From an uncultured Gemmatimonadales bacterium (GTDB lineage Bacteria > Gemmatimonadota > Gemmatimonadetes > Gemmatimonadales > GWC2-71-9), in assembly GCA_963795085.1 (NCBI GenBank), contig CAWCFX010000001.1, positions 416,001-480,000 of the forward strand: 64,000 nucleotides of DNA, given 5' to 3'. Of the stretch, positions 1-64,000 are shown piece by piece. Numbering within the stretch: position 1 is the stretch's first letter; each line of letters starts with the position of its first letter. Both the position numbers and the translations under genes were made by a program. The notes under the pieces were generated by a model, which did no database searches, was not told where the DNA came from, and saw only the letters and a list, made by a program, of their open reading frames with translations.

Positions 1-2
1 TC

Positions 3-1841
3 TCCGCCGGCACCGGCGATACCGCCGCCGCCTATACCCGGTATCGCCTGGCCAACCAGGGAACCACTCCCGTTCACGGAACCTTGTATCTCGCGGTCCG
101 TCCCTTCCAGGTGAATCCACCGTGGCAGTTCCTCGGCGTTCCCGGTGGCGTATCCCGCATCTCGGCCCTCGAGTGGGGACAGGGTGCGGTATCCATCAAT
201 GGAATGCCACGGGTGCGGCCCACCGGCGGCGCGTTTGACTTTGGCGCTGTCACCTTCGCCGGCGGAGACATCATCGAGCATCTTCGAGCCGGCCGGCTCC
301 CCTCCGCAACCATGGTGGTGGACTCGTCCGGCTATGCGTCCGCCGCCCTGTCGTGGCGCTTCGCGCTGAATCCGGGAGAGGCTGGCGAGGTTTTCCTCAC
401 CTTCCCGCTCGCCGATCAACCCGGGCCGGAACTCCCGGCGGCGGACCCCGGCCAACTGCTGGCCGCTACCGCGGCAGGCTGGGATAGCCTCCTGGGCCGG
501 GTGGTCATAGACCTCCCCCCCGGTGCGGCACCGGTGGAACATGCGCTCCAGACCACGCTGGCCTACATGCTGATCAACCGCGACGGCCCCGCCATCGAGC
601 CGGGGGCCAGGAGCTACCGGCGGGCCTGGATTCGCGACGGCGCGATGATCGGGAACGCCTTTCTCCGGCTGAGCCACCCCGAGCCGGTCCGCGCATTCAT
701 CGAGTGGTATGCTCCCTACCAGTATGAGAGCGGCAAGGTCCCCTGCTGCGTGGACAGCCGGGGCGCCGACCCGGTACCGGAGCATGACAGCCACGGCGAG
801 TTGATCCATGTCATCGCCGAGTATTACCGCTACACCGGCGACCGGGCGTTTCTCGAGCGGATGTGGCCGCACATCGCCCGGGCCGCGGGCTACATCGACT
901 CGCTTCGCGGCACCCGCCGCACCGCCGAATACCGGGACGGACCGAACCGGAAGTACTTCGGCCTCATGCCCCCCTCCATCAGCCACGAAGGCTATTCCGC
1001 CAAGCCGGTCCACAGCTACTGGGACGACTTCTGGGTGCTGCGTGGCCTGGCCGACGCGGTGGACATGGCGGCGGTGTTGGGGCGAAAGGACGAGCTGCCG
1101 CGGCTCCGCGCCCTGCACGCCGAGTTCCGGCACGACCTGCACCAGTCCATTCGCCGCACCATGCAGGAGGCCGGCATCTCCTACATCCCCGGCTCGGCCG
1201 ACCTGGCCGACTACGATCCCACCTCGACCACGGTCGGGCTGGAGCCGGCGGGCCAGCTGGACTCGCTGCCAGCCGAGGCGCTGCGCCACACCTTCGACCG
1301 CTACCTGCGGGAGATCCAGGCGCGGGAGGACTCCTCCGGCTGGGACGCGTACACGCCATACGAGTGGCGCAACGTGGGCGCGTTCGTACGGCTGGGAGAG
1401 CCGGATAAGGCCTGGCGGGTATTTCAGATCCTCTTCGCCGGACGCCGCCCGGCGGCGTGGAACCAGTGGCCGGAGGTGGTGTACCGCGACAGCCTGGCCC
1501 CGCGTTTCCTCGGCGATCTGCCGCACACCTGGGTGGGCAGCGACTTCGCGCGGTCGCTGCTCGACATGATCGCGTACGTGCGCCACTCCGACAGCGTGCT
1601 GGTGATCGGGGCCGGCGTGCCGGCGGAGTGGGTCACCGAAGCGCCCGGCCTCACAGTGCGCGGCCTGCCGATCGGAAGGGGAAGGCTCGATATCCGGATG
1701 ACGGCAGACAGTGTTGCCCTGGAGGGAAGTGTCCCGGTGCCGCCGGGTGGTATCCTGGTTCGGAAGCCGGGGACGACGGAGTTCCTGCGGGTGGGGCGAT
1801 TGCCGTTCCGGGGGGGATGGGTAGTGGGCGCGCGGCGATGA
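3..1841 (+). CDS. Six-hairpin (GH15/GH65-like) glycoside hydrolase, C-terminal part of a probable discoidin-domain protein; 5' end lies outside the window
   Basis: Frame is open from base 3. Motifs PGARSYRRAWIRDG, EHDSHG, SISHEGY, HSYWD and GDLPHTW are typical of (alpha/alpha)6 glycosidases. Next to a GH1 gene and a sugar ABC ATPase. Confidence 0.75.
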   Translation, partial: SAGTGDTAAAYTRYRLANQGTTPVHGTLYLAVRPFQVNPPWQFLGVPGGVSRISALEWGQGAVSINGMPRVRPTGGAFDFGAVTFAGGDIIEHLRAGRLPSATMVVDSSGYASAALSWRFALNPGEAGEVFLTFPLADQPGPELPAADPGQLLAATAAGWDSLLGRVVIDLPPGAAPVEHALQTTLAYMLINRDGPAIEPGARSYRRAWIRDGAMIGNAFLRLSHPEPVRAFIEWYAPYQYESGKVPCCVDSRGADPVPEHDSHGELIHVIAEYYRYTGDRAFLERMWPHIARAAGYIDSLRGTRRTAEYRDGPNRKYFGLMPPSISHEGYSAKPVHSYWDDFWVLRGLADAVDMAAVLGRKDELPRLRALHAEFRHDLHQSIRRTMQEAGISYIPGSADLADYDPTSTTVGLEPAGQLDSLPAEALRHTFDRYLREIQAREDSSGWDAYTPYEWRNVGAFVRLGEPDKAWRVFQILFAGRRPAAWNQWPEVVYRDSLAPRFLGDLPHTWVGSDFARSLLDMIAYVRHSDSVLVIGAGVPAEWVTEAPGLTVRGLPIGRGRLDIRMTADSVALEGSVPVPPGGILVRKPGTTEFLRVGRLPFRGGWVVGARR

Positions 1842-1851
1842 ATGCAGGGCC

Positions 1852-2225
1852 GGTGTCGAGGCGCTTTAACGCAGAGGTCGCAGGACTCACAAAGAGCTCG
1901 CAGAGACAACAACCCTGATATTTCTTTCTGCGTACTCCGAGCACGCTTCGTGTGCTCTGCGTTAAGGCGCCTCGACACCATGGGGCATGGTGATGTCTGT
2001 GCCCATGGCGGGAGCCCGGGAGCCTGGGAGGTGCGTGCGGAGCCGTGAAGTGCGGGGTCGGTGTCGAGGCGCCTTAACGCCGAGTTCGCAGAACTCACTG
2101 AAAGCTCGCAGAGGACAACAACTGATGTTTCTTTCTGCGTACTCCGAGCACGCTTCGTGTGCTCTGCGTTAAAGCGCCTCGAAACCGGGAGACATGGTAA
2201 TGCCTGTGCCCAACGCGGGAAACCT
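1852..2225. repeat. Two tandem ~208-bp units, each holding a ~128-bp palindromic (REP/MITE-like) element
   Basis: GGTGTCGAGGCGCTTTAACGCAGAG ... CTCTGCGTTAAGGCGCCTCGACACC at 1852-1979, with a near-identical copy at 2060-2186. The tail CATGGTRATGYCTGTGCCCA is also repeated. Confidence 0.9.
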
Positions 2226-2236
2226 GGAGTGGGCGC

Positions 2237-3604
2237 TTAAGAGCCAGGCCTCTCAGGACCCAGGGACTCTCCATTGCTCCGGATCACCTCGGCATAGAAC
2301 CGGGCGCTCGACTTGGGGGTCCTGGCCTGGGTGGCGAAGTCCACGTGGACGATGCCGAACCGCTTGGAGTAGCCCAGGCTCCATTCATAGTTGTCGAAAA
2401 GCGACCAGGCGAAGTAGCCGCGCAGGTCCACCCCCTGCTGGATGGCGGCATGGGCGGCGCGGAGATGCTCCCGGTAGTACCAGACGCGGAGGGGATCCTC
2501 GATGGCGCCGTCCAGGGTATGCGGCGGATCGTACACCGCGGTGCCGTTCTCGGTGATGTAGAGCGGAATGGCGGGATAGCGTTCCTTGACCCAGAGCAGG
2601 ACGCGGGTCAGGGACGGCGGGTGCATCTCCCAGCCGGTCTCGGTGACCGGGTGTTGCGGCTGGGGCACGTTGCTGGACCGAAGGGGCAGGGCGGTGGGGT
2701 CGTGCCGAGTGACGCCCCGGAGATAGTAGTTGACGCCGAGGAAGTCGATCGGCTGGCGGATGAGGGCGAGGTCGTCGTCGGCGTTGGCCGGCCAGGCTTC
2801 ACCGAACACTTCTTTCAGCTCGGCGGGATGGCTGCCCAGCAGGATGGGATCGAGGTACTGCCGGTTCATGTAGGCGTCGGCCCGGGCGGTGGCCGCGAGG
2901 TCCTCGGCGCTCTCGCTGGCCGGGTACTTGGGTTCCAGGTTGACCACGACGCCGACCTGGTGTTTGCCGTTGGCGCGGTACGCCTGCACCGCCGCACCAT
3001 GGGCGCGGAGCAGGTTGTGGGCGGCGATGGGCGCCTCGAACAGGTTCCGGTGTCCGGGAGCCAGGGCGCCGTGCAGGTAGCCGCCGTCGGTCACCACCCA
3101 GGGCTCGTTGAGCGTGGCCCACATGGGCACCCGGTCGTCGAGTGCCCGGTACATGGTGGCGGCGTAATCGGCGAACCAGTGCGCGATATCCGGGTTGAGC
3201 CAGCCGCCGCGGTCGTCGAGGGTGGCGGGCAGGTCCCAGTGGTAGAGGGTCGCGGAGGGGCGGATGCCGGCGGCGAGCAGTCGGTCCACCAGCCGGGAGT
3301 AGAAATCCACCCCGGCCTGGTTGACCCGGCCGGTGCCTTCAGGGAAGACCCGGCTCCAGGAGATGCTGAAGCGGTAGGCATTGAGGCCGAGGGAGCGCAT
3401 CAGTTCCACGTCGGACTCGTAGCGCCGGTAGTGGTCGCAGGCGATGTCGCCGGTCTCGCCGTTGGCGGTGCGGCCCGGCGAGTGGGAGAAGCGGTGCCAG
3501 ATGCTGGGACCCGCGCCATCGGCCAGCGGGGAACCCTCGATCTGGTACGCGGAGGTCGAGGCGCCCCAGAGAAAACCATCGGGAAATCGGATCGGCTGGC
3601 TCAT
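2237..3604 (-). CDS. GH1 beta-glucosidase
   Basis: FPDGFLWGASTSAYQIEG, TLYHWDLP, TLNEP (acid/base), ITENG (nucleophile), DNYEW. Start set at MSQPIRF. Confidence 0.95.
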   Translation of the reverse strand: MSQPIRFPDGFLWGASTSAYQIEGSPLADGAGPSIWHRFSHSPGRTANGETGDIACDHYRRYESDVELMRSLGLNAYRFSISWSRVFPEGTGRVNQAGVDFYSRLVDRLLAAGIRPSATLYHWDLPATLDDRGGWLNPDIAHWFADYAATMYRALDDRVPMWATLNEPWVVTDGGYLHGALAPGHRNLFEAPIAAHNLLRAHGAAVQAYRANGKHQVGVVVNLEPKYPASESAEDLAATARADAYMNRQYLDPILLGSHPAELKEVFGEAWPANADDDLALIRQPIDFLGVNYYLRGVTRHDPTALPLRSSNVPQPQHPVTETGWEMHPPSLTRVLLWVKERYPAIPLYITENGTAVYDPPHTLDGAIEDPLRVWYYREHLRAAHAAIQQGVDLRGYFAWSLFDNYEWSLGYSKRFGIVHVDFATQARTPKSSARFYAEVIRSNGESLGPERPGS

Positions 3605-3621
3605 ATGATGACGGGAATGCC

Positions 3622-4713
3622 ATGGCAAACGTGAAACTCGAGTCCGTCCGGAAGAGCTTTCTCGCCGGCGGGACGACGCGGGTGGCGGTGGACGACGTCA
3701 GCCTGGAGGTGGCGGACGGGGAGTTCTGTGTGCTGGTGGGCCCCAGCGGGTGCGGCAAGAGCACCACGCTGCGCATCATCGCGGGACTGGAGAGCGCGAC
3801 CTCGGGCCGGGTCTTGATCGGTTCGCAGGAGGTCACGACGCTGGCGGCCAAGGACCGGGACATCGCGATGGTCTTCCAGAGTTACGCGCTCTACCCGCAC
3901 ATGACGGCGTACGAGAACATGGCGTTTGCGCTCAAGCTCCGGAAAATGCCGGGGTCCGACATCGACCGGCGGGTGCGGGAGGCTGCCGACATGCTGGGCA
4001 TCGGCGAGCTGCTGGAGCGCCGCCCCCGCCAGCTGTCGGGCGGGGAGCGCCAGCGGATTGCGCTGGGGCGGGCCATCGTGCGGCAGCCCAGGGTGTTTCT
4101 CTTCGACGAGCCGCTCTCCAACCTGGATGCCAAGCTGCGCCTGGCCATGCGGCGGGAGATCGCGGCGCTGCACCAGCGGCTGGCCGCCACCATGATCTAC
4201 GTGACCCACGACCAGGTGGAGGCGATGACCCTGGGCGACCGGATCGTGGTGCTCGACAAGGGGCGGGTTCAGCAGGTAGCGTCTCCGATGGAGCTGTATG
4301 ACCGGCCCCGCAACGTCTTCGTGGCCAGCTTTATCGGCAGTCCCGCGATGAATCTAGTCCCCGGGGAATTGGTTGGCGAGGCAAATGTAACGTTTCATTC
4401 GCGCGGCAACGCGTTCTCGCTGCCGCTGGGTGGCCGGGGCGTGGGAAGCTGGGCAGGACGGGAGGTGGTGCTCGGCGTGCGCCCGGAGCATGTCCACCTG
4501 GCCCCGGCCGGAGAAGGGATCGCCGCGGTGGTGGAGCTGGCGGAGCCGCTGGGAAACGAAACCCTGCTGCACGCGCGGGCGGGAGAGCACGCGCTGACGG
4601 CCCGGCTGCCCTCGGGCCCGGTGCCGGCGGCCGGGGCGGCTCTGCGGCTCGCCATTGACGGAGACAAGGTGCATCTCTTCGACGGAAAGACGGGGGAGTC
4701 GCTGGGAGCCTGA
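3622..4713 (+). CDS. Sugar ABC transporter ATP-binding protein (MalK/MsmX/UgpC family)
   Basis: GPSGCGKS Walker A, VFQSYALYPHM, LSGGERQR, DEPLSNLD, C-terminal TOBE-like region. Confidence 0.95.
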   Translation: MANVKLESVRKSFLAGGTTRVAVDDVSLEVADGEFCVLVGPSGCGKSTTLRIIAGLESATSGRVLIGSQEVTTLAAKDRDIAMVFQSYALYPHMTAYENMAFALKLRKMPGSDIDRRVREAADMLGIGELLERRPRQLSGGERQRIALGRAIVRQPRVFLFDEPLSNLDAKLRLAMRREIAALHQRLAATMIYVTHDQVEAMTLGDRIVVLDKGRVQQVASPMELYDRPRNVFVASFIGSPAMNLVPGELVGEANVTFHSRGNAFSLPLGGRGVGSWAGREVVLGVRPEHVHLAPAGEGIAAVVELAEPLGNETLLHARAGEHALTARLPSGPVPAAGAALRLAIDGDKVHLFDGKTGESLGA

Positions 4714-4727
4714 ACCGCGGCTCCTCT

Positions 4728-4758
4728 GCCCCCCTACCCCCTTACCCCCTTGCCCCCT
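4728..4758. repeat. Short octamer tandem repeat (CCCCCTTR-like, ~4 copies)
   Basis: gcccccctacccccttacccccttgccccc between the ATPase stop and the tRNA 3' end. Confidence 0.75.
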
Positions 4759-4766
4759 TTTTCCCA

Positions 4767-4848
4767 TGCGAACGCCGGGAGTCGAACCCGGACCCCTTGC
4801 GGGACAGGATCCTAAGTCCTGCGCGTCTGCCAGTTCCGCCACGCTCGC
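4767..4848 (-). tRNA. tRNA-Leu (anticodon TAG), no encoded CCA
   Basis: Minus strand GCGAGCGTGGCGGAACTGGCAGACGCGCAGGACTTAGGATCCTGTCCCGCAAGGGGTCCGGGTTCGACTCCCGGCGTTCGCA. Paired acceptor stem, long variable arm, GTTCGA T-loop. Confidence 0.97.
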
Positions 4849-4851
4849 GAG
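4810..4851. repeat. att-like 42-bp direct repeat, copy 1 (5' half of tRNA-Leu)
   Basis: tcctaagtcctgcgcgtctgccagttccgccacgctcgcgag, identical to 10803-10844. Confidence 0.95.
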
Positions 4852-4857
4852 TGATGT

Positions 4858-4863
4858 AGCATA
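4858..4863 (-). promoter_or_regulatory. Candidate -10 element (TATGCT) supplied by the island for the intact tRNA-Leu
   Basis: TATGCT on the minus strand, 9 nt upstream of tRNA nucleotide 1, inside island sequence. Confidence 0.55.
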
Positions 4864-4959
4864 ACGACTTACAGCGTTTTCACGAAATCTCAGCCAGCGG
4901 CGGTGCTGGGACAAGCGCTGGGTCTAAAGGGGCCGCTAAGTACAATCCCATCATACTCC

Positions 4960-5406
4960 TGACCTGACCCCCCAAGGACAGGGCCAGTTAGACTCGGAGG
5001 ATCCTGACCGGCCGGGAGGCCAGGAGGATCCGATGAAGGCGAAGCGGAAATACACCGATGAGCAGAGCGTCGCTATTCTGCAGGAGCATCAGGGCGGGGT
5101 CACCGCGAAAGAAGTGATCCGCCGCCACGGGATCCCGCTCGACACGTTCTACCGCTGGAAACGAAAGTATCGGGGCTTGGGCACGGCCGGGCTCCAGCGG
5201 CTCAAGGGGCTCGAGGATGAGAACCGTCGGCTGAAGGGGATGGTGGCCGATCAGGCGCTGAATATTCAAGTGCTCAAAGACGCCTTGGGAAAAGAGTGGT
5301 GACGCCAGCTCAGCGGCGGGTGGTCGTCACCGAGATGTTCACCAGCCGCCGCCTCGCCGTGCGCCGCGTCTGCCGGTACCTCGGCATCCACCGCCCCTTG
5401 CTTTAA
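4960..5406 (+). mobile_element. Truncated IS3-family element (IS407-like): left end, orfA and the first ~35 codons of orfB
   Basis: Starts TGACCTGACCCCCC. orfA at 5033-5302. Junction GGGAAAAGAGTGGTGACGCC. orfB VTPAQRRVVV...RRVCRYLGIHR then a stop. Confidence 0.85.
5033..5302 (+). CDS. IS3-family transposase OrfA (HTH_Tnp_1)
   Basis: KRKYTDEQ..ILQEH..G...VIRRHGI...TFYRWKRKY..RLK.LEDENRRLK..VADQAL...LGKEW. Shine-Dalgarno AGGAGG. Confidence 0.9.
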   Translation: MKAKRKYTDEQSVAILQEHQGGVTAKEVIRRHGIPLDTFYRWKRKYRGLGTAGLQRLKGLEDENRRLKGMVADQALNIQVLKDALGKEW

Positions 5407-5739
5407 CTACGAAGAACTCATTATCCGTGGTCCCGGTTTAGGGGCACTCTCAGGCAACGATGCGCCCGGCTGTTCCGTTGACCTCCCAACAAGGTGTCCC
5501 AAACCCGCTTGTGGTCGGCCAGCAAACCATCGAATCAGCGCCCCTGGCTGCTTACGGTCAGTCACCGCAAGTGCTCAAATGCGATATTGCCCGCCGCTTT
5601 CGCGACATTCGTTTCGTTCAGAATCATCGTAACTCTCATCCAATATCAGGATATTGACAAATATCTGACCGCATTGGGGATTTGCGTGCCACAGCTGCTA
5701 CTTGCGAAAGCACCAAGCGAGCGTCACACTGATCCTTAA

Positions 5740-6249
5740 GTGCAGTCAGAGAAACAGTTTGTATTTCGGTTGAGCCGGAAGTGCCAGATTGCCGAGGGAG
5801 CATCACTCGGGGGGCTGATGAGGGACTGTGCAGCGGCGCTTCAGATACTGGGTCATTGGGGAGAACATGCCGGCGTCGTGATCACATTTCTCCTCGATCA
5901 ACAGGGGAAAGTTGTAGGTATCGACGATGTCGTGTCTTCTTTGGGTTTCCAGAATCGGCACCAACTGGCACGGATTCTCAGGCGATCTGGTACGCCCCCA
6001 TTTGAGGAGCTGCGGGCCTGGATACAAGTGTTCACATGGGTCGTTGCATGGGAGGAAGCTGGGCTGACTCTGGAACGCTCTGCATACCTGGCAGAACGTG
6101 ATCCCAGATCATGTTATCGGACTGTTAGGCGAGTTACGCAGCTCTCGTGGTCAGTGCTCAGGCACCGCGGGTCAATTTGGCTACTGAACGAGATGGCTAA
6201 TGCCGGGAGCGCTACTCGTGAAATGACGCTTGTCGCGTTGCAACATTGA
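5740..6249 (+). CDS. Putative AraC-like helix-turn-helix regulator; start uncertain
   Basis: Two HTH-like segments (VVSSLGFQNRHQLARILRR and LERSAYLAERDPRSCYRTVRRVTQLSW) with AraC-type spacing. Sits upstream of the cargo operon. Confidence 0.5.
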   Translation: MQSEKQFVFRLSRKCQIAEGASLGGLMRDCAAALQILGHWGEHAGVVITFLLDQQGKVVGIDDVVSSLGFQNRHQLARILRRSGTPPFEELRAWIQVFTWVVAWEEAGLTLERSAYLAERDPRSCYRTVRRVTQLSWSVLRHRGSIWLLNEMANAGSATREMTLVALQH

Positions 6250-6415
6250 ACCGCAGATTGTGAACGAAGACTCATAGCGCGTGCGGTCATACTCCCTGCG
6301 AAGGCGGTTACCGATCGTGGGGCGCTCTTGAAGGCCTTGAAGTACCGGCTCGGCGTTTGAGTTGGGCGTCGGAATAGGCCTCTAGAGCGTCCAGGTAACC
6401 TTCAAGGGAGGGGAT

Positions 6416-7555
6416 ATGAAGACGCGCTGGGTGGTAGCAGTGGTTGCAGCCGTATTGCTTGCCGGCTGCAATTCAGATGGGACTGGCGATGGGCTAGCTG
6501 AGGAGAGCGATCGGGAGGCTTCCGCTGTGGCAGATGTTCACAGGAAAGTCGATAAAATCGCCTGGCAGTTTGCCTTAGCCATGGAGGCGGACAGCATCAG
6601 GCTGCTCGTGCGGGATGCGATGCGCGAGTCACCCGTTTCCGAACACAAGCTGGTACTACAGGAATTCGTGCGCACTCCGAGGGGATTGCGGGTTATGGCT
6701 GTAGCGGCCAGCGCTGGTGATCAGGATCCCGAACAACTGGAAGCGGACATTGCGCACCTTCCACCACTGGATTTTTATGTGCCAGCACGTGAGCACAGAC
6801 TCTCCTGGAAGGGCACAAAGGATATTGCCGTAGGGGCAAATGTGGATGTAGAAGCGCCACTCATTGGATATACTACTGCTGGAGTGGCGGAGAACATTGA
6901 TCGCCGGGCTGCAGCAAGTAACCTTACCTTTGTCGTGCTTCAGCCGGCAGAGCATAAATCGCAGCGAGTTGCGCCGCAAGCCGCGCGACCGGGCGCTGTG
7001 ATTCAGGATCCGGATGACGGTGAGAATAGCGGCAGCCTCACCATTAGGTATCCGGACGGAACCTCGACGACCACAGAGTTTGCCGAACTCGCGCAATTTG
7101 CTCAGTGTACTCCTGAAACCTGCCCGGAAGGCGGCGGCGGTGGAGGTGGTCAACCTGGTTCAGTACCGACTTATGTGAAACGGATAGAGATCTACGAGAT
7201 GTGCGACAACGCTAACTGTTCTGAAGGAAATGAACTCCATTTTGTCGCGACGGCAACGAATGGCACTACCTATGAACTCGTCAAGGATGACCTTCATCCA
7301 CTAACGAATTACAATGTTAATCTGTGGCAACTGGGAGTATCGCCTGCAAGCGGCTTCTTTGTCGACATCCGTGTCCGTGAAACTGATGCGTGGCCGAATG
7401 GGGATGATCATTTGTCCTACGTCACGTATTCACCGAACTTTGTAGGCGATCCTCATTTGACGCTGACTGACAACGGGTTCACATGGGGGCTAAAGGAACA
7501 GCCAAACGTGGGTGCGTTTGATGAATATAAAATAGGGGTACGTTGGGGATGGTGA
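6416..7555 (+). CDS. Hypothetical lipoprotein, two domains joined by a Cys/poly-Gly linker
   Basis: SD GGAGGGG, signal peptide with lipobox LAGC, linker CTPETCPEGGGGGGG, beta-rich C-terminal domain. Confidence 0.8.
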   Translation: MKTRWVVAVVAAVLLAGCNSDGTGDGLAEESDREASAVADVHRKVDKIAWQFALAMEADSIRLLVRDAMRESPVSEHKLVLQEFVRTPRGLRVMAVAASAGDQDPEQLEADIAHLPPLDFYVPAREHRLSWKGTKDIAVGANVDVEAPLIGYTTAGVAENIDRRAAASNLTFVVLQPAEHKSQRVAPQAARPGAVIQDPDDGENSGSLTIRYPDGTSTTTEFAELAQFAQCTPETCPEGGGGGGGQPGSVPTYVKRIEIYEMCDNANCSEGNELHFVATATNGTTYELVKDDLHPLTNYNVNLWQLGVSPASGFFVDIRVRETDAWPNGDDHLSYVTYSPNFVGDPHLTLTDNGFTWGLKEQPNVGAFDEYKIGVRWGW

Positions 7556-7582
7556 GGAAGACCTAAAGACGGGAGGGCGAGC

Positions 7583-8314
7583 GTGTCTTTGCTTGAAGCT
7601 AGCCGGCGATACATTGACGCCATACTATCGGGTCTTATGCTGCTCATGGGCACCGGCTGTAAAGGCGCGCTCGATCTTCCTCCTGGCGAGTCCAGGCCAT
7701 ACCTCCAGAGTGTACTGCAGCCGGGCGATTCCATTCAGTCAGTATGGGTGGAAGTGAGTTCGCCGGCTGAATCGTCATTTACCCCATCAATCCACCCGAT
7801 TGATCCGGCGTTGGTCAGCCTGTCGATTGTTCCATTCGCAGGACCACAAGTCCCTCTGGTGGCCGCAGCGTTGAACCCAGGAAGGTTCGATGCGACCCTG
7901 CCGGTTCAGGATGGCGAGCAGTTCAGGGTCGTGGGCACAATTGATGGAATACAGATTACAGCCAATGTCACTATCCCTGGATCATTGGTCGTAAGCGATC
8001 CCGCGACTGATACTGTTCACGTGCAAGGGGGATTATCGACGAGTCTCAGATTTCGTTGGTCATCGGCCGGTGCTTCAATCTACATCGTCGAAACCGTCGG
8101 CAACGGAGGGAGCTTACTCACCGCTGTCCGGGATACTATCGGCAGTGTTCAGATATTCCGGGTGCAGGACACGATGGCACTTGTCGTCCGGGCATACGAG
8201 GCAAATGCGAGCGAGTTTCTCTTTGTCAAAACGCCGATAAATAGAATTGCCGGCGGGTTTGGATTTATTGGTGCCGCCACTCAGGATAAGCGGTTTGTCG
8301 TTATATGGGATTAA
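7583..8314 (+). CDS. DUF4249-like lipoprotein; start uncertain
   Basis: Lipobox-like GTGC. C-terminal NRIAGGFGFIGA resembles the DUF4249 terminal motif. Overlaps the TonB-dependent receptor start. Confidence 0.65.
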   Translation: MSLLEASRRYIDAILSGLMLLMGTGCKGALDLPPGESRPYLQSVLQPGDSIQSVWVEVSSPAESSFTPSIHPIDPALVSLSIVPFAGPQVPLVAAALNPGRFDATLPVQDGEQFRVVGTIDGIQITANVTIPGSLVVSDPATDTVHVQGGLSTSLRFRWSSAGASIYIVETVGNGGSLLTAVRDTIGSVQIFRVQDTMALVVRAYEANASEFLFVKTPINRIAGGFGFIGAATQDKRFVVIWD

Positions 8315-10521
8315 ACGTCGGGCGCTGGTCGATTATCTGCCTCATAGCGTTCCCTGTGTCCCGGGCGAATGCTCAAACGTACACCGTGCGGGGAGTAGTA
8401 ACCTCTGAAGAGGATCGGGCACCACTGCGAAACGTGAGTGTTCGTACAGTCCTATCTCAGATTGCCGGGGCGACCGATCGATTCGGAAGATTCGCTCTTC
8501 AAATGCAGGCTGAGCAGGATACACTGATCGTAGCATATATCGGACGGTCGCCGGTACGAATTGCCATTAACCGGGACAGCGGTGTGCTGCTCATATCCCT
8601 CAGGGCTTCTGCTATTCCCCTTAATGACGTTGTGGTCTCGGCAGGTGGGTCACCAAGCAAGCTACACGGAGTGAACCGTTGGGAGTTGCCAGCCGCTGCG
8701 CTTCGGTTGGTCCCTTCAGCAATTGAAGTGGATCCGTTGCGATCCCTTAGCCTTATACCGGCCGTTACATACTCAACTCCGCTTTCATCCCGCCCCATCA
8801 TTCGAGGCTATGACGCGGACCATACCAGTATACGGCTGGACGGGTTCGACATGGTGAATCCATTTCATATCGGGAGGTTCTTTGGGGCGCTGCCAGCGGA
8901 AGCGGTTCAACAGGTGGCAGTTGGGAGTGCCCCACTCGAGGCGGGCGTGGGTGGGACCGTTGCGGGGATCATTGATGTGACTGGTCGCGTTGGTCCGACC
9001 GACTCAACACGCGGGGGTACAAATCTGAGCCTCATATCAGCCTCTCCCTGGATGAGCGGGGGCCAGCGGTCTTCGTGGTTTGGTGCTGGTCGGTTCGTGC
9101 ATCTCTCCGCACTTGATCACGTTACCAGTTCAAGTATCCCGTACAATTTCCAGGATATTTACCTGGGCGGATCACTCGCGGGTGACGAAGGTCAACGGGT
9201 GAGAGTTACAGCGTTCGGGTCCCGCGATGACCTGTTCGATCAGGATGATGGTGTGGGGATGAAGTGGAGCAATGTTCTCCTCGGCGTGCGGTCCCGAGTC
9301 TGGGAAACACCTGGCATAGCATTGGATGTTGCCGGTGTAACCACCAGGTTCGCCGAGAAGGCTTCTAATGTCGGAGCCAGGTTCGCCCATATCGATATCG
9401 AGAATCGCTTTGGGCGTACGGGTGCAAACACAGACCTTACGCTTCGGAGCAGGAGAACCAGCTTCGGGTTTGGCGCGGGATTTTACCGGCGCGCAATCAA
9501 GAACCGGATACACCTGAGGTCTGGAGAAGGGTTCGGGGAGCAGGATACTGATATCACAACCTCTGAAATCAACGGCTATGCTCAACTGGAGCAGTCCGTC
9601 GGGGGTGCAACCGTTCAAATTGGGCTGAGAGGCGAAGCATCACCCTCCGTCACCTCGTGGCAACCAAGAGTTAGGATCCACCTCCCATTGGGATCTAATC
9701 TAGGTTTGGGCGTTGGAGTCGGGCGTACTGCCCGATTATTTCACCTGATCTCGGACCCCAGATCAGAGCCAGATGTTGCCTTTTACGATTTTTGGCTGTC
9801 AGCCGGCGAGGGCGGCATTCCGCTGCCGCGCATAGATCACGCTTCTCTGGATCTTAATTGGATAAGGTCCCGCGTTGGCCTCAGAGTGTCTGGCTTTGGC
9901 TCGAGAGGGGAGGGCATTGGTGAGTTACGCCCGACCACAGACCATACAGTATCCCAGGATCATCAGTTCCGGTTCGGTGAGACCAGGACATTCGGGATTG
10001 AAGCTCAGGCAGGAGCAGCTCTGGGAACCACTGGAGCGAGTTCCGTATCTTTATCCTATGTGCTTAGCTGGAGCGAAAGGAAGTGGGCTGGACAATGGGT
10101 CCCCTGGTCCCAGGACAGACGGCATGTCTTGAGGCTGTTCATTCAGAAACCCATGGGTAGGTGGAAGCTTGTCGGGACGATTGAGGCCGCATCCGGCCTT
10201 CCGCTGACTCCAGTCAGCCAGGTCATCACTACCGGTATTCCAGATTCAACAGGTCAAGGGCGAGAGTCAGAATACATCTTTGGTGCGGAAAATAGTGCGC
10301 GAAGCTCCGGTACGTTGCGCGGCGACGTCGGAGTCACATATGTATTCAAGGGACCGTGGAAGAGTCGTATGTCGTTTGGATTTAGCGTTATGAATGTTGG
10401 CTTTGGTCCAGTGGCCCCCATCGAGGCCAAACCACTAGCCTTCGGCTCAACCGTAGTGAGGTATGAGCGTTTGTTTGACTTGCCGGCCATTCCAACTGCG
10501 ACTTTTAGAATCGAATTCTGA
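8305..10521 (+). CDS. TonB-dependent outer membrane receptor with an N-terminal carboxypeptidase-regulatory-like domain
   Basis: Signal peptide ending ANA-Q, VRGVV..D..PL..VSV...G..TD..G.F.L domain, plug motif IIRG...T.IRLDG...NPFH..G, amphipathic beta strands, terminal Phe. Confidence 0.9.
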   Translation: MGLNVGRWSIICLIAFPVSRANAQTYTVRGVVTSEEDRAPLRNVSVRTVLSQIAGATDRFGRFALQMQAEQDTLIVAYIGRSPVRIAINRDSGVLLISLRASAIPLNDVVVSAGGSPSKLHGVNRWELPAAALRLVPSAIEVDPLRSLSLIPAVTYSTPLSSRPIIRGYDADHTSIRLDGFDMVNPFHIGRFFGALPAEAVQQVAVGSAPLEAGVGGTVAGIIDVTGRVGPTDSTRGGTNLSLISASPWMSGGQRSSWFGAGRFVHLSALDHVTSSSIPYNFQDIYLGGSLAGDEGQRVRVTAFGSRDDLFDQDDGVGMKWSNVLLGVRSRVWETPGIALDVAGVTTRFAEKASNVGARFAHIDIENRFGRTGANTDLTLRSRRTSFGFGAGFYRRAIKNRIHLRSGEGFGEQDTDITTSEINGYAQLEQSVGGATVQIGLRGEASPSVTSWQPRVRIHLPLGSNLGLGVGVGRTARLFHLISDPRSEPDVAFYDFWLSAGEGGIPLPRIDHASLDLNWIRSRVGLRVSGFGSRGEGIGELRPTTDHTVSQDHQFRFGETRTFGIEAQAGAALGTTGASSVSLSYVLSWSERKWAGQWVPWSQDRRHVLRLFIQKPMGRWKLVGTIEAASGLPLTPVSQVITTGIPDSTGQGRESEYIFGAENSARSSGTLRGDVGVTYVFKGPWKSRMSFGFSVMNVGFGPVAPIEAKPLAFGSTVVRYERLFDLPAIPTATFRIEF

Positions 10522-10525
10522 TGGG

Positions 10526-10634
10526 TGAATCGCCCCGGCTTTTCCGGAGGCTCGGTTAGTTGAGTCCCACGGCCGCGACCAGGGTGTCGTGAACCTTGAG
10601 GTACTGCGCTTCATACTCCGCCGGGGGCACATAG
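10526..10634 (-). mobile_element. Right-end remnant of a second IS3-family element (IS51/IS6110-like)
   Basis: Terminal IR TGAATCGCCCCGGCTTTTCCGGAGGC on the plus strand. Minus strand encodes an OrfB-like C-terminus YVPPAEYEAQYLKVHDTLVAAVGLN*. Confidence 0.8.
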
Positions 10635-10802
10635 CGGAGATTAAAGATCTGAAAAAGAGCCAAGCCTGGCCACAATCTCGTATGCGGCATTAGGAGGCCG
10701 CTGGGGGAACTGCTGGAACTAACCCGCCTAGCTTGACCGTTCTGCCGCTTGGGTGGGCCAGAAGGGCCGCCCTGTCCGAGAGTGGCCCATATGCCACTAA
10801 AG

Positions 10803-10844
10803 TCCTAAGTCCTGCGCGTCTGCCAGTTCCGCCACGCTCGCGAG
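10803..10844 (-). repeat. att-like 42-bp direct repeat, copy 2: displaced 5' half of tRNA-Leu
   Basis: Identical to 4810-4851. Covers tRNA nucleotide 1 (10841) through the 7-nt anticodon loop. TAGATT -10-like hexamer upstream at 10852-10857. Confidence 0.95.
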
Positions 10845-11092
10845 AGACCCAAATCTAACGTCGAAACACCCTTCGTCCCTGGCCCCGCGGTTCGGGAAAC
10901 CTTCGCTCCGGCCGAGCACCTTCCCGGTCGCCCCCGATAACCTGTCACTCACGTACTACAGATTCGCACTTCACTCCTGAAATCTGCTGGTTCTCCTGCA
11001 CCAGCATACCCGTCATGCTGTACCAGCATGCCCGTCATGCTGATCCAGCGTCCTGGTACACTTCTACAGATTGCCGGGCGGGACCAACAGGG

Positions 11093-11585
11093 GACCGGTC
11101 CGGTCCTGCAGGAGACTACTACCTCATTGTGAGATGACCGTCCGGTCCGACAGGACGCCACTACCTCATTGTGAGGTGACCGGTCCGGTCCGACAGGGGA
11201 CCACTACCTCATTGTGAGGTGACCGGTCCGGTCCGACAGGGGACCACTACCTCATTGTGAGGTGACCGGTCCGGCCCGACAGGAGACCACTACCTCATTG
11301 TGAGGGCGCCGGTCCGGTCCTGCAGGAGACCACTACCTCATTGTGAGGGCGCCGGTCCGGTCCGACAGGACGCCACTACCTCATTGTGAGGTGACCGGTC
11401 CGGTCCGACAGGGGACCACTACCTCATTGTGAGGGCGCCGGTCCGGTCCTGCAGGAGACCACTACCTCATTGTGAGGGCGCCGGTCCGGTCCGACAGGGG
11501 ACCACTACCTCATTGTGAGGTGACCGGTCCGGTCCTGCACCTTGCCGGTCCACCATTGAGAGATGTCCGGGTCCCTCCTGCAGGT
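11093..11585. repeat. Non-coding 43-bp tandem array, 10 well-conserved units plus degenerate edges
   Basis: CTACCTCATTGTGAG starts at 11119, 11161, 11204, 11247, 11290, 11333, 11376, 11419, 11462 and 11505. Confidence 0.97.
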
Positions 11586-11667
11586 TGCCAGTACCCAATC
11601 GACCGCACCGTGGTCCATGTCGGTAACTGCTGATGACACAACGACATCAGGCCGCCCCTCGACACAT

Positions 11668-11880
11668 TCAATCCCCTCCGCCATCCCCACCCCCATCGCA
11701 GCCCCCGTCACCCCCGCCATCCGCACCGCCGTCTCCGCCGGTGGTCCACCAGGAGGTGTCTCCTGCTGCCCGAGCCGGCAACAATCCCCGCTTTCGCGCC
11801 CCCCAGCGCAGGGCCGTGATGAGGCCCAGCGCGATCGCGAAACTGCCGGCGAGATAGAGCACCAGGTAGATCACCACCAT
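11668..11880 (-). CDS. Small membrane protein with a Gly/Asp-rich C-terminal tail
   Basis: SD GAGGA, one N-terminal TM helix, tail GGDGGADGGGDGGCDGGGDGGGD. Confidence 0.6.
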   Translation of the reverse strand: MVVIYLVLYLAGSFAIALGLITALRWGARKRGLLPARAAGDTSWWTTGGDGGADGGGDGGCDGGGDGGGD

Positions 11881-12019
11881 AGTATCCTCTCAGTATCCTT
11901 CCGGCCGAGTATCCGCGCGCATGGCCAACTTCCTCGTGACAGCCCTCACCGTGCCCCGCCGAGGCGAGGGGTAACTTGACGGCGGACCGGAACACCTGAC
12001 TTGAATCTCAGCCAAGCCC

Positions 12020-12985
12020 ATGCCCCGTCAAGCTCTCTATCTCGTTCTCGCGTCACTGGTTACGCCGCTCGGCGCATGCAAGATACCCGCCAGCGCCACC
12101 CCGCCACCCGCCGAAGCCTCCGCCGAGATGACGGCGCTGGCCGGGGCCTCCGTGATGATCGCTACCGGCGACATCGCCTCCTGCGGCTCCGACGGCGACG
12201 AACTGACCGCCGTCCTGGTGGACAGCCTGCTCAAGGCGGACAGCGCCGCCGGTGTCACCGATGTGGTGGCCATTCTGGGCGACAACGCGTACCCCGGCGG
12301 GACCGCCCGGGACTTCGAGCGCTGCTTCACCCCCTCCTGGGGCGACCCGAACAAGAGCATCATGAAGCAGGTGCGGCCCACCCCCGGCAACCACGAGCAC
12401 CTGACCGACATGGCCACACCCTATTACAAATATTTCGGTGACCGGGCCGGGTCTCCCAGCAAAGGCTACTACGCCTACGACCTGGGCGAATGGCGGGTGA
12501 TCGTGCTGAACAGCGAAATGGTCGTGAACAGTTCGTTTGCCTCGGCGGAACAGGACGCCCAGCGGGACTGGCTCCGCAACGAACTCCAGGCCAACCAGAA
12601 GAAGTGCACCATGGCCTACATGCACCACCCGAGGTTCAGTTCCGGCTGGCACGGCAGCGACCTCCGCATGGAACCCTTCTGGCAGATTCTGTACGACGCC
12701 GGCGTGGACGTGGTCCTCTCCGGCCACGACCATGAGTACGAGCGGTTTGCGTCCCAGACACCTTCCGGCGTGGCCGATACCGCCAAGGGCATCGTCCAGT
12801 TTGTCGTGGGGACCGGCGGCGGGGAATTGCGCGGCTTTCGCACCCAGCCGGCCCCCAACAGCATGTCTCGGGTCGAAGGGCACTTCGGGATCCTCAAGAT
12901 GGCGCTGGGCGCCGAAGGCTACCAGTACGCGTTCATTGACACCGAGCGGCGGATCTGGGATCCCGGCGCGGGGGTGTGCCACTGA
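12020..12985 (+). CDS. Calcineurin-like metallophosphoesterase, probable lipoprotein
   Basis: Lipobox LGAC. Motifs GD, LGDNAY, GNHE, HHP, GHDH. Confidence 0.9.
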   Translation: MPRQALYLVLASLVTPLGACKIPASATPPPAEASAEMTALAGASVMIATGDIASCGSDGDELTAVLVDSLLKADSAAGVTDVVAILGDNAYPGGTARDFERCFTPSWGDPNKSIMKQVRPTPGNHEHLTDMATPYYKYFGDRAGSPSKGYYAYDLGEWRVIVLNSEMVVNSSFASAEQDAQRDWLRNELQANQKKCTMAYMHHPRFSSGWHGSDLRMEPFWQILYDAGVDVVLSGHDHEYERFASQTPSGVADTAKGIVQFVVGTGGGELRGFRTQPAPNSMSRVEGHFGILKMALGAEGYQYAFIDTERRIWDPGAGVCH

Positions 12986-12988
12986 AAA

Positions 12989-13161
12989 GCGTGCAGCGTG
13001 CGGTGTGCAGCGTGCAGCGTGCGGTGTGCAGCGTGCGGCGTGCGGCGTGCAGCGTGCGGCGTGCGGCGTGCGGCGTGCGGCGTGCAGCGTGCGGCGTGCA
13101 GCGTGCAGCGTGCGGCGTGCGGGTGTGAACGCTCCACGCTTTATGCTCCACGCTCCACGCT
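12989..13161. repeat. Heptamer tandem repeat (GCGTGCR) ~19 copies, followed by GCTCCAC heptamers
   Basis: Direct reading. Lies between two convergent stop codons. Confidence 0.95.
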
Positions 13162-15419
13162 TACCTTGTCAGCGCCGCCGCCGCGGAATCCACCACCGCC
13201 GCCGTCCCTCGCACCGCCGCCGCGACCCGTTCGATCTCCCGATCCGCACGCTGCCACTCTCGCTGCTCGATGGACTCCCGCACGCCGGGCATCGTCTTGA
13301 CCCCATAGCCGGTGTAAAACCCCGGTGCGTAGATCAGGTGCTGGAACCAGGGGCGGTTGGGGAGCCCCTCGCGGCTGGCCAGCGCGCGCTCGCTCCTGAG
13401 GAGAAGCGCATTGACCGCCGCCAGATTTCTTCGGTCGAGGCTTGCGACTGAATCGGACAGCGCCGCCGCGTATGCCTGGTTGAACGACTCGGCCGCGGCG
13501 GTCAGCGCCGCGAGGGCATTCTCCAGCGGCGCGAAGTTAAGGTGCGGGGGCTGGTCCAGCGGCCGGGGGTCACTGGTGGGAACCCGCGGATCGCGGGTGG
13601 CCCGGTGGACACCCTCCTCAAGCTGCATCGTGAGCTCTCGGCTCTCCGCCTGGCGCTCGTTCACCAGCGTCCTGATCTCGCCGAGATAGCGTCCGTAGGT
13701 ATCCGCCTGCCGGGAGAACTCGAACGGCAGCAGCTGGGCGCTGGCCAGCCGCATGACCGCAGTCCCCACCGTCTGGGAAAGCGCCGCCCCATACGCGAAG
13801 GAGGAATCGCTGAAGGTGCTGTACCAGCGGTAGTCGTCATAGATGGAGTGGTAGATCCCGCCGCCGTCCTCGCCGCCGTACCCCAGGTTAAGCGACGCGA
13901 TGGCCAGGTGCTGCAGAAAGGGCGTGAAGTCGGACCCGGATCCCAGGGCGTCGAGGCGCAGGTCGCCGCGGGACCGCGCCTCGGCCCGGGTCTCCGGGTT
14001 GCCTCCCTGGATGGTTCGCAGCTGCAGCCGCTTCCAAGCCGACAACCCCGTCTCCGGATCGGTGATATCGCGTGCCACTTCGTTCATGAACCGCTCCAGG
14101 CTGTGGGAGCCGCCCATGTCGAGATAGCCGCGGCCGTTGCCGTCGGTGTTGAGGTAGGCGACGGCCTTCCGGTCGAGTTCTTCGGCGTGGGTCTCCGCCC
14201 ACTCGGTGGAGCCCAGCAGCCCCTGTTCTTCACCGCCCCAGGCGGCGTAGATGATCGTACGGGCCGGCCGCCACCCCTGGCGGTAGAGCGTTCCCAGCGC
14301 CCGCGCCTCTTCCATCAGCGCCACCTGGCCCGAGACGGGATCCTCGGCGCCGTTCACCCAGGCGTCGTGGTGATTGCCGCGTACCACCCATTGGTCCGGC
14401 TGGGTAGCCCCGGGCAGCCGGGCGATGACGTTATAAACCCGGGCCGTCTTCCAGTCGGACCGCACCTTGAGCCGCACCCGGGCGGGACCCGGCCCGATAT
14501 GATAGGTGATGGGAAGTCCGCCCTGCCAGGCGCGGGGCGCGGTGGCCCCGCCCAGGGCCGCGAGCAGCGGCTGCGCGTCGCCGTAGGAAATCGGCAGGAC
14601 GGGGATCCGCGTGAGGGTGGTGGCCTCGGCGATTGACTTGCGGGGGGCGCCTTCCACGGCGCCGATCCCCGGGGTGAGCGGGTCGCCCGGGTGGAGCGGC
14701 ATATCCATCACGCTTCCCCGCTGGACGCCGGTGCTGGGCCGCCAGGGTCCGTCCGGATAGACGTCCCCGCCATGGTACCCATCGTCCCGCGGATCGGAGT
14801 ATATGATGCAGCCGACGGCGCCACGCTCGGCCGCCAGCTTGGGCTTGATGCCTCTCCAACTGGCGCCATAGCGGGCGATCACGATGGCGCCCTTGACGCT
14901 GATGCCGCGCCGCTCCAGCGAGTCGTAATCCGCCGGGATGCCGTAGTTCACATAGACCAGCGGCGCGGTCACGTCGCCGTCTATGGAGTAGGCGTTGTAG
15001 GAGGGCAGCTGCTCGGACTGCTGGCTTGAGGTCGGGTCTCCCGGCAGGGCCGGCTCGACCAGGCGTGCGCGGAACCGCCGCGGCGCGACCAGTTCCACCA
15101 CCCGCTCGAGCGGCGTCGGGAAGAGCACATCGAACGTCTCCAGTTTCGCATCCCACCCCCAGGAGGCGAGCCGGTCCCGGATCCACTCGGCGTTGGCCCG
15201 GTCGTAGGGGCTGCCCAGGTGGTGGGGGCGCGCCGCGAGGTGCCGCATGTAGGCGCGGAGGCTGTCCCGGTCCGGCAACGCGCGGAACTTTTCTTCCCAG
15301 CCGCGCTGGACCCGCGCCGCCTCGGCGGAGAACCCCCGGATCGGCGGGTCCGCAACGGGGCCACGGGGGAGAACCAGCAGGACGGCGAGCACCGAAAGAA
15401 CCGGCCGCACACGGGTCAT
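13161..15419 (-). CDS. M28 peptidase, glutamate carboxypeptidase II/PSMA-like (PA and TFR dimer domains)
   Basis: Signal peptide, YVNYG PA domain, GNHHDAW, GA.DP.SG, WGGEEQGLLGSTEW, GSGSDF, YHSIYD. Confidence 0.93.
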   Translation of the reverse strand: MTRVRPVLSVLAVLLVLPRGPVADPPIRGFSAEAARVQRGWEEKFRALPDRDSLRAYMRHLAARPHHLGSPYDRANAEWIRDRLASWGWDAKLETFDVLFPTPLERVVELVAPRRFRARLVEPALPGDPTSSQQSEQLPSYNAYSIDGDVTAPLVYVNYGIPADYDSLERRGISVKGAIVIARYGASWRGIKPKLAAERGAVGCIIYSDPRDDGYHGGDVYPDGPWRPSTGVQRGSVMDMPLHPGDPLTPGIGAVEGAPRKSIAEATTLTRIPVLPISYGDAQPLLAALGGATAPRAWQGGLPITYHIGPGPARVRLKVRSDWKTARVYNVIARLPGATQPDQWVVRGNHHDAWVNGAEDPVSGQVALMEEARALGTLYRQGWRPARTIIYAAWGGEEQGLLGSTEWAETHAEELDRKAVAYLNTDGNGRGYLDMGGSHSLERFMNEVARDITDPETGLSAWKRLQLRTIQGGNPETRAEARSRGDLRLDALGSGSDFTPFLQHLAIASLNLGYGGEDGGGIYHSIYDDYRWYSTFSDSSFAYGAALSQTVGTAVMRLASAQLLPFEFSRQADTYGRYLGEIRTLVNERQAESRELTMQLEEGVHRATRDPRVPTSDPRPLDQPPHLNFAPLENALAALTAAAESFNQAYAAALSDSVASLDRRNLAAVNALLLRSERALASREGLPNRPWFQHLIYAPGFYTGYGVKTMPGVRESIEQREWQRADREIERVAAAVRGTAAVVDSAAAALTR

Positions 15420-15436
15420 GAAAGGCTCCGGTTAGA

Positions 15437-15471
15437 AGGGGGCAAGGGGGTAAGGGGGTAAGGGGGCAAGG
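15437..15471. repeat. Octamer tandem repeat (GGGGGYAA) x4
   Basis: gggggcaagggggtaagggggtaagggggcaagg. Confidence 0.85.
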
Positions 15472-15492
15472 TAAACTCCTGGCCCCTGTCTC

Positions 15493-15699
15493 TCACTCCA
15501 GCGGAATTCCCCGCTCGATGTCCAGGAACGTCCCCAGTTCGGGGATCTCGAGCCGGGCCCGCGCCAGCAGCTGGCCGGTGCCGTCAATCTTGCCGGAACG
15601 GACGGCCGAAAGGACGGCCTCCTCGATCGCTTGCTGGGCGGTGACACCAAATTCCTTCAGGAATCGGCGGATTCCGCCGTCCAGGACTTCCGCGTTCAT
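15493..15699 (-). CDS. Small conserved protein, DUF6494-like
   Basis: MN.E......IRRFLKEFGVTAQQAIEEAV pattern. SD GAAGGGG. Confidence 0.7.
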   Translation of the reverse strand: MNAEVLDGGIRRFLKEFGVTAQQAIEEAVLSAVRSGKIDGTGQLLARARLEIPELGTFLDIERGIPLE

Positions 15700-15841
15700 G
15701 ATGGCCCCTTCATTAGGTATGTCTGGATATGTCAATCATAAACGGGTCGGGGGGTGACAGCAGTCACCGACCCGATCCCGCCCGGATGGCATTTAGGAGC
15801 GGTGGAATCTGGTCAACCAGCAAACAGGAGCGACGAGAACC

Positions 15842-15970
15842 ATGAGCAAGCTGTTGCGGGGCCTGGCAGCGGGGTACGGGGCGAAGAAACTGGGCGGCGG
15901 CTGCATCAGCACGGTGCTGATCTTCCTGCTGCTGTGGTGGTTGCTGGGGAACTTCGGGATCTTCAAATAA
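15842..15970 (+). CDS. 42-aa small membrane protein, absent from the ORF track
   Basis: AGGAG upstream. MSKLLRGLAAGYGAKKLGGGCISTVLIFLLLWWLLGNFGIFK*. Codon usage matches the host. Confidence 0.75.
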   Translation: MSKLLRGLAAGYGAKKLGGGCISTVLIFLLLWWLLGNFGIFK

Positions 15971-15982
15971 GGGGGGGAGATT

Positions 15983-16590
15983 TCTACTGGAGACGAGCCC
16001 TGCCTTGAACAACAAAGTCCGAAAAGCAAATATTCAACAAGGCTTATTGGGTCCCGCAGCATAGTACCGGAGACAGGCCCTGCTTTGACACGAAAGCACG
16101 AAAAACAAACAGCAAATGTTTTCCTGTTTTATCGTTCTTCGTGCTTTTGTGATAAGGCAGGCTTGCACCTCTGTACAATCTTTACCTCTCCAGGATCAGG
16201 CTTGCCTCTCCGTACAATTTCTGGCCCCGTGTCCGGTAGGATAGTACTGGAGACAGCCCCTGCCTTGACACGAAAGCACGAAATACAAACAGAAAAGAAA
16301 CTTTTTCTTGTTTTATCATTCTTCGTGCTTTTGTGATCAGGCAGGCTTGCACCTCTGTACAATCTTTACCTCTCCAGGATCAGGCTTGCACCTCTGTACA
16401 ATTTCTGGCCCGGGTCCCGTAGGATAGTACTGGAGACGGGCCCTGCCTTGACACAAAAGCACGAAAAACAGACAGAAAAGAATCGTTTTTCCTGCTTTAT
16501 CATTTCTTCGTGCTTTTGTGATAAGGCAGGCTTGCACCTCTGTACAATCTTTACGTCCAGGATCAGGCTTGCATCTCTGTACAATCTCCA
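15983..16590. repeat. Three tandem ~181-bp units (plus a partial one) of a palindromic intergenic element
   Basis: Units start at 16061, 16241 and 16424. Each has GCCCTGCYTTGACAC.AAAGCACGAA ... TTCGTGCTTTTGTGAT.AGGCAGGC around an A-rich/T-rich core. Confidence 0.92.
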
Positions 16591-16600
16591 CTCCACCACG

Positions 16601-17827
16601 TCAATCCGGGAATCCCCACCTGATATTTCCTCTCCCGACATTCAGCACGCAGGCATTGGCCCGGAAGTGGTAGAGCCACTGGGTCACGTCCGGCGCGTCG
16701 ATGACCGCGAAGTCGGCCCGCTTTCCCACCTCGAGGGAGCCGGTGACGGTTTCCCGCCCCACGGCGCGGGCAGCATAGATCGTCGTGCCTTTCAGCACCT
16801 CGGCCGGGGTCATCCGCTGCATGGTGCAGGCGAGCATCATGGCCAGCGGCAGGTGATAGCTGGGTGCGGACCCGGGGTTGAAATCGGTCGCGACGGCGAC
16901 GGCGGCGCCGGCCTCAATCAGGGCCCGGGCCGGCATCGGCTGGTGATTGAGGTAGAGCGTGGCAAGCGGGAGGCTTACGGCGACCACGCCCGCCGCCGCC
17001 ATGGCCTGGATCCCGGCGGGTGAGATCTGCTCCAAATGGTCGGCGCTGGTCGCCTCCATTTCGGCGGCCAACTCGGCACCGCCCCCCGAGGTCAGCTGGT
17101 CGGCATGGAGCTTGAGCCCCATCCCCTCCGCGCGGGCCGCGGCCAGGATCCGGCGGCCCTCCTCGATGGTAAATGCCGAATCCTCCACGAACACGTCGCA
17201 GAAGTCGGCCAGGTGCTCCCGGCTGATGGCCGGGATGAGGGACTCGGTCAGCAGCGCTACGTACTCCGCCCGGCGGTCCCGGTATTCCGGCGGCACCACG
17301 TGGGCGCCGAGGAAGGTGGGGATCAGGTCCACCGGGGCGGTCTCCTGCAGGTCGCGGTAAACCTGGAGCAGTTTGACCTCGGTGTCCACGTCCAGGCCGT
17401 AGCCGCTCTTGCACTCGACCGTGGTGACGCCGAGCTGCACCATCTCGTCGAGGAAGCCGCGGCACCGGGCGGCCAGGTCCGCCGCGGAAACCTCGCGGGT
17501 CCGGGCCACCGTCGAGGCGATGCCTCCGCCCGCTCTGGCGATGTCGAGATAGGTGGCCCCGGCGATCCGCTGCTCGAACTCCGCGGCGCGCCAGCCTCCA
17601 AACGCCAGGTGGGTGTGGCAATCGATCAAGCCGGGAATGACCAGCCGGCCCCTGGCGTCGAAAGCCGTGAGACCCTGGAACTGTGCCGGCAGGTCGGCTT
17701 CCGGCCCGACCCACTGGATCATGGGGCCGTTCCAGACGATGGCCGCTTCGGGAATGGAATGGATGTCGCCCTGGCCGCCGGCTGGGCGGCAGGTGGCGAG
17801 CAGGCCGATGTTGCGGAGGACGGGCAC
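16601..17827 (-). CDS. hutI: Imidazolonepropionase
   Basis: PGLIDCHTH, GGGI.STV, E.KSGYG, CDVFVE, HADQL, ATDFNPGS. Downstream of hutU. Confidence 0.96.
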   Translation of the reverse strand: MPVLRNIGLLATCRPAGGQGDIHSIPEAAIVWNGPMIQWVGPEADLPAQFQGLTAFDARGRLVIPGLIDCHTHLAFGGWRAAEFEQRIAGATYLDIARAGGGIASTVARTREVSAADLAARCRGFLDEMVQLGVTTVECKSGYGLDVDTEVKLLQVYRDLQETAPVDLIPTFLGAHVVPPEYRDRRAEYVALLTESLIPAISREHLADFCDVFVEDSAFTIEEGRRILAAARAEGMGLKLHADQLTSGGGAELAAEMEATSADHLEQISPAGIQAMAAAGVVAVSLPLATLYLNHQPMPARALIEAGAAVAVATDFNPGSAPSYHLPLAMMLACTMQRMTPAEVLKGTTIYAARAVGRETVTGSLEVGKRADFAVIDAPDVTQWLYHFRANACVLNVGRGNIRWGFPD

Positions 17828-17833
17828 CGCCGG

Positions 17834-19525
17834 CTACTCCAGCATGGGCAGGTCAACCCCGCGCTCGTGGGCGGTGTCCCGGGCGATATCATAGCCCGCA
17901 TCGGCGTGGCGCATGACCCCGGTCCCCGGGTCCGCGGTCAGCACCCGCTGGAGCCGGCGGTCGCCGCTCTCGGTGCCGTCGGCCACCACCACCATGCCGG
18001 AGTGGATGGAATACCCGATGCCGACGCCGCCGCCGTGGTGCAGCGACACCCAGCTGGCCCCGCAGGCGGTGTTGAGCATGGCGTTGAGCAGCGGCCAGTC
18101 GGCGATCGCGTCACTGCCGTCCTTCATCGCTTCGGTCTCCCGGTTGGGCGAGGCCACCGAGCCGGTGTCGAGATGGTCCCGGCCGATCACGAGCGGGGCC
18201 GCCACCTTGCCCTTCTTTACCAGCCAGTTGAACCGCGCCCCCATCTCCGCCCGCTCGCCGTACTCGAGCCAGCAGATCCGCGCGGGCAGCCCCTGGAAGT
18301 GCACCTTCTGCTGGGCCTGCCGGATCCACCGCGCCAGCGCGTCCTTTTTCGGAAATGTGTCCAGCACCGCCTGGTCGGTCACCGCGATATCGGAGGCTTC
18401 GCCCGAGAGCGCGGCCCACCGGAACGGCCCGGCGCCTTTGCAGAAGAGGGGCCGGATGTATTCGGGGACGAACCCGGGGATATCAAAGGCCTGCCGCATC
18501 CCCCGCTGGTCGGCGACGTGGCCCCGGAGATTGTTGCCGTAGTCGAAGACGATCGAACCGGCCTGCTTGAGGTCCAGCATCGCCTGGACATGGACGACCA
18601 TGGAATCGAGCACCCGCTGCTCATACTCCGCCGGCGATTTTTCCCGGAGCGCCGCGGCCCCGTCCAGGCTCAACCCGGCCGGGATATAGCCCACCTGGAG
18701 GTCGTGTGCCGCGGTCTGGTCGGTCACCACGTCGGGTACGATGCCCCGGCGGACCAGCTCCGGCATCACCTCGGCGATGTTGCCGACCAGCCCCACCGAC
18801 AGCGCCTCCTGCCGTTCCTTCGCCCTGGAGACCAGGCCCAGCGCCTCATCGAGGCTGGTGCTCATCTGGTCACAGTAGCCGGTCTCCACCCGGCGGCGGA
18901 TCCGGGCCTCGTCCACGTCCACGCCGAGGAAGGCGGCGCCGTTCATCGTGGCGGCGAGCGGCTGGGCGCCGCCCATGCCGCCCAGGCCGGCGGTGAGCAC
19001 CAGCCGCCCCGCCAGGGTCCCGCCATAGTGCTGCCGGGCCAGCTCGGCGAAGGTCTCGTAGGTGCCCTGGAGGATCCCCTGGGTCCCGATGTAGATCCAG
19101 GAGCCCGCCGTCATCTGGCCGTACATCGTGAGACCCAGCTGGTCCAGCCGGCGGAACTCGTCCCAGGTGGCCCAGCGGGGCACCAGGTGGGCATTGGCGA
19201 TCAGGACCCGGGGCGCCTCCTCATGGGTGCGGAACACGCCCACCGGCTTGCCGCTCTGCACCAGCAGGGTCTCGTTGTTCTCCAGCCGGCGCAGCGTCGC
19301 GACGATCTTCTCGTAGGATTCCCAGTTGCGTGCCGCCTTGCCACCGCCGCCATAGACGATCAACTCGTCGGGGCGCTCGGCCACGTCCGGGTCCAGGTTG
19401 TTCATCAGCATCCGGAGCGCGGCCTCCTGGTGCCATCCCTTGCAGGACAGCGTATTCCCGCGGGGGGCCCGGATGATGCCGGGGGAATGGGCGATCGTCA
19501 TGACACGGGTCCTTGTCTGGTTCAT
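17834..19525 (-). CDS. hutU: Urocanate hydratase
   Basis: [45 protein letters not shown]. Confidence 0.98.
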
Positions 19526-19591
19526 AGGTGCCGACCGGCTTAAGATAGCTGGCCGGAAGGCCAGAATGCACGATCATCACCGGAGAGCGGC

Positions 19592-20494
19592 ATGACCCAT
19601 ATCCTCGGCGCTCATACCATCGACAATGGCGGCATTGACCAGGCGGTGCGCCGGGCGGCCCGGTCCGGCATGTCGGCCCTGCAGCTCTTCACCGCCATTC
19701 CCAAGTACTATGGCGACAAGTCCAGTATCCGCCCGGAGCGGGTGGACCGGTTCAAGGCTTCGCTGGCGGAGGCGAAGATCGCCCCGGGCAACGTGCTGGT
19801 GCACGCGGCCTACGTGCTGAACACCGCGACGGCCGACTCCGCCAAGTGGGACCGGGCGGCGGCCGGCCTCGTCAAGGAGCTGGAGCGTTCCACCGCCCTG
19901 GGCGTGGGGGCCTTCTGCTACCACCCGGGCGCTGCCACCGATGGGGACCGGCTCGGCGCGGTGAAGCGGATCGCGCGGGCCATCACCGAGGCCCTGGAGA
20001 AACACCCAGCCTCCCGCACCCGGATCCTGGTGGAAAACACGGCCGGGGCCGGGCTGACGATGGGCAAGACCCCGGACGAGGTCGGCGCCATCCTGGCCTG
20101 CATCCCACCCGCGCTCCGGTCCCGCACCGGGTACGGACTCGACACCTGCCATCTCTACGCCGCCGGGCACGATGTCACCCGGTCGAAGGAAGCATTCACG
20201 GCGATCCTCGATGCCTTCGAGAAGGCCGCCGGCGAGCCCCCGTCATTCTTTCACCTGAATGACAGCGAAGGCGCCCTCGGCTCCAACCGGGACCGGCACC
20301 TGCTGATCGGGGCGGGGAACATCGGGGTGGAGCCGTTCCGCTGGCTGCTCGAGGATCAACGCAGCCGCGGCGTCCCCCTGATCCTGGAGACGCCGCAGCA
20401 GAACATGGAGATCGCGGACGACGATACGAGTCCGGATCCGTTTGATGTGCAGATGATGGCCCTGCTCACGGGAATGGCGGAGGGCTGGTCGTGA
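19592..20494 (+). CDS. nfo: Endonuclease IV (AP endonuclease family 2)
   Basis: GAH, HA.Y..N, HPG, ENTAG, DTCH, HLNDS, DRH, ILETP. Confidence 0.93.
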   Translation: MTHILGAHTIDNGGIDQAVRRAARSGMSALQLFTAIPKYYGDKSSIRPERVDRFKASLAEAKIAPGNVLVHAAYVLNTATADSAKWDRAAAGLVKELERSTALGVGAFCYHPGAATDGDRLGAVKRIARAITEALEKHPASRTRILVENTAGAGLTMGKTPDEVGAILACIPPALRSRTGYGLDTCHLYAAGHDVTRSKEAFTAILDAFEKAAGEPPSFFHLNDSEGALGSNRDRHLLIGAGNIGVEPFRWLLEDQRSRGVPLILETPQQNMEIADDDTSPDPFDVQMMALLTGMAEGWS

Positions 20495-20888
20495 GGATTG
20501 TACTGCAGGCCGGCCCTGCCCTTGGACACCAAAGCACGAAAAGCAGACAACAAAACTAAACAAGAGGACGCGTTCACTTTTGAAGGAACACAAGTGACGT
20601 GGACCCCTGGGGTCTTTTGATTCTTCAGAATTTCGTGATTTGTTGTTCAGTTGTTTCGTGAGGATTGTACTGGAGGCCGCCCCTGTTCGAACACGAAAGC
20701 ACGAAATACAGACAAGAAGCCTGAGAAAGGTCAGGTTTCAACTCTAGGAACACGAGTGATCCCCTGGGTCTGTCTTTTAGTCTTCAGAGTTTCGTGTTTT
20801 GTTGTTCGGCTGTTTGTTGTTTGTTTGCTGTTCGGCTGTTTGTTGTTCGTTTGTTGTTCCGCTGTTTGTTGTTCAGCCGTTTCGTGCA
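20491..20888. repeat. Two ~167-bp diverged units of the palindromic family seen at 16 kb, ending in a (GCTGTTTGTTGTTC)-type tandem expansion
   Basis: GTGAGGATTGTACTG.AGGCCG.CCCTG...CAC.AAAGCACGAAA at 20491 and 20658. TTTCGTG right arms. GT-rich repeats at ~20797-20880. Confidence 0.85.
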
Positions 20889-20934
20889 GGCCGCCAGGAT
20901 CCTGCCGAAACCACCGACAGGACCCTGACGTCCT

Positions 20935-22476
20935 TTAGTTCCCTCCCAGCCGCAGCCGCTGGATGCCGTACTGGCCCCGGGCCACGCTGTACACCCGGAG
21001 GGTCGCGATCTTGCCGGCGCCGACCGCTTTCAAGGCCGACTGCAGCTCGGCCTCGGTCCGGACCGGTTTGCCTTCCACGGCGACGATGATATCGGGGCCG
21101 CCCCGGTCCTCGGCGGACTGAAGAACTTCGGCCGCCGGGCTGTTGGGCTGGAGCGACGTCACCACCAGGCCGGTGACGCCGGCGGGGATCTCGTAGTTCT
21201 GCCGCAACTGGGCCGACAGGGGCGCCACGTTCACGCCCAGGAGTCCCACGCTCTCGGACTCGCCTTCGACGGCGGGCTCGTCCCGCGGCTGGGTCTCTTC
21301 GTTGCCGGCGAGCGTCTCGTCCATCGCGACCAGCCGCACCTTGACGGTCTTGCGGACCCCGCCGCGGCGGGCCACTTCGACATCAACGGATTCGCCGGGC
21401 TGCCGGAAGCCCACCGCCTGCTGGAGCTGGGCCACGTAGAGGAGCGGCTTGCCGTCCACCGCGACGATGATGTCGCCCACTTCCAGGCCGGCCCGCTGGG
21501 CGGGTGAGTTGCGGGAGAAGTTCTCGATCCGCACCCCGCCGATCTGGGTGAGCCCGGCGTATTCGGCGTCTTCCTTGGTGGCCGTCTGCACCGTGATGCC
21601 CAGTGCCGCCCGGTGCACCCGCCCATCGGTGATCAGCTGGTTCATCACCACCTGGGCCAGGTTGATCGGAATGGCGAAGCCGTAGCCGGAGTAATACCCG
21701 GTCTCGCTGGCGATGGCGGAATTGATGCCGATGACCTCACCCCGGACGTTGACCAGCGGCCCGCCCGAGTTGCCCGGGTTGATCGCCGCGTCGGTCTGGA
21801 TGAAATCCTGGATGCCGCTGGGCGCGTTGCCCAGTCCCAGGGCCCGGCCCTTGGCGCTCACGATCCCGGAGGTCACGGTAAAGGAAAGCTGCTCGCCCAG
21901 CGGGTTGCCGATGGCCAGCACCCACTCGCCGATCCGGGCCGCGTCGCTGTTGCCCAGGGCGACCGGGCTGAGTCCCCGCGCGTCGATCTTGAGGACGGCG
22001 ATGTCGGTGCCCTCGTCGGAGCCGACCACCTTGGCCTCGAACTCCCGGCGGTCGAGCAGCCGGACGGTCACCGAGGTCGCTCCATCCACCACGTGGTGGT
22101 TGGTGATGATGTAGCCATCGGCCGAGACGATGAATCCCGAGCCGGTTCCCCGGAGGATCTGGGGGCGCTGGCGGGGGAAGAACTGCTCGAAGCCCTCGGG
22201 GACCCGCTGGTTCCGTTCCCGCCGCTGGGAGCTGACATACACCACGCTGGGGCGGACCCGTTCCGCCACCGCCGCGAAGGCGTCGCTCAGTTCGAGCAGC
22301 GGCCGCGCCGCGGGAATATCAGGCGCCGCGATGCGGGTGATCGCCGGGCTGGAACCCGACTGTTGGGCCGAGGAGCGGGTGGGAAGATCGAGCAGGCCGG
22401 CGAACAGGAGGCCCAGCGCAAAGGCCAGGACTACCAGGCTGCTGAATTTCATCCAGTTCTGAGTGCGTACGGACAT
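20935..22476 (-). CDS. degP: DegP/HtrA serine protease with two PDZ domains
   Basis: GSGFI, TNHHV, DIAV, IQTDAAINPGNSGG, N-terminal membrane anchor. Confidence 0.93.
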   Translation of the reverse strand: MSVRTQNWMKFSSLVVLAFALGLLFAGLLDLPTRSSAQQSGSSPAITRIAAPDIPAARPLLELSDAFAAVAERVRPSVVYVSSQRRERNQRVPEGFEQFFPRQRPQILRGTGSGFIVSADGYIITNHHVVDGATSVTVRLLDRREFEAKVVGSDEGTDIAVLKIDARGLSPVALGNSDAARIGEWVLAIGNPLGEQLSFTVTSGIVSAKGRALGLGNAPSGIQDFIQTDAAINPGNSGGPLVNVRGEVIGINSAIASETGYYSGYGFAIPINLAQVVMNQLITDGRVHRAALGITVQTATKEDAEYAGLTQIGGVRIENFSRNSPAQRAGLEVGDIIVAVDGKPLLYVAQLQQAVGFRQPGESVDVEVARRGGVRKTVKVRLVAMDETLAGNEETQPRDEPAVEGESESVGLLGVNVAPLSAQLRQNYEIPAGVTGLVVTSLQPNSPAAEVLQSAEDRGGPDIIVAVEGKPVRTEAELQSALKAVGAGKIATLRVYSVARGQYGIQRLRLGGN

Positions 22477-22521
22477 GCGTATTCCTGTGTTGTGGTACGG
22501 GCAGCTTTGTATTCCTAATCT

Positions 22522-22546
22522 AACGGGATGCGCGCCCCCCGGTTTC
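22522..22546 (-). promoter_or_regulatory. Candidate ECF-sigma promoter for degP
   Basis: GAAAC-N16-CGTT on the minus strand, ~45 nt upstream of the start codon. Confidence 0.6.
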
Positions 22547-22687
22547 GGTTGCCGGGAGAAATACCAGTCCTGCAAGGTCTACGGGTAGACAACACGAGTA
22601 ACTGGGCGCCGAGCTCCCGATCCTCAGGGACCCCGTCTCCCAGTACTCGCTGCTCATGCCAACCCTAAGCCTCACGCTTGCAATGGC

Positions 22688-24607
22688 TTAACTCTGTTTG
22701 TTCTCGTCCACGATCTCGTAATCCGCCTCCACGACATCCTCCGCGGGCGCCGCGTCAGCGGGCTGGGGCTGGCCATCGCCCTCCGGGGCGCCGCCGGCCG
22801 GGCCGGCATTGCTGGCATAGAGGGAGGCCCCCGCCGCCTGGTACGCGGCGTTCAGCTCGTCCAGCGCGGCCTTGATGCCGTCCTGGTCCCCGGTGCGGAG
22901 CGCCTCCTTGCCCCCTTCCACCGCGGCATCGAGCCGGGTCTTGAGGTCGGCCGAGAGCCGGTCCACCCATTCCTTGCTGTCCTTCTCGACCTTGTACACC
23001 AGGCCGTCGAGCTGGTTCCGGTGCTCGATCGCCTCCCGCCGCTTCCGGTCGTCTTCGGCATGCTGCTCGGCGCTCTTGACCATCTTGTCGATGTCGGAGT
23101 CGCTCAGGCCGCTCGACGCCTCGATGCGGATCTTCTGCTCCTTGCCGGTAGCCTTGTCCTTGGCCGAGACATGCAGGATGCCGTTGGCGTCGATGTCGAA
23201 GGTGACCTCGACCTGCGGCATGCCGCGGGGCGCCGGCGGAATCCCGGTCAGCTGGAACTTGCCGATGGTCCGATTGTCCTGGGCCATCTGCCGTTCGCCC
23301 TGCAGCACGTGGATCTCGACCGTGGTCTGGTTGTCCTCCGCGGTGGAGAAGGTCTCCGACTTCTTGGTCGGGATCGTGGTGTTCCGCGCGATCAGGACCG
23401 TGGTCACGCCCCCCAGGGTCTCGATACCCAGCGACAGCGGGGTGACGTCGAGGAGCAGCACGTCCTTCACCTCGCCCGCCAGCACGCCGCCCTGGATCGC
23501 CGCGCCGATCGCGACGACCTCGTCCGGGTTGACGGAGCGATTGGGCTCCTTCCCGAAGAAGTCCTTCACGATCTGCTGGATCCGGGGGATCCGGGTGGAG
23601 CCGCCGACCAGGATGACTTCGTCCACGGTCTTGGGATCCAGCCCCGCATCCTTGAGCGCCTGCTGCATCGGCGGGATCACCCGCTGGATCAGGTCGTCCA
23701 CCAGCTGCTCGAACTTCGCCCGGGTGAGCGAGTAGTTGAGGTGCTTGGGCCCCGACTGGTCCGCCGTAATGAACGGCAGGTTGATGTCGGTCTGCTGGGT
23801 GGTGGACAGCTCCATCTTGGCCTTCTCGGCGGCTTCCTTGAGCCGCTGGAGCGCCATCGCGTCCTTGGACAGGTCGATTCCCTGGTCCCGCTTGAACTCG
23901 GCCACCAGCCAGTCGATCACCCGCTGGTCGAAGTCGTCGCCGCCGAGGTGGGTATCGCCGTTGGTGCTCTTCACCTCGAAGACGCCCTCGGCCAGCTCCA
24001 GCACCGAGATGTCATAGGTGCCGCCGCCGAGATCGAAGACCGCGATCTTCTCGTCCTTCTTCTTGTCGAGGCCGTAGGCCAGCGCCGCCGCGGTAGGCTC
24101 GTTGATGATCCGCTTCACTTCCAGCCCGGCGATCTTCCCGGCGTCCTTGGTCGCCTGCCGCTGGGCATCGTTGAAGTAGGCGGGCACGGTGATGACCGCC
24201 TCGGTCACCTTGGTGCCGAGATAATCTTCCGCCGTCTGCTTCATCTTCTGGAGGACCATGGCGGAAATCTCGGGGGGGCTGTACTTCTTGCCCGCGATCT
24301 CGACCGAGGCCAGCCCACTGGCGCCGGCGCCGATCTTATAGGGGACCCGGCGGCCTTCTTCGGTCACCTCGTCCACCCGGCGTCCCATGAATCGCTTGAT
24401 CGAAAAGATGGTCTGCTTCGGATTGGTCACCGCCTGGCGCTTCGCCACCTGGCCGACCAGCCGCTCGTCGTCCTTCGTGAATGCCACCACTGACGGGGTG
24501 GTCCGCCCGCCTTCGGCGTTCGGAATCACGACCGGGTCGCCGCCTTCCATGACAGCCACGACGGAGTTGGTAGTGCCGAGGTCGATCCCGATGATCTTAT
24601 TGGCCAT
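22688..24607 (-). CDS. dnaK: Chaperone DnaK
   Basis: [43 protein letters not shown]. Confidence 0.99.
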
Positions 24608-24698
24608 GTATGTATCTCCTTTGAACAGCCGTTCAACTTCGCGATTGGGCCGTGCGGCGGGTCGCCAAGCCCGGACGGATTCCCCTGCAGATCTTCCA

Positions 24699-24771
24699 AG
24701 CAAGCCACATTCCCGATTTTTATGCCCTTTTGGCAGGATCCGGCTTTCACTTGGTCAGGATCCGGCTTTCA
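24699..24771 (-). promoter_or_regulatory. Candidate sigma54 promoter for dnaK plus a 16-bp direct repeat pair
   Basis: Minus strand GGGAATGTGGCTTGCT (GG-N10-GC) at 24699-24714. CAGGATCCGGCTTTCA at 24734-24749 and 24756-24771. Confidence 0.5.
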
Positions 24772-24891
24772 TGGTATGGGGTGACTGTAGTCACCGCAGG
24801 CCGGTACTGGAAATGGGTATCAATGGGTCGCCAACTGGCGCTTCAGCCACTGGCTGGATCTCCACGAATGCATAGGAAGGGCGGTGTCAAA

Positions 24892-25041
24892 ATGCTTTGG
24901 ACGATTTTCGTAATTCTGCTCGTACTCTGGCTGCTGGGGATGGTATCCTCGTACACGCTGGGTGGATTCATTCACGTTCTTCTGGTGCTGGCAATCGTGG
25001 TCGTGCTGATCAGGGTCATTCAGGGCCGGCGCCCGGTTTGA
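24892..25041 (+). CDS. lmo0937-family small membrane protein
   Basis: MLWTIFVILLVLWLLGMVSSYTLGGFIHVLLVLAIVVVLIRVIQGRRPV. Confidence 0.9.
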   Translation: MLWTIFVILLVLWLLGMVSSYTLGGFIHVLLVLAIVVVLIRVIQGRRPV

Positions 25042-25119
25042 GCGAGAGGGGCGGGTCCGCCCGCCCCGGTTTCCATCCGCTTCCCGATCCGGGATATCCT
25101 GATCCCGGAGGAGGCGGTG

Positions 25120-25148
25120 AAGGGTCCGGTATCCGGGCCCTTTTTTTT
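25120..25148 (+). terminator. Intrinsic terminator
   Basis: AAGGGTCCGG-TAT-CCGGGCCCTT followed by a T-run. Confidence 0.8.
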
Positions 25149-25254
25149 GTGACCAAACGCACCGATACCGCCAGGTGATTAGCCCTAAACTGTCCGCGAC
25201 TTGTTCAACATTGCTGGCCACAGGCCGCGAGGCCTTTCTGCAGGGGGTAATGAC

Positions 25255-25746
25255 ATGATTCACACCGACAAGGCCGACCATTCCGAGGTGATCTCCGCCC
25301 TGAACGGTCTGATCGAGACGTGCAAGGATGGCGAGAAGGGATTTCGTACCGCCGCTGAAGGGATCGAGAATGGAGACCTGGCGACGCTGTTCATGAACTA
25401 CGCCGAGCAGCGGGGCAGCTTCGCCGCCGAGCTTCAGGCGGAAGTGCGCCGGCTGGGCGGGGATGCGGAGACCGGCGGGACGGCGATGGGGGCGGTGCAT
25501 CGCGGCTGGATCGATATCAAGGCGGCGGTGGCGGGGAAGGACGAAGGCGCCGTGATCGCCGAGGCCGAACGGGGGGAGGACCACGCGGTGAAGGAGTACC
25601 GCCAGGCCCTGGAAAAAAGCCTGCCCGCTGGGATCCAGACCATCGTGGAGAACCAGTATATCCACGTGCGGGACGCGCACGACCATGTCCGGGCCCTGGA
25701 GCGCCTGCACACCCAGCGGGGTGAGGCCCAGGCAAAGAAGGCATGA
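25255..25746 (+). CDS. PA2169-family ferritin-like four-helix-bundle protein
   Basis: LNGLIETCKDGEKGF..AAE, HRGWIDIK, EAERGEDHA..EY..AL. Confidence 0.92.
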   Translation: MIHTDKADHSEVISALNGLIETCKDGEKGFRTAAEGIENGDLATLFMNYAEQRGSFAAELQAEVRRLGGDAETGGTAMGAVHRGWIDIKAAVAGKDEGAVIAEAERGEDHAVKEYRQALEKSLPAGIQTIVENQYIHVRDAHDHVRALERLHTQRGEAQAKKA

Positions 25747-25958
25747 CCGCGCCAGGGAAGGGCCTGCCGCGGCGGGACGGAACGGAGGGTGGAGGAAAAG
25801 GCCGCAGCCAGGGGGAGGACCGGGAAGAGGAGTATGGTGGTCCCAATCCCCAGGATTCCGAACAGGCGCGGCGAGAGGTCCGGGATTCGCCCCGGGCCAG
25901 GGACCTCGCGGGACCGGAAGTGAAAAAGCCACGGGGTCACAACTCAACACAGGAGTAA
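25743..25958 (+). CDS. Small hydrophilic hypothetical protein
   Basis: ATGA overlap with the upstream gene. Fills the gap to the next gene. Highly charged and Gly-rich. Confidence 0.5.
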   Translation: MTAPGKGLPRRDGTEGGGKGRSQGEDREEEYGGPNPQDSEQARREVRDSPRARDLAGPEVKKPRGHNSTQE

Positions 25959-25961
25959 TGA

Positions 25962-26720
25962 ATGATGACGGACTACAAACGGGCCCCGGCGTTTGCCGCG
26001 TTGGCCCTGATGGCAGCAATCGCAGGTTGTGAAAAGCGCGCCGCGGACGACCTGGGCACGGTGGCCAGTGACTCCTCGCGCGAAGGGTCCGCCATGGTGC
26101 GGCTGGTCAACACGGTGCCTTCGGACGCCGCGGTTGACGTCTTTGCCGACGACGCCGCGGCGTTCTCCGCCGTCACCTTCAAGACGGTGACGCCGTTCAA
26201 ACCGGTCAAGGACAACCTGGTGACCTTTGAACTGCGCCCCTCGCCCGCCTCGGCGGCCGACTCGGTTGAACCCCTGGCCCAGAACCGGGAGATCCTCGGA
26301 GACGGGAACCGGTACACCATCATCGTGCTCCCCGCCGTTGGCGACGGCGATGAACCGACCCTGCGGGTCCTCGAGGAGCCGGATGATGCCACGGAAGCGG
26401 GCAAGGCCCGGCTCCGGGTCGTCAACGCCGCCCGGGGCATTGAGTCGTTCGACGTCTATCTCCCGGCGAGCGCCGAGCCGTTCTTCGATGACGTGAATTT
26501 CGGCACCGAGGCCGGGTTCAAGAGCATGGATGCCGGAAGCGGCCGGGTCGTGATCCGGGGCGACGACAATGGCCCGGTGCTGTTCACCGTGCCGGAGCGG
26601 ACCTTCGAGGCGGGCCGGACCTATACCATTGTCGTGACCAACAAGAGCGTCGGCAGCACCGAGATCGAAGCCATGACGATCGAGGATGACCAGCCGGTAG
26701 CGGCTGACCCGGCGCATTAA
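25962..26720 (+). CDS. DUF4397-domain lipoprotein
   Basis: SD AGGAG, lipobox IAGC, two repeats of VR.VN(A/T)...VDV typical of DUF4397. Confidence 0.85.
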   Translation: MMTDYKRAPAFAALALMAAIAGCEKRAADDLGTVASDSSREGSAMVRLVNTVPSDAAVDVFADDAAAFSAVTFKTVTPFKPVKDNLVTFELRPSPASAADSVEPLAQNREILGDGNRYTIIVLPAVGDGDEPTLRVLEEPDDATEAGKARLRVVNAARGIESFDVYLPASAEPFFDDVNFGTEAGFKSMDAGSGRVVIRGDDNGPVLFTVPERTFEAGRTYTIVVTNKSVGSTEIEAMTIEDDQPVAADPAH

Positions 26721-26790
26721 ATCATCCAGTCAGGGGCGGAGGCGTGGCGCGGTCTGACCGCGCCTTCGTCGTCCCCGGGAGGCACCTGCT

Positions 26791-27921
26791 ATGCCGAGTA
26801 AACCCCGTTCGCGAGGCGGCCGTTCCGGGCAGGTCCGGTACGCCGTGGTCGGCCTGGGTCATATTGCCCAGGTCGCTGTGCTCCCGGCGTTCGCGCATGC
26901 CAAGACCCGGGCCCGGCTCGCGGCCCTGGTCTCCGATGACCCGGAAAAACTCCAGAAACTGGGGGACCGCTACGGGGTGGACCGGCGCGTCGCCTACGAC
27001 GGCTACGACGAGCTGCTGCGCAGCGGCGAGGTGGACGCGGTCTATATCGCCCTGCCCAATCACCTGCATCGCGAGTACACCGAGCGGGCCGCGGCCGCGG
27101 GCATCCACGTCCTGTGCGAAAAACCGATGGCCGTCACCGAACAGGATTGCCGGGCCATGATCCGGGCCTGCCAGGAAAACCAGGTGCGGCTGATGATCGC
27201 CTACCGGCTGCATTTCGAGCCGGCCAACCTGCGGGCCGCCGAACTGGTGCAGGACGGCAGCCTGGGCGATGTCCGGATCTTCAACTCGGTGTTCACCATG
27301 CAGGTGCGGGAGGGCGATATCCGGTTGCGGCAGGAGACCGGGGGCGGAACCCTCTACGATATCGGCATTTACTGCCTTAATGCGGCGCGGTATCTCTTTC
27401 GCGCCGAGCCGGTGGAGGTGTTCGCTTTCGCGGCCAGCACGGGGGAAACCCGCTTCCGGGAAGTGGACGAAATGACCACGGCGGTGCTTCGCTATCCGGA
27501 CGAGCGGGTCGCCTCCTTCACCGTCAGTTTCGGAGCCGGCGATGTGTCCAGCTACCGGCTGGTGGGGAGCGAGGGAAGCCTTCGGGTCGAGCCCGCCTAC
27601 GAGTACGCGGGGCCGCTCAAGCACTTTCTGACCCGGGGCGACCAGACGAAGCAGCAGACCTTCCGGAAACGGGACCAGTTTGCGGCGGAACTGGATTACT
27701 TCTCCCGCTGTGTCCTCGAGGGGACCGAGCCGGAGCCATCGGGCGCTGAAGGGCTGGCGGACGTCCAGATCATCGAAGCGTTGTTGCGCTCGGCCCAGAC
27801 CGGCCGACCGGTAAGCCTGGACATCGAATCCGACGTCCCGCCGGGCCGGGACCAGGAATACCACAAGCCGTCGACCAGGAAGCCGGCACTGGTCAACACG
27901 AAGTCTCCTTCCCTGGATTAG
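26791..27921 (+). CDS. Gfo/Idh/MocA-family oxidoreductase (glucose-fructose oxidoreductase-like)
   Basis: YAVVGLG.IA, DAVYIALPN.LH, HVLCEKPMA, GGG.LYDIGIYC.NA. Confidence 0.93.
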   Translation: MPSKPRSRGGRSGQVRYAVVGLGHIAQVAVLPAFAHAKTRARLAALVSDDPEKLQKLGDRYGVDRRVAYDGYDELLRSGEVDAVYIALPNHLHREYTERAAAAGIHVLCEKPMAVTEQDCRAMIRACQENQVRLMIAYRLHFEPANLRAAELVQDGSLGDVRIFNSVFTMQVREGDIRLRQETGGGTLYDIGIYCLNAARYLFRAEPVEVFAFAASTGETRFREVDEMTTAVLRYPDERVASFTVSFGAGDVSSYRLVGSEGSLRVEPAYEYAGPLKHFLTRGDQTKQQTFRKRDQFAAELDYFSRCVLEGTEPEPSGAEGLADVQIIEALLRSAQTGRPVSLDIESDVPPGRDQEYHKPSTRKPALVNTKSPSLD

Positions 27922-27962
27922 GACACTTGGGGGGAGGATGGCTGCTGGCGCCACCCGCGACG

Positions 27963-27978
27963 TGGCGTGGGGCTTGCA
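27963..27978 (+). promoter_or_regulatory. Candidate sigma54 promoter
   Basis: TGGCGTGGGGCTTGCA (-24/-12), 30 nt before the fasciclin start. Confidence 0.65.
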
Positions 27979-28008
27979 ACGGGTGTTCCCGGCTTTCAAG
28001 GAGGCGTT

Positions 28009-28560
28009 ATGCGACTGCCGATCATTGCCATCGGGATTTCCCTGCTCACGGCGGCGACGCTGCCGGCGACCGCGCAGCAGCGGGGCAACAAGGACTTGAT
28101 TCTTACCCTCAGAACCGCGGGGAACTTTACTGTCTTTCTCCAGGCGGTCGAAGGGGCCGGCATGACCCAGCAGCTTCGGGGCGGGGCGCAGTACACCATC
28201 TTTGCCCCCACCGACGATGCCTTTGGCCGGCTCTCGGGGGCGCACCGGGATTCCCTGCTTCGTGATCCGGCGGCACTCCAGGCACTGGTCGCGAACCACG
28301 TGGTCGAAGGCCGGGTGACCGCAGAGGAGGCCCGGTCGGGTCAGGGGATGAGTTTCCTGGGCGGAACCGCGGTCCGGGTGGACGGCTCGGGGCGGTATGT
28401 CCGGGTCAACGGCGCCCAGGTGATCAAGGCCGACATGCTGGCCAGCAACGGAATCATCCACGTCGTGGACCAGGTATGGACCCCCCCGCTCAGGGTGCGG
28501 GTCCGGGGCACCACGCCCGCCGATTCCGCCCAACGGGCGAGCTCCCCGCCCGGGAACTAG
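28009..28560 (+). CDS. Secreted fasciclin (FAS1) domain protein
   Basis: SD AGGAGG, signal peptide, YTIFAPTDDAF, NGIIHVVD. Confidence 0.92.
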   Translation: MRLPIIAIGISLLTAATLPATAQQRGNKDLILTLRTAGNFTVFLQAVEGAGMTQQLRGGAQYTIFAPTDDAFGRLSGAHRDSLLRDPAALQALVANHVVEGRVTAEEARSGQGMSFLGGTAVRVDGSGRYVRVNGAQVIKADMLASNGIIHVVDQVWTPPLRVRVRGTTPADSAQRASSPPGN

Positions 28561-28573
28561 TCCCCGATCCATT

Positions 28574-28599
28574 GGCCCGGCTTGCTGCCGGGCCTTTTT
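28574..28599 (+). terminator. Intrinsic terminator
   Basis: GGCCCGGC-TTGCT-GCCGGGCC-TTTTT. Confidence 0.85.
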
Positions 28600-28647
28600 C
28601 GTTCCCCGCCTTCCGCGCTCCGGGGGAATCCCTATTATTCCGGTACC

Positions 28648-29391
28648 ATGTTCCCGTACCGCGACGAGAATCCCCAGTTCAAGACGCCGCTCGTGACGAT
28701 CGGGTTCATCACCGTCAACGTACTGGCGTGGGTGTTCGTGCAGGGCATGGGGGCCGAGCCGTCGCTCTCGGCGTCGGTCTGCCGGCTGGGGCTCATTCCC
28801 GCGGATTTCCTGGAGCGGGTCAACGGGGAAGTGACCATTCCGATGAGCCGCGAGCTGGCCTGCATCATCACCGGCGAGCGGCAATGGTACACGCCGCTTT
28901 CCTCCATGTTCATGCATGGAAGCTGGCTCCACCTGATCGGGAACATGTGGTTCCTCTGGGTCTTTGGAAACAACGTGGAAGACTCGATGGGCCACCCGCG
29001 CTACGCCGCGTTCTACCTGCTCTGCGGCCTGGCGGCCGCCACGGCCCAGACCGTGACCGACCCGAGCTCCCTGATCCCCATGGTTGGCGCCTCGGGCGCC
29101 ATTGGCGGCGTCATGGGGGCGTACATCGTCCTGTACCCGCGGGTCCGGGTGCACATGCTCGTCTTCCTTGGATTCTACATCACCACTATCGTGGTGCCCG
29201 CGTTCGTCATGCTGGGATACTGGTTCCTGCTCCAGCTGCTGAGCGGCCTGCCCTCCCTGGGAAGCAAGGAAGGCGGGGTCGCCTTCTGGGCCCACGTGGG
29301 CGGGTTCGTGGCCGGCGCGGTCCTGGTCCTTCTCTTTCGCAACCGCGAACTGGTGGAACGGCACCGGCTTGCCCGGCTGGCCGCCCGATGA
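28648..29391 (+). CDS. Rhomboid family intramembrane serine protease
   Basis: MF.H...LHL.GNM, GASG catalytic Ser, AHVGG catalytic His. Confidence 0.93.
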   Translation: MFPYRDENPQFKTPLVTIGFITVNVLAWVFVQGMGAEPSLSASVCRLGLIPADFLERVNGEVTIPMSRELACIITGERQWYTPLSSMFMHGSWLHLIGNMWFLWVFGNNVEDSMGHPRYAAFYLLCGLAAATAQTVTDPSSLIPMVGASGAIGGVMGAYIVLYPRVRVHMLVFLGFYITTIVVPAFVMLGYWFLLQLLSGLPSLGSKEGGVAFWAHVGGFVAGAVLVLLFRNRELVERHRLARLAAR

Positions 29392-30392
29392 GCGGCTCCG
29401 CTCCGACCGGCTCGGCCGCGGTGGCCGCCCCCGCCTTGGCGCCGCTGCTTCGCAACCCGGGAACCGGGCTGGACCCGGGCTGGATCCGGGAGATCCGGGT
29501 GAACCGGAGCGCGGTGGAGCGGCGCGCTTCGACCCTGGTCAAACGGCGGACGGTGAAGAAAGAATGGCAGGCCGCCTGGCTGCTCCGGGCGGTCACCTGC
29601 ATGGATCTCACGACCCTGGCGGGAGACGACACCGCAGGCCGGGTCCGGCGGCTCTGCGCCAAGGCGCGCCGGCCGGTGCGGCAGGAGCTGCTCGATGACC
29701 TGGGTGCCGGCGCCCTGCCGATCCGGGTGGCCGCCGTTTGCGTGTACCACGCCATGGTGCCGGCGGCGGTCGAAGCGCTCGCGGGCTCCGGGATCCCGGT
29801 GGCCGCGGTCTCCACCGGGTTCCCGGCCGGGCTCTCACCCTTCGCGACTCGGCTGGCGGAGATCAAGGCCTCGGTGGCCGCGGGCGCCGCCGAGATCGAC
29901 ATCGTGGTCACCCGCGCCCACGTGCTCACCCAGAACTGGCAGGCCCTCTACGACGAGGTGGGCGCCTTCCGGGAGGCCTGTGGCGACGCCCACATCAAGA
30001 CGATCCTGGCCACCGGCGAACTGGGAACTTTCAGGAACGTCGCCCGGGCCAGTGCCGTGTGTATGATGGCGGGGGCCGACTTCATCAAGACCTCCACCGG
30101 CAAGGAAACCGTCAATGCCACGCTGCCGGTCGGGTTGGTGATGGCCCGGGCCATCCGGGAGTACCGGGAACGCACCGGTTTTCTGGTCGGACTCAAACCG
30201 GCCGGCGGCATCCGTACCGCCCGGGAATCGCTCGACTGGCTGGCGCTGATGAAGGAAGAACTGGGCGACCGCTGGCTCCGCTCCGACCTCTTCCGGTTCG
30301 GCGCGAGTTCGCTTCTCGGCGACATCGAACGCCAGCTCGAACACTTCGCCACCGGCAGGTACTCGGCGGGCTATCGGCATCCGATGGCCTAG
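29388..30392 (+). CDS. deoC: Deoxyribose-phosphate aldolase (long type)
   Basis: DLTTL.GDDT, GFP.G, EIDIV, GADFIKTSTGK, KPAGGI, FRFGASSLL. ATGA overlap with the rhomboid gene. Confidence 0.95.
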   Translation: MSGSAPTGSAAVAAPALAPLLRNPGTGLDPGWIREIRVNRSAVERRASTLVKRRTVKKEWQAAWLLRAVTCMDLTTLAGDDTAGRVRRLCAKARRPVRQELLDDLGAGALPIRVAAVCVYHAMVPAAVEALAGSGIPVAAVSTGFPAGLSPFATRLAEIKASVAAGAAEIDIVVTRAHVLTQNWQALYDEVGAFREACGDAHIKTILATGELGTFRNVARASAVCMMAGADFIKTSTGKETVNATLPVGLVMARAIREYRERTGFLVGLKPAGGIRTARESLDWLALMKEELGDRWLRSDLFRFGASSLLGDIERQLEHFATGRYSAGYRHPMA

Positions 30393-30459
30393 GCGGACGG
30401 CAGCATCGCGGTTTCAGATGGCAGGTGGAGCGGAAGCGCACATTCCTTTGAGAGGACAC

Positions 30460-32862
30460 ATGGCCTCGATACCGGAAATCTTCGAGACGATGGCCTGGGG
30501 CCCGGCGCCGGAGGCGGAGGGGCCGGCGGCCGAATGGCTCGACCGGCACGGCCGGGAATTCGGGCTCTTCATCAACGGAGCGTGGGATGCGCCGGCGGCG
30601 GGCGCGCGGTTCGACACGGTGAACCCGGCGACGGCCAGGCCGCTGGCCCGGGTGGCGCAGGCCGGCGATGCCGATGTGGGCCGGGCGGTCGAGGCCGCCC
30701 GGGCGGCACTCTCTCCCTGGCAGGCGATCGGCGGCCATGCCCGGGCCCGCTATCTCTATGCCCTGGCGCGGCAGGTTCAGAAACACTCCCGGCTCTTCGC
30801 GGTGCTGGAGTCGCTGGACAACGGCAAGCCGATCCGGGAATCGCGGGATATCGACATCCCCCTGGTGGCCCGCCATTTCTACTACCACGCCGGCTGGGCC
30901 CAGCTCATGGAGCGGGAGCTGCCCGGGTACGGCCCGGTGGGCGTGATCGGCCAGATCATCCCGTGGAACTTTCCGCTGCTCATGCTGTCCTGGAAGATTG
31001 CCCCCGCCCTGGCGATGGGGAACACCGTGGTGCTCAAGCCGGCCGAGTTCACGTCGCTGACCGCACTGCTGTTCGCCGATATCTGCGCCGAGGCCGGCCT
31101 GCCGCGGGGCGTCGTCAACATCGTGACCGGCGACGGGCGTACGGGCGAGGCGCTCGTCAGGCATCCCGGCGTGGACAAGATCGCCTTCACCGGGTCCACC
31201 GATGTGGGCCGCATCATCCGCACGGCCACCGCGGGCACCGGCAAGAAGCTGTCGCTCGAACTGGGAGGCAAGTCGCCCTTTATCGTGTTCGAGGATGCCG
31301 ATCTCGACAGCGTGGTCGAGGGCGTGGTGGATGCCATCTGGTTCAACCAGGGGCAGGTGTGCTGCGCCGGGTCCCGGATCCTGGCCCAGGAGGGCATTGC
31401 CGAGCGGCTGATTGCCAAGCTCAAGGCGCGGATGGAAACGCTCCGGGTCGGCAATTCGCTCGACAAGGCGGTGGACATCGGCGCCATCATCGCGCCGGTG
31501 CAGCTGGACAAGATCCGGGACCTGGTGCAGCAGGGGGCGAAGGAAGGGGCCGCGATGTGGCAGCCCTCCTGGAGCTGCCCCGCCGAAGGGTACTTCTATC
31601 CGCCCACGCTGTTCACCGACGTGGCGCCGTCCTCGACCGTTGCCCAGGTCGAAATTTTCGGGCCGGTGGTGGTGCTGATGACCTTCCGGACTCCGGAGGA
31701 ATCGGTGGAGCTGGCCAACAATACCCGGTACGGACTGGCGGCCAGCCTGTGGACCGAGAACATCAACCTTGCCCTGGATATCGCCCCCAAGGTGAAAGCC
31801 GGCACGGTCTGGATCAACTGCACCAATGTCTTTGACGCGGCGGCGGGGTTCGGGGGATACCGGGAGAGTGGGTTCGGACGGGAAGGAGGGAAGGAGGGGC
31901 TGTGGGAATACCTGGCGGCCAGGGGGTCGGAGGGCAGGGTGGCCGAAACGGCAGCAATCCCCGCTGCTTCGGCGAGTCCCCAAGCCTCAATGGTGTCCAC
32001 CCACCGCTCCGACCCTCCCGCCGGCCTCCCGCCCATTGATCGTACCGCCAAGCTCTTCATCGGCGGCAAGCAGGCCCGCCCCGATTCAGGATACAGTCAC
32101 CCGGTGCACGGCGTGGACGGGTCCCTGCTCGCGGAGGTGGGGCAGGGAAACCGGAAGGACATCCGGAACGCGGTGGAGGCGGCGCAGAAGGGGGCCGGCT
32201 GGGCCCGTGCCACCGCGCATACCCGGGCCCAGGTCCTGTACTACCTCGCGGAGAACCTCGCGGCACGGGGGGAGGAGTTTGCCCGCCGGGTGCGGGCGCT
32301 GACCGGCCAGCCGGGCGAAGCGGAGGTGGAGCTGGCGATCCGCCGGCTCTATTCAGCGGCGGCGTGGGCCGACAAGTGGGATGGCGCGGTGCATCACACC
32401 CCGTTCCGGAACGTGACCCTGGCCATGCCGGAGGCACTGGGCGCGATGGGCATTGTCTGTCCGGAGGAGCTGCCGCTGCTGGGCTTCGTCTCCGCGGTCA
32501 TGCCGGCCCTCGCGATGGGCAACCGGGTGATCGCCGTGCCATCGGCGCGGTTCCCCCTCGCGGTCACCGATTTCTACCAGGTGATCGAGACATCCGATGT
32601 CCCGGCGGGGGTCATCAATATTGTCACCGGTGACCGGGATGAGCTGACCCGGGTGCTGGCCGCGCACGATGACGTGGACGGGCTCTGGTATTTCGGCTCG
32701 GCGGAGGGGAGCGCCGAGGTCGAACGCCTCGCCGCCGGGAACATGAAACGGACCTGGGTAAACTACGGCAAGCCGCGGGACTGGATGGCGGCGGGCGAGG
32801 GCGAGGAGTTTCTCCGCCACGCCACCCAGGTCAAGAATATCTGGATTCCGTACGGGGAGTGA
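30460..32862 (+). CDS. Aldehyde dehydrogenase with a duplicated degenerate C-terminal ALDH domain (ALDH16-like)
   Basis: PWNFPL, FTGST, LELGGKSP, FNQGQVCCA, EIFGPV. The second domain lacks the catalytic part. About 800 aa. Confidence 0.93.
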   Translation: MASIPEIFETMAWGPAPEAEGPAAEWLDRHGREFGLFINGAWDAPAAGARFDTVNPATARPLARVAQAGDADVGRAVEAARAALSPWQAIGGHARARYLYALARQVQKHSRLFAVLESLDNGKPIRESRDIDIPLVARHFYYHAGWAQLMERELPGYGPVGVIGQIIPWNFPLLMLSWKIAPALAMGNTVVLKPAEFTSLTALLFADICAEAGLPRGVVNIVTGDGRTGEALVRHPGVDKIAFTGSTDVGRIIRTATAGTGKKLSLELGGKSPFIVFEDADLDSVVEGVVDAIWFNQGQVCCAGSRILAQEGIAERLIAKLKARMETLRVGNSLDKAVDIGAIIAPVQLDKIRDLVQQGAKEGAAMWQPSWSCPAEGYFYPPTLFTDVAPSSTVAQVEIFGPVVVLMTFRTPEESVELANNTRYGLAASLWTENINLALDIAPKVKAGTVWINCTNVFDAAAGFGGYRESGFGREGGKEGLWEYLAARGSEGRVAETAAIPAASASPQASMVSTHRSDPPAGLPPIDRTAKLFIGGKQARPDSGYSHPVHGVDGSLLAEVGQGNRKDIRNAVEAAQKGAGWARATAHTRAQVLYYLAENLAARGEEFARRVRALTGQPGEAEVELAIRRLYSAAAWADKWDGAVHHTPFRNVTLAMPEALGAMGIVCPEELPLLGFVSAVMPALAMGNRVIAVPSARFPLAVTDFYQVIETSDVPAGVINIVTGDRDELTRVLAAHDDVDGLWYFGSAEGSAEVERLAAGNMKRTWVNYGKPRDWMAAGEGEEFLRHATQVKNIWIPYGE

Positions 32863-32867
32863 GGGAT

Positions 32868-32961
32868 AGGGGGACAGTGGGACAGTGGGACAGGGGGACA
32901 GGGGGACAGTGGGACAGTGGGACAGTGGGACAGTGGGTCAGTGGGTCAGGGGGTCAGGGGG
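32868..32961. repeat. Octamer tandem repeat (GGGWCAGK) ~11 copies
   Basis: Direct reading. The last copies overlap the kinase stop codon. Confidence 0.92.
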
Positions 32962-33777
32962 CGGGGGGGTGTCGGCGAGGGCGGCCCGCATGTCGTCGGC
33001 CCGTTGCCAGCGCAGGGTGGGTTCCTTGTCCATCGCCCTCATCAGGACTACGGCCAGCCGGTCCGGGGTGTCGGGGCGGACCTCCCGGACATCGGGTGGC
33101 GACTGGGTCAGTTGCATCTGCAGGACCATCGCTTCGCTCCGGTGCATGAAGGGAGGCCGGCCCGCCAGCGACTCGAAGAGCACGCACCCCAGCGAGTAGA
33201 GGTCACTCCGGTGGTCGGTGCTGTCGAGGGCGGCGACCTGCTCCGGGCTCATGTAGGTGGAGGTTCCCACCGTAAACCCCGACTTGGTCAGCCGTTCGGT
33301 GCCGGCCGCCTCGATGGCCTTGGCGATGCCGAAGTCCAGGAGCATGGCGCCTTCGGGGGACAGGATGATGTTGTCGGGCTTGACGTCCCGGTGCATGATG
33401 CCCCGATCGTGGGCGTACCCGAGGGCGGCGAGCAGGTCGCGGGCGATCCGCTGGACATCGTCGATGGACGCCCGTCGCACCCGGTCGAGGTGGGACCGCA
33501 GGGTGGGGCCTTCGGCGTAGCTCATGGTGTAGTACACCAGCCAGTTGCGCTCGCCGTAATCCAGCAGCCGGGTGATCAGGGGGTGATCCAGGCGGGAGAG
33601 CAGGGAGATCTCGCGGAGAAAACGCTCGGCGGTGACGCTGACCGCCAGCTCGGGGTGCAGCACCTTCAGCGCCACCTTCGCGCCCGCAAGGTCATAGGCA
33701 AGAAACACCCGACCCGCTCCGCCCCGCGCGACCTCACGCTCTACGGAATAGCGGTCTTTCAGTGCGTCCTGCACCAT
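32938..33777 (-). CDS. Hanks-type Ser/Thr protein kinase (catalytic domain only)
   Basis: VA.KV, RFLREI, HRDVKPDN, DFG, GT..YMSPEQ, D.YSLG. Confidence 0.93.
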   Translation of the reverse strand: MVQDALKDRYSVEREVARGGAGRVFLAYDLAGAKVALKVLHPELAVSVTAERFLREISLLSRLDHPLITRLLDYGERNWLVYYTMSYAEGPTLRSHLDRVRRASIDDVQRIARDLLAALGYAHDRGIMHRDVKPDNIILSPEGAMLLDFGIAKAIEAAGTERLTKSGFTVGTSTYMSPEQVAALDSTDHRSDLYSLGCVLFESLAGRPPFMHRSEAMVLQMQLTQSPPDVREVRPDTPDRLAVVLMRAMDKEPTLRWQRADDMRAALADTPPPPDPLTH

Positions 33778-33868
33778 GGGCAAGAGGTCGCGACGAATGG
33801 TCGGCTCCGCGGTCGGGGGCTGCGCAGGAAGGTCGCGCCAAGGGGGGCCAAGATCAAGCCTGACGGGG

Positions 33869-35431
33869 TCAGGTGGTACGGACAACCACCTCGCGGTCCA
33901 GGTAGCCGGCCAGCACATCGGCGAGACCGTTCGCGGAATGGCTTTCCAGCGAGAGGTCGGAGCCGGCCAGGCGGGGGAGGGCCGTAATGACCAGGCGGGA
34001 ACGGGTCAGCTCGGCCCGGACGGTCTCGACCGTCGCGGTGTGGCCCCGGTCGAGACCATCCGCGATGCGAAGCAGTCCGGACAGGCGGCGGACGGCCGCC
34101 TGGTCGGCGGGCGGCAGGGCGGCGAACTCCGGGTGTTTCTTGCGAGGGCCTCTCCGCCGGTGGTAGCGGCTGATGAGCGCCACCAGCAGCCGCTGGTGGG
34201 GGTCGAGGTTGAGCCGGTCGGCGTGCATGATCAACTGGTAGGAGTGCCGGTGGTGCCGCCGGTAACTCACCATCTGGCCGACATCGTGGAGCAGGGATGC
34301 GGCTTCCAGCAGGCTCCGTTCGCCTTCTCCCGCTTCCAGCGCTTCCGCCAGCTGGTCGAAGAGCTGGAGGGCCAGCAGCCGCACGTGTTCGACATGGCGG
34401 CGGTCCCCGTGGCAGCGTTCGACGAACTCGCGGATCAGCCGCAGCGGGTCCACCGCGATGGGCACCGACTCCGCCCCGACCATGTCCAGCAGCAGCCCCT
34501 CCCGCAGCCCATAGGCGCTGACGGTCAGCTCCCGGGCTTCGACCCAGTCGAGGATCGAGGCCGTCACCGCGATACCGGCGACGATGATGTCGGCGCGCTG
34601 GGGATTGAGCCCGGCGACGCGGATGCGCTGTTCCGGCGTCATCGGCCCCAGCCACTCGAGTAACTGCTCCACCTCGGCCACCCGCACGGTCAGCCCGTGG
34701 ACCGGGTTGGCGGGTGAGACACCGCGGCGCGCCGCGATCATCCGGCCGATGTTGGTAAAGGTTCCCCCGGAGCCGATCATACCGGCCCCGATCCACTCCT
34801 TGCCGGGAAAGGCTTTCTTCAGGCGCTTCCGGACCTGGGAGCGGAGGGCGGCGATCTCCTTCCGGGGGTCCCGTTTGCCGGGCAGGTGCACCTCGGTGGA
34901 CCGGACGGCCCCAAAGGGGAGCGAGGTGGAATACTCCACCAGCCCGTCCACCGCGCCGATCAGCTCGAGGCTGCCTCCGCCGATATCGGCGACGATCGTC
35001 CGGCCTCCCTCCAGCCGGAAGTGATGGGCCACCGACCGATAGGAGAGGCGGGCTTCTTCGTCGCCGTCGATGATCCGGAGCGGGATCTCCAGCTCCTCCC
35101 GGATCAGGTTGGTGAATTCCTCACCGTTCTCGGCCTCCCGCACCGCCGCGGTGGCGACGGCGTTGAGACGGCGGACGCCGCGCCGCTGGCAGATCTCCCG
35201 CATGCGCCGGAGGGTGGCGTAGGCCCGCTCGATGGCGATTTCATCCAGCCGCCCGGTGGTGGCGAGGCCGGCCGCGAGCCGGGGCTGTTCCTTGATCTCG
35301 TCGATGATGGTAAGGCCGGCGGCGGGATCATACTCCGCCACCACCAGCCGGATCGAGTTGGACCCGACGTCGATGGCGGCGATCCGCTCGCCGGCTTCGG
35401 TCGGGAGGGCGCGGGGCGGGGCGGCGCTCAT
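33869..35431 (-). CDS. ppx: Ppx/GppA exopolyphosphatase with HD domain
   Basis: IDVGSNSIR, ATAAVREA.N, DIGGGS.E, GLREG, LHDVG. Confidence 0.93.
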   Translation of the reverse strand: MSAAPPRALPTEAGERIAAIDVGSNSIRLVVAEYDPAAGLTIIDEIKEQPRLAAGLATTGRLDEIAIERAYATLRRMREICQRRGVRRLNAVATAAVREAENGEEFTNLIREELEIPLRIIDGDEEARLSYRSVAHHFRLEGGRTIVADIGGGSLELIGAVDGLVEYSTSLPFGAVRSTEVHLPGKRDPRKEIAALRSQVRKRLKKAFPGKEWIGAGMIGSGGTFTNIGRMIAARRGVSPANPVHGLTVRVAEVEQLLEWLGPMTPEQRIRVAGLNPQRADIIVAGIAVTASILDWVEARELTVSAYGLREGLLLDMVGAESVPIAVDPLRLIREFVERCHGDRRHVEHVRLLALQLFDQLAEALEAGEGERSLLEAASLLHDVGQMVSYRRHHRHSYQLIMHADRLNLDPHQRLLVALISRYHRRRGPRKKHPEFAALPPADQAAVRRLSGLLRIADGLDRGHTATVETVRAELTRSRLVITALPRLAGSDLSLESHSANGLADVLAGYLDREVVVRTT

Positions 35432-36144
35432 GCTGAAGGGGTGGCGGATGCCCCGCCGGGTCGGGATTCGCCGCGGTCTTCGGCATGGTGCTTGATCGAC
35501 TTGCCTTCGACCAGGAATACCACGTCTTCCGCGATGTTGGTGGCGAGGTCGGCGACCCGCTCGAGGTTCCGGCTGACCAGGAAGAGCTCCATGCCGGTGC
35601 CGATGGTATGGGGGTCTTCCATCATGTGGGTGAGCAGGATCCGGAAGACCGAGGAATGGAGTGCGTCCACCCGGTCGTCGCGCCGGCAGATCTCCCGCGC
35701 CGCCACCGGGTCGCTCCGGATGAATGCTTCCAGGGCATCGGACAGCATCTCTCGCGCCAGCCGGGCCATTTCCACTATCTCCGGCTCCGGCGCGATGGGA
35801 CGGGACTGGCTCAGCCGCTCGGCCGACTGGGCGATGTTGACCGCGTGGTCGCCGACCCGCTCGAGGTCGTTGGCGATCTTGAGCGCGGAGGTGAGCATCC
35901 GGAGGTCCCGTGCCATGGGCTGCTGGAGCGCGAGCAGGTTGATGGCCTGCTCTTCGACTTCCATCTCCATGTTGTCCACCACCCGGTCCCCCCGGATGAC
36001 GGTGCGGGCCTTGTCGGGGTCCCGCTCCAGCAGGGCCTCCACCGCGAGCCCCAGCGCGGCTTCGGCCTCACCGGACATGGTGAGGAGCCGGACCTTGACG
36101 TGGTTCAGCTCGTCGTGAAAGTGGCGGTGGCTATCGAGGGTCAT
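35428..36144 (-). CDS. phoU: Phosphate signalling protein PhoU
   Basis: [33 protein letters not shown]. Confidence 0.97.
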
Positions 36145-36986
36145 CCGAATCTCCCCGTAATGTAGGCCTCAGTGCGTTCCCTGGCCGGCGCCGTGAACAC
36201 GCGCTCGGTTTCGTCGAACTCGATCAGCTCGCCAGTGTCGAAGAAGCCGGTAAAGTCCGACACCCGGGCCGCCTGTTGCATGTTATGCGTGACGATGACG
36301 ATCGTGTAGTCCTTCTTCAACTCGAAGATCAGTTCCTCGACCCGCTGGGTGGCCACCGGGTCCAGGGCGGAGCAGGGCTCGTCCATCAGGAGCACCTCGG
36401 GCTGGTTGCCCAGCGCGCGGGCGATGCAGAGCCGCTGCTGCTGGCCGCCGGAGAGCCCGGTGGCCGGATCGTTCAGCCGGTCCTTCACCTCGTCCCAGAG
36501 GGCGGCCTGGCGGAGGCATTTCTCTACCGTGTCGGGCAGGTCGCGCCGGCTCACCAGGTTGTTGAGCCGGGGCCCGTAGGCGACGTTCTCGAACACCGAG
36601 CGGGGGAACGGGTTGGGCCGCTGGAATACCATGCCGATGCGCTGGCGGAGCGCCACCACGTCGGTGCCGGCGCCGTACACCGAGGTGCCCTGCAGCAGGA
36701 TGTCACCTTCCCAGCTGGTGCCCGGGATCAGCTCGTTGAGCCGGTTGATGGACCGGAGGAAGGTGGACTTGCCGCATCCGGACGGCCCGATGATCGCGGT
36801 GACCGCCTTCTGGGGGACCTCCAGGGTGATGCCGCGAAGGACCGGGCCCGCCCCGTAGGAAAAGCGGAAGTCCCGGGCCTGGATGGCGGGGTCGCCGGTG
36901 GCGACCCGGTGGCCGCCCCGGCCGGCGACCGTGACCCGGGGCACCAGGTTGGCCATGCCCGTGTCTCCCGCCGCTGGCACGCTCAT
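36141..36986 (-). CDS. pstB: Phosphate ABC transporter ATPase
   Basis: [39 protein letters not shown]. Confidence 0.96.
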
Positions 36987-37756
36987 CCGAATCTCCCGGT
37001 GATGTAGGCCTCGGTCTGCTCGTTGCGCGGCGCGGTGAAGATCTGCCGGGTCTTGCCCGTTTCGATCATGCTGCCGAGGTAGAAGAAGGTCGTCGTATCG
37101 GAGACCCGGGCGGCCTGCTGCATGTTGTGGGTCACGATCACGATGGTGTAGTCCCGCTTGAGTTCGAACACTAGTTCCTCGATTCGCTGGGTACCCTGGG
37201 GGTCGAGGGACGCGGTGGGTTCGTCCAGCAGGATGACCTCCGGCTGAGGCGCGATGGTCCGGGCGATGCAGAGCCGTTGTTGCTGCCCCCCGGAGAGCGC
37301 CAGGGCGCTGGTCCGGAGCCGGTCTTTCACTTCGTCCCACAACGCGGCCTGGCGGAGCGAGCGCTCGACGATCTCGTCCAGCTCCTGGCGGGGCGGTTTG
37401 CCGTTCAATTTCAGCCCGGCCGCGACATTGTCATAGATGTTCATGGTCGGAAACGGGGTCGGCCGCTGGAAGACCATGCCGATCCGGCGCCGCAGCTCCA
37501 TGACGCTCACCTTCCGGTTGTACACGTCCTCGCCGTCCAGCAGCACCCGTCCCGTCACCCAGGCCTGGTCGGTCAACTCGTGCATCCGGTTCAGGGACCG
37601 GAGGAAGGTGGATTTGCCGCACCCGGAGGGGCCGATCAGGGCGTTGACCGAGTTGTTGGCGAAGGCCAGCGATACGTTATTCACCGCGGTGAACTTGCCG
37701 TACATCGCCGTGAGCCGGTCGGTCGCCAGGCGGGGCGGGCCGTCAGTCGGCGACAC
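36983..37756 (-). CDS. pstB: Phosphate ABC transporter ATPase (second copy)
   Basis: Same PstB motifs. GTG start. Confidence 0.96.
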
Positions 37757-38588
37757 GGAACCTCTGCCGGGTCGCCAGCCGGGCCCCGATGCTCAGCACC
37801 AGGACAAGGAGAATGAGTACCAGCGCCGCGGCCCAGGCCAGCCGATGCCATTCCTCGTAGGGGCCGGTCGCATACGTGAAGACCGCGAGGGGCAGGGCCG
37901 CCATGGGCTGAGTTGGATCGAGGGTCAGGAACTGGCTGCCCAGCGCGGTCAGGAGCAGTGGCGCGGTCTCGCCCGCCACCCGGGCGATCGCCAGCAGGGT
38001 GCCGGTGACGATGCCGGGGAGGATGGTGCGGAGCACCACGGTGAGGCTGGTCCGCCAGCGGGAATAGCCCAGCGCCAGGGCCGCTTCCCGGAGCGAGTTG
38101 GGCACCAGCTTGATCATCTCCTCGGTGGTCCGCATGACCATGGGGATCATCAGCATCGCCAGCGCGGCGCTCCCGGCGAACCCGGAGAAGTGTTTCTGGG
38201 TGGCCACGATCCAGGTCCAGGCGAAGACGCCGACGACGATGGACGGGGTCCCGTTCATCACGTCGGCCACGAACCGGCTGACCAGCGCGATCCGGCTGCC
38301 GGGATACTCCGCGCTGTAGATGCCGGCGCCGATACCCAGCGGCAGCCCCATCGCGGCCGCCACCCCGACGATGATGAGGGTGCCGACAATGGCGTGGGCC
38401 ACCCCGCCGCCGGTTTCGCCGGCCGGGGAGGGCATTTCGGTGAAGAACGCGAAATTGAGGCTGCCGGCACCCTTGATGATAAGCGTCGCGAGAATCAGGA
38501 TGAGGGGCACCAGCGCCAGCAGGACCGAGGCTCCCATGAGGCCGATCATGAACTTGCCGCGCACCCGCCGGAGCACCGCCCGGTTCAC
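37743..38588 (-). CDS. pstA: Phosphate ABC transporter permease PstA
   Basis: [24 protein letters not shown]. Confidence 0.96.
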
Positions 38589-39571
38589 AGGCCCTTGCTC
38601 CCGGTGCCGCCGCGCGACACCCGCCAGATCAGCAGCCGGGCCGCCGCGTTGACCAGCACCGTCACCACGAAGAGCACCAGCGCCACGTAGGACAGGGCCG
38701 ACAGGTGGATGTCGCCCACCGCCTCGGTAAACTCATTGGCGATCGCCGAGGCCATGGTATAGCCCGGGGCAAAGAGGGAGGCGGCGATCTCGTGCCGGTT
38801 GCCGATCAGCATGGTCACCGCCATCGTCTCACCCAGCGCGCGCCCCAGGCCCAGGATCACGGCGCCAATGATGCCCGACCTGGCATAGGGAACCACGGCG
38901 GTGATGACCGCTTCCCACCGGGTTGCCCCCAGGGCCAGGGCCGCCTCGCGCTGGCTGTTGGGCACCGCCAGCAGCACCTCCCGGGATACCGACATGATGA
39001 ATGGCATGATCATGATCGCCAGGATGATGCTGGCGGCCAGCATCGAGGGGCCGTAGATCGGCCCCTGGAAGAACGGGAGAAAACCCAGGGTGTCCCGCAG
39101 AAAGGGAAACAGGGTGGCCTTGAGGATGGGAATCAGGAAGAAAATTCCCCAGAGGCCGTACACCACGCTGGGGATGGCGGCCAGCAATTCCAGCATGAAA
39201 GCGATGGGCTGCCGGATCCGGTGCGGCGCGAACTCGGTCAGGAAGATCGCCACCCCCAGCGAGAGCGGCACCGCGATCAGCAGCGCCAGCGCCGACGAGA
39301 GCAGAGTCCCGAAAATGAGCGGAAGGGCGCCAAACTGTTCGGCGACGGGGTCCCAGGTACTGGAGGAGATGAACGAGAAGCCAAAGGTGCCAATGGCAAG
39401 GCGGGAGCCCTGGTAGAGCTCCACCACCAGGAACATCAGCAGGACCGGAATGCTGAGCGCCGCGAGGGTCAGCACGCCCCGGAAGACCCGGTCGGCGTAA
39501 CTGACCCGCTCCAACGATCCGGCCCCGCGCTCGACCGGCGCGGACTCCACGGGCTCCACCGAGGTTGTCAT
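38585..39571 (-). CDS. pstC: Phosphate ABC transporter permease PstC
   Basis: LAAIPSVVYGLWG, GRALGETMAV. Start placed at ATG 39571, 7 nt after TACACT (alternative GTG at 39610). Confidence 0.95.
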   Translation of the reverse strand: MTTSVEPVESAPVERGAGSLERVSYADRVFRGVLTLAALSIPVLLMFLVVELYQGSRLAIGTFGFSFISSSTWDPVAEQFGALPLIFGTLLSSALALLIAVPLSLGVAIFLTEFAPHRIRQPIAFMLELLAAIPSVVYGLWGIFFLIPILKATLFPFLRDTLGFLPFFQGPIYGPSMLAASIILAIMIMPFIMSVSREVLLAVPNSQREAALALGATRWEAVITAVVPYARSGIIGAVILGLGRALGETMAVTMLIGNRHEIAASLFAPGYTMASAIANEFTEAVGDIHLSALSYVALVLFVVTVLVNAAARLLIWRVSRGGTGSKGL

Positions 39572-39578
39572 GGCCGGG

Positions 39579-39632
39579 AGTGTAGTCTCGCCCGGCGGCG
39601 GAACCGTCACGGTATTGTAACGAACGGGTCAC
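39579..39632 (-). promoter_or_regulatory. Candidate Pho box plus -10 element for pstC
   Basis: GTCAC/GTAAC/GTCAC at 39606, 39617 and 39628 (11-bp period). Minus-strand TACACT at 39579-39584. Confidence 0.7.
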
Positions 39633-39649
39633 AGCGGGATCGAAGGCAA

Positions 39650-39802
39650 GTGGGACAGTGGGACAGTGGGACAGTGGGACAGTGGGACAGTAGGTCAGTG
39701 GGACAGTGAGTCAGTGAGTCAGTGGGTCAGTGGGTCAGTGGGACGCCGTAGGACAATGGGACAGTGGGACAGTGGGACAGTGGGTCGGTGGGACAGTGGG
39801 AC
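39650..39802. repeat. Octamer tandem repeat (GTGGGWCA) ~19 copies, some degenerate
   Basis: Direct reading. Confidence 0.92.
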
Positions 39803-39803
39803 C

Positions 39804-39837
39804 AAACAAAATCGGGAGCAGTCACGGACTGCCCCCG
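39804..39837 (-). terminator. Probable intrinsic terminator after the porin gene
   Basis: Hairpin CGGGAGCAGTC-ACG-GACTGCCCCCG, with a T-rich tail (ATTTTGTTT) on the minus strand. Confidence 0.6.
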
Positions 39838-39860
39838 GTTCGGTTACGACACCGTCACGG

Positions 39861-40964
39861 CTAGAAATTCACGGTCATTCCGGTGCGGACGCCGCTGATC
39901 GACTTGGCGCCACTGGCCTGGAAGCTCTGGTTTTCATACATCGCCCGGAGCTGGGCCCGGCTGGACAGATACAGGTTGACGCCGGCCGAGACCAGGGTGC
40001 TGCCGTCGTCGGGGGTGTCGGTGTCGGGATCCTGCTGGTCGAATCGCAGGGCGGGCTCGATCGCGTACAGGAACGCGTTGGGGTTCTTCATGCGGACGTG
40101 CCAGGCGCCCACCAGCGAGATGCCCTGGATATTGACGTTGTTGTCCGCCCGGGACTCGCCCCGCATGTAGTCGCCCACCAGGAAGAGGCCCTCGTCGCCG
40201 GGGACGCCCCAGGCGGCGTCGAGGCCGATGGCCGAGTTGGTGTAGCCGGAGTCCGGTGCGGTCGCTGCCGGCGGGGTGACGATCCCGTCGTGGGAGAACC
40301 AGGAGCCGCCGATGTTCAGCCTGGCGCCCAGCCCGACCGTGGCCCGGACCCCGAACGACTTCCGGTTGTTCACGTCGTTCTTGCTCTCGCCCTCGCCGTT
40401 GTACAGGCCGGCGTGGAAGGTCAAGGCCTGGTTGGCGGCAGCACCCATCTTGTGCCGCACCAGCAGGGCGGCGCCGATATCGTGGGAGAGGAACCCGTTG
40501 GCACTGAAGAGATCGTTGGACGAGGCCCGGACCAGTCCCTTGCCGGCGCCACGCTCCAGGGACGGCAGGTTGTTGGACGAGAGCAGCTCGTAGCGGCCAA
40601 AGGGACGTTTCTCCTGTCCCATGCGGAGGAGAACGCGGGTCCGGGGCTCGCCCCGTTGAAAGCCCAGATCGACATAGGCATCGCGCAGGCGGAGGCGGGT
40701 GGAGCCGTCCTCGAACGAGGGCTGGACGGTGGCGAACACGGTTTCGGTGATCTGGACGTTGGCCTGGAAGCGGGCCCGGCGAACAAGGAAGTTGGTCATC
40801 GGCCCGGTGCTGGCGGCGTAGTCCTCGTTGCCCATGTAATAGGCCTGGGTCTGCATCCGGCCCTGGATCTTCACGCTGGGGTAGGTGGCCTGGGCGGCCG
40901 CCGTCCCCGCGGCCGTGAGCGAAAATGCCAGGCCGATGAACAGCCTCGAACCGATTGATGCCAT
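39861..40964 (-). CDS. Phosphate-selective porin (OprO/OprP-like)
   Basis: Signal peptide, F.VRRAR, LRDAY, GQ.K.PF, LER, terminal Phe. Located in the Pho locus. Confidence 0.85.
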   Translation of the reverse strand: MASIGSRLFIGLAFSLTAAGTAAAQATYPSVKIQGRMQTQAYYMGNEDYAASTGPMTNFLVRRARFQANVQITETVFATVQPSFEDGSTRLRLRDAYVDLGFQRGEPRTRVLLRMGQEKRPFGRYELLSSNNLPSLERGAGKGLVRASSNDLFSANGFLSHDIGAALLVRHKMGAAANQALTFHAGLYNGEGESKNDVNNRKSFGVRATVGLGARLNIGGSWFSHDGIVTPPAATAPDSGYTNSAIGLDAAWGVPGDEGLFLVGDYMRGESRADNNVNIQGISLVGAWHVRMKNPNAFLYAIEPALRFDQQDPDTDTPDDGSTLVSAGVNLYLSSRAQLRAMYENQSFQASGAKSISGVRTGMTVNF

Positions 40965-41092
40965 CGCGGTAACTCCGTGGTGGTGACTCCAGCCGCCCGG
41001 CGGACGCCGCGGCTCGGCTGGAGCCGGAATGTAGTGGCGGCGTGCCGGTTCGCATGAACCGCGGCCGCGCGGCAGAATGGAAGCTCCGGGTT

Positions 41093-41130
41093 GTCACGCC
41101 GCGGCGGCGGCCCGGTCACGCCCTGGTAAC
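41093..41130 (-). promoter_or_regulatory. Candidate Pho box upstream of the porin
   Basis: GTCAC at 41093 and 41115, GTAAC at 41126 (multiples of 11 bp). Same orientation as at pstC. Confidence 0.55.
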
Positions 41131-41250
41131 AGGCCGGGGCGGCCACCATTCCCGGGCGCTGGTGTGGAGGGCCCTGAAGGGATCCTGGAATAGTCGCTCG
41201 CATTCGCCCCATCGTGCTACGAACGCTCCGCGCGCGCGAGGCGGCCCGCC

Positions 41251-42972
41251 TTACTTGCCTTCGGGGCCGGCGGCCGGGAAAAAACAGCTTACCGTGGTGC
41301 CCTTTCCCCACTCGCTATCGGCGCTGACCCGTCCGCCGTGCGCCTCCACCAGGTGCTTGACGATGGCGAGTCCCAGGCCGGTGCCGCCTTCGTCCCGGGA
41401 ACGGGAGGGGTCCGCGCGGTAGAACCGCTCGAAGATGCGGGGCAGGTGGTCCCGGGTGATGCCGCTGCCGGTGTCGGACACGCTGATGGTGATGCCGCCG
41501 TCTTCCTCGCTGGCCCGGCAGACGACCGTCCCGCCGGGTGGCGTGTACCGCAGCGCGTTGTCAATCAGGTTGAGCAGGACGTGGCGAAGGGCGTCTTCGT
41601 CCGCCACCATCCGTTCCGCTACCGGTGTCACCTGGACCTCGATCACCAGGCTCCGGCCCGCGGCGCGGTCGCGGCAGTCGGCCACCACGCTCTCCATGAC
41701 GCCGCGTACGTCCACGTTTTCGAGGGCCGGTTGCCACCGCCCCGACTCGATCCGGGAGAGGTCCAGCAGGCTGTCCACCAGCCGCTGCATGCGCCGCGCA
41801 TTCACCAGGATCACCTGCAGAAAGCGCCGCGTGGTCTCCGGGTCGGGCTGGTCGGTGAGGAGCGTTTCGCTGTATCCCGAAATGGACGTAAGCGGGGTCT
41901 TGAGTTCGTGCGATACATTGGCCACAAAATCCCGGCGCACCGCTTCGAGCCGGCGGATCTCGGTGACGTCGCGCATCACCAGCACCAGTCCGCCGCCCTG
42001 GAAAGGCCGGGCGCCGAACGAGAGAATCCGGTCGTCCATTTCCAGCTCCCGCCCGGCGACCGAGTTACCCCGGAGCGCCGCATCGATCACCCCGCGGGCC
42101 GCCTTGGCCCGGAACAACTGGGGCAAGTCCGGCATCCGGACGCTTGGGGCGTAGCCCAGCATCCTGCGGGCCGACGCGTTGGCGTTGAGGACCCGGCCCC
42201 GCTGGTCGGCCGCGATCACGCCTTCCGCCATGGCATCGATCATGGCGGTGGTTTCTTCCTGTTCCTGCCGCAGGGCGCCGAGGCGGTCCGTGAAGCGGAC
42301 GTGCAGGTCGCGGAGGGCCCGTACCAGCGCGTCAATGTCGGGAATCCCGGAGTGGGGGAACCGGGGGGCCGCCCCGGCGGAGATGGCACCGGCCGCGCTG
42401 ATGATGCCGGTCAGCGGCCGCGCCACCGCCTGGCCGGCGACGAAGGCGAGTACCGTCCCCACCAGGAGCGCCAGCAGGGCCGCGATCACGATGCTTCGCT
42501 GGGCCTGGCGCACGGTCCGGTCCACCTGTTCCACGCTCGCGGCCACCCGGACCACCCCGGGGCCGCCGGGGACCGCGACATACAGGAGCCGCCGGGCCAG
42601 GCTGGCGCTTTCCCGGCCGGCCGAGCCGGTGCCGCCAGCGAGGGCGGCGGCGATCTCCGGCCGGTTGCCATGATTTTCCAGGGTTCCCAGCTGGCTGGCC
42701 GGCACCTCGCTGTCCATGATCACGCGGCCCGATGGATCCACCAGCGTGATCCGGTGGGTCGTGACGGCGGCCATCCGCTGGACCACCGGGCCCCAGGCCG
42801 CCGAGTCGGCGGGCAGGGCGTCGCGGACCAGCCGGGCCTCGCCTTCCAGGGCGCTGGCGAAGTTGTCGTCGAGATGGCCGCGAAGCGATACCTCGGCGCT
42901 CCACACCATCACGCCGACCGATACCAGGAGGGTGACCACGATGCCGACAAAGAGCCGGCCGGCGAAATTCAC
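41251..42972 (-). CDS. phoR: Phosphate regulon sensor histidine kinase
   Basis: Two TM helices, PAS, FVANVSHELKTPL, NL.DNA, FERFYR, GTGLGL. Confidence 0.9.
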   Translation of the reverse strand: MNFAGRLFVGIVVTLLVSVGVMVWSAEVSLRGHLDDNFASALEGEARLVRDALPADSAAWGPVVQRMAAVTTHRITLVDPSGRVIMDSEVPASQLGTLENHGNRPEIAAALAGGTGSAGRESASLARRLLYVAVPGGPGVVRVAASVEQVDRTVRQAQRSIVIAALLALLVGTVLAFVAGQAVARPLTGIISAAGAISAGAAPRFPHSGIPDIDALVRALRDLHVRFTDRLGALRQEQEETTAMIDAMAEGVIAADQRGRVLNANASARRMLGYAPSVRMPDLPQLFRAKAARGVIDAALRGNSVAGRELEMDDRILSFGARPFQGGGLVLVMRDVTEIRRLEAVRRDFVANVSHELKTPLTSISGYSETLLTDQPDPETTRRFLQVILVNARRMQRLVDSLLDLSRIESGRWQPALENVDVRGVMESVVADCRDRAAGRSLVIEVQVTPVAERMVADEDALRHVLLNLIDNALRYTPPGGTVVCRASEEDGGITISVSDTGSGITRDHLPRIFERFYRADPSRSRDEGGTGLGLAIVKHLVEAHGGRVSADSEWGKGTTVSCFFPAAGPEGK

Positions 42973-43673
42973 TTGCTCTTGCTCCGCTCGGTGCCTTTGA
43001 ACCGGTAGCCGAATCCGCGGACCGTCTCGATGAGATTGCCCGCGGGCCCCAGCTTGGCCCGCAGCCGCTGAACGTGCATGTCCACGGTGCGGGTCTGGAT
43101 GTCGGGCTGGGCTTCCCAGACGGTTTCCAGGAGCTGGGGCCGGGACTGGACCCGGCCTCGCCGTTCGACCAGCGTGAGCAGCAGCTTGTACTCGGTGGCG
43201 GTCAACTCGAGCTCCTCGCCCTCCACGGTCACCCGGTGTGACGAGCGGTCGATGGCAATCGGACCCGCGGACAGGGTGGAGCCGGTGGCCACCGCCGGGG
43301 CGACCAGCCGGCGCAGCAGGGCCTGGACCCGGAGCGTCAGTTCCTGGGGAGAGAACGGCTTGGTGAGATAGTCATCGGCGCCGAGGGAGAGCCCCTTGAT
43401 GCGGTCGGCCTCCTCCCGCCGGGCGGTGAGGAGGATGACGCCCACCTCCCGGGTTTCTTCACGGCGTCGCATTTCGCCGAGGACATCGTACCCGGAGACG
43501 CTGGGGAGCATGATATCCAGGATGACGATGTCGGGACGCTCCTCCCGCGCCGCCTTGAGGGCGTCGGGACCGTTGGCGGCGGTGCTGACCCGGTAGCCGG
43601 CCTTGGCGAGGTGGTAGGCGACCAGCGCGGTGATATCGGGTTCGTCGTCCACCACCAGGATACGATGGGTCAT
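42969..43673 (-). CDS. phoB: Phosphate regulon response regulator (OmpR family)
   Basis: VVDDE, LDIMLP, GADDY.TKPF, RTVD.H..RLR.KL, TVRG.GY. Confidence 0.9.
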   Translation of the reverse strand: MTHRILVVDDEPDITALVAYHLAKAGYRVSTAANGPDALKAAREERPDIVILDIMLPSVSGYDVLGEMRRREETREVGVILLTARREEADRIKGLSLGADDYLTKPFSPQELTLRVQALLRRLVAPAVATGSTLSAGPIAIDRSSHRVTVEGEELELTATEYKLLLTLVERRGRVQSRPQLLETVWEAQPDIQTRTVDMHVQRLRAKLGPAGNLIETVRGFGYRFKGTERSKSK

Positions 43674-43694
43674 ACCCCGCGGCTCCTCATGTGG

Positions 43695-44072
43695 CTAGCG
43701 CTCGGTGTCCGATTCAACATGCTCGACCCGGGTGCGGGTGTGGGTCCGGCTTCGCTCGGCGGCCCGCTGGCGCTCGCCCCGCATGACCTGGTCGTGGGCA
43801 ACCCCGTCGAGGATGGCGGTCAACAGCCGGCCCCGGGCGTCGCTGCCGCGCCGAAGCCGGTAGAGCACAAACTGGGCGATAGCGGTATCCCGGACGATAT
43901 CGGCGCTGCGCAACACTTTCAGGTGCCGGGACACGGTCGGCTGGGGCAGCTCCAGCACGGCCTGCAGGTCGGAGACGAACAGCGGAGCGGCGGCCAGGCA
44001 ATTGAGGATCCGGAGCCGGGTCGGCTCCGCGACGGTAAGCAGCAGGGTGGTGATAGAGGCGCCGTCTGGCAT
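43695..44072 (-). CDS. ArsR/SmtB-family transcriptional regulator
   Basis: A.PTRLRIL..L, V.DL...L.L.QPTVSRHL..LR. Confidence 0.88.
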   Translation of the reverse strand: MPDGASITTLLLTVAEPTRLRILNCLAAAPLFVSDLQAVLELPQPTVSRHLKVLRSADIVRDTAIAQFVLYRLRRGSDARGRLLTAILDGVAHDQVMRGERQRAAERSRTHTRTRVEHVESDTER

Positions 44073-44175
44073 ATGCGGCTAAACGAATACCCGCCCGGCC
44101 TTCCCGCGCAAGGGCGCGCCGCGCCGACATGAAACCGCGCTACCACATCGCCGGGGCTTTCGGTAGCTTGTACCC

Positions 44176-47100
44176 ATGCTGCTTCCTCTCCTGCTCGCGC
44201 TGCTGACGCAGGCCCAGGACACCACCCATCTCGTCATTGTTTCCACCACCGATGTCCACGGCCAAGCCACGGGGTGGAACTACCTGGCCGGCCGCGCCGC
44301 CGACGGGGGCCTCTCCCGCGCGGCCCGGGTGGTGGATTCGCTGCGGGCGAGATACCCGGGGCGGGTGGTCCTGCTGGATGCCGGCGACGCGCTCCAGGGC
44401 GACCCGTTCGCGGCCTATTTCGCCCGGGTCGCGCCCCGGGATCCGCACCCGGTGCTCGATGCCATGGGCGCCATGGGGTACGATGCGGCCACGCCGGGCG
44501 ATCACGATTTCGACTTCGGAGCGCCCTGGCTTTTTCGCTCCATCCGGGCGGCCTCCTTTCCGTTCGTCAGCGCCAATCTCTACACCCTGCCGCAGGATAC
44601 GCTGGCCCTGGCTCCCTATGCGCTGGTTCGCCGGGGCGGCGTCCGGATCGCCGTGACCGGGCTGACCACGCCGGCGGCCGCGGTGGGGAACCGGGCGGCG
44701 TGGCGCAATCAGCTGCGGGTGGGACGCCTTGCCGATGCGGCGCCCGGGGTGCTGCCCCCCATGGCCGCGAACGCCGACCTGAGCATCGTCCTGCTGCATG
44801 GCGGGATCGCCGGGCGCTCCACGCATGACACGACGGGACTGGGACCCGAGCACGACGGAGCGGCGTTGGCGTACGGGGCCTACCGGCCCCACCTGGTCGT
44901 GGTCGGCCACAGCCACGGCGAACTGGCGGACTCGGTCATCAATGGCGTGCATTTCGTGCAGCCCGGCCCCGAGGCCCGCAGCCTTTCGGTCATGCATGTG
45001 ACTCTCCGGCGGACCGCCGATGGCTGGCGGCCGTCCCGGTTTCGCGGGGAGCTGGTGCCGCTGGCCGCGGTGCCGCCATCGGAGGCCATCGCCCGCCGGC
45101 TGCAGCCCGACCATGACGCGGTGCGGCGGTGGGTGGCCCAGCCGCTGGGCAATGTGGCGGCCGACATGCCTGCCAGTACGGGCCGGGCCGAAGCATTGCC
45201 CCTGACCGCGTGGATCAATGACGTCCAGCGCCGTGCCGCGGGGGCCAGCCTCTCGGTCACCCCGGTTCCGGATCTCCCAGCCGGACTGCGCGCCGGCGTG
45301 GTCACGCTGGGCCAGTTGTTCGCGCTGTATCCCGGTGAACAGACGCTGCGGACGGTCCGGGTGACCGGCGGGCAGGTCAAGGACCTGCTGGAACACTCGG
45401 CGAGCTACTACGCGGTGGACCCGCAGGGCCGGGTGCGGCTCAATGACAGCGTATCGGGCCGGGACGTGGATATCCTGGGCGGGGCCGAGTATTCGATTGA
45501 TCTGCGGCTGCCGGTGGGGAGCCGGGTGCGGAGCCTTTCGGTGCGGGGGCGCCCGGTCCAGCCACTCGACCAGTTCACCCTGGCGGTGGCGGCGGGCCGG
45601 CACGAAGGGGCCGGTACCTACTCGATGCTGGCGGGAGCCCCGACCGTGGAGGACCAGGGCGACAAGGTCCGCGATCTCCTGGCCGCGGATATCCGCACCC
45701 GGGGGGTGCTCGACCCCTCGGCGTTCTCGGGGACGCCCTGGCGGATCATTCCCGCCGAGCTGGCACTGGCGGCCCGGCGCCTCTTCGCGCCCACGCCGGA
45801 TCTGGCCCGTCCCGGCACGCCCCGGGACACCATCCTGCTCCGGATCTTCGCCATCGGCGATTTTCACGGGGCCCTTCTCCCGAGAGTGCGCACCTGGTCA
45901 GGGGAGCGGCCGGTGGGTGGGATGCCCGCACTCAAGCGCCTGATGGACAGCCTCACCATCCAGTGTGCCTGTCCCGATCTCCGGGTGGATGCCGGAGACG
46001 AGATGCAGGGAACCCTGGCTTCCAACCTGGAGTTTGGCCGTTCCACCGTCCTGGCGATGAACCTGCTGGGCATCGATGCCGCCGTCATCGGTAATCATGA
46101 CTTTGACTGGTCGGTGGACACCCTGCTCCGGCGGATGGCCGAGGCCCGCTATCCCTGGCTGCTGGCCAACGTGGTGGACAGCGCCACCGGGCGGCGGCCC
46201 GACTGGGCGATACCCTGGCGGATCCTCCCGGCCGGCCGGCTCCGGGTGGGTTTCCTGGGTTACATCACGCCGGAGACCCGGTCCATTGTTCGGGGGGACC
46301 TGCTGCGGGGGCTGGCATTCACCGGGCCCGCGTCACTGGCCGAGCCGCTCGCCCAGCTTCGGGCCGAGCGGCCCGACCTGGTGGTGCTGCTGGCCCATGA
46401 AGGCGCGTCGTGCGAAGGCGGGCCCGGCGGGGCCTGTGCCGGCGCCATCATCGACCTCGCGCGGTCGCTCGATTCCGGTTCCGTGGATCTCATCGTGGCG
46501 GGGCACCGGCACCAGCTCACCGACACCCGGGTCCGCGGCATTCCCATCGTGCAGACCGGGAGCAGCGGCGGCGATGTCGGGGTGATCGACATCGTGCAGA
46601 CCCTGGTGGGGTCGCGGGAGGTGCGGACCCGGCTGGTGCCGGTGTACGCCGACAGCATCGGCGCGGACAGCGCGATGGCCGGGTTGGTGGAAGGGTTTCG
46701 GCGGCGGAGCGATTCGCTGGCCAGCCGGGTGGTTGCCACCCTCAAGACCCCGGCCCCCCGGTCCGCCGGCCAGTATCCCCTGGGGAACCTGGTTGCCGAC
46801 GCCCACCGGAACGCACTGCGTACCGACTTCGGCCTGATGAACAACGGCGGCATTCGCACCGGCCTGCCGGCCGGTCCCGTCAACTACTCGCAGGTGTTTG
46901 AAGTCTCGCCGTTCGGCAACGAACTGGTGCGGATCCGGCTCACCGGCGGGGACATGCGCGCCATCCTGGAGCAGATCCTGGCCGACGGGACCGCCGGGCG
47001 CCCACGTCTCCGGGCTCCAGGTGAGGTACGAGCCGGGCCGCCCGCGCGGGCAGCGGGTGCGCGAGATCCGCCTGCCGAACGGGAAGCGGATGGACGACCG

Positions 47101-47284
47101 TGCCACCTACACCCTCGCGGTGAACGACTTCCTGGCCGGCGGCAAAGACGGCTTTGCCATGCTGGCGGGGCTTCCGCAGGAACGGACCGGGATCGTGGAT
47201 ACCGATGCGCTGGTCAACTATCTGCGCCGGCTGCCCCAGCCGGTCGAGTTGCCGGCGGACGACCGGTTCATCCTCCGCCGCTGA
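44176..47284 (+). pseudogene. Tandem two-module 5'-nucleotidase / 2',3'-cyclic phosphodiesterase (YfkN-like) with a +1 frameshift near 46990
   Basis: Two sets of D.HG, DAGD, G(D/N)HDFD and GH.H motifs. The C-terminus (AHVSGL...YTLAVNDFLAGG.DG) continues in another frame to 47284. May be a sequencing error. Confidence 0.8.
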
Positions 47285-47287
47285 TCG

Positions 47288-47521
47288 ATGCGCATCTATA
47301 TCAACGGCCGTCCGGCGGACGTCGCCAGTGGAGCGGACGCCCTCACCGCCCTCCGGGCGCACGATGCCGAACTGGCCGCGCAGGTGGAGCGGGGCGCCGC
47401 TTACTTGACCGACGGCCGGGCCATCCGGGTGGATGCCGAGGCGCCGCTTGCCTCCGGCGACATTCTCAGGGTAATCACCAATTCCCGCCGGGGCGGAGAG
47501 GGCGCCGATGCTGACGCGTGA
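47288..47521 (+). CDS. Small hypothetical protein with a ThiS/MoaD-like beta-grasp pattern
   Basis: M.I.ING start and PL..GD.L.VI near the end. Tightly packed in the operon. Confidence 0.65.
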   Translation: MRIYINGRPADVASGADALTALRAHDAELAAQVERGAAYLTDGRAIRVDAEAPLASGDILRVITNSRRGGEGADADA

Positions 47522-48534
47522 GACCGTGGCCCGGCTGCCCAAGGCGGAACTTCACAATCACCTCGACGGCTCGTTGCGAGCGGAGACGCTGATCGAACTG
47601 GCGGCCGATGCCGGTGTGCACCTGCCCAGCAGCGATCCCGATGCGATCCGGCGGTTCATGCTGGTGGACGACGCCCGGAACCTGGAGGACTACCTCCGCC
47701 GTTTCGACATCACCATCGCGGTCCTGCAGAGCGCCGCGGCCATCGAGCGGGTTGCTTACGAGATGGTCGAGGATGCGGCCCGCGACAATGTCCGCTACAT
47801 CGAGGTCCGCTACTGCCCCCACCTGAGCCGGCAATCGGGACTTTCCCTGGAAGACGTGCTGGAGGCCGAACTGCGCGGGCTCCAGCGGGGCGAGCGGGAA
47901 TTCGGAGTGCGCGCGGCCGTGATCAACTGTTCCCTCCGGCACTACGATCCTGCCTTGTCCAGTGAAATCGCCGCGGTATCGGTGGAGTTTCGAGAGGCAG
48001 GGGTCGTCGCCTTTGACCTGGCCGGCGGCGAAGCCGGGCGGCCGGCGGGGGCGCACGCCGCGGCCTTCGACCTCGCCGTTCGGGGCCGGCTCGGCATCAC
48101 CGTGCACGCGGGAGAAGCCGCGGGACCGGAGTCGATTGCCGATGCGCTGGAGCGCTGCCACGCCGACCGGATCGGCCATGGCACCCGGCTCTTCGAGGAC
48201 CCGGTTCTGAAGGCCTACGTTCGCGACCGCCGGATCCCCATCGAGATCAACATTTCCAGCAACGTGCAGACCCGGGCCGTGGCCTCGGCGGCCGCTCACC
48301 CGGTGACGCTCCTATTTCGACGAGGGGCTGCTGGTCACGCTCTCGACCGACAGCTGGCTGATGAGCGGCACGACGCTGACCGACGAGTACTGGCTGGCCC
48401 ACACCGCGCTCGGGTTTACCCGGGGGGAGATCGACCGGATGATACTCAACGGATTCGAGGCGGCCTTCCTCCCCTGGCCCGAGAAAGAAGCCCTGCTGCG
48501 CCAGGTGCGCCAGGAACTGGCGGCCATACCATGA
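47508..48534 (+). pseudogene. add: Adenosine deaminase with a +1 frameshift at ~48306
   Basis: LPKAELH.HLDG, HAGE, RIGHG, SN. Removing A48306 restores HPVRSYFDEGLLVTLSTD...TL.DEY and a stop at 48534 overlapping the next ATG. May be a sequencing error. Confidence 0.85.
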
Positions 48535-49904
48535 CCGCCCTGCTCCTGCTGCAGACGGCGGCGGAACGGCTGGACCAGGCCCGGAGCGGCCTGGACACGT
48601 CGCTGCCGGATCGGCTGGTGGGGGTGCTGGGCATCGCCGTCATGCTCGCGCTGGCCTGGCTGCTCTCCTACAACCGGCGGCGCATCAGCTGGAAACTGGT
48701 CGCCATCGGGCTGGGCCTCCAGGCCATCTTCGGGGTCATCGTGCTCAAAACGCCCTGGGGCCGTGCCTTCTTTGATGCCCTGGGCCGCGCCGTCACCGGC
48801 CTGCTCGGCTTCCAGGAAATGGGCGCCCGCTTCGTATTCGGCAACCTGGTGCAGTCCCACGTACCAGTCGGCGTTCCCGGCGCCGGGGGCACACTGGACC
48901 AGACCGCCGGCATGGTCGCCAATACCGGGGCCTACTTCGCGTTCAACGTCCTCCCCACCATCATCTTCTTCTCCGCCCTGATGTCGGTCCTGTATTACCT
49001 CAACGTGATGCAACTGCTGGTCAAGGGCATCGCCTGGGTCATGCAGAAGACGCTGGGAACCTCGGGCGCCGAGACGCTTTCGGCCTCCGGCAACATCTTC
49101 CTGGGCCAGACCGAGGCGCCGCTGCTCATCAAGCCGTTCGTGCGCAGCATGACCCACTCCGAGCTGGTCACCGTGATGGTGGGCGGGTTCGCCACGGTCG
49201 CCGGCGGCGTGCTGGCGGCGTACGTCGGCATGCTGTCCGGTTTCTTCCCCAATATCGCGTCTCACCTGCTGGCGGCCAGCGTCATGAACGCACCGGCGGG
49301 GCTCTATCTCGCCAAGATCCTGATGCCGGAGACCGAAGTACCGGCGACCCGCGGGTCATTGCGCATGGAAGTCGAGAAGACCGACAAGAGCGTCATCGAA
49401 GCGGCGGCGACCGGGGCGGGGCAGGGGCTCCAGCTGGCGCTCAATGTCGCCGCCATGCTGATGGCCTTCGTGGCCCTGGTGGCCCTGCTGAATTTCGGCC
49501 TGCACTGGATGGGCAGTCTCTGGGGGCAGGACAACCTGAGCATGCAGTGGATGCTCGGCAAGCTGCTCCAGCCGCTGGCCTGGGTGATGGGGGTGCCCTG
49601 GGAAGACACCGCCTATGTGGGCGGGTTGATCGGGATCAAGACCAGCCTGAATGAGTTCGTGGCCTACGCCCAGTTTGCCGGCGACCTGAACACCGGCATG
49701 CCGCTGCAGCCACGCAGCGCCATCATCGTCACCTACGCGCTGCTGGGGTTCGCCAACTTCTCGTCCATCGCCATCCAGATCGGCGGGATCGGCGGGCTGG
49801 CCCCGGAGCGGCGCCCCGACATCGCCCGCTTCGGGCTGCGGGCCATGATCGCGGGCAACCTCGCGGCGTTTACCTCGGCCTGCCTGGCGGGCATGCTGAT
49901 ATGA
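48531..49904 (+). CDS. nupC: Concentrative nucleoside transporter (NupC/CNT family)
   Basis: FAF.VLP.IIFFS, NIFLGQTEAP, GFATVAGGV, K..LNEFVAY, GFAN.SSI.I. Confidence 0.93.
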   Translation: MTALLLLQTAAERLDQARSGLDTSLPDRLVGVLGIAVMLALAWLLSYNRRRISWKLVAIGLGLQAIFGVIVLKTPWGRAFFDALGRAVTGLLGFQEMGARFVFGNLVQSHVPVGVPGAGGTLDQTAGMVANTGAYFAFNVLPTIIFFSALMSVLYYLNVMQLLVKGIAWVMQKTLGTSGAETLSASGNIFLGQTEAPLLIKPFVRSMTHSELVTVMVGGFATVAGGVLAAYVGMLSGFFPNIASHLLAASVMNAPAGLYLAKILMPETEVPATRGSLRMEVEKTDKSVIEAAATGAGQGLQLALNVAAMLMAFVALVALLNFGLHWMGSLWGQDNLSMQWMLGKLLQPLAWVMGVPWEDTAYVGGLIGIKTSLNEFVAYAQFAGDLNTGMPLQPRSAIIVTYALLGFANFSSIAIQIGGIGGLAPERRPDIARFGLRAMIAGNLAAFTSACLAGMLI

Positions 49905-50761
49905 ACGGCACGGGACAGGAGCATCCCGGCACCGGCGCCGTGGAGCGGGCGACCAGCGCGGTGGCCGCGCGGCTCAAGGGCCGTTCGCCCCGGATCGCCC
50001 TGGTCCTCGGCTCGGGTCTCGGTTTCCTCAAGGACAAGGTGGAGTCGGCAGTCCGGATTCCGTACGGCGAGATTCCCGGCTTTCCCCTGCCGACGGTACC
50101 CGGTCACGACGGCCAGCTGGTCGCCGGGACCCTGGCCGGCCGCGCCGTGCTGGTCCAGAGCGGCCGGTTCCACATGTACGAGGGTCATTCCGCCCAGACC
50201 GCCGCGCTGCCGGTGCGGGTGTTCGCCGAGCTTGGCATCGAGACTCTTCTGCTGACGAATGCGGCCGGAGGCGTGCGGCGGACCTTCGGGCCCGGCACCC
50301 TGATGCTGATCGCCGACCAGGTGAACCTTACCTTCCGGAACCCGCTGGCCGGCCCGGTCTTTCCGGGCGAAGAACGATTCCCCGATATGTCGGATCCCTA
50401 CGATCCCGGCCTTCGCACCCAGGCCCGCGCGGTCGCGCGGGAGCGGCACATCCGGCTGGAAGAGGGGGTGTACGCCGGCCTGCTGGGCCCCTGCTACGAG
50501 ACCCCGGCCGAAGTACGGATGCTGGACCGGCTCGGGGTGGACGCGGTGGGCATGTCCACCGTCGTGGAGGTAATCGCCGCGCGCGCCGGGGGCATGCGGT
50601 GTCTCGGCATCTCGACCATCACCAACCCCGCCGCCGGGCTCGGTGCCACCAAGCTCTCCCACGATGAGGTGATGCAGGCGGCGGAAGAAGTTAAAGAGGA
50701 CCTGGCGGGACTGGTCGAGGGGATTATTGGGGGCCTTCCCGGGCGGGAACCCGGTGGTTGA
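49901..50761 (+). CDS. punA: Purine nucleoside phosphorylase (trimeric type)
   Basis: LGSGLG, GRFH.YEG, TNAAGG, GP.YETPAE, VGMSTV.E, ITN. Confidence 0.95.
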   Translation: MNGTGQEHPGTGAVERATSAVAARLKGRSPRIALVLGSGLGFLKDKVESAVRIPYGEIPGFPLPTVPGHDGQLVAGTLAGRAVLVQSGRFHMYEGHSAQTAALPVRVFAELGIETLLLTNAAGGVRRTFGPGTLMLIADQVNLTFRNPLAGPVFPGEERFPDMSDPYDPGLRTQARAVARERHIRLEEGVYAGLLGPCYETPAEVRMLDRLGVDAVGMSTVVEVIAARAGGMRCLGISTITNPAAGLGATKLSHDEVMQAAEEVKEDLAGLVEGIIGGLPGREPGG

Positions 50762-51560
50762 GCGGGCCGTGCCCGGCGCCCAGCCGGGGCGCCTCGGTGA
50801 TCGCGCGGCGCACGTAATCAAGGCCTGCCTCCACCGCCCGCTCGAGGCTCTGGCCCAGCGCCAGGCCGGCGGTGATGGCCGCCGAGAGGGTGCAGCCGGT
50901 GCCGTGGGTCGCGGTGGTCTGCACTCTCGGGTGGGTGAACCGGCGCACCATCCCGGGAACCACCAGCAGGTCCACGACGTCATCCCCGGCGAGGTGGCCG
51001 CCTTTGACCAGGACCGCGCGGGCGCCCATCTCCAGCAGCCGTTGGCCGGCCGCCTGCATGGCCGCGGGATCCCGGACGGCGAGCTGCGTGAGCAGTTCCG
51101 CCTCGTCGAGGTTGGGGGTGACCAGCGCGGCCTGGGACAACAGCCGGTTTCGGAGGGCGGCGACCGCGTCCGAATCCAGCAGCCGGTCGCCCGAGGTCGC
51201 GACCATCACCGGATCCAGCACGTAGCATCGCCAGGCGTAGCCCTCAATGGCGTCGGCCACCAGCGTGACCAGCGAGGCGGTGGCCAGCATCCCGGTTTTC
51301 ACCGCCTCAGGGGGGAGATCCTCAGCCAGGGCGGCGAGCTGCGCGGAGACCACGGCCTCCGGCACCAGGTGAACGGCGTGGACGCCGACGGTGTTCTGGG
51401 CCGTAATGGCGACCACCGCCGAAGTGCCGTGGACACCGAACTGGTGAAAAGTCTTCAAGTCGGCCTGGATGCCGGCGCCGCCGCCCGAGTCGGAGCCGGC
51501 AATGGTGAGCGCGATCGGCGGCACCCCGCCCCGACGCCCCGTGCGGCCTGGTTCATTCAT
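50724..51560 (-). CDS. thiD: Hydroxymethylpyrimidine/phosphomethylpyrimidine kinase
   Basis: [39 protein letters not shown]. Confidence 0.95.
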
Positions 51561-51588
51561 GGGCGAAACATGAACCGGTGCCAGCCCC

Positions 51589-52353
51589 ATGCCTAGCCCG
51601 TTGCAGACCATCGTCCGGGATCTCCACCGGCCCCGCGGCCGGGAACGGCGGGGCCTCACCCTCGCAGAGGGAGTGCGGCTGGTCGAAGAGGCGGTGGCGG
51701 CCGGCATCCCGATCCAGGGCGTGGTGCACGCACCCGGCCTCCGCAGGAATCCGCGTGGCGAGGCGCTGCTGGCCCGGTTGGACCAGGCCGGTGTGGCCAT
51801 GGAAACGGTGACGGACGGGGAACTCGAAAAGCTGGCGGATACCCAGCAGCCGCAGGGAATCATCGCCATCGTGACCATACCGCGGTGGAGCCTCCACGAC
51901 CTCGCGGTGGAACGGGGACCCGTGGTGGTGCTCGACGCGGTCCAGGACCCGGGGAACACCGGCACCATCGCGCGGACCGCGCTGGCCTTCGGCGCGGCCG
52001 GCATCGTCTCGCTGCCCGGGAGCGTGGAAGCCGGCAACCCGAAGGTAGTGCGGAGCAGCATGGGGGCCTGCTTCCGGCTGCCGTGGGCGGTTGCGCCGCA
52101 GGAGGCGTTCCTCGCCTGGGCGCGGGAACGGGGGATCTCCATCCTTGCGGCGGCCGTGGATGGCGAACCGGCGAGCGGGGTGAAGGTCCCCGGGCCGGTC
52201 GCCCTGGTGGTCGGCAACGAGGGCGCCGGCGTGAGCTCCGCCATCCGGGATGCGGGCCGGGTGGTGTCCATCCCGATCGCCCCGGGCGCCGAGTCGCTCA
52301 ACGTGGCGGTCGCGGCGGGTATTCTCCTCTACGAGGTCACCCGTGAACGTTGA
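51589..52353 (+). CDS. TrmH/SpoU-family RNA methyltransferase
   Basis: QDPGN.GTI.RTA, GNEG.G, ESLNVAVA. Confidence 0.93.
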   Translation: MPSPLQTIVRDLHRPRGRERRGLTLAEGVRLVEEAVAAGIPIQGVVHAPGLRRNPRGEALLARLDQAGVAMETVTDGELEKLADTQQPQGIIAIVTIPRWSLHDLAVERGPVVVLDAVQDPGNTGTIARTALAFGAAGIVSLPGSVEAGNPKVVRSSMGACFRLPWAVAPQEAFLAWARERGISILAAAVDGEPASGVKVPGPVALVVGNEGAGVSSAIRDAGRVVSIPIAPGAESLNVAVAAGILLYEVTRER

Positions 52354-53116
52354 AATGGTAGTGGTGTTCTTCTTCGCCGCCATCGGGGCCGTGGTGGGCA
52401 GCTTCCTCAACGTGTGCATCCTCCGGCTGCCGGCGGAACAGTCGGTGGTACATCCGCCGTCGCGCTGCCCGCGCTGCGGCAGCGGGGTCCGCTGGTTCGA
52501 CAATATCCCGGTCCTTTCCTGGCTGCTGCTCCGGGGCAAGTGCCGCCACTGCCGCAATCCCATCTCGGCACAATACCCGTTGATCGAGCTGGCGACAGCG
52601 GTAATCTGGGCCGGCATGGCCGGCATGTTCGGCAACGAGCTGGACGCACTGCGGGGCGCCCTCTTCCTGACCTTGCTCCTCGGCATCGCCATGACCGATG
52701 CCCGGGAGTACATCATCCCGGACGAGTTCTCGATCGGCGGGCTGCTCCTTGGGCTGGGGTTGAGCCTGGTGTATGGAATGCCCGGCCTGCGCGACGCGGC
52801 GATCGGAGCGGCGGTGGGTTTCGTGGTGCTGTGGCTGGTCGCCTGGCTGGGGAAGCGCGCCTTTCGGAAGGAGGCCATGGGTGGCGGGGACATCAAGATG
52901 ATGGCGATGGTCGGCGCGTTCGTCGGATGGAAAGGCGTATTCCTGACGATCTTTCTCGGCTCGGTGGCTGGAACCCTCATTTTCGGGCCGCTGGCGCTTA
53001 TCGGCAGGAAGAAGGACGTGCCCTTCGGCATTTTCCTCGCGCTGGGTGCGGCGATCACGTTCCTGGCGGGGGACGCGGTGCTGGAGTGGTATCGCGGCTA
53101 CCTGGCCGCGCCATGA
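52343..53116 (+). CDS. pilD: Type IV prepilin peptidase
   Basis: GSFLNV...RLP, CP.C, GKC..C, MGGGD.K, PFG.FL. Start is GTG 52343 or ATG 52355. Confidence 0.93.
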   Translation: MNVEMVVVFFFAAIGAVVGSFLNVCILRLPAEQSVVHPPSRCPRCGSGVRWFDNIPVLSWLLLRGKCRHCRNPISAQYPLIELATAVIWAGMAGMFGNELDALRGALFLTLLLGIAMTDAREYIIPDEFSIGGLLLGLGLSLVYGMPGLRDAAIGAAVGFVVLWLVAWLGKRAFRKEAMGGGDIKMMAMVGAFVGWKGVFLTIFLGSVAGTLIFGPLALIGRKKDVPFGIFLALGAAITFLAGDAVLEWYRGYLAAP

Positions 53117-54306
53117 GAATTCTCTTCCTGGCGGGCATATGCCTGGCTGGAGGCTGGCTGGCCGGGTGCCGGGGCGAGCCACCCCGGACCCGGAACGACC
53201 TGGCCAGCCTGGTGGACAGCCTCAAACCCTCGGTCGAGCGGGCGGCGGGCCTTCCCTTCAAGCAGCCGATCAAGGCCGCCGGCCGGTCGCGGGAGCAACT
53301 GCGAGCGTATCTCCTCGAGCGGCTCGACACCGATTTTCCCCCGGAGCGGCTCCGGGGCACCGAGATCGCGTACCGGCTTCTGGGGCTCCTGCCGGACACG
53401 CTCGACCTGCAGGAGTTCCTGGTGGACCTGCTGACCGAGCAAGTGGCCGGATTCTACGACCCGCGGACCTCGACCCTGTACGGCATGGAAGGAACCGACC
53501 GAACCGCGCTCTCGCTGATCATGGCGCACGAGATGGTGCACGCCCTGCAGCACCAGTATCTGCCGCTCGATTCGATCCTCCGGCCCCAGGAGGACGATGA
53601 CCGGCAGCTGGCGGCCCACGCGGTCCTCGAGGGCCAGGCCACGCTGGCCTCGCTCAAGGTTTTCCTGCCGCCCGGAGCGACCCTGCCGCCCGAACTCTGG
53701 ACCCAGGCGCGGGACCAGATGGCCGCGGCCCAGGCGAACTCGCCCCGCTTCTCCTCCGCGCCTCTCGTCATTCGCGAGCAGCTGCTCTTTCCCTACCTGG
53801 AAGGGGCGGAGTTCATGCTCTGGTGGGAGAGTTCACCGTTCCGGGACACCATGCCCTACGGTCCGCGGCTGCCCCAGTCCAGCGAGCAGGTACTCCAACC
53901 GGGCCGGTATGGCGCCGACCCGCCCCGCGCCGTTCGGTTCGGATCCGCCGATGCCGCCCTGTTCGAGAACACCATGGGGGATCTGGGCATTCGGATCCTG
54001 GCCGCCGAACTCAGCGGCAGCCGGGAGATCGCGGGGGCACTCAATATCGGGTGGGGCGGGGACCGGTTCCGGGTGTACGATACCGGGCCCGCCGGCGCGC
54101 TGGTCTGGACAATCGTGTGGGACAGCGAGGATGCGGCCACCCGGTTTCACCGGACCACCGGGGCCGCCCTCGCCGCTCCATCGCGTCCAGGGTATCGTAC
54201 CGACCTCGCCCGGCTGGCAGTGGGCGGCTTGCCGGGGACGCGTATCGTGATCGGGCCGGCGGCGTGGGAAGGCTGGGAGAGCCTGCCCGAGGCACGGTTG
54301 CCCTAG
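53113..54306 (+). CDS. Lipoprotein with an HEXXH zinc-metallopeptidase-like motif
   Basis: Lipobox LAGC, AGFYDP, AHEMVHALQ, downstream EG.A, FPY..G. ATGA overlap with pilD. Confidence 0.8.
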   Translation: MRILFLAGICLAGGWLAGCRGEPPRTRNDLASLVDSLKPSVERAAGLPFKQPIKAAGRSREQLRAYLLERLDTDFPPERLRGTEIAYRLLGLLPDTLDLQEFLVDLLTEQVAGFYDPRTSTLYGMEGTDRTALSLIMAHEMVHALQHQYLPLDSILRPQEDDDRQLAAHAVLEGQATLASLKVFLPPGATLPPELWTQARDQMAAAQANSPRFSSAPLVIREQLLFPYLEGAEFMLWWESSPFRDTMPYGPRLPQSSEQVLQPGRYGADPPRAVRFGSADAALFENTMGDLGIRILAAELSGSREIAGALNIGWGGDRFRVYDTGPAGALVWTIVWDSEDAATRFHRTTGAALAAPSRPGYRTDLARLAVGGLPGTRIVIGPAAWEGWESLPEARLP

Positions 54307-54352
54307 AGGGAGGAGCGGGCATCATCGCCCCGGGTACCGCGCTCGCCGTACT

Positions 54353-54823
54353 CTACTCGGCGGGACGCCGAGGTTGCCGCGATGAAACCGGCCGCCGTGT
54401 TTTCTGCCGCGATTGTGCTCCAGTTTCCTTACTCTTCTCCATACCCTTCTCCATTTTTCTCCGCAGGTGGGTCCGTAGTCCCCAGGTCAGCCGGGTGGCG
54501 TGATCCCGGAGCGCCTCCAGCTCGCCGTAGTCTTCCTGGTTGACCATGGCTTCATCCCGGGCCAGGATGAGGCCGGACCAGAGCCGGCCCAGTTTGCCGC
54601 AGGCTTCGACGGTTTGCTCATGGAACTCGCCGGGTACCCGGAGCGTGGCTCCCCGTTCCAGGGCTTCGGCGGCCTTGCGGGCGGAACTGCGCACCTCGTC
54701 GCCCAGGACCTCCTGGTGCTCCAGGGGCCACCCGGCAGAGACCCGAAATACAACCCGCGCCAGGTCGTGGCAGGCATGCCAGGCTTTGAGCCGCTCGTGG
54801 GGCTTGGTCCGGGGGGGAGTCAT
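54353..54823 (-). CDS. Divergent four-helix-bundle protein (TIGR02436 / 23S rRNA IVP / Avd-like)
   Basis: HERL.AW...H.L...V......WP.E....L....R and LARD patterns. The central SNIAEG motif is degenerate. Confidence 0.7.
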   Translation of the reverse strand: MTPPRTKPHERLKAWHACHDLARVVFRVSAGWPLEHQEVLGDEVRSSARKAAEALERGATLRVPGEFHEQTVEACGKLGRLWSGLILARDEAMVNQEDYGELEALRDHATRLTWGLRTHLRRKMEKGMEKSKETGAQSRQKTRRPVSSRQPRRPAE

Positions 54824-54964
54824 GGACCCAAGCTATGGCGCCCCAACGGGTAAGCGGTAACCAAACGAGCGCGGGCGGGATCGAAATCACTCACCGGGGA
54901 GGTTCGGAGGGCAGGGGGCACGGGCGGAAGGGCTGCGGAACGGCTCCTAACCCCAACTTGAGGC

Positions 54965-54994
54965 TTGATTTACCCCCGGTCGCCCGGCTATTTT
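54965..54994 (+). promoter_or_regulatory. Candidate sigma70 promoter giving a leaderless or near-leaderless ffh mRNA
   Basis: TTGATT-N18-TATTTT ending 8 nt before the ATG. No SD. Confidence 0.55.
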
Positions 54995-55002
54995 GCCCGG
55001 CT

Positions 55003-56340
55003 ATGTTTGACGAGCTGTCCTCCAAGCTCAACGCCGCTTTAGGCAAGTTGACGGGCCGCGGTGTCCTCTCCGAAGAAGCCGTAACGGAGGGGCTTCGCGA
55101 AATCCGTCGTGTCCTGCTGGAAGCCGACGTCAGCTTCGAGTTGACCCGTGAGTTCCTCGAGCGGGTTCGCGAAAAATCGGTGGGCCTGGCCGCGCTCAAG
55201 TCGGTGCGGCCCGGCCAGCAGATGGTCAAGATCGTCTACGACGAGCTGGTCACGCTGCTGGGCGAGAAGCAGGCGCCGATCGCGTTCGCCTCGGTGCCGC
55301 CGACCGTCATCCTGGTGGTGGGACTCCAGGGTTCGGGCAAGACGACAACCGCGGGCAAGCTGGCCCGGCGGCTCAAGCTGGAGCAGAAGGCGCCGTTTCT
55401 CATCGCGGCCGACGTCTATCGTCCGGCCGCGGTGGATCAGCTGGTGACGCTGGCGCAGCAGGTGGGCGTGGGGGTGCATGCCGAGCCCGGTGTCAGCGAC
55501 GTGGCCGGCATCGTCAAGCGGGGCATCGTGGCGGCGCAGAAGGACCGGGCCCGGTCGGTCATCGTGGACACCGCCGGCCGGCTCCAGATCGACGAGGCGA
55601 TGATGCAGGAGCTGCAGGGCCTCAAGGCGGCGGTCCGCCCCCACGAGATCCTGCTGGTGGCCGACGGGATGACCGGGCAGGACGCGGTCCGCATCGCCTC
55701 CGGCTTCCACGAGGCCCTCGGCATCACCGGCGTCGTGCTGACCAAGATGGACGGCGATGCCCGCGGGGGTGCGGCGCTTTCCATTTATGGCGTGACCCGG
55801 GCGCCCATCAAGTACGTGGGCACCGGCGAACGGCTGGACGCGCTGGAGCCGTTCCACCCGGAGCGGATGGCGGGGCGGATTCTCCAGCAGGGCGACGTAC
55901 TCACCCTGGTCGAGAAGGCCCAGGGTACCGTGGACGCGGCGGAAGCCGAGCGGCTGGCGAAAAAGGCGACCTCCAAGAAGGGGCTGGACCTGGGCGATTT
56001 CCTCACCGCCATGAAACAGATCCAGAAAATGGGTCCTCTCAAGAACGTGCTGGGAATGCTGCCGGGGGTGAACCCGGCGATGCTTTCCGCCGCCAAGGTG
56101 GACGACAAGAAAATGAAGCACGTCGAAGCGATCGTGCTCTCGATGACGCCGAAGGAGCGAGCCGACCCGGATCTGCTCAACGGGTCGCGCCGGATGCGCA
56201 TCGCCCGGGGCTCGGGCCGCACGGTCCAGGAAGTCAACCAGTTGCTGGCCCAGTTCAAGCAGATGTCGAAGTTCATGAAGAATGCGGGGAAACCGGGCAT
56301 GCGGCTGCCGATGGGCCGCGGCTTCCCCGGGATGGGATAG
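55003..56340 (+). CDS. ffh: Signal recognition particle protein
   Basis: LLEADV, GLQGSGKTT, DTAGR, TKMDGDARGGAALS, SMT..ER. Confidence 0.98.
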   Translation: MFDELSSKLNAALGKLTGRGVLSEEAVTEGLREIRRVLLEADVSFELTREFLERVREKSVGLAALKSVRPGQQMVKIVYDELVTLLGEKQAPIAFASVPPTVILVVGLQGSGKTTTAGKLARRLKLEQKAPFLIAADVYRPAAVDQLVTLAQQVGVGVHAEPGVSDVAGIVKRGIVAAQKDRARSVIVDTAGRLQIDEAMMQELQGLKAAVRPHEILLVADGMTGQDAVRIASGFHEALGITGVVLTKMDGDARGGAALSIYGVTRAPIKYVGTGERLDALEPFHPERMAGRILQQGDVLTLVEKAQGTVDAAEAERLAKKATSKKGLDLGDFLTAMKQIQKMGPLKNVLGMLPGVNPAMLSAAKVDDKKMKHVEAIVLSMTPKERADPDLLNGSRRMRIARGSGRTVQEVNQLLAQFKQMSKFMKNAGKPGMRLPMGRGFPGMG

Positions 56341-56390
56341 CGCAGCGCGCTGCACGTTTACAGGAAGCTCGCCTCAACCAGGAATCAGGC

Positions 56391-56645
56391 ATGGCAACGA
56401 GAATTCGACTTCGCCGGGTAGGCCGCAAGGGATTGGCGCTGTACCGCATCGTGGTCGCCGACCGGGAAGCTCCCCGCGACGGGCGCTTCATCGCGACGCT
56501 GGGCACTTATCAGCCCAAGCTGGAAAAGGACCAGGTGGTAGTGGACGCGGCCGCGGCCCGCGACTGGATCGCCAAGGGCGCCACCCCGACCGAGACGGTG
56601 GCGTCGCTGCTGAAGAAGGCGGGAGTCTTCGCGCAGCAGGCGTAA
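56391..56645 (+). CDS. rpsP: 30S ribosomal protein S16
   Basis: IRL.R.G.K....YRIVVAD...PRDGRFI, GA.PT.TV. Confidence 0.97.
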   Translation: MATRIRLRRVGRKGLALYRIVVADREAPRDGRFIATLGTYQPKLEKDQVVVDAAAARDWIAKGATPTETVASLLKKAGVFAQQA

Positions 56646-57167
56646 GTGCAGGGGCTGCTGGTGGTGGCCCGGCTGCGGAAGCCGCACGGGCTCAAGGGCG
56701 AGGTGGCGGTATTCCCGCTGACCGACGACCCGGAGGGCCTGTTCCGGGTGGGACGGAAGCTTGCCATGGTGGACCTGGCGGGCACCCCGGTAGGAGAGCC
56801 GGTGACCATCGAGCGGAGCCGCCCATTTCACCGGGAGTGGTTGCTCAAGTTCACGGGCCTGGACGACCGAGACGGGCTGGAGCCGCTCCGCGACCTGCTG
56901 CTGGCCGCGCCGGCGGAAGATCTCACGCCTCCCGAGGGCGACGAGGTATACCTCCACGAGTTGACCGGGTTTTCCGTGCGGGACGGCGCCGATCAGGCGC
57001 TGGGCCTGGTAACCGGGCTCTACGAAATGCCGGGCGGCCTGATGCTCGAGGTGCAGGGCCCCAAGCGGGAGTTCCTGCTGCCCTATAAGAAGGAGTTCAT
57101 CCGCGGCGTGGACCGAGCGGAACGGCGGCTGGTGGTGGAACTGCCCCAGGGGTTGCTGGACCTGTAA
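56646..57167 (+). CDS. rimM: Ribosome maturation factor RimM
   Basis: PHGLKGEV, Y.HEL.G, PRC barrel. Canonical gene order. Confidence 0.93.
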   Translation: MQGLLVVARLRKPHGLKGEVAVFPLTDDPEGLFRVGRKLAMVDLAGTPVGEPVTIERSRPFHREWLLKFTGLDDRDGLEPLRDLLLAAPAEDLTPPEGDEVYLHELTGFSVRDGADQALGLVTGLYEMPGGLMLEVQGPKREFLLPYKKEFIRGVDRAERRLVVELPQGLLDL

Positions 57168-57284
57168 CAGGCCGATGGCACGTGGCAGATGGCACCGCGA
57201 ACGGGAGCGCCGCCACAGGGCCGGACCGGGATGGAGTACCGACGATCACCGGGCCCTGAGCCATCCGCCCCAGGCCATATGCCA

Positions 57285-57965
57285 ATGCTGATCAATGTCG
57301 TTACGCTGTTTCCCGAGGTGTTCGGCCCCTTCCTGGCCACCAGCATCCCGGGGCGGGCGGCGGAAAAGGTCCGGGTGAGTTACCGGGTGGTGCAGCTCCG
57401 GGACTTTACCCACGACAAGCACCACACCGCCGATGACTATGCCTACGGCGGCGGGGCCGGGATGGTGCTCAAGCCGGAGCCCTTTTTCGAGGCGGTGGAG
57501 TCGCTGGCCCCGGCGGGACCGGTGCTCCTGATGTCGGCCCGGGGCCGCCGGTTCGGGCACGACGACGCGGTGCGGCTCTCGCTCCAGACCGAAGTGACCA
57601 TTCTCTGCGGCCACTACAAGGACGTGGACCAGCGGGTGGCCGAGGGGCTGGCGACCGAGGAGCTCTCGGTGGGGGACATGGTTCTCTCCGGCGGCGAACC
57701 GGCAGCCATGTGCGTGATCGACGCCATCGTGCGGCTGCTCCCCGGAGTTCTGGGCGACCACGAGTCGGCGAGCGGAGACTCGCACTACGACGGGCTGCTG
57801 AGCCCGCCCAGTTATACCCGGCCTGCGGAGTATCGCGGAATGCCGGTGCCCGAGGTACTGTTATCAGGTAACCATGCCCGGATCGAGGCATGGAAGCAGG
57901 ACCAGGCGGAACGGCTGACCCGGGAGCGCCGGCCGGATCTCTGGGAGCGGCACCGCCGCGATTGA
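57285..57965 (+). CDS. trmD: tRNA (guanine37-N1)-methyltransferase
   Basis: TLFPE, DD..YGGG.GMV, S.GD.VLSGGE, YTRP, VL.SGNH. Confidence 0.96.
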
Positions 57966-58035
57966 GTGCGGCATCACTATGTTTGACAGGGCCGCCGAAG
58001 GCGGGCCCGCTAATTTCCGCAACGAGGATCGAGCA

Positions 58036-58383
58036 ATGCAGCGTGTAGCCGATGTCGCCCGGGAGGGCTTGAGAACGGACATTCCCGCGTTCAATGCCGG
58101 GGACACCGTGAAGGTCATGGTGCGGGTCCGTGAGGGTGACAAGGAGCGCCTCCAGGCGTTCGAAGGGCTCTGCATTGCCAAGCGGGGCGGGGGCATCAGC
58201 GAGTCCTTCACGGTCCGGAAGGTTTCGGCCGGCGTTGGCGTGGAGCGGATCTTTCCGCTGCACAGCCCGTCCATCGCCTCGCTCGAGGTGGTGCGGCGGG
58301 GCCGGGTCCGCCGGGCCAAGCTGTATTACCTGCGCGCGGTGAGCGGCAAAGCCGGGCGCATCAAGGAGAAGCGAGAGAACTGA
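58036..58383 (+). CDS. rplS: 50S ribosomal protein L19
   Basis: [33 protein letters not shown]. Confidence 0.98.
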
Positions 58384-58386
58384 CGC

Positions 58387-59070
58387 ATGGCGTCGCCATG
58401 CCCTTCGCTCTCCCGCGAAGCGGCGGTCTGGGCGGCGGCACGGCTACTGGTCGGTGTCGATGAAGTCGGCCGCGGTCCCCTGGCTGGTCCAGTGGTGGCC
58501 GCGGCCGTCATTTTCCCCCCCCGGGTCAAACGCCTCAACGGGCTCCGTGACAGCAAAGTGCTGCCGGCCCGGAAACGGGAAAAACTGGCGGCCAAGGTCC
58601 GGGAGCGTGCGCTCTGTTTCGCGGTCGGCGCCGCGTCGGCACGGGAGATCGACCGATTCAATATCCGGGTGGCCAGCGCCATCGCGATGCGGCGGGCCAT
58701 CCGGCGGGTCATGAGGATGCTGAGCCAGGCCCATCCGGGCTGCTGGGAAGCCGAGTCCCTGCATATTCTCATTGACGGACTGCCCCTGCCGGAACTGGGG
58801 TACCGGCACGAAGCCCTGGTGGACGGCGACGCCCATTGCGCCTCCATCGCTGCCGCTGCTTGTGTCGCCAAGACCGTGCGCGACGAACTGATGTGCCGGC
58901 TGGCCCGCCGCCACCCCGGGTACGGATGGGAAACCAACGCCGGCTACGCGACCGATCACCACTGCAAGGCACTGGACCGGATGGGCCCTACACGGCACCA
59001 CCGCATGACCTTCGAGCCCATCGCCCAGCTTAAGCTTTTCGTTGATGGCGGCGTCCTGCCGGCATATTAG
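58387..59070 (+). CDS. rnhB: Ribonuclease HII
   Basis: GVDEVGRGPLAGPV, DSK, DG, GD....SIAAA..AK..RD. Confidence 0.96.
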   Translation: MASPCPSLSREAAVWAAARLLVGVDEVGRGPLAGPVVAAAVIFPPRVKRLNGLRDSKVLPARKREKLAAKVRERALCFAVGAASAREIDRFNIRVASAIAMRRAIRRVMRMLSQAHPGCWEAESLHILIDGLPLPELGYRHEALVDGDAHCASIAAAACVAKTVRDELMCRLARRHPGYGWETNAGYATDHHCKALDRMGPTRHHRMTFEPIAQLKLFVDGGVLPAY

Positions 59071-59073
59071 ATT

Positions 59074-59150
59074 CACGCTGCACGCTGCACGCTGCACGCT
59101 GCACGCTGCACGCTGCACGCTGCACGCTGCACGCTGCACACTGCACGCTG
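59074..59150. repeat. Heptamer tandem repeat (CACGCTG) x11
   Basis: Eleven copies with one mismatch. Reverse complement of the unit at 12989-13120. Confidence 0.97.
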
Positions 59151-59155
59151 TTTTC

Positions 59156-59228
59156 GCGCCTGTAGCTCAATTGGTAGAGCAAGCGGCTTTTAACCGCTAG
59201 GTCGTGGGTTCGATTCCCACCGGGCGCA
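59156..59228 (+). tRNA. tRNA-Lys (anticodon TTT), no encoded CCA
   Basis: GCGCCTGTAGCTCAATTGGTAGAGC...AGCGG-CTTTTAA-CCGCT...GGTTCGATTCC...CGGGCGCA, 73 nt. Confidence 0.97.
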
Positions 59229-59310
59229 TTCTCTGCAGCCATCCAGCCATCCAGCCTCCCGGCCTTCCTGACGCCCCCGCGCCACAACAAGCATTGTTTT
59301 GCAGCCTTGG

Positions 59311-59397
59311 TGTCGGGATTTAGCACAGTTGTAAAGCCATACACCCCAATCTGATAGCCGAATGACTGCCAAGTTCTTTGGTGGCGCGGTCCCTGCA
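59311..59397 (+). promoter_or_regulatory. Candidate enhancer plus sigma54 promoter for the PEP-CTERM gene
   Basis: TGT-N11-ACA at 59311-59327 and TGGCGCGGTCCCTGCA (GG-N10-GC) at 59382-59397. Confidence 0.65.
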
Positions 59398-59455
59398 CTG
59401 GAATCCGGCATCTCGAGCCATGTCCACTGTCCTGTGCCCCGGAGAAGGGTGACTT

Positions 59456-60214
59456 ATGCGTAAGCTTGGATCGGTCCTGACGATGGTCGGGATTTTCGCC
59501 ATAGCCGGCACCAGCTCGGCATGGGCCAACGGATTCCAGTCCTACCGGCTCTGCGGCGGCAACAACTTCGGCACCTGCGCGGCCGTCGAGATCTCGGTGG
59601 TGGGGAACAACGTGTCCATGCGGGTGTGGAACCTCTCCCAGAACCTGGGCGCTACCTACGGCCAGGCGAAGGGAGCCTTCGGCGGAAGCATCCTGGATGG
59701 CATCGCCTTCTTCAACCTTCCGGCGGGCGTCCAGGTCAATACCGGCTCGCTGTCGGTCTCCGGACCCGGTGCCAGCGCCAACCACGGCTGGGCGCTCAAG
59801 AATTACGGCTCGGCGAATGCCTTTGCGGTGGATGCGAGAAATGGCCCGAACCACGCGCTGACCGGCGGCATCGGCAGCGGCTGCGCCGGCGTCAACCAGC
59901 TGACCAACGCACCCACCAATCTCATGGTGAATCCGTGCTCCAGCCTGAGCGGGCCCGGCAACTGGGTCACGTTCAATTTCCAGGTAGTCGGGAACTGGAA
60001 CCCGGGAGGTTCGGACCTGAGCATCCGGTCTTACAATCAGATGACGGGACAGAGCAGCGAGTTCTGGACCGGCGTGGGCCCCAACGGTAACGCCTCGGTG
60101 GCGGTCACCGTCACCCCCGAGCCAGTCACCATGACCCTGCTTGCCACCGGCCTGGCGGGCATGGGCGGCGCGGGACTGGTTCGCCGACGGAGAGAAAAGG
60201 GGGCCAGAGGGTAA
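59456..60214 (+). CDS. PEP-CTERM sorting-signal protein
   Basis: Signal peptide, Gly/Asn/Ser-rich body, C-terminal VTPEP followed by a TM helix and RRRR. Confidence 0.92.
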   Translation: MRKLGSVLTMVGIFAIAGTSSAWANGFQSYRLCGGNNFGTCAAVEISVVGNNVSMRVWNLSQNLGATYGQAKGAFGGSILDGIAFFNLPAGVQVNTGSLSVSGPGASANHGWALKNYGSANAFAVDARNGPNHALTGGIGSGCAGVNQLTNAPTNLMVNPCSSLSGPGNWVTFNFQVVGNWNPGGSDLSIRSYNQMTGQSSEFWTGVGPNGNASVAVTVTPEPVTMTLLATGLAGMGGAGLVRRRREKGARG

Positions 60215-60359
60215 GGGGGCCAGAGGGTAAGGGGGCCAGAGGGTAAAGGGGGTCAGGGTCAGTAAAGGGGGTCAGGGGGCAAGCAAGAGGGCAGCGACCG
60301 AACCGTCGCTGCCCTCTTGCTCGCTCCTACCCCCTGGCCCCCTGACCCTCTTGCCCCCT
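60199..60359. repeat. G-rich and C-rich octamer arms around a 17-bp perfect hairpin (probable bidirectional terminator)
   Basis: (GGGGGCCAGAGGGTAA)x3, then stem AGCAAGAGGGCAGCGAC / GTCGCTGCCCTCTTGCT at 60282-60321, then C-rich octamers. Lies between convergent genes. Confidence 0.85.
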
Positions 60360-60362
60360 TGT

Positions 60363-61520
60363 CTACGGCACCACCGTAAACATCGCCGATTGGAGCTGGA
60401 CTGTAGGGTACCCGGCGAGCGATGCGGTGGCGAGGAGGGCATAAGTACCCGGCGCGCTGACTCGCAGGCTGGGAAAGGTCTCGAAGCCGCTGGTCCCGGT
60501 GGACTTGGTCGTGCCGCCCGAGAGATTGCCGGTCCCGCTGATCTGGATCAGCGTGATGGTGAGCGCGACCTCGGGGAGGGGGGTGCCGCCGGCCCCTTGG
60601 GCAAACAGCCGGACTCCGGGCGTCATCGGCATGCCCGCCTGGACCGTCGAAGGCTGGCCCGCGTAGCTCAGGTTGATGCCAAGGGCGTCCACCGGCCCGA
60701 AGTCGCTGAAGCCGGTAGCGGAACCCCCGACCGGGCCCGCGGCGTTGATCCCTGGCTGCCGGGCCGCCGCGATGTTGGGACAGGTGAGGAAGAAGCTCGG
60801 GTCGCGGAGCGCCAGGATGGTGTGGACGCTGCCACCGAGGACGCGTTCCAGGCGGAGTTGCCCGGGGTTCTCGACACAAAGGCCCATGATGGCCCCGTGG
60901 TTGATCGCGGGGAGGGCCGGCAGGCTCGACCACTGGTAGGCGATATCTACCACGCTCTCGTTGAAGATCGCACCGGCCACTGGGGCGCCATGGATGAGGG
61001 CGCGCTGGCCCAGCACGTTGGGCCAGGTAGTCTCCGACAGGACGCCGATCCCCGCATACTGGTCTCGGGAGAGGATCGGTCCGGCCGGGTCTGCGGGGCC
61101 GCCCCGCACGGCGAAGCCGCCGGCGGTCAGGGCCGCCCGGAAGTCGATCGGCAGGACGATGGTGCCGACGTTCATGCAGGCCAGCGTCGCGCTGGCCAGC
61201 GTGGAGCCATCCTGCGGGGTTCCGGCCGGCCCCTGGTTGGCGGCAGCTTCGATCAGGGCCAGGATGTCGAAGCCCTTATCCGTGGCGGCGGCGCTGCCCG
61301 CCTTGACCAGGCTGTCGAGTTCGGCTACGAGAATTCTCGCCGTGGCGTGCTGGGAGGCCGGGAGGTAGCGCCGGGCCAGGTCAGAAAGGCGGAAGGCCTG
61401 GCACTGGGCCTGGGTTGTGGCCGCGCTCAGGGGGCCGGTAGGCTCCTGGCCCGGCCGGTCGGAACAGGCCAGCGCTCCAAGGGCCAGCACCATGGTGATA
61501 GATGTTCTGATCTGCCGCAT
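60363..61520 (-). CDS. Hypothetical lipoprotein with a probable C-terminal Ig-like domain
   Basis: SD AGGAG, lipobox ALAC, terminal QP..V...T...G...F..L.V..PG.Y.L.A pattern. Confidence 0.75.
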   Translation of the reverse strand: MRQIRTSITMVLALGALACSDRPGQEPTGPLSAATTQAQCQAFRLSDLARRYLPASQHATARILVAELDSLVKAGSAAATDKGFDILALIEAAANQGPAGTPQDGSTLASATLACMNVGTIVLPIDFRAALTAGGFAVRGGPADPAGPILSRDQYAGIGVLSETTWPNVLGQRALIHGAPVAGAIFNESVVDIAYQWSSLPALPAINHGAIMGLCVENPGQLRLERVLGGSVHTILALRDPSFFLTCPNIAAARQPGINAAGPVGGSATGFSDFGPVDALGINLSYAGQPSTVQAGMPMTPGVRLFAQGAGGTPLPEVALTITLIQISGTGNLSGGTTKSTGTSGFETFPSLRVSAPGTYALLATASLAGYPTVQLQSAMFTVVP

Positions 61521-61532
61521 TTTGAACTCCTG

Positions 61533-64000
61533 TCAGTTGCCGCTGCCAATCATGGATCGGTAGCGAGGATCGGTCCGGAGGTCCCTGAAATACCACGAGT
61601 CGTCCCGTGCCAGCGACGCTCGCATCTGGGGATTGGTGGCGAGGTATACGCTGAGCAAGCGGATCGCCTGGTCCCGGTCGTTCAGCATAGTTTGCACGAT
61701 TGCCTCGTAAAGCGATAGATCCCGGGTTTCGTCCACCGCGGTGCCCGTCCGGGCACCCAGCGCAACCCGGCGGGCGCTGTCGGCGAGGCCGGCGCGGGCC
61801 AGCCCCATCGCGAGAATCATGGTGCCCCGCCGGGTGGCCAGGTCGCGACGAGTTGCCGGGGTGAGCTCCTGGAATCGCCGGAGGGTCTCCCAGGTACCCG
61901 GAATGCCCGCCCGGGTTCCGGATAGTGCCGCCAGCCAGAGTTTGCACTCCGTAAACCGCGGGTCGGTGGGAAACCGGCGAAATCCCTCCTCGCACCAATG
62001 GGTGCTTTCCACCCGGTCTTCCAGGTCCAGCGAGCTCTGGAACAGGCGCCATATGGTGGCATCGGCCGTGGTCAGGAAAGGATCGGCTTCATAGGCCTTG
62101 AGCGCGGCCAGCTTGCCGAGCGCGTTCTCCGAGGCCCCCATGCGCAGGTGGCTCAGCGTGCTCCATGCACTGGCTTGCTGTGGATTGGCGGTGACCGCCG
62201 CCTCAAGGTCGCGCTGGGCGCCCTGGTGAAGCTGGGCAGCCCGGGCCTGGTTCGGCTCCAGGTTGAGGAGCCAGGTCAGGTAGCCCGCGGTGCCGCGCAA
62301 CTCCAGGGCATCGGCATCGTCCCCACGGAGCACCAGGCCCTGCTCCGCGTGCCCGGTCGCCTCTGCCAGCCAGCGGGGCATGTCCTCGCGTTTGACGCCG
62401 GGCAGCCGCGCCTGGCGGTAGGCGATCCAGCCCCGCCGCACCACCGGGCGGCTCCAGTCGTCGTCCAGGTCCGCTGCCCGGGCGGCCAGCGCATCCGCCT
62501 CGGCAAGCTTGGCGCTGGCGGCCGCGATATCGCCGGCACCCTGGAGGACGGTCGCATCGTCTTCCAGTTCCTGCGCCCGCTGGAGCGTCTCCCACGCCTG
62601 GGCGTTGCCGGTCTCGCCTCGCCGCTGGCTCAGCTGGATCTCCTTCCCCAGCCGGCGCCGGAGAAAGGTGCTGACCTGCTCGGTGATGTCCCCCTGGAGA
62701 TCGAGGACCTCGGTCCGGGGCCGCTCCAGCCGGGTGCTGGCGATCTCGTCGCCGGAAATCGCGTTGATCAGCGAGACGGTCACCCGGACCATCTCGCCCC
62801 GGGCCTCCACCGTGCCATCCACCAGGGTTCCCACATTGAGCGCCCGGGCGATGCTGTCGGGGGATACCGGCTGGTCCCGGTAGGGCTGGACGCCGTTCCG
62901 GGAAATGACCTTGAGCGCGGGGATGGCGCTCAGATCATGGATCAGCGCATCGGTGAACCCATCAGCCACGTGGCGCAGTTCGCCCCCGGAGCGGTCGTCG
63001 AAATAGAGCACCGCCACCCGGGAGGCCCCGGCGTCCGCGGCGGCCCCGGCGGCGTTCCCTTTCCGGGCGACCAGCACCCATCCTCCAATCAACACTAGCG
63101 GAATCCCGGCGGCGACGACCCACCTGTATTTCTTCCAGGAACTGCCCCGCGCCGCCGCGAACCGGCCGGTCCGCCCGGTGCGGACCCGGGAGAGGCGCGG
63201 ACTGGAGATTTCCATCGTACTGCCGCTCAAAGCCCGGGAGAACTGCGACGCCGTCGGGAAGCGGTCGGCGGGGACCTTCTCCATGGCCCGGAGAATGGCG
63301 TCCTCCAGGTCGTCCGGGATACTCTGGCGCATGATCTGGAGGCTGGGCACCTGCTCCATCGAATGCTGCGCCATGATGGACCGTGCGGAGGGGCCGGTGA
63401 AAGGTGGCCGTCCGGAGAGCATCTCGTAGAGTACGCAGGCAAGGCTGTAGATGTCGCTGCGGCCATCCACCGCCGAATCGCCCACCGCCTGCTCCGGGCT
63501 CATGTAGGCCGGGGTGCCGATCGCCATGCCGGTCTGGGTCAGCTTCTCGCCGGCCTCGCTCGCGGCCCGGGCAATGCCGAAGTCGGCCACGACCGCGTGG
63601 CCGCCGGAGAGGAGGATGTTCTCGGGCTTGATATCCCGGTGCACCACGCCCCGGCTGTGGGCGAATGCCAGGGCGTCGGCCACTTCCAGGGTGATCCGGA
63701 CCGCCTCCTCGATGGGCAGCTGGGTTTCCCGGTTGAGCTGGTCGCGGAGCGATTCGCCCTCCACGAACGGCATCACGAAATAGAGAAGGCCGCCGACATC
63801 GCCCGAATCATAGACGCCGAGGATGTGGGGGTGCTGCAGGCCGGCGGCGAGCCGGATTTCACGGAGGAAGCGTTCCGACCCCATCGTGGAACTCATGGCG
63901 GGGTCGAGCACCTTGATCGCCACCATCCGGTCATGGCGGAGGTCGCGGGCCAGGTAGACGGTCGCCATCCCCCCTCGCCCCAGTTCCCGTTCGACGAGGT
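61533..64000 (-). CDS. Ser/Thr kinase with TM, TolB-N-like and TPR-like domains; start lies outside the window
   Basis: Frame is open to the edge (LVERELGRGGMATVYLA). HRDIKPEN, DFG, GTPAYMSPEQ, VAVLYF, helical C-terminal region. Confidence 0.93.
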   Translation of the reverse strand, partial: LVERELGRGGMATVYLARDLRHDRMVAIKVLDPAMSSTMGSERFLREIRLAAGLQHPHILGVYDSGDVGGLLYFVMPFVEGESLRDQLNRETQLPIEEAVRITLEVADALAFAHSRGVVHRDIKPENILLSGGHAVVADFGIARAASEAGEKLTQTGMAIGTPAYMSPEQAVGDSAVDGRSDIYSLACVLYEMLSGRPPFTGPSARSIMAQHSMEQVPSLQIMRQSIPDDLEDAILRAMEKVPADRFPTASQFSRALSGSTMEISSPRLSRVRTGRTGRFAAARGSSWKKYRWVVAAGIPLVLIGGWVLVARKGNAAGAAADAGASRVAVLYFDDRSGGELRHVADGFTDALIHDLSAIPALKVISRNGVQPYRDQPVSPDSIARALNVGTLVDGTVEARGEMVRVTVSLINAISGDEIASTRLERPRTEVLDLQGDITEQVSTFLRRRLGKEIQLSQRRGETGNAQAWETLQRAQELEDDATVLQGAGDIAAASAKLAEADALAARAADLDDDWSRPVVRRGWIAYRQARLPGVKREDMPRWLAEATGHAEQGLVLRGDDADALELRGTAGYLTWLLNLEPNQARAAQLHQGAQRDLEAAVTANPQQASAWSTLSHLRMGASENALGKLAALKAYEADPFLTTADATIWRLFQSSLDLEDRVESTHWCEEGFRRFPTDPRFTECKLWLAALSGTRAGIPGTWETLRRFQELTPATRRDLATRRGTMILAMGLARAGLADSARRVALGARTGTAVDETRDLSLYEAIVQTMLNDRDQAIRLLSVYLATNPQMRASLARDDSWYFRDLRTDPRYRSMIGSGN

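Follow-up and report, generated by a model that had tools for sequence, protein, structure and literature searches.

A probable decayed 5′-type integration scar at the anticodon loop of a single-copy tRNA-Leu(UAG) gene in a Gemmatimonadales bacterium

Introduction

Cis-mobilisable elements (CIMEs) and other integrase-less island remnants are flanked by att sites. Islands that carry a 5′ rather than a 3′ fragment of their target tRNA gene have been described in two settings. In the available text of the Islander survey, a 5′ tDNA fragment marks 159 of 3919 islands (Hudson, Lau and Williams, PMC4383910). In archaea, the accessible parts of two reports on pTN3 place its attachment site in the 5′ half of a tRNA-Leu gene and describe the reconstituted gene as "separated from its original promoter" (PMC5495485; PMC8371274). 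The original prediction for the locus studied here implied that islands with a 5′ fragment are exceptional; judging from these texts, this overstated the case, as they form a documented minority class.

Here, we analyzed such a locus in an uncultured Gemmatimonadales bacterium. Its configuration is already in the literature, is a rare mirror image of the usual entry of islands into tRNA genes and changes no principle. We consider it likely that an integrative element once entered this genome's sole tRNA-Leu(UAG) gene at the anticodon loop, with the rare 5′-type polarity, and that the locus is its decayed scar.

Results

The 5′ half of tRNA-Leu(TAG) is duplicated around foreign DNA

The window, that is, the whole 64-kb stretch of DNA analyzed, contains a perfect 42-bp direct repeat involving the following features:

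4767..4848, minus strand: intact tRNA-Leu(TAG), the sole genomic copy, with nt 1-39 inside repeat copy 1 (ARAGORN; Rfam tRNA, 53.9 bits)
4810..4851, minus strand: repeat copy 1, nt -3 to 39, the 5′ half of the working gene, where island arm, shared core and host 3′ half meet (repeat search)
10803..10844, minus strand: repeat copy 2, the orphan tRNA-Leu(TAG) 5′ half, nt -3 to 39, unable to form a tRNA (called by neither ARAGORN nor Rfam)

The repeat comprises nt 1-39 of the tRNA and three upstream bases, and its 3′ limit is the last base of the 7-nt anticodon loop (C33-A39). Because the tRNA lies on the minus strand, the duplicated portion is the 5′ half, and this end fragment sits 5.99 kb upstream of the full gene on the tRNA strand, on the same replicon and in the same orientation. 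Within the window, the 42-nt string has exactly two occurrences, no match to it appeared in 100 dinucleotide-preserving shuffles, and allowing one mismatch lengthens the repeat to 45 nt. Together with the ARAGORN call, the exact match and the shuffles confirmed the prediction that the repeat represents the 5′ portion of the tRNA up to the end of the anticodon loop. Rfam reported tRNA-Leu as the only RNA family in positions 3500-13500. Across the 3.89-Mb genome, the tRNA's 5′ half was found at just these two sites, tRNA-Leu(TAG) is single-copy among 52 tRNA genes, and CUA can be read only by this tRNA-Leu(UAG).

The 5951 bp between the repeats have a GC content of 55.9%, compared with 67.4% for the genome, and are a foreign island. 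Besides two short unique arms, they hold an outer-membrane receptor cassette of three genes and the truncated remains of two IS3-family elements:

4852..4959, no strand: 108-bp island arm adjoining the intact tRNA, with a GC of 0.53 and no second copy in the genome, holding TATGCT and TAAGTC
4960..5402, plus strand: truncated IS3-family element that keeps the initial ~440 bp of a 1223-bp IS (77-80% DNA matches to a multi-copy IS in order relatives; Pfam)
5403..6415, plus strand: island DNA of no recognisable function in domain and homologue searches
6416..10521, plus strand: cargo, the three-gene cassette (Pfam)
6416-7555, plus strand: lipoprotein, cassette gene 1
7583-8314, plus strand: second lipoprotein-like protein, cassette gene 2
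8305-10521, plus strand: TonB-dependent-receptor-like protein with CarbopepD_reg_2 and Plug domains, cassette gene 3
10523..10639, no strand: terminal ~115-bp fragment of a second IS3-family element (74-94% matches in many order genomes, often at contig ends)
10640..10802, no strand: 163-bp island arm adjoining the orphan half, with no second copy in the genome

The composition (GC 0.559 versus 0.674) supports the prediction that the inter-repeat DNA is an island. The DNA upstream of the intact tRNA is likewise island sequence, as predicted, and the orphan half retains the flank toward the genus-conserved genes, leaving the presumed native upstream DNA to drive the orphan alone.

The first IS fragment carries an orfA HTH_Tnp_1 ORF at 5033-5302 and lacks orfB; the second corresponds to the terminal part of an orfA/orfB(rve) element of ~1.3 kb in G179. 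The two fragments (443 and 117 bp) are unlike each other, are each unique within the genome and are set inside the unique arms rather than at the repeat edges. Given these truncations and positions and a duplication of 42 bp, we rejected an IS3-family composite transposon. The sole PADLOC hit, "DrmC" (an 89-aa IS3 OrfA-like protein), was not accepted as a defence gene and was read as a transposase HTH, because Pfam HTH_Tnp_1 and the IS alignment account for the match. A homologue search with the ORF at 5740-6249 (169 aa) returned nothing but itself. The three-gene order of the cassette recurs in the chromosomes of relatives at 26-46% identity, away from tRNA-Leu. A DNA comparison of the whole island with 401 genomes from the order recovered nothing beyond the two IS fragments and a single weak match to the cassette, with neither arm matched, and searches of GTDB species genomes with the two largest cargo proteins found no close relatives.

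The host flanks

On the left, the flank consists of an ABC-transporter gene and then the tRNA, and its collinearity with congeners G001 and G004 extends as far as the tRNA 5′ end. The right flank comprises the following:

10845..12019, no strand: presumed native upstream flank of the tRNA, non-coding, holding TAGATT (10852-10857, minus strand)
12020-12985: genus-conserved Metallophos gene
13161-15419, minus strand: genus-conserved M28 peptidase gene

A 43-bp tandem repeat (10.4 copies, 11089-11535) lies within the presumed native flank. The DNA directly upstream of the tRNA differs in each congener, and the TonB-receptor/BlaR1 block that congeners carry upstream of Metallophos is absent from this genome; therefore, the arguments for regarding 10845-12019 as native are its composition and the next genes. 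Two contig ends of G004 (C82 and C109) share BlaR1-like sequence at 76-87% identity. This likeness hints at a linkage of tRNA and Metallophos in the genus, with paralogy as a possible explanation.

No same-species genome, contig or empty site was present among the genomes and metagenome contigs searched. In the metagenome contigs, the Metallophos query found no relatives, and the 80 loci returned by the ABC-transporter query were all too distant to be useful, reaching 61% identity at best.

Integration at the same tRNA gene in relatives

This genome has two further islands, one at tRNA-Lys and one at tRNA-Met, with breakpoints at the anticodon arm and the usual 3′ polarity. In our sample of 401 genomes of the order, 5′ orphans of tRNA-Leu(TAG) occur in five and sequence-verified 3′ orphans in six. 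The sequence-verified 5′-half orphans of G148, G275, G241 and G400 end at nt 40, and the 3′-half orphans of G016, G347, G399, G176, G204 and G047 start at nt 31-37; additional 3′ orphans were identified by coordinates only in G361, G292 and G019, the last of which falls outside the threshold.

In G241, the orphan's flank aligns with the upstream flank of the intact tRNA of the congener G192 at 91.5% over 4301 nt and is collinear exactly to tRNA nt 40. G241's own intact tRNA and downstream flank are collinear with G192 at 89%, and the DNA upstream of that intact tRNA is not homologous to G192. By these alignments, G241 and G192 are a clean pair of filled and empty sites. The mirror-image integration at this tRNA does take place in relatives (G148, G275, G241 and G400), and the empty site expected in island-free relatives, which the genomes searched did not supply for the present species, is seen in the related G241/G192 case.

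Two other pairs were less clean. The orphan of G148 carries C20, like its island-free congener G110, and its working gene carries T20, like the copies of other elements; however, the 3′ halves and flanks of this pair differ too, and G148 holds a second partial copy. G340 was rejected as the empty site for G275, since a beta-lactamase-family gene lies in its gap. G275 itself shows the same architecture as our locus on a single contig; a search of viral contigs with the small-terminase-like protein of its element gave no match. We considered whether the islands of G399 and G204 (1.7 kb) encode a new recombinase and rejected this, as their large ORFs are mutually unrelated and neither has a Pfam hit. 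One of these ORFs resembles a secreted lipoprotein.

Sequences upstream and downstream of the two tRNA copies

The original prediction named TATGCT as the -10 element of the intact tRNA and TAGATT, now at the orphan half, as the native promoter. The hexamers are sited as predicted, TATGCT at 4863-4858 (minus strand; -15 to -10 of the intact tRNA) and TAGATT at 10857-10852 (minus strand; -16 to -11 of the orphan half), but a sigma-70 consensus scan gave no match upstream of either copy. A further hexamer, TAAGTC, lies at -23 to -18 of the intact tRNA within the 108-bp arm. TATGCT and TAGATT resemble the TATATT of congeners in position only, and by position they are plausible promoter hexamers. 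The present tRNA promoter is presumed to lie within the 4852..4959 arm, and transcription of the tRNA has probably been handed over to mobile-element DNA.

In relatives, cgTAAGTTgaagc stands at the native promoter position in the arms of the G241, G275 and G148 elements, and an intrinsic terminator with a 14-15-bp hairpin and a U-run is predicted 6 nt past the displaced half in G275 and G148. In our genome, pattern matching found a weak terminator-like hairpin with a T-run at 10671-10658 on the tRNA strand, in the 10640..10802 arm. A terminator after this orphan was unsupported, because the match is weak and the sequence folds no better than shuffles.

Recombinases and mobility of the island

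Recombinase domains were absent from 75 of the 76 stop-to-stop frames of at least 45 aa in the island and from its annotated ORFs; the remaining frame, the receptor ORF, was covered by a separate Pfam scan. PF00589 had no match within the 64-kb window. Neither island end carries an integrase-like frame, and at the right end lie the receptor gene and an IS fragment on the other strand. A profile search of the genome for an integrase that might act in trans, as the prediction had envisaged, recovered only XerC, XerD, an integron integrase and one short recombinase in another island. The latter is a 250-aa tyrosine recombinase in the similarly low-GC tRNA-Met island and matches only positions 87-275 of the XerC model. 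No integrase was identified for elements of either polarity at this tRNA among those examined, with PF00589 searched across the whole genomes of our bacterium (G000), G047, G347 and G275 and selected island ORFs scanned in G016, G176, G399 and G204.

The prediction that excision would restore the native promoter gained no support: the island holds neither an integrase nor a remnant of one, and since no cognate integrase was found in the genome, excision is unlikely. The island might still be an integrase-less, cis-mobilisable or satellite-type element that a recombinase supplied in trans, from the genome or an incoming helper, excises with restoration of the native promoter. Both att-like junctions are indeed intact (42/42 identical), the contiguous islands examined at this tRNA in relatives also showed no integrase in the genome searches and selected-ORF scans above, which could mean action in trans, and a tyrosine recombinase is available in the tRNA-Met island. 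However, that enzyme is short and has its own island at tRNA-Met, the remaining recombinases of the genome are XerC, XerD and the integron integrase, and the arm DNA left between each repeat and the neighbouring IS fragment amounts to just 108 and 163 bp. Moreover, the sole soil-metagenome run with this DNA (0.06 share; short contigs only) yielded two contigs identical to island pieces and no joints, which says little given that only contigs were available. The search for sequencing runs found no RNA data set that contains this DNA. We regard continued mobility as unlikely. With the two IS3-family elements present only as truncated fragments and no recombinase left, the island is probably fixed and immobile.

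Discussion

After weighing these data, we propose a putative history for the island. The attachment site of the incoming element would have consisted of tRNA nt -3 to 39 together with the element's own upstream DNA. The searches and scans described above revealed no integrase of an element at this tRNA, so we infer the type of recombinase. It would most probably have been a tyrosine integrase that used the 7 nt of the anticodon loop as overlap region. A crossover there would have left the host promoter and host 5′ half as one product, now the orphan at 10803-10844. In the other product, 5.99 kb further along the tRNA strand, the host 3′ half would have become joined to the arm and the 5′ half of the element, forming the working gene, whose transcription would now have to start in the 108-bp arm or deeper within the island. 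The interior would have been remodelled later, leaving the IS3-family elements as truncated fragments and losing the recombinase, with the receptor cassette as cargo.

The arrangement could also be an assembly artefact: the assembly may have inserted a small circular element into the chromosome through the 42-bp core that both have in common, or the second copy may have been mis-joined. A possible metagenome origin of the genome speaks for such an error. However, the window lies deep in a 1.39-Mb contig of a 6-contig assembly, the repeat, at 42 bp, does not reach the length of usual final k-mers, let alone that of long reads, and the architecture recurs on one contig in G275. Even with an artefact, the element would still carry a 5′-type attachment site. 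We hold an artefact to be highly improbable. Target duplications of IS3-family insertions span a few bp, not 42 bp. An origin by IS3-mediated transposition or illegitimate recombination of the cargo beside a local duplication of the tRNA front half, suggested by IS3-family fragments near both island ends, is very unlikely, as both copies are truncated within unique arms off the repeat edges and the repeat stops at the anticodon-loop edge, as do the 5′ and 3′ orphans in ten relatives.

Returning to the integrative element, we speculate that the 5′-type class carries a "promoter take-over module", an arm imitating the native tRNA promoter plus a terminator, and that the tRNA-Leu(UAG) loop is a landing site shared by two mirror-image element classes, our island being a decayed member of a second lineage of the 5′-type class. 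We think this rather unlikely. If it were true, the element would silence read-through from the orphaned host promoter and itself control an essential single-copy tRNA. The same integrase lineage might even switch polarity through the symmetry of the anticodon stem.

As a well-bounded case from a bacterium, our locus enlarges a minority class of tRNA islands and, together with the relatives, presents one tRNA gene targeted in both polarities inside one order. This set of genomes could serve questions about changes in attachment-site polarity and about promoter supply by such elements.

Among known systems, CIMEs share with the island two intact att-like junctions around a cargo that is devoid of integration and transfer genes; no intact element related to the island was found in the 401 order genomes, metagenome contigs, GTDB species genomes or viral contigs. 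From what the accessible texts describe, pTN3/TKV4-type archaeal elements (Cossu et al. 2017, PMC5495485; PMC8371274) likewise use the 5′ half of a tRNA-Leu gene (41 bp there, 42 bp here) and sever the reconstituted tRNA from its original promoter. In contrast, their SSV-type "suicidal" integrase gene contains attP and splits on integration, whereas no N- or C-terminal integrase fragment abuts either junction here, so that we rejected an SSV/pTN3-type element; the host is bacterial, and the isoacceptor is UAG instead of CAA. The 5′-fragment class of Islander, as set out in its available text (PMC4383910), agrees in having an intact tDNA and a cognate end fragment in the same orientation with the 5′ fragment upstream, a break in the anticodon loop, an island in between, foreign composition and a length within 2-200 kb. 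Our island differs in having no internal integrase gene, for which the Islander integrase filter would reject it, and in an interior reshaped by two truncated IS3-family elements. Finally, the 3′-type islands at the same tRNA-Leu(TAG) (G016, G347, G399, G176, G204 and G047) share the target gene, the loop boundary, a small size (1.7-9 kb), varied cargo and the lack of a visible integrase, but in them the duplicated part is the 3′ half, and the tRNA stays under its native promoter.

Structure of the island at tRNA-Leu(TAG)

The exact 42-bp direct repeat claimed in the original prediction was borne out: the 42-nt string is present exactly twice in the window (4810-4851 and 10803-10844), no match arose in 100 shuffles, and the repeat lengthens to 45 nt if one mismatch is allowed. 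The tRNA-Leu(tag) gene (4767-4848, minus strand) was the sole RNA match of Rfam on 3500-13500 (53.9 bits) and is present in one copy among the 52 tRNA genes of G000, the genome under study. Since the tRNA lies on the minus strand, the repeat corresponds to tRNA nt 1-39 plus three bases upstream, and it ends at the final base of the anticodon loop. Across all 3.89 Mb of the genome, which comprises 6 contigs and includes the window as C1:416001-480000, the tRNA 5′ half occurs at only two sites, both of them repeat copies. The predicted geometry, an island between the repeats with the 5′ half duplicated to the end of the anticodon loop and one half left as a displaced orphan, proved right.

The island (4852-10802, 5951 bp) has a GC content of 0.559, versus 0.674 for the genome and 0.689 for the flanking ABC-transporter gene, and its recognisable genes are on the plus strand in every case.

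Features of the island
5033-5302, plus strand, IS3 OrfA-type HTH protein, 89 aa
5740-6249, plus strand, orphan ORF whose only database match is itself
6416-7555, plus strand, first lipoprotein-like protein
7583-8314, plus strand, second lipoprotein-like protein
8305-10521, plus strand, receptor of 738 aa with CarbopepD_reg_2 and Plug domains

The two lipoprotein-like genes and the receptor gene form one cassette, found in the same order and at 26-46% identity on family relatives' chromosomes, at sites not near tRNA-Leu. A nucleotide search with the island against 401 genomes of the order, followed by alignment of the matches, identified two IS fragments. Positions 4960-5402 correspond to the initial ~440 bp of an IS3-family element 1223 bp long, of which G152 holds two copies 99.6% identical to each other. 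A different IS3-family element, whose full-length copy in G179 has orfA and an orfB with an rve domain, accounts for 10523-10639 with its last ~115 bp. The unique arms that remain next to the repeat copies are 4852-4959 (108 bp) and 10640-10802 (163 bp). No further copies of either arm or either IS fragment were found in the G000 genome.

Flanks of the site

The left flank is collinear with congeners for about 2.1-2.6 kb up to the tRNA 5′ end, with 74% identity to G001 over 2652 nt (alignment end at window 4850) and 78% to G004 over 2101 nt plus an identical tRNA. On the other side, the Metallophos gene (12020-12985) and the M28 peptidase gene (13161-15419) have orthologues in all four congeners (64-70% identity), on contigs other than that of tRNA-Leu. 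The DNA directly upstream of the tRNA is different in each congener, and nothing in G000 corresponds to the TonB-receptor/BlaI/BlaR1 block found ahead of Metallophos in G001, G003 and G004. Therefore, no direct same-species empty site is demonstrable.

The non-coding stretch between the orphan and the Metallophos gene contains a 43-bp unit repeated 10.4 times (11089-11535, 89% identity; weak partial match at C4:6724-6794) and a 22-bp unit repeated 2.5 times (10996-11049), and 10877-11003 has a weak partial match at C1:1346219-1346346. Arrays of 7-bp units (GCGTGCG / GCACGCT) include 19 copies at 12989-13122; similar arrays immediately precede at least three tRNA genes, namely tRNA-Lys(ttt) (window 59156), tRNA-Lys(ctt) and tRNA-Ser(cga), and further tRNA genes are preceded by other short tandem arrays. 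Shortly downstream of the tRNA, at 4727-4759, lies a C-rich 33-nt motif (CCCCCTTNCCCCC...), which has an inverted copy 10.7 kb away (15436-15468) and about 20 similar copies genome-wide. A low-GC (0.47) non-coding patch (15985-16590) holds three ~184-bp tandem units with internal 33-nt repeats and inverted repeats.

5′-type insertions in relatives

When the 85-nt tRNA was searched against a sample of 401 order genomes, 29 of them gave at least two matches by our own count of the table; 28 of the 29 were resolved, G095 excepted. No conclusion here depends on G018, G095, G107, G218 or G369, which enter only as genomes counted in the searches. Sequence data confirmed 5′-half orphans that end at nt 40 in G275, G148, G241 and G400, and 3′-half orphans that start at nt 31-37 in G016, G347, G399, G176, G204 and G047; those of G361, G292 and G019 (the last under the survey threshold) come from coordinates only. 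All other second matches were duplicates, pieces at contig ends or different tRNA-Leu genes. The islands of G016 (L051 2619-8441: SDH-type ClpP-like protease, proteasome-subunit-like protein, DUF2299) and G400 (TIR-domain protein at the island end, L187 357-1256) carry cargo that looks defence-like or protease-like.

The cleanest comparison among relatives is that of G241 with its congener G192. Over 4301 nt, the orphan contig of G241 is collinear with the upstream flank of G192 at 91.5%, up to tRNA nt 40 and no further. The intact-tRNA contig matches G192 collinearly from the tRNA 5′ end through the downstream flank (2703 nt, 89%); the DNA upstream of the intact G241 tRNA has no counterpart in G192. 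G192 is thus the empty site and G241 the filled site of a 5′-type insertion, which is a real event type at tRNA-Leu(TAG) in relatives. In G275, the orphan and the intact tRNA lie on the same contig and strand, 2.35 kb apart. Position 20 is C in the G148 orphan, as in the island-free congener G110, and T in the working gene of G148, matching the copies carried by the G275 and G241 elements, which suggests that the element supplied the 5′ half; the comparison is imperfect, as G148 and G110 differ also in the tRNA variable arm and flanks and G148 holds a second partial copy. Two partial 5′ tRNA copies 1.1 kb apart in G148 (nt 13-40, L080 7511-7538; nt 1-40, L080 8644-8683) suggest a tandem array of 5′-type elements.

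The G275, G148 and G241 elements are related, with the sequence after the orphan common to all three (it includes a small-terminase-like ORF in G275) and cgTAAGTTgaagc in the arm adjoining the intact tRNA, where island-free genomes have gcTAAGTT. In G275 (L079 4552-4600) and G148 (L080 8684-8735), a 14-15-bp perfect hairpin beginning 6 nt past the orphan (z -2.2, -3.1) is followed by a U-run (UUCUGUCUUUUU) and looks like an intrinsic terminator stopping transcription from the displaced host promoter. The DNA search of the 401 genomes showed the G000 arms to be unrelated to these three elements.

Promoter candidates

The hexamer upstream of the intact gene is TATGCT (-15 to -10), and that upstream of the orphan is TAGATT (-16 to -11). 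TATATT occupies the same upstream position in G001, G002, G004 and G016, TAnnnT does so ahead of 16 of the 52 tRNA genes of G000 (our own count of the table), and TAGATT also lies upstream of a tRNA-Asn gene. Neither the tRNA nor the orphan upstream region passed a sigma-70 consensus scan. Both hexamers are plausible promoter candidates.

Recombinases and mobility

No recombinase was found in the island: Pfam on 75 of the 76 stop-to-stop frames (at least 45 aa, 4849-10860) gave HTH only, and the 76th, the receptor ORF, was scanned separately with Pfam. A PF00589 search of G000 gave five matches, none inside the window.

Tyrosine recombinases of G000
XerD
XerC
C2:15534-16520, integron-integrase-type (TIGR02249, 375.7 bits)
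250-aa protein of the tRNA-Met island, with similarity to Xer models confined to their catalytic part
Weak fragment in the 3-kb tRNA-Lys island

The two tRNA islands of this list are conventional 3′-type islands at the anticodon arm: tRNA-Lys(ctt), C1:616571-619670, with its weak integrase fragment, and tRNA-Met, C1:1082100-1099972 (17.8 kb), which has a similarly low GC content (0.51-0.55) to the tRNA-Leu island and also an IS3 transposase fragment.

The original prediction had proposed looking for an integrase acting in trans, and no cognate integrase was present among these proteins. Because of this, and because only 108 and 163 bp of the arms are left, we consider the island probably fixed in G000. 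Less probably, a recombinase acting in trans could still mobilise it.

Relation to known tDNA islands

We infer an insertion with the overlap in the anticodon loop and an attP carrying the 5′ half. The recombinase would be a tyrosine integrase of the anticodon-centred class, summarised in part of a review (PMC8371274). Its overlap region would be the 7-nt loop, with the symmetric anticodon stem on either side, because the repeat boundaries fit: the G000 repeat runs from the tRNA 5′ end to the loop 3′ edge, and that of the 3′-type islands of relatives from the loop 5′ edge to the tRNA 3′ end. The attP would have carried the tRNA 5′ half in place of the 3′ half, so the element would have had to bring its own promoter, and the host promoter would now drive the orphan only. 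No integrase was identified for any element at tRNA-Leu(TAG), of either polarity, within PF00589 searches of the whole genomes of G000, G047, G347 and G275 and Pfam scans of selected island ORFs of G016, G176, G399 and G204.

Overall, we file the G000 island as working like a 5′-type anticodon-loop tDNA island. It differs from full members of the tDNA-island class in having no integrase, and therefore fits a decayed remnant. The phenomenon is a rare but documented class. In an excerpt of the Islander paper (PMC4383910), 3760 of 3919 islands have a 3′ tDNA fragment and 159 a 5′ fragment, and the configuration filter accepts a 5′ fragment located upstream of the gene. The excerpted review of archaeal tyrosine recombinases (PMC8371274) describes the same situation as rarely met in bacteria. 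For pTN3, an excerpt of the original report (PMC5495485) gives 41 bp in common between attP and attB; the tRNA-Leu gene that holds them is rebuilt 'separated from its original promoter'.
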